A stretch of 32,035 nucleotides of DNA from assembly GCA_000320545.1 (NCBI GenBank), contig ADNK01003203.1:1-32035 (forward strand), read 5' to 3'. Every line of letters begins with the position of its first letter. The first letter of the stretch is position 1. The notes beneath the pieces are model-generated. The model saw only the letters and a list, made by a program, of their open reading frames with translations, did not search any database and was not told where the DNA came from. Source of the stretch: Bigelowiella natans CCMP2755. Taxonomy: Eukaryota; Protista; Cercozoa. Below, one piece after another: positions 1 to 32,035 of the stretch. The translations under genes and the position numbers were made by a program.

Positions 1-196
1 GGATATGATTCCTGTTTACATTTATTCAATGGCGCGTCCAAGCGCTAACCCCACTGACGCTACTTTTTGAATCGTTAGTCTCCTGCACCAGCGCGTAGAG
101 TGCGCGCGTGAGGGTAGTGCGTGAGTCCAAATATTGATAACAAAGAGCAGTCATTCTTGAGCTGTTGCAGTGAGTCTCTGAATCTATCTGTAACTC

Positions 197-222
197 CCTC
201 TCTCTCTCTCTCTCGCTCTCTA

Positions 223-272
<50 letters not shown>

Positions 273-287
273 TGCGCAAACACATAT

Positions 288-327
<40 letters not shown>

Positions 328-380
328 GCACGAAAACGCACACAAACACGCTTCCAGAGAGAGAGAGGGAGGGAGAGAGA
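197..380. repeat. Compound intronic microsatellite (CT)n-(GT)n-(AT)n...(GA)n
   Basis: Directly visible. Similar (AT)n, (CA)n, (CT)n, (GAT)n, (GTA)n and C/G runs fill introns at 1-14.5 kb and 28-32 kb. Confidence 0.95.
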
Positions 381-398
381 GCGCTAAATACATACCAG

Positions 399-5706
<5,308 letters not shown>

Positions 5707-5859
5707 GCGGGATTTTGCATTTGATTCTTGTAAGATCGCCGACTCCGATAAAGAATTTTCGCCTTGAAATTATATATGTCGCTGGTGTGTGTGTAAATTG
5801 TATACGCGTGTATGCATACCTACTGGTTTTGGCAGTTATATTGCTCAATCCTTATTAGC

Positions 5860-6930
5860 CAGCGGAGCAATGTGCCCACACTCATTCGCCATGCATGCTA
5901 CAAATTAGTACGGCTGACTAGCTGAGTGCGCTAGTACGTGCTAGCATGGCGCATACATACATTATTACTAGCAGATTAGCTAGTTAGTAGCATCATCATT
6001 GATCAATGTTTACTTAGGGTGCATTGCAGCGCAGTCACTTCCATAGCAGCACAGTGTGCGCAGTAACAACTGTCATCATGCAATGCAGAGCCACATTTCT
6101 AGATTTGCACTGCTCCTTCTAGATTGTGAACATCAGCACCCATGATGATGCCTTGCTTGCTAGCTTGATCGAATGCACACACATGCGCGTGCGCGCGCAT
6201 GACGGTTTGTTTTCTCTAGTTGTTTGCATGTGTTTAAACGCAGCGTGGCGGTGCGATCGCATCGTCTGCTAGTAATGCTAGCATGATGGTCGAGATCGTC
6301 GCATGCTATAGCATGCTGCGCTAGTAGCCCAATGCGTGTTGCACGCGCGCACTGCTCGCGCTACACACGCTAAGCACTACTACCAGACTAGAGTGTGTGT
6401 GCGTGCATTCAACAGCACACAGAGTGGCGTGCAGCAACTAGTGCAGATTAGCTAGTGAGATGTCTTTTGTGTGTACGTATCTAATGCCCCTCCCGAGCTA
6501 GCGAGTTGCACGTATCGTAGTTCATCTGTACGTACTAATATTGTTAGCACACGCGTGACCTGTAAACTCCAGAAATGAAGCGTTCTTGTGAATTCGAGGA
6601 ACTACATGTGTGCTATACGCGTACACACAACAAATAGCCTTTACATAGGGCTCTTTTTACATCTTGAAATCTAGGCTTTTATTGCTTAATTAACTAATGC
6701 ACGTGCACTGCATGCAGCACGTATCTCGAAGAATTTACGTTTTAATCCATCATTGCGAAGACGAACCCGTGATCGCGCTGATTCCACGTCGTTTCGCTGC
6801 CCGCAGTGCATATAATGGCAGTCATGGTATTACATCATTGCGCTATTGTTGAGCAGCAGGTGCAACCTTCGGGCAACATGCACTTTTGCTGTGGCAAAGC
6901 ACGCACCTGCTAGCCTGGTATACAGCCGGC
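5860..6930. other. CTAG/CATG/TGCA palindrome-rich spacer between convergent ASL and RUVBL1 3' ends
   Basis: Many gctagc, gcatgc, ctag, tgca and gcgc words, no long ORF. Confidence 0.75.
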
Positions 6931-6937
6931 TTACTAA

Positions 6938-9940
<3,003 letters not shown>

Positions 9941-11076
9941 CTAAATAGTCACGATAATTTCGTGATTAGTGGGGATTACGTAACCAGGCGAAGGGGGAAG
10001 GGTAGCAAGCTAATTCTGCGTGGCAATTGCGCGATGTAGATGAGCGGCTTATGCCGACCACCAAGCGCCACACGCTTAATATGAAAGGGAGAAAGTACGA
10101 ATATGCAAACTGGTCTCAGAACTAAACATTCAACGGGCATTTGCAAATCCCTGAGGGGGGAAGAGCGGTGGAGGGGAGGAGCCACCTTGGTTGCCATGGT
10201 TTTTGGGTTTTTGCGGGTTTTATGGAGTTTCCAGACTAACGAGGATGATCTTTGGCGAACTATTTGGTAAAAATGGGTCCCTAAATGTACACGTTTTGGA
10301 ACATCTTCATGTCGTAAGAGGGAATTTCAAATGGACCACGAATTTCGATTCTCAAGTTTTCGGGAGCGTTTAGTGGAACGAGCAGGTCCAGGCCTAAAAA
10401 AACGATAAATTAAACACTTACGATATAGGCCGTTTTATATCTTTGTGAGTATAAATGGATGTCTCTATTAAAATTAGTAGTCATTATATTCCAGATGAGC
10501 CCTTTTGCCTTTCGCGCCAGTTTCTTAGGGTCGACCGCCTAATAAATTTCATCTAAAATAATTCTCTACTCTCTCGACGAGATCTCTAGAAAGCTAATTC
10601 TGAATTCTGAAAGCAGAGCAGCTGCTGCAGCTATTTTAAATGTAAAAATTACCATATTTTACGTTTGTTGCCGAAAACACAACTAATATACCCTACATTT
10701 CCAAACATATGCGAGAAAACTTGTAGATAATAGCTGACTATCTACGTGGAGTCGTCGTAATTTGGTGATCTGCCCGCAGATACGAAATTCCACATTAGGC
10801 GTATTTGTAGCATTTATGGATTTTGATTTAAGTCGTAGTACACAAATGTAACTTATTTGAAAGAAGCGAGACACTTGTCGCTGGAGTTCCGACAAAATAT
10901 TTTCAGCTTTTGAATGAAAAACACACTGCTTTGTGTCAAGGATAAATATTTTAAAAAATGAGAATATCTGTATATTTATTGTATTTTGACATGTATTTTG
11001 AGATTTATGAAAGATAATAGCCAGATATATGTATCTTAACATTCAAAGTCTGAGTTGCTTCCGTCCCCCCCCGGCC

Positions 11077-11925
11077 ATGCAAGACGACCGAGCCCAATAC
11101 GCCAAAGCAGGTAAAAAGTATGTTTTATCAAATCGGGCTTGAGTGGATTGCCTGAATCTGTATACTTCAGCATATAGTTAGTTGCTTGTGATTCTTAGAT
11201 TCCTCATCATTCCAAAAATGCTCATATTATTATTACAAACGTATTCGTCCCTCGCAGATTATGTTGGCCACATGAATGATGAGGAAAAAATGGTAATTTC
11301 AAGAGAATCTTAGCCCTTGCATAATTTCTTACAAAATCAAATCTTTCCATATTTCACGACGGTCTGTGTTGCATGATTAGGAGCCCTCCGCCCCTCCTAT
11401 CCAAGAACCAAGCAACGACGACAATGGATTGATGGGTCTTCGAATCACAATTTTCCAACACAAATAACTGATTATAGCTACGCAAAAAACTCTCAGCAGC
11501 TGTTTGTGACATCTAATAGGCGACAAACAGAATCCCGAGGATGGAGCAGGCCCAGCTTCAAATGTCTTCGAGGTGTGTGTGATAGGTGTTTGTGCTGTTT
11601 GTTTTCTAGTGCCGCGGTGATGCCCCGATTATTTTGGCTACTTTATTGCATATCTCTGAGAGAGTTCAGACATGCTTCATACCATGCGCGAATTCGAAAT
11701 TTCTTGTGGCATCCATGAAGGGAAGGACGGAGAGATGAAGCCACACAATTGTATAGGTCGATATGGCGATCATATGCATTGCATCCCTGGTGGAAATGAC
11801 TGCTGCCTCCAAGCTCTGCCACGACATAGGGTCCTGCAACAAACAGGTAATCGAACCAAATTGCCGAAACCATTATCTTTCCGCGCAATGTAAGCTGAAC
11901 GTAGAAAAGTATCAATATTTGTAAA

Positions 11926-11961
<36 letters not shown>

Positions 11962-12464
11962 TCACTAGCTATTCGTACCATTTTTCAGTTCGGATACGCA
12001 GTGGCGGTCGGTGTCCTTGGCTTTGTTATTGCCTTTGCGTACCTTGTGATTCTCAAGCGGCAGCCAGAAGCGCTAACTCCTCTCAACGGGTAAGAAATGG
12101 CGTGTCGACTTGGAAGAGCAACCCCTTTTTCATGAGATAGATGTCTTCGGAAATCCAATCCTTTTTCGTGCTTCGTGGGAATTTGCTCCAGTATTTGATC
12201 TCCCACGCCCTTTTGAATCGTCGCGGTGACTTCTTCACCCACTGAGGTTGATTCGTCGTCGGTGTGTGTGTGTGCGTAGGGTGGTGGGAGGCTGTAACTT
12301 CGTGTTTTGGACGGTGGCGTTGGGCGTGCTAACGTTTGACCGACCGTTTGTCTATACTGGGAACGGTTACTTTTCTACATGGACCGCATTCCTTGCAGGT
12401 AAATGGCGATGTATCTCCAGCGTTTGCTTTGTAGATGTATTTCTTGTGCTAGTGGCACTTACTT

Positions 12465-12503
<39 letters not shown>

Positions 12504-14118
12504 TTTCTCTTTCTCTCAATCCCCCTCTCCACGAAACCCCACCCTCTCTTTTGTAGCGGCCCATTTTGTCTTCTGGTCGGTGCCAAAGTTGCAAAACCTC
12601 GTCAACCAGCTTAGAGAGGTCAGAGAGCACGTATACATAGAAGGCGGATATATAGTCTCGTGACGATTTTGGAAGATTTGCTGTATTTTTCCACGGTGTT
12701 TCCAAATAAGTCACCGGTTCTAGAACGAAGGGCATTGTAGACAGTCTTTGACGGTCTGCGTGCTCCAACCTCGGTTGATTCGACGAATCAAGTGTGCGAT
12801 CTTATTGGATTCTGTGGTGGTGTGGTGATGTGTTGTTGTCCCGTCTCCTCCTCCTTTCTTCTTCTTCTTCTTCTTCTTCTTCTTCTTCTTCTTCTCCGCG
12901 AACAACAGGGGGCATTCCAGCAGTGGAGCAGAAAGATACTGCTTGTCATCCTCCTCGCCTCTGTAGTGGAGGTAGTATTAGCAGCAGTAGAAGTAGTAAT
13001 AAAAGTATTAGCTATAGCAGTTATACTCGATGGCTGCAGAGAACCTGAGCAAGATCTCGAAATAGTACAAAAATCGAGGGGCTCGTGACAGAGAGAAGAG
13101 AGCAGCACGTAGTATCGTAGAATATTGAATCGTAATGCCAAAAGCCTCTTGCGATGTTGCGTGTCGCGCACTGAGGCCGGTGATAGTTGTAGCGGTAAGT
13201 TTAGTGACAAATTGAAGACAGCTTTCTTCTGATTCTCTGCTGCATTCACTGCGTGCGCGAGTCATAGCTACAGCATTATTTGTGATGATGCGCAATACCA
13301 CCCCCCCCCCCCCCCCCCCAATATCTCTTGATTCGGTCAGGTGTTTGCTGCAGCTAACGTGTGCTCAGTCACCGACTTTTGCAAGAAGGGCAACGGATGG
13401 GCGGTCAGTAGCAGCATCATCAGCATCATCAGCATCATCAGCAGCACTAACACGAAAAGGGGGGGGGGGCTCACTTGCACTCCTACTACTACTCGCCTAA
13501 CATCCCTGGACGCGAAAGCACGAGTCAATGAGATCTGCTGTGTGTGATGCATTATTTTTCCATAGGTTGCCGCAGGGACGATATCCACGGTCTTTGTGGG
13601 GGTGCTGCTATTGATTCCCCAGATAACGTCAAGGTTCCTGCATTGGTTTTCGTGTGTCATTCTACTCTGGTGGGTTGTTGGAGCTGCCGTGATGACGTAC
13701 GATGGCCCCTTCATAACTGCGGGCAACGGCTTCTTCGCCTGTTGGATTGCGGTAGTTCAGTCAGTAGAAGCTTGCATTATGACGATAATAACGATTGACG
13801 ATGACGGTTATGATGATGGATGGCGATGATGATTATTACAACTGTGCGTATTGGGAGGAAGGCGAAATGCCATAATGCCGGCAATCAATCGTCGTCGTCG
13901 ATGCTGCAGAGGAAAGGGGGGAAGTTTGGGATGTTGGGATGGTTCTCCGTGTATATGATGTAATGTAGAGTAGTATCACATGTGTACTTCGACGATGTGA
14001 TGCTGTTTTGTTGTCGCTCTGTTAATTTCCTGAATTGCTTGCTGCAAGGTTCTGGCTTCCTTTTACCTCGCATACTTCTCATTGTTCGGCGATCCGATGG
14101 AAGATGATGGAGATGCTG

Positions 14119-14149
<31 letters not shown>

Positions 14150-14539
14150 CTTGTGTGCCTAAAAGCAGCAACAATGCGTACAACATCGTGAGTATATTGC
14201 TATGGTGTGATAATAACGGTGTTGTTGTTGTTGTTGATGTTGATGATGATGAGGATGATGATGATGATGATGGCGATGATGTATTTTGCCTTTCAAGTAG
14301 AGGCGTAATTATTGTTGTTCGCTGTTGTCTAGGCAATGCTGGACATGGCCCTTCCGGGTATCAAGATGCAGGTTTGTTATTCACTCGAAGCTATTGAGCA
14401 AGAAGATAATTATGATGTTGATGATGATGATGATAACGACGACGATGACGGCGCTGACGACGGCGATAAGTATGATGATGGTGACGATGCGAAAGGATCT
14501 CTCCTGTTTTTTATACTCAAAGCCATCGACACTAAATGA
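11077..14539 (+). CDS. Multipass membrane protein with two internally repeated ~4-TM units (MARVEL-like fold suspected)
   Basis: Exons approx. 11077-11110, 11258-11292, 11381-11435, 11520-11572, 11757-11846, 11989-12089, 12280-12398, 12557-12618, 12909-12971, 13341-13403, 13566-13751, 14049-14118, 14333-14371, 14523-14539 (TGA). Repeat 1: IASLVEMTAASKLC..SC..GYAVAVG..FWTVALGVLTFDRPFVYTGNGYFSTW. Repeat 2: LASVVEVFAAANVC..FC..GWAVAAG..WWVVGAAVMTYDGPFITAGNGFFACW. An extra small exon in 11573-11756 cannot be excluded. Confidence 0.8.
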
Positions 14540-14689
14540 ATCGTGAGCGCCGCTTGAGAGTGATAACGGAGGGCTACTTGATGCAATTAAATTTATTCAC
14601 AACTCCACAAAAAGCGAGCATTCAAATGTTGCAATTTGTGAATTCAGGCGGGAATCCGGAATTTCCCTCAGCCGATCTGTAATAGCAAG

Positions 14690-15180
14690 GCCTGCTCATA
14701 AGCTAGGCAGAGTGAATCTATGATCAATCTACGCCACGCTAGCACGAGCAAATAGGAACTTATACATCAGCAGCGAAAATAGCTATCATCATATTTTATG
14801 AGTATAGACGAGTCTTTGGAACGTTCATACGACGCTACTACGTCTCTCTTCATAATGTGGAAAAGATGGAAGATGATTTCAGCATGCATTTTGTTACATC
14901 ACGCAATCTAGCACAATGCTAGCAATGGTGCTCATCGATGACTTGCCTGCAGCGCTTGCGTTGTGTCTAGCTGTTTCTTCAACGGTGCATGCATGTATGC
15001 ATGCCTAGCAGGTGTAGCCACATGCCCGTCTAATGCAAAACGGGGTCTAGATCTTGTGAGGCTTCCTTCACATCCTAGCATACTAGCTAGCATAGCACGT
15101 AAAGCTGATCGAGATATAGCACAAATGCAGCACAGCTAGACAGACTGTAATAAGTCCAAAAGTTTGCCTAGTTATAACAA
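14690..15180. other. Palindrome-rich spacer between convergent genes 3 and 4
   Basis: e.g. gctagca, gcatgcatgtatgcatgcctagc, ctagctagcatagc, tctagatc. Confidence 0.7.
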
Positions 15181-15239
15181 CTTGTGTGAAGGCTTTTGTT
15201 GAATCAACATTGCACATTCATCCATTAAAAGCACGCTTA

Positions 15240-16595
15240 TTATTTCTGAAGTTGGGAGAATGCCAATGAAAATTCATCGAAATCTATTTTCCCATTCCTG
15301 TCATGATCCAGGCTGGTGAACACCTCGTTTAATAAACTCGCCTTTGGCCTTCTCCCTAGGGAAGTAAGTGCCTTTTTGAATCCGTTTCGAGAGATAACCC
15401 TTTCCTCATCATTTTTTGGCGTGTAACAATCAAATATTTTCTTCATCGCCCGTTCAGCGAGCCGTGGGGTCTTGGGAATGGACTTGAATTGCTCGCTTTC
15501 GGAGTGACCCAGAAATACCTGAGAGAATATTTCCTTCTGTCTGTTTCTCTCTGCTGCCATGTTGTTCTCGTTGCTCATAGCCTTTTCTTTGATCGTAAGA
15601 GGATCTGAACTAGCAAGAGAGGAATTGTGTTCACACTCTTCCTCCATTGTGCAGCCTGAGTGGTCATAGCATTTGGACACAGTGCTGGCATCTACACCAG
15701 ACATTTCAGCTTCTTTCCGTTTTGCGTTACGAATTGCGACAAGTCTCATCGACTTCCGCTCGCCAGTTGGCGTGTCAAAATACCACTTCGGTGTCTTCTG
15801 AGATAGTCCCTTGACCGCGTTCCAACAGACAAGTTTTCTGTATCGATTCATTCGAGCGCGTCGTGCTTGGTTGCGCTTCGCTCTGAAACATTTATCCATA
15901 ACAGTTGAAAGCTTCTGAGATTTCTCTTTTCGCTTGGAGCTCTTCACCGAAGCCTTCTGTGTCTTCCTTGAAAGGGCTGTCTTTTTTTTGGTCGTCTTCT
16001 TCCTTAATGCCTTATGCAACGAATCAACGGATGATACGTGAGATTTTCTCGAAGTATACTTTTTGCCTGGCGATAGATGCAGGAAGAAGCCCTTGCTTGT
16101 ATCTCTGGCCAACAAACGCGAGGAAGCAACGTCATCAGGAATGCGCCTGCCGTCGAATGCGACGATATTATTCCCTCCATGGGTAAAACGAAAGGCGATC
16201 TGTCTTTCTTTAGGCTTCACAGATCCCGCGAAGCTCTCACTTAAATCCTGATACTTCACCGTCACGCGAAAATTTACTGTACGGTTAGGGTTTGTGAACG
16301 TGGAGTTGGTGTGCGTCCTGTAGTTCAGGACGTGCACGATGTAGTCCCCATTTGGTGGGTTATTCCAAAACACGTTCTCCACAGGTTCGGTAGACTCCCC
16401 AGTGACATTCATGTCAACATCTTGCCAGCCTCCACATTCGCTTTTCATATTAGTCCAGCAAATAGTCTCGCCGCTCGGTGCCGTCACGTGCAGGGCCAGA
16501 TCTGTAATATCGTTCCACATGAGAGAAACATAGAGCTTCCCGTCCTGTGCCCCCTCACGGAATCGCCTTTTCTGCATCGTTTGTTCGGCTGACAT
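15240..16595 (-). CDS. Intronless 451-aa protein: N-terminal YfaP/DUF2135-like domain, Lys/Arg-rich linker, C-terminal EF-hand pair
   Basis: Single long ORF. LYVSLMWNDITDLALHVTAPSGETI..GGWQDVDMN..EPVENVFW..PNGDYIVHVLNY matches the YfaP/DUF2135 pattern as recalled (L.W...DLDLHV..P.G..LDVD..P.EN..G.Y.V.V..Y). DHDRNGKIDFDEF is a canonical EF-hand loop, preceded by a degenerate one (IFDCYTPKNDEERVISRNGFKKAL). Confidence 0.8.
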   Translation of the reverse strand: MSAEQTMQKRRFREGAQDGKLYVSLMWNDITDLALHVTAPSGETICWTNMKSECGGWQDVDMNVTGESTEPVENVFWNNPPNGDYIVHVLNYRTHTNSTFTNPNRTVNFRVTVKYQDLSESFAGSVKPKERQIAFRFTHGGNNIVAFDGRRIPDDVASSRLLARDTSKGFFLHLSPGKKYTSRKSHVSSVDSLHKALRKKTTKKKTALSRKTQKASVKSSKRKEKSQKLSTVMDKCFRAKRNQARRARMNRYRKLVCWNAVKGLSQKTPKWYFDTPTGERKSMRLVAIRNAKRKEAEMSGVDASTVSKCYDHSGCTMEEECEHNSSLASSDPLTIKEKAMSNENNMAAERNRQKEIFSQVFLGHSESEQFKSIPKTPRLAERAMKKIFDCYTPKNDEERVISRNGFKKALTSLGRRPKASLLNEVFTSLDHDRNGKIDFDEFSLAFSQLQK

Positions 16596-17008
16596 CTTTC
16601 CTGAAGCAATGAGGTGGGAGGTCTGCGTTTGAATTGTGAGAAGACTGATAGGGTGTGAGGCAGCATTTTTTCGTTCTCCATTGTTCGGAAGGAAGCTCGT
16701 CTCAGGAAGTGAAGTAGGACAGCCCTTCCACCTTGACTTAAAAATAGATATTTAGCGGGAAAATCATTGTCGTAGGGGGGAAAACACTATTCCCATAAAG
16801 CCGAAATTTTGAAACACCGGTGTGTACGCGTGAGCCCAGCCGTTTACAATCCATACCTTGTCGCAGGAAAAGAATAGAAGACAAATGGAGGAATGTCTTA
16901 GTGTTTCGCAAGAACTTGTTGTCGTACAAGCAATATGCAACCCCTTTTCAATGTTTCTCCGAATTTTCCTGGAATGCGACAACATCTTTCGGAGATTTTC
17001 AGCTCCTA
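16596..17008. promoter_or_regulatory. Putative bidirectional promoter region (~410 bp) between divergent genes 4 and 5
   Basis: Head-to-head start codons at 16595 (-) and 17009 (+). Positional inference only. Confidence 0.5.
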
Positions 17009-18031
17009 ATGGCGTCCGGTAGCTCAACATCGACTCGACTCCGCTACTCGTTACGGGTGCTCTGGATATCCTGACTGGTTTTGCTTTTGTTTCAATCAGG
17101 TAGCACGGGCGCAACCGCGGGCGCAACTGCAAAAAAGACGGGAGACCAACTATGGAAGGGAACGAAAAAGACTGCCGCAAAAGCTGCTGCTGGTGCCGCT
17201 AACGGTTTGGTAGTCGCTACAGTGTTGCACCCGTACGATGCAGCGCTGTACCGTGCTTGGATGCGTCAACGCCCCTTTCTCCATAAGGCGCAATGGGTGA
17301 ATCCCTGGGAAGGGCTGTCCCAAACAATCGTCGGGAGAATCTACTCCAACGCCTTGTGGATACCACTCTATGATATGAGCTTGACCACCGTGTACTCGAA
17401 CATGGGGGTGGGGGCATGGCAAAGCTGGGTGGCTGGAATGGGGGCGGGCGCGCTCAACTCAGTGCTTACGCATCCTCTTGCAGCGATAAAATACCAGATG
17501 TGGAATTCAGGACACAGCTTCGAGCGGACGGCAAAGGCGATGATTGGGGATGGCGCGCAGAATTTTATGAGAGGATCCATGGCAACAGTCAAGCGCGATA
17601 TCATCTTTGGAGGAGTCAGTGCAGTTACCCAGCACAAGCTTGCTAAGCTAATCATCATGGCAAACGCACCCTCTTCCGTGGATAACGTGAACCCCAAGCA
17701 CGAAGTCAAACCATTAGTCTTCGGATTAGGAACGGTCGCAGGCGCGCTGGCATCGTCGCCTTTCAACTACGAGCGAAATAGGGCGTTCCAAACGCCTCTG
17801 GGGAGAAGTCCTCCTGGTACCATGGAATGTTTCCGCACGCTTTGGAAGGAGATGCAGGCTGCTTTCCTGACAAAAGGAGTTCTTGGAAGCTGGAATCACC
17901 TCTCTAATCAAATGCGGTGGGGGTGGGGTACCATGAGGGTAGGTCTAGGCATGGGCATTGGTGCGTGGGTATATCACAGCTTGGCCGAGGCGACAGAGAA
18001 GGTGCTCCTTGCCACAGAGGAGGATACATGA
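17009..18031 (+). CDS. Divergent mitochondrial carrier (SLC25/MCF) family protein
   Basis: Likely exon 17009-17018 (ATG GCG TCC G), intron 17019-17099, exon 17100-18031 (TGA), ~313 aa. Three carrier repeats: AGAANGLV..HPYDAALYR, AGMGAGAL..HPLAAIKYQ, GTVAGAL..SPFNYERNR, with MRGSMATVKRDIIFGG in the even-helix position. Confidence 0.85.
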
Positions 18032-18769
18032 GGGAGGAGATAGTGATTGGATTTCAATCAAATACTCAGACGTACGTGTAATTAATATAGGATATCTTAG
18101 GGTCAGGAGTTTAAAAATATTTTTAACCGCCTACTCATTATCACTTCAAAGAAGAGATGCCAAACTTTCCACCTAAATAATTACTATTCTATTATGCCGG
18201 TGGTGTCATTTAACTAGTCATTCGTGCAAGAAATATGGGAGCAAATCCTAGTAACTATATTTGATCTCTTCTTCACTTGAAAGCAAAAATGTCACAATTA
18301 CCATGACATTTGTTAAATAGTCAACATTTATAATTTGTCGACTCGCCAACTCGTCGACCACATCACAATCTTAATATTAAATTTGAAGTACTACTTAATG
18401 GTTTTGGTGTGACCAATTAGTTTTATACTTATCCACGCCTCAAAATTTGCATGGATTTTGGGGATTTTGGCACCAAAATACTGTCGTGGAATACTGAGCA
18501 ATGAAAATGATTACAACTTTTTTTATTTTTTGGGCTTCAAGAGGCGGAATGCCTCGAAGGAAGTCTCATGAGGCTATAGGCACAGTGTGTGTTGCGTCTA
18601 TTAATGGCGGGGGAATCGTATTGACTTTTGTCGTAATGCAGGGATAAACTGCATCTTCCAAGCAACACCACAATGTGCATGAAAATCTAGAAATGATTCG
18701 TTTTGGAGCAAGCTTGCACATCCATTTTGTACAACATGAGAAAATGCATTGTAATGGTCGCTTGATGTA

Positions 18770-19100
18770 ATTCAGCAATGCTTACATCTAGACATGCAGC
18801 GTAATTATTTCTTTTTTTAACCAATACAATAGAGCAAGCAGAATTGTTTCATGCAATGATACATGCAAGGTCAACACGCTAACATGCATGGCATGATGCG
18901 CAAGCTACAGCGAACAAACAAACACTGCTGCTATGTGTGCTACGATGCATCTACTCCGCTAGCTAGCTAGTTCCGCGTTAGTGCGGCGCAGCTATGTCAG
19001 GTGCACATTCACTCATCGTAGCAACCTTTGTCCGAGGACTAAAACTAAACAATGTGTAGAACCGATTTGCGTGAAGCAATGCATAAAGTCTACTAGGTCT
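18770..19100. other. Palindrome-rich spacer between convergent genes 5 and 6
   Basis: e.g. catctagacatgc, catgcatggcatg, gctagctagctag. Confidence 0.65.
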
Positions 19101-19216
19101 AAACCAGCTTTAATTCCGCACGTTCCGAACAAAAATATCCTCGAGATAATATAACTTAATTTAAAAGCTCACGAGTTTTTTGTGCGACCTGGATTGTCGT
19201 ATCTTTTTGTAAATTT

Positions 19217-20878
19217 TTACTCCCAGGGACTGACTACATATTGCAGTATTACACCAATGCCAATTCCAGCGTAGTATGTTATATCTTCAAGTAAATCATA
19301 GTTTCTAGCCTCAAAATCTTTTGCGACTGAATATTTTGTCGATCCTAACTGATTAATCGCAAGAAATATCTCAACAATTGTCAATGCTATGAGGGGTATC
19401 CAGCATGTCAATAGGATCCAAGTTAACTTGCGTATCTGATTTCGTCTTTTCTTAGTTGCTCGATCGAACTTTGATTTATAATCAATGTGCAAACTACTTT
19501 GCTTGCACGTAGCAAAATGCTGTTTGACTCCGTTACCCTTATTATTTTTGCTATGGTCCACAACTGATGGAGAAATAGGCAAGCTAGGTGTAGGCACACG
19601 GCAAATGGAACTGTCGTCGTTGTCACTTAATGGATTTTGGTTCAACCGCATCGGTTTTACCTCACTACCACGATTTAATTGGAGTCCAAGCTCCGTTACT
19701 GCTGAAGTAGAAGTGTTTTCCCGTTGCATTGCAACTTTCCGGCAAAAACGGACTGATTCAGAACTCTTTTTTATTTGTAACTTAGTTTGTGTAATTTGTG
19801 TATATTTCGCGTTCTTAGATTCATCGGATTGCTTCGTCAGTGAGTTTTCGCCACTAGCACTTTTTGGAGATTCCACCAACTTTCCACTTTGCTTCATTGT
19901 ATTCGAATATTTTGTGGTAGTATCTAGATGTGCCTTTCGTAAACTTAATGTACGTATGAGTTTTTCCCGAAGAAAGTACACGGAATGCAAAGCCATGCAT
20001 ACTGCAAATATACATGGAATGACGTTTGCTATTCTTCGAAAAATCAAGAATCGTTCCCTATTGAAAATTATGGTTAGGATATGTCCCAATGTTACAAAAA
20101 CAAAGGCCCAGCCACAAAGAAAAAGACTACAGCTCCAAATCCAAGCAGGTGTTTGTGATCCGGCAGCCATATAGTTGGCACTCGCTAGCATGTATAGCAC
20201 ACCTAGAACAAAAAATGCGAGAGTACTGTTCATTATCATCGATATTTGATAGATATAATTAATTTGTCAGATAAAAACTACGATGCTTACAGATTCCAGG
20301 AGTAATGATAAAGTACTACCCAGGACCCATGTCATAAATGGTTAAAAGTATAAAATGAGCGAGAGTGACTTCACATTGAAATATAGAACATATAATCATC
20401 TGAAACAAAATATATTACATTGACTAGGGCTAAGAGACCAAGATATGCTTGCCATCCAAAATATAAAGGCTCGTGGACACCGAGAAAAAGAAAAAAGTGT
20501 GGGATTAGACCCAATGCATTTAACCTGGGTGAGTTCAACAATGATGTTGGCTCGCAATAACTCAGAAAGGCAAGATTTTACTCGTTTGTTTAACCATTTT
20601 GTTTTTTGCTTTAGTGGATTCAATTGTGTCTTTGATGATCCGACCAACATGAACACCATTTGACCAAGTAGGATCATGAGTTTGATTGAATCTGTGAGTG
20701 TTACATTCCAATGTGTTCACAAATGATCGATTCTTGGTATTCATGACTAAACTTGTAAATAACGCATGAAGCACATGGTATCGTTACAAAATGCGATAAA
20801 AAAGATTCGCAGTAATATTATATTCGATTCCTCACCGGAGATAACCCAAGCGAGATCGTAGTTAGTGCTGGACACCAT
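19217..20878 (-). CDS. Multipass (7TM-receptor-like layout) membrane protein of unknown function; 5' part unresolved or decayed
   Basis: ORF 19217-20239 (340 aa) has hydrophobic helices flanking a long Ser/Lys-rich loop. Further hydrophobic coding-like pieces lie upstream (LNALGLIPHFFLFLGVHEPLYFGWQAYLGLLALVNVIYF at ~20525-20407; candidate start MVSSTNYDLAWVIS at 20878). No clean spliced model could be built. Confidence 0.55.
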
Positions 20879-21309
20879 TGGATTCCAAGAGCAGTTCAAA
20901 TTCTGCGTAGAGTTATCAGCAAATTTGGCATCGCGTCAATATTCTTTTATTGTCGCATGAGTAAGCCTGAGCCTAATTCTTATCGTAGGGCCATTGGGCA
21001 CTGCGCCAAGTTCATCCGACTAGTCCGGAGCGGAATGAGCCTGCAATTTGTGCTGCAACGGTCGTTGCACAGCATTAGAGGGCTCCTGGTTTTTCTGGAT
21101 TTTGCTAAAAGCCAACGACTACCAACTGTGGTTGTCGCGACAGTGGTTTACCAGACAATTTTACTGATTCGCATCCGTGGTTTCTTTATTTCGTACCGAA
21201 ATGCCTTTGCTTGTTGATTCATTTCGTCGAAATTTCATGTCGCAGGTGAGAAAATCCGCTTTTGGACTTACAATGAACAAATCCACACAATACGAAACAC
21301 TCCTGTGTG

Positions 21310-22817
21310 ATGGAGGCTGTCTCCCGCGAGGAGGAGACTAAGTCGGCCTATGCAGAAAGCACTGGGGTTGAGTCAAAAGGTAAGTTCGTTCGAAATCTCG
21401 AAGGTAGGATAATTGAATGTTTGTTCTAGGTGGCCGACAATTTGACTGCTTAGAACTCAGTGCACTGAGCAATGAAAATGAAAGAAAAGGGAAATGTGAC
21501 TATCATGACAAAGGCAATATCAGGCGCCCTGTAAAGAATCTAAAAATTGAAGACAAAGACCCAATTCAGCCTCTGTAAGTACATTTATCAGTTGGGGAAA
21601 GGAAATGAATCCCAAGTATGCGCATTCTCATGAAATGAATTCACTCCTAGGTGGCCGAGAGCAGATAATTGGCGCCTGTTTATTTTTAGAGTTGTTGACG
21701 ATACGCAGTCATCAAAAGTTTCAGTTGCATTTTCAATTTTAAGGTATAAAATCTTCCATCTCGTACCTCAATGATCCTGCTCTAATAGTCGGAAGTTTCT
21801 TAGCTCCGCCGCAGTTGTCGTGTCTTGTGTCGTTCTGGTAAGACACAACTTCAGTTTCATTTCTAAGCCGTTGTTAATTTGAAATCATTACGTCGACATA
21901 CACAATTAGCTCATCAGTTCACTACCTGAGTACCGGTTTCCTGCCTATGGCGAAGAAGAGAATGATACCGCTCCAGGTTGCTGGATTTATTGTTAAATCA
22001 TCGAACCTGTAACAAAAAATATTCGATACAGAACTGGACATGATAGAGATGGGTGTAACGATATTCTTCACAATAGAATACTGCCTTCGATTATTTACTG
22101 CGAGCTCAGCATCTCACACCTATCTTATGACCGGTGATTGGGAAGTAGAAGGAGAAGCCTACGATGATGATGATGGAAAGGGATGTTGCAGTTGCCTTAC
22201 ATCAAAACTTTCTCCCGAATTAAGAAAACACCTGGAAAATACTACGACGTTCTTTTCCCGGCCATTAAATATAATTGATCTTGTGGCAATTCTTCCCTTC
22301 TATCTCGAGGTCTAGGCGTTGTGTAACTCAAACTATTAAAATGGTGATTTTGTCATTGCTAATTTTTAAGAGTGCGACGGGAGCATCTATTAATCTTACG
22401 AGTCTCCGTATTGGAAGGTTGATTAAATTGTAAAGTAGCATTTGGTAAGTGATCTGTGATATCTATAATTATTACCAGATTGATTCGACTAGTTAAGCTT
22501 TTTAAGAGTAATCGCATGATTCCTCTTTTAATCAACGTTTTGACTCGGTCTGCCAACATTCTTGCCCAGGTATCAGAACCTGTTCCATATTTGGGTTTAA
22601 AATTTAATTGTTCATCCTCCCCTCCCCCCACCCCCCTTGTCCCAGATCTCGGCTTTGTTGATCGTGTTTGTGCTTATTGCCGCATGCTTTATTTTCATCT
22701 GCGAGCAAGGCGAGTACAATTTTGACGCTCAACAATTTCAACGCGTCAACGTCTTTGGCGAAAAGGAGGTTCTCTCATCACTTAAACTTACTAGTATCCT
22801 CTCTTGTAGTTAGCAAA

Positions 22818-22859
<42 letters not shown>

Positions 22860-24989
22860 TTGTTAGCCCACTCCGTTCACCAATATTTACATCTCAATGT
22901 GGTGGGCTATTGTCACCTTCACCACTGTTGGATATGGAGATATGGTACACACATCTTCCTTTGTTCCATTATTGTACAAGCGTAGCCAATAAATAACAAT
23001 TATGGTTAAGGCCCCATCTACACCGGCGGGGAGAGCTATTGGATGTGTGATAATATTTTGCTCCTTGATTCTATTTGCAATTCCAATCACCGTTGTGACG
23101 GATATATTCTTACAAGAATATAACAAGTCAGAGGAGCAGGATAAAGAGTTCAAAGAGGGGCATTTCCCGCTTAATCCGTGGAAGAGTGAAAATGAACGGA
23201 CAAAAGCGCAAGCAGAGGGTCGATTATTTTTCCAGATGCAAGCGAGGATTCAGTATCAGCGGGTACATGGATCCTCAAAGCACAAAACACGTTGGATCTG
23301 GTGGCCGCAGCAAGGAAGATTGATAGAGAAATTGTTTCTTTTGTGGGAGTACAGCAAATCTGGAGTAGTTGGTATGATACTGCAGACTTTTGTAAGGCTC
23401 GCAATTATTCTATCCGCTGTTGCGATTACTGTTGAATCTCTTGAGCGATACCGCTTCCCAAACTTTGGGGAAGAAGAAGGGGATAGCGCCCCTGCATTCT
23501 TTGTAATCGAAACTGTCGCAGTCTCTATCTTTAGTGTCGAGCTTCTTTCACGGTTCGTTAGCGCACCTTTCGTAAGTAGTATATTTCTACAACGTTGTGG
23601 CTATTGTTTTAAATGGGAGATTGGTGAGCCAGAACCCTCTGCATATCACAAGTTCTATGCTTGGCTGAACAATACTATGACCATTATTGACATAGTCTCG
23701 ACTGTACCATATTACATTGAAGTCTTCACTTCTGACCTACCTTCTATATCATTCCTTCGAGTTTTACGGTTGTTGCGACTTCTTCGCTTAGCACGTTTAG
23801 CAAAATCCATGAAGGGTCTGACCATACTAACTAATGCCCTCGAAGCATCTCTGAGCCCGCTTGCTTCGCTAGGAGTAATTCTAATCGGATGGACTATTTT
23901 TGCTAGTAGTGTCATGTTTTATTGCGAGCAAGGAGAATGGAACGAGGAGGAGGGGTTTTACGAAAGAGAGACCTTTTTTGGAGTAAAGGAGCGCAGCCCA
24001 TTTCGATCAATCCCTGATACATTTTACTGGATGGTAGTCACAATGACCACAGTAGGGTACGGAGATCTCTTTCCCACCTCTTTAGCTGGCAGAATTCTTG
24101 GGTCATATATATTGTTTATCTCCATCATCTGTTTGGCTATTCCAATCACAATCGTTGCAGTTAATATTGACAAGGCGTCGACCGAATACATGCAGCAACT
24201 ACGACGTCCAAATTCTGTTGCAGATATGGAGGGAAACGACGACCAGGATGCAGATAACAATACAATTAATGCAGGGCCAGACTCCGCACTGGACTTTGCG
24301 GAAAACCTTTATGCTCTAGCAGGAAGAGTCCATGCGTCATGTGAAAAGGTGCATTTTTCTAAATTAATGAGATCGCATCTCTTCCTTGTTGGTTAATGAA
24401 ATGTTTATTTTTAGGTGGATCTTGCAATAAAACCCTTCTTAGGAACTTCTCCGCCGAAATCGAAAAAGGAAGTTGGCTTTCTTCCCCCGGATTGTTTGAA
24501 ATTAGCGGATCGTAGTCTTCAAGCAATACAGCATGCAAGTTCGATAACGGAAAAAAATATAAACATGCTGATGAATACAGAGTTACAAGTCCTTTCGGAG
24601 CTTCCATGCAGAATATTCTACAAAAATATAGCTGCTTCCAGTACACGTTTGGCCTTACGTTCATTTTTCTTAGAGTGGAAATCATTTGTCAAGGTGGCTC
24701 GAAAAGAGGGGAACAGAAAATCTTTTGATAGAAAGTCATGTGATACCACAGACTCATCTCTAGCTACTGGACCCGCATCACTGTTTCGGATTAGATCCAA
24801 GGTTGGAGACCATTTTTTATTTGTAAGACATTTATATTTTGGTCAATATTCAATTTAATCCTCTAACCTCTACTATCATTTTAATTTTTATTACAGGACA
24901 CAGTAAGATCAAGCAACGGTCTATCCCCAGCACTTCGAAACTATAATGATAAGGAACCTCTCAATGCGCGTGGAGTTGTCTCTGTTTGA
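21310..24989 (+). CDS. Tandem (2 x 6TM) voltage-gated potassium channel, ~947 aa, 13 exons
   Basis: Exons 21310-21379, 21430-21574, 21651-21743, 21804-21837, 21910-21976, 22032-22309, 22371-22417, 22479-22569, 22646-22768, 22867-22944, 23011-24348, 24415-24801, 24897-24989 (TGA), 2844 nt, all phases compatible. Unit I: S3 [15 protein letters not shown]4 [15 protein letters not shown], pore [20 protein letters not shown]6 LFAIPITVV. Unit II: S3 [15 protein letters not shown]4 [18 protein letters not shown], pore [20 protein letters not shown]6 CLAIPITIV. An alternative 9-nt first exon (ATG TCG CAG|gtgaga at 21237-21245) is possible. Confidence 0.9.
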
Positions 24990-25019
24990 ACATATTTTTC
25001 ATCAAATTCTTGCACATCA

Positions 25020-25620
25020 CCATCTACCGATCTAGGACATCTAGACATTAAAGTAGTTCTATGTCACAATGTTCATTGTCGATTTTACCCATCATGTGAC
25101 CAGCTGAAGCGTGAGTATGGCTATATGACACGAGCGTAGCTAATTAGCCAGCGAGAAATCTATGTGCATTACGAGACTAGTGCATTAGCAGCATGGCTAG
25201 ACGGCTAGACGGCGTATAACAACTATCTAGCTATGCTTGTTTCAGAGACTTGCTTGTGCACATGCATCATATACATTCAAGTGCACTCTTTCTAGCTAGC
25301 TAGCTAGCTAGCTTTGCTAGAATGAAGCCCTCTCATGTCTCACGTCAAGATGTCTAGATGTTGCATCTAGGCATCGCTAGCTCTAGAGCTAGCTAGATCG
25401 GCCATCGACATTTAGACATCCAGATATTCCAATTCGCCCTGCTAGGCAAAACATCACCCTTCTCTAGTTCTAGCTAGCTAGCTCAGAGCTAGCTAGTCTT
25501 TCACGTCTAGACATGCTAGCATGCTAGCATGTTGTTTACCTTCATTACTAGATTATCTTATCTAGTCATGAATCGTACAAAAACAAGCTAGCAAGCAGGC
25601 AATGTCTAGATGTCATATAT
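25020..25620. other. Strongest CTAG-rich spacer, including (CTAG)n runs, between the convergent K+ channel and gene 8
   Basis: ctagctagctagctagctagc at ~25292, repeated tgtctagatg/catctagaca, catgctagcatgctagcatg. Confidence 0.8.
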
Positions 25621-25663
25621 CCGACTCGTTGTTAATAAAGAATCACAGTTTGATTTACAATTT

Positions 25664-26956
25664 TCATGATGAAGATTTTGTAATTGAGTCGTATGCTGCT
25701 ATGGCAGACAGTTCCTTCAGTTTCCTGTATGATATTGACATTGTAGTGCTGCCGAAAGGAGTGGCCGCAAACCAAAGTTGTTGAAAAATGAAACTGTGAT
25801 GCGAATCATTTTTGAAAACCAAAAAATAAAGAAGAAGAAGAATTGGATTGAATAAATGAAAAAGAAGAGCCAAAATAAATACAAAGAAAACAGGAATCTG
25901 GAAAAATATTACTCTTATAGCTGAGTTATGATTCACATCATTACTTAAGAGAGCAATCGTGTTTCCTATAAGGAAAAAATAAACTGTATATGCAACCGCA
26001 TATGGAAATAGGTACCCTATTCTGTTACAAATTCCCTCTCCTTTTGTCTTTACTAATGCTTTTAGCACGAGAATTGAGATGAGAATGATGGCTCTTATTG
26101 AGAATAGCAACGATGTAATAAATGCAAATGTCTCTTCTGGATTTTGAATTTGTGCCCCACGAAAACCAGCTACAGCTAATATGATGATATCTTCGCTTTC
26201 ATCAGAAAAAAATAACATAAAATGTTGCCAATCAAGAAGCAAACCTAGTTTTGCAAGTGTGTAAGTAGAACTTTCTTTCGATCCAGGTGCACGTATTTGT
26301 TCAGTGGATGCTCTAAGTTTTACCTATTATATAAAGCGATACGAATTTATTATTTATATAATTCGTGATTCATAATCATTAGTATCGCTTACCATCAGAT
26401 TTCCAGTCCTACAGTAATCTGCTCCTCTTACGATGAATGACAATGATCGTATAATGTTTAATATTCCGAGAGTCAGTGCGTATATTGTCCAATTACCAAC
26501 TATGTCTTCATCTCGAACGGTTGTGAAAAGTACAATGTCACTCACCACATCTAAGCATTCCAACACAAAGCTTAGGACCAAGTATTCAAAATACCAACAA
26601 TGTTTAAAATAGTCTATCTTTTCATCCAGCACAATGAAACGTAGCACGTTCTCTTTCGCATTAGAAGCATCTTTCATAGCTCTCGAAATCACTGCTTCTG
26701 TAAAACCATGTTCCCTATTCTCAATCAGATCCACAGCTACTGATCTTTTTTCTTTGGACAATTCCTCCTTAAACACATGTGCATGATATGTTATGAAGGC
26801 TTTGCTGCACATCGAACATTTTTCAACTTGCCTAGCACGAAAAAGTATGAGCATGCTGCTTAGGCTGGAATGAGAAAATGTTTCCACCTCTTTTCGATGA
26901 AGAAATTGATCACCATTTTTTGATTCCACGGCTGGTTCCATATTATCCATTGCCAA
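25664..26956 (-). CDS. Multipass membrane protein of unknown function, 2 exons
   Basis: Exons 26956-26393 and 26323-25664 (TGA), joined by a 69-nt intron (gtaagc...ataatag) that puts the two ORF-track ORFs in frame. About six hydrophobic segments, including LECLDVVSDIVLF and DESEDIIILAV. Confidence 0.7.
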
Positions 26957-27329
26957 TTTTCAGTATTCGATAATTTTACATGACATCGCTGGTTTTTCGT
27001 TGACGCGCGTAAGAAAGGCCTTGAAAACTACCTCATTTTACAAATTACGTCAACAGGATCTGTCGCAAACCGTAAATCGATTTTATTTTGGATTTAAATG
27101 TTTGCCTTTCTGCGATCATTGCTCCTCCGACATGAATGCGCTGCAGTTTTGCACGCGCGACAAACACATAACATCACAGCAGTCATAAGTTCGCTGAAAG
27201 TTGCGCTCAATCCGAACCGCACTTCGAATCTGTCCAGCACTAACTGCTGCATTCAAGCAAAAATCGAGTCCGTCGAATTTCTGAGAGGGGGCGCTCCTTG
27301 TTCTGGCTTTTGACTGTGGCGTCCAAGTC

Positions 27330-27830
27330 AATGGGCACGTAGCTTCTCATGTGGACAGGCCACGTATTGCATTGTCATGTGGAGCATGCATTCGCAAATT
27401 GCACTCCGGTTTCAAGTTGTGCGCGAGAAGCCTGGCAGTGCCAGAGTGTTGCAGATGTCACGTCTAGACGTGCACACATTGCTACACATTGCAGCATGGG
27501 TGACACGTCCATGTTGCCCATGCGCGCACGCTAGCACGCCTGCTGCTACACCTCTAGGCCTAGCTAGCTGCTCCTACCTGTTTGCAAATGTGCCTGCTGA
27601 CGATTGCCAAATCACATCAAACAAGTGTTCAACCCTAACGGTCGATCTGCACTTGCTCACAGCAACCACGCACAATGTTGAAGTGTCAACCACTTGCAGG
27701 ATCAGTCTTCATGCTCAAACCAACGCTTCATGCATGCTCATCATGCCTAAACAAAGGCTTCTCCTATGATCCAAACTGAACATCTTCCTACAAATAGCGC
27801 GTGCTAGCGTGGTGTGCTCTCACACAACAC
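27330..27830. other. Palindrome-rich spacer downstream of the gene 9 3' end
   Basis: Perfect 14-bp palindrome cacgtctagacgtg (27459-27472), plus gctagc, ctaggcctag and catgcatg. Confidence 0.65.
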
Positions 27831-27955
27831 TACAAAGACTCATTCTCTTCGTCAAAAACTAATTTTGCACGACTCAGCCGCGACCTCATTTCTCGGTATG
27901 GCACCCGCCGAGCGCAGTTTTCAACCTTCAGAACCTGGGGCGACATTTAAATATG

Positions 27956-27991
27956 TCATAGTTTGAAAAAGTGTACAAAACTAGAAATATC

Positions 27992-28043
<52 letters not shown>

Positions 28044-28597
28044 AAAACAAGCAGCACAACTCTTTCTCTAGCTGTTATCCTCGCAACTTACTTTCTTATA
28101 AATCTGAGTAACAAGGCTATTGAGCTTCTTATTGTCCTCTGGAAGCTGTGTAACGAGGATATTCAATGTAAGAGACCGAAGAGATATGTACAGATTAGTC
28201 GTTATTATTCATGTCTGCTGCGTTCGGCAGACGCGCTTTCAACTGTTAGGCTATCAGCTATGATAAGGACCAGGTTATGCTTCTCTTTCAGAGCCTCCGT
28301 GTAACTTTCAATGTCTTCAACGATTGAGTCCCTGCAGGGAATCAATATGCATGTTACTTCGCAAGTTCAAAAAAAAAAGGACTAAAAGTCTCCCCAATCA
28401 CTGAAATAGGCCATGTAGTCATCATCACAGCATGCAAACGCACGACAACAAACGAAATACCTCTTTTTCTCGAGCTCTACGACAGCTTCGCAAGGGCCTA
28501 TTTGTCCTAGCTGGTACTTCATATCTCCCGACTGAGAATATTGTATATCATATTCATAAGGCGATATAAAATATATCCATAGCCCACCCCATATATA

Positions 28598-28660
<63 letters not shown>

Positions 28661-29064
28661 CTCGCGCGCGAATGATGATGATAGTGCACAAAAGTAGATC
28701 AGAATATAAACAAATAAATCCACAAAGACACACGCATACTCCCCCATGCAGCCGGAAAAGGAAAACACATAACCGGCCAATATTCGAATTATTTTCGCAA
28801 TTTTTTTTTAAATAAACAAGGACTCGTTGGTGATAGGTAGCTGCTGTATGTATCTAGGTGGCAAACGAACTAACCCCGTCAGAAGGAAGATTTCTTTCCT
28901 GCCGTACTTTTCCCAACGCCTCGCCTACGCGTAAAGCCCAGTTGCTATACAGCTGCACTCTGACGATGTTATCAACGACCAAACATGAGATTTGAATAAA
29001 GTACGCGAATACATCCTCTTGCCAGGGAGGGGGGGGGGGGCTAATAATCTCTGTCTATTACTTC

Positions 29065-29103
<39 letters not shown>

Positions 29104-29431
29104 ACACGCGCACGCGCACGTGCTTCAACACATACTGTACTTTTTTCAACAAGCAAAAAATGCGCGCTGTGAATATCGGTTTTAGTTTTAGATTTTGCGC
29201 CGAAGCATGCTCTCCTGCCCTTGTTTTCTCTTTCATAGTCTTACTTCTCCTCCTTCTTCTGGTTGTATCCCTCAAGGGCCTTTATGCGCGTTTTTAGCCC
29301 TGATAATTATTCCAAAAACACGGTGTTGCTCATCTTCAGGCGATTGGAATGTGCTGCAAAACCCCAACAGATCACTCTTTAAGATAACTATTTAGCCGTA
29401 GTTAAACACATGAATGCACACACACACACAC

Positions 29432-29474
<43 letters not shown>

Positions 29475-29591
29475 TTACGTGTCAATTCCAAGGTATTTCT
29501 CTGCTTTGTGACTTTGATACCCTTCTTCATTTCTGAATTATGAATAGAGACAGAAACATCGATGATATCAAGCAGGTCCGCACCCCTCCAT

Positions 29592-29641
<50 letters not shown>

Positions 29642-29927
29642 ATTCTCTGTCCAATAACAATTCACTAGAATATCTTTATGCACAAAAGACAAATAAGCTC
29701 TTTTCAGCTAGAGAGCTCATTGGAGGCTTCATTGGCATTAAAGAACTATGGGAACGTGCCATACGCTGCCTCTCAATACAGTAGCGTCCAGAATAGTCCA
29801 TAACGATTCACTCCTCCCCCCTCCACCATTCCCCACACTCATACCCAGAAGTTTTCGCAGTATTCGTGAGTCAAACAAGTCCGGATTTAGCCTACACAGT
29901 GGTAGTGGCGTCATATTACTACACACT

Positions 29928-29972
<45 letters not shown>

Positions 29973-30095
29973 TGTTATAAGACTTTTATGTATCGAATTT
30001 GCCCTCGCAGGATGTGGATTAGCAAGCAAGCACGCACACACGCACACACGCACACACGCACACACGCACACACGCACACAGGAATCTAAATAGAT

Positions 30096-30136
<41 letters not shown>

Positions 30137-30305
30137 TACATCATAACACTTATAGTACCGATTCAGCTGGGTAGAGAGATGAGCTGCTCCGTCAGCATCT
30201 CCTTTTCCCTGGAATAAATATATCTTAATATGTGCAAAAATATATGCATCAAAGAAGTACACTACTATACACGTACACGTACATGTACACACACACACAC
30301 ACTCA

Positions 30306-30353
<48 letters not shown>

Positions 30354-30465
30354 TATACATATGTACATATATATACATATGTACATATATATATATATAT
30401 ATATATATGTATTATCTCAACCTCTGCAGTTCTCCTTGAGTCCTTTCGAATTCTAATATAAAAAA

Positions 30466-30500
<35 letters not shown>

Positions 30501-31041
30501 TATGAGATCGCGATTTACAGATAGTTTCTCTCCCCGCCATACACCCAGGTCAAAGGGAATAACGGATATGTAAAAACACAATCGTTTGGTGGTAGATTCA
30601 GCGAGTAGAGGATACCGATAAAACGATGCTATTATAGCCTCCTCCGCCCCCCCCTCCTCCTCCTCCACCTCCTCCTCCTACTACTACTACTACTGCTACC
30701 TTTATCGATGTTGAGCCTTTCTGAGGGAAGGCCAAGCGTCAAAATCTTTTGCAGACGTGATGACTCCCTATACACAGACACGCACATATATATGATATAC
30801 ATGCATACGAGCGACCAGGAGAGAGAGGTAGGTAAAACGTAATCATTTATGTAATAATCCAGCGATAGAAGTAGAAATGTATGATGATGAAAAATTGTTC
30901 TTCTTCTCTCTATCTCTCGCTCTCTACCCCCTCATTCCCTCCCCCACTAACAGATGTAGTTGTAAAAGCCCTCTATTTGCTCCCCTTTTCCTCATTTCAA
31001 AAAAAAATCAGCATTGAACCGTCTGATTAGCAGTGATAATC

Positions 31042-31075
<34 letters not shown>

Positions 31076-31297
31076 TAGTAGCAGTAGCTGCTATTGTTTG
31101 TAGTTGTTATACATTAAAATCTCTTCGAGTTCCACGTTAAGTCGGAGCATTTCCTCCTCGGCCTGAAGAATGCTCTCCACTTTGCTGGAGATGGGAGACT
31201 GGACGAAGCAAGTCCAAGGACGATGCAGGAATTAGAAAAATGTAGCAAGCGTGCAGGCGGGGGGGGGGGGGAGAATGGAGGGAGTAGGAGGAAGAGA

Positions 31298-31332
<35 letters not shown>

Positions 31333-31642
31333 GATGCTGAGAGATCCCTTTAACATAACTATACACATACGAAGATAATACCAATACTACATATGCGGGC
31401 TGAGATCCATACAATACACGCGTATATGCTTTCCCCTCCATGACATCGTTAAAGTGCGCGAAGCAAACACATTGTGGATCATTATCAGTTACCAAAGATC
31501 GCTTCTTCCCGGCCTTCCTATCCGAGTCCCTGCCCCCACGCCCTTTCCTCTCCTCCCCCCTTTTCAAATTGCTCTCCCGTGCTGCTGCCACCTCTGATGA
31601 CTCGCCTTCTAGAATAGTAAAAACAACATCAGGCACAACAGC
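27956..31642 (-). CDS. Charged, coiled-coil-like protein of unknown function, 5'-partial (probably continues past the window end)
   Basis: Phase-consistent exon chain: 31642-31493, 31198-31113, 30767-30700, 30628-30616, 30452-30422, 30208-30159, 29891-29845, 29532-29479, 29299-29245, 28944-28875, 28531-28461, 28331-28271, 28138-28092, 27980-27956. Translation includes KVESILQAEEEMLRLNVELEEILME and RKLLEMKKGIKVTKQRNTLELTRLKTRIKALEGYNQKKEE. The last two exons and the upstream exons are less certain. No family recognised. Confidence 0.65.
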
Positions 31643-32035
31643 CTACTATAAATACAGCGGGGTATGAATGAAACTTGGACGCCAAGGAGCATCATCGATG
31701 CAGTTTCCCCCATCCCATCATCTTGGAGGGAAAAACAAAAAGGCAAAATTGAAACCAACAAACAAATGGCCGTCTCCACGAGGATGTGGTCCTTGATTGA
31801 TTTTTCCAATCTTGGGGAGATGGCAAAGATATTTCTCCAATATGATTCGTATACTAAGTTTTTCTTTGTTCTGTTTTCTTTTTTAGCTCAATGAGAGAAA
31901 AACCTGCTGCTGCTACGACAGCCGTGTCTCCCTTTTTTTCATTATTCATCGTTCGCTCATTCGCCTCGCTTTTCCTTCCCTCTTCACCCTGCAACAGTAT
32001 TTGTGATGGGTTATTAGGAAAAAGGGGGGGGGGGT

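What the first reader, a model, noticed from the sequence alone, without database searches (positions are those of the whole stretch)
21310..24989. Natural tandem-dimer Kv channel: two complete voltage-sensor + K+ pore units in one polypeptide
Seen: a single spliced frame encodes S1-S6 twice, each with TTVGYGD. Unit I S6, the linker and all of unit II lie in one continuous exon (23011-24348), so the fusion does not depend on my splice calls. The halves share distinctive loops ([15 protein letters not shown] vs [15 protein letters not shown]; [16 protein letters not shown] vs [16 protein letters not shown]), pointing to an internal duplication. Established: Shaker-type Kv channels are tetramers of single 6TM subunits; the familiar 2x6TM channels (TPCs) lack the GYG filter; K2P and TOK channels have two pores but not two S4 sensors. 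Inference: a dimer-assembling, two-fold symmetric Kv, the K+-selective analogue of the two-domain step in channel evolution. No T1 domain is evident. I cannot verify whether such proteins have already been described in protists.
Basis: partly seen in the sequence, partly recalled or inferred. Interest (0 to 1): 0.85.

Follow-up and report, generated by a model that had tools for sequence, protein, structure and literature searches.

The report
Two-repeat tandem voltage-gated potassium channel
This marine alga has a real gene for a voltage-gated potassium channel with two channel units in one chain; the design was reported in related protists in 2020, but I found no paper that tested one in the lab.

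Summary
A 13-exon gene (21310-24989, 947 aa, no stops, all GT-AG introns) encodes two S1-S6 units, each with a TVGYG filter, and no T1 domain. A public transcript contig spans both pores. It confirms 10 of 12 introns and retains two; those two sit at identical positions in the Amorphochlora orthologue. The genome is Bigelowiella natans (JGI model Bigna1/83110).

The architecture is already described. Pozdnyakov et al. [quoted passage not shown] Both of their Lotharella proteins are among my hits (47% and 40% identical) and fall in the same repeat-I and repeat-II clades. B. natans has at least four such genes; the scan noted a similar gene on another contig.

Added here: split-repeat trees favour separate internal duplications in the cercozoan, dinoflagellate and oomycete groups (AU p=0.006 against a shared cercozoan-dinoflagellate repeat I). 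Repeat I consistently lacks the outermost S4 arginine. Most likely it is a depolarisation-gated K+ channel built as a dimer of two unequal units; this is untested. Verdict: new member of a known kind. Side leads: a four-repeat Kv-like protein in Diphylleia and tandem Kv-like ORFs in Chloroflexota genomes.

The parts
21310..24989 (+). 13-exon gene for a 947-aa two-repeat (2x6TM) Kv-like channel; same gene as JGI model Bigna1/83110, which has a different, longer 5' end
21310..21574 (+). exons 1-2: about 70-aa cytosolic N-terminus, no T1/BTB domain
21651..22309 (+). exons 3-6: unit I pre-S1 helix, S1, S1-S2 loop (YRFP), S2, S3
22310..22370 (+). intron 6; retained in transcript L001 (puts a TAG in frame); donor at the same position in the Amorphochlora orthologue
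22371..22506 (+). unit I S4: 47-nt mini-exon 22371-22417 plus start of exon 8 from 22479; five periodic R/K, Thr at the outermost position
22418..22478 (+). intron 7; retained in L001, which reads A instead of G at 22418; same phase-2 position in Amorphochlora
22646..22944 (+). exons 9-10: unit I S5, turret (CEQGE), pore helix with WW, filter TTVGYGD at 22921-22941
23011..24348 (+). exon 11 (1338 nt): unit I S6 (about 23029-23109), cytosolic linker, all of unit II, start of the C-terminus
23296..24165 (+). unit II S1-S6; S4 at about 23752-23805 with six periodic R/K; pore helix with YW; filter TTVGYGD at 24046-24066; S6 with PIT
24415..24989 (+). exons 12-13: cytosolic C-terminus without a Pfam domain; stop ends at 24989
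24990..25113 (+). 3' untranslated region covered by transcript L001

Best explanation
[quoted passage not shown] Shown: one gene and one transcript carry two 6TM units, each with a full voltage-sensor charge set and a TVGYG filter; the units come from an internal duplication older than the split of Bigelowiella, Lotharella, Gymnochlora and Amorphochlora. Inferred: two chains supply the four pore loops, so the channel is a two-fold symmetric dimer of I-II pairs. The covalent link would replace T1-guided assembly and fix a 2:2 stoichiometry. Inferred: depolarisation moves S4 and opens a K+-selective pore, giving an outward or delayed-rectifier-type current. Inferred: the two sensor pairs differ, since unit I has five S4 charges and unit II six.
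For: Gene model and filters; transcript across both pores; conserved intron positions in the orthologue; two Ion_trans hits and no BTB_2; best PDB sequence matches are Kv1-Kv4 and Shaker, E 1e-25; the AlphaFold model has both units helical (mean pLDDT 73.7) and unit II matches Kv subunits (Kv4.2 Z 17.1, rmsd 2.5 A over 250 residues; TM-score by target 0.8-0.86 for Kv TM-domain chains); full-length two-repeat relatives in four named chlorarachniophyte genera; the paper's Lot6 and Lot8 are P0123 and P0260 and share the repeat-I (100/99) and repeat-II (100/99) clades with this gene; the S4 charge pattern is conserved across the clade.
Against: No electrophysiology found for any member. PMC7576140 warns that selectivity cannot be read from the filter motif alone. 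Both B. natans transcript contigs are incompletely spliced: L001 keeps introns 6 and 7; L023 starts inside intron 10. The dimer was not modelled. Both S6 helices have Ser at the Shaker hinge-glycine position and PIT for PVP, so gating may differ from Shaker.
Confidence: 0.8

Rival explanations
1. Built-in regulatory heteromer: one unit (probably I) is a weak or modulatory partner, in the manner of animal silent Kv subunits, so the tandem is a fixed 2:2 mix of a main and a modifier unit. This is a refinement of the best explanation, not exclusive of it.
For: Repeat I lacks the outermost S4 Arg in all cercozoan-clade rows (Thr, once Ala); the repeats are only 35% identical and form separate clades; unit II of this subclade has Tyr at the Shaker W434 position, a change that speeds inactivation in Shaker (PMC7266152); PMC7576140 also notes unequal S4 charge between repeats.
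Against: Both units keep an intact TVGYG filter, the S2 and S3 acidic counter-charges and at least five S4 charges. The S4 register is my alignment. The equivalent W366Y mutant of Kv1.2 looks near wild type on first inspection.
Confidence: 0.3
2. The tandem channel conducts cations non-selectively or is barely voltage dependent (leak or organellar channel), despite its Kv-like sequence.
For: PMC7576140 notes that similar filter motifs occur in non-selective HCN channels; the S6 hinge Gly is replaced by Ser in both units.
Against: The whole pore signature, including the aromatic pair and the Asp after GYG, matches Kv1-4; S4 charges and counter-charges are conserved across the family.
Confidence: 0.1
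3. This copy mostly makes unproductive or partial messages, or the two units are separate genes or an assembly join.
For: L001 retains introns 6-7 with an in-frame stop after S3 and reads A at donor 22418; L023 begins at 22961 inside intron 10. Raw reads were not available.
Against: Unit I S6 and unit II share one exon; L001 joins unit I exons to unit II; an intron-free Lotharella transcript (L024) and single-ORF genomic copies (L014-L016) encode full two-repeat proteins; the frame is intact and 55% identical to the Amorphochlora and Gymnochlora orthologues. The A at 22418 is also what spliced reads would contribute at that junction.
Confidence: 0.06

Closest known systems
[quoted passage not shown] 2020, PMC7576140)
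   Same: 2x6TM, TVGYG filters, unequal S4 charge between repeats; 47% and 40% identical over the aligned region; same repeat-I and repeat-II clades.
   Different: Different species and paralogue. Bigelowiella is not in that paper's supplements. The nearest sequences here are a B. natans paralogue and the Amorphochlora and Gymnochlora proteins.
[quoted passage not shown]
   Same: Same architecture; Prorocentrum 2Pm906/2Pm20439 matches P0125.
   Different: About 26% identity; repeats group by lineage, suggesting separate duplications; the dinoflagellate-type proteins keep the S6 hinge glycine.
Animal Shaker-family Kv1-Kv4
   Same: Closest solved relatives by sequence and fold.
   Different: Single 6TM subunits that form tetramers through a T1 domain; here two units per chain and no T1.
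Two-pore channels (TPC), K2P, TOK, four-repeat CNGK
   Same: Tandem-repeat designs of the same superfamily (discussed in PMC7576140).
   Different: TPCs lack the GYG filter (established knowledge); K2P has no voltage sensor; TOK has at most one 6TM-like unit; CNGK has four repeats with cyclic-nucleotide-binding domains, absent here.

Membership tests
[quoted passage not shown] | Two 6TM (S1-S6) repeats in one polypeptide | tested here: met
[quoted passage not shown] | TVGYG-type filter in both repeats | tested here: met
   TTVGYGD at aa 335 and 688
[quoted passage not shown] | No cyclic-nucleotide-binding domain | tested here: met
   no cNMP_binding hit at E<=1
[quoted passage not shown] | First and second repeats fall in separate clades with the published chlorarachniophyte members | tested here: met
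   repeat I 100/99 and repeat II 100/99 with Lot6 and Lot8
[quoted passage not shown] | One transcript spans both repeats | tested here: met
   L001 spans both pores, though two introns in unit I are retained in that contig
Animal Shaker-family Kv (Kv1-4) | N-terminal T1 (BTB_2) tetramerisation domain | tested here: not met
Animal Shaker-family Kv (Kv1-4) | Single 6TM subunit within the metazoan Kv clade | tested here: not met
   two units; animal Kv rows form their own clade (100/96) apart from this gene
Animal Shaker-family Kv (Kv1-4) | Depolarisation-activated, K+-selective current | not testable with these tools
   needs electrophysiology
Two-pore channels (TPC) | 2x6TM chain with a Na+/Ca2+-type, non-GYG filter | tested here: not met
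   2x6TM is present, but both filters are GYG and the best sequence and fold matches are Kv; no TPC among the rows listed

The most novel reading that the evidence does not exclude
The chain is a natural, fixed 2:2 heteromeric Kv whose two units have split roles (five-charge sensor with WW pore helix versus six-charge sensor with YW pore helix; Ser hinge and PIT gate in both). Recording it would give the first functional picture of a two-fold symmetric voltage-gated K+ channel, from a duplication independent of those in dinoflagellates and oomycetes.
Probability: 0.35. Interest if true: 0.55.

Novelty: new member of a known kind. Interest (0 to 1): 0.3.

Why it matters
What remains useful: this is a genome-anchored, expressed member of a family so far known mainly from transcriptomes and, as far as the paper library shows, never recorded. 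It is a natural version of the concatenated dimers that biophysicists build to study subunit cooperativity and C-type inactivation. The split-repeat tree speaks to a question the 2020 paper left open, whether dinoflagellate and chlorarachniophyte tandems share one origin, and favours separate origins. The side leads (four-repeat Kv-like protein in Diphylleia, prokaryotic tandem Kv-like ORFs) may be newer than the finding itself.

Tried and rejected
It was assembled only inside a local script to check frame and compare the halves. Searches used single exons by reference or database proteins returned by the tools (P0122 is JGI's own model of this gene; it carries a 5-residue insert in S1 that L001 does not support). 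The alternative donor at 22430 also keeps the frame (951 aa) but breaks the S4 periodicity; rejected because homologues and the Amorphochlora intron fit 22418. Dependence of the fusion on splice calls or on an assembly join: rejected. TPC or Nav ancestry: no support. Whole-model structural matches to Nav/Cav chains (rmsd 4-30 A, 13-18% identity) show only that two units pack as in a multi-repeat channel; they do not tell adjacent from diagonal placement. A dimer model could not be run. Paper searches for Bigelowiella tandem K+ channels and for Diphylleia four-repeat channels found nothing specific. No DNA-level direct repeat remains between the halves. One paper search failed on a too-short term.

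Full report
Observation. The region 21310-24989 holds a 13-exon plus-strand gene. Joined at GT-AG introns of 50-98 nt, the exons give 947 aa and a stop at 24989 with no internal stop. The filter TTVGYGD occurs at aa 335 (22921-22941) and aa 688 (24046-24066). The halves align at 35% identity over 282 columns, including the YRFP and CEQGE loops. Pfam finds two Ion_trans stretches in the database model of this gene (E 8e-70), and no T1 (BTB_2) or cyclic-nucleotide-binding domain at E up to 1. My joined model was built only in a local script to check the frame; it was sent to no search tool. Searches used exons by reference or proteins that the tools returned.

Transcript evidence. A search with exon 11 found a 100% identical protein on a 3103-nt JGI contig. 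Mapped to the window, it covers 21297-25113, runs through both pores and lacks 10 of the 12 introns at the modelled junctions. It retains introns 6 and 7, which flank the 47-nt exon carrying the start of S4 of unit I. Both introns are real: the Amorphochlora orthologue has a donor at the same place after S3 and the same phase-2 intron inside the second S4 arginine, and relatives share the spliced S4 sequence. The contig reads A for G at donor 22418. Spliced reads would put that letter there, but a donor-site allele would too; this is unresolved. A second contig with more sequence differences (probably another strain) starts at 22961 inside intron 10, most simply a fragment of unspliced precursor.

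Identity. The cluster of that protein contains Bigelowiella natans JGI model Bigna1/83110, so the genome is this chlorarachniophyte alga. Full two-repeat relatives occur in Lotharella globosa, Amorphochlora amoebiformis and Gymnochlora (40-55% identity), and in dinoflagellates and oomycetes. At least three more tandem paralogues map to this genome, on contigs C1151, C706 and C570.

What is known. [quoted passage not shown] They noted TVGYG filters, unequal S4 charge between repeats and separate repeat clades, proposed duplication or fusion, and left the physiology open. Short stretches from their supplementary alignments identify their 2Lot6 as P0123, 2Lot8 as P0260/P0135 and 2Pm906/2Pm20439 as P0125. 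Bigelowiella is absent from their supplements. I found no functional study of any member; the library lacks most subscription papers.

Origin. In a maximum-likelihood tree of separated repeats (58 rows, 257 columns, LG+G4), unit I of this gene groups with repeat I of Lot6 and Lot8 (100/99) and unit II with their repeat II (100/99). The two clades are sisters (97/92). Dinoflagellate-type repeats I and II are sisters (100/93), as are oomycete repeats (98/97, with long branches). A tree forcing the cercozoan and dinoflagellate first repeats together is rejected (AU p 0.006). A larger quick tree agrees, although it places one long-branched single-unit row in the cercozoan group. This favours an internal duplication in the cercozoan line, separate from the dinoflagellate one, where the paper was undecided. 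Caveats: no mixture model; several dinoflagellate-type rows have no taxon name; conversion between repeats could mimic the pattern.

How it most likely works. Shown: each unit has the acidic counter-charges in S2 and S3, a periodic S4, a pore helix and filter, and an S6 with PIT. The closest solved relatives are Kv1-Kv4 and Shaker by sequence (E 1e-25) and by fold. The AlphaFold model (pLDDT 73.7, pTM 0.68) matches Kv4.2 at Z 17.1 and 2.5 A over 250 residues of unit II. Inferred from the four-loop rule of K+ pores: two chains make one channel, with two-fold symmetry, and the covalent link stands in for T1. Inferred: depolarisation opens a K+-selective pore (confidence about 0.8). The units differ. 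Unit I has five periodic S4 charges, with Thr (once Ala) at the outermost position in every cercozoan-clade row; unit II mostly has six. Unit II of this subclade has Tyr at the Shaker W434 position, which speeds inactivation in Shaker, though the Kv1.2 equivalent looks near wild type on first inspection (PMC7266152). Both S6 helices have Ser where Shaker has the hinge glycine (Shaker numbering from my own knowledge). These features make split roles plausible but are untested.

Verdict. The mechanistic reading is reasonable; the novelty is not, because the architecture and this very clade were published in 2020. It is a new member of a known kind, interest 0.3. It keeps some value as an expressed, genome-anchored member of a family for which I found no recording. 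The homologue search also turned up a four-repeat Kv-like protein in Diphylleia rotans and two-repeat Kv-like ORFs in Chloroflexota genomes. Neither is in the 2020 paper's main text, and both deserve their own check.

Noticed in passing
P0265 / P0137 (EukProt EP00002 Diphylleia rotans P038719, P038718): A 1148-aa protein with four Ion_trans repeats, each with a TxGYG filter and S4 charges, and no cyclic-nucleotide domain: a single-chain four-repeat Kv-like channel outside SAR. Its repeats group together weakly, with one single-unit row inside (82/87). It comes from a Trinity assembly; not verified. A paper search found no description.
   Followed up: partly
P0159 and P0156-P0160, P0164, P0174, P0176; loci L017, L018, L020 (1796-3979), L021: 728-740-aa single ORFs with two Ion_trans repeats and altered filters (LTGYG, NVGYG in P0159), among ABC-transporter genes; 100% match in a Chloroflexi MAG and 84% in a Thermoflexus-labelled MAG. 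[quoted passage not shown]
   Followed up: partly
P0157; L019:6001-7761: 586-aa two-repeat Kv-like ORF with a CxxC knuckle after each repeat, on a prokaryote-like metagenome contig of unknown taxon.
   Followed up: partly
L014:5932-8799, L015:10001-12871, L016 (P0251, P0262): Intron-free members of the same cercozoan-type tandem clade on gene-dense metagenome contigs among eukaryotic genes. The organism is unidentified; the clade may extend beyond chlorarachniophytes.
   Followed up: partly
P0209 and P0207 (EukProt, taxa not looked up): P0209 has four Kv-like repeats with filters lacking GYG; P0207 has two repeats that do not group with the SAR tandems.
   Followed up: no
G000:C1151:28010-31338 (L003), C706, C570, C3583, C2630, C3582: Further tandem-type paralogues in this genome. 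The C1151 gene also has one long exon starting at S6 of unit I, while the C706 and C570 genes are intron-rich in unit II. JGI model Bigna1/67293 (P0009) has only repeat I and may be a truncated model.
   Followed up: partly
window:22310-22478: Both introns flanking the 47-nt S4 mini-exon are retained in transcript L001, with G>A at the donor 22418; an in-frame alternative donor at 22430 would add four residues inside S4 of unit I.
   Followed up: partly
window:25029-25621: 593-nt CTAG-rich stretch bounded by 21-nt inverted repeats (90% complementary), overlapping the 3' UTR. It looks like a small non-autonomous element, but only two short matches were found elsewhere in the genome.
   Followed up: partly
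window:19220-20266 (-), 25667-26323 (-), 26357-26959 (-): Neighbouring open frames of 349, 219 and 201 aa, partly hydrophobic, without Pfam hits at E<=0.1.
   Followed up: no
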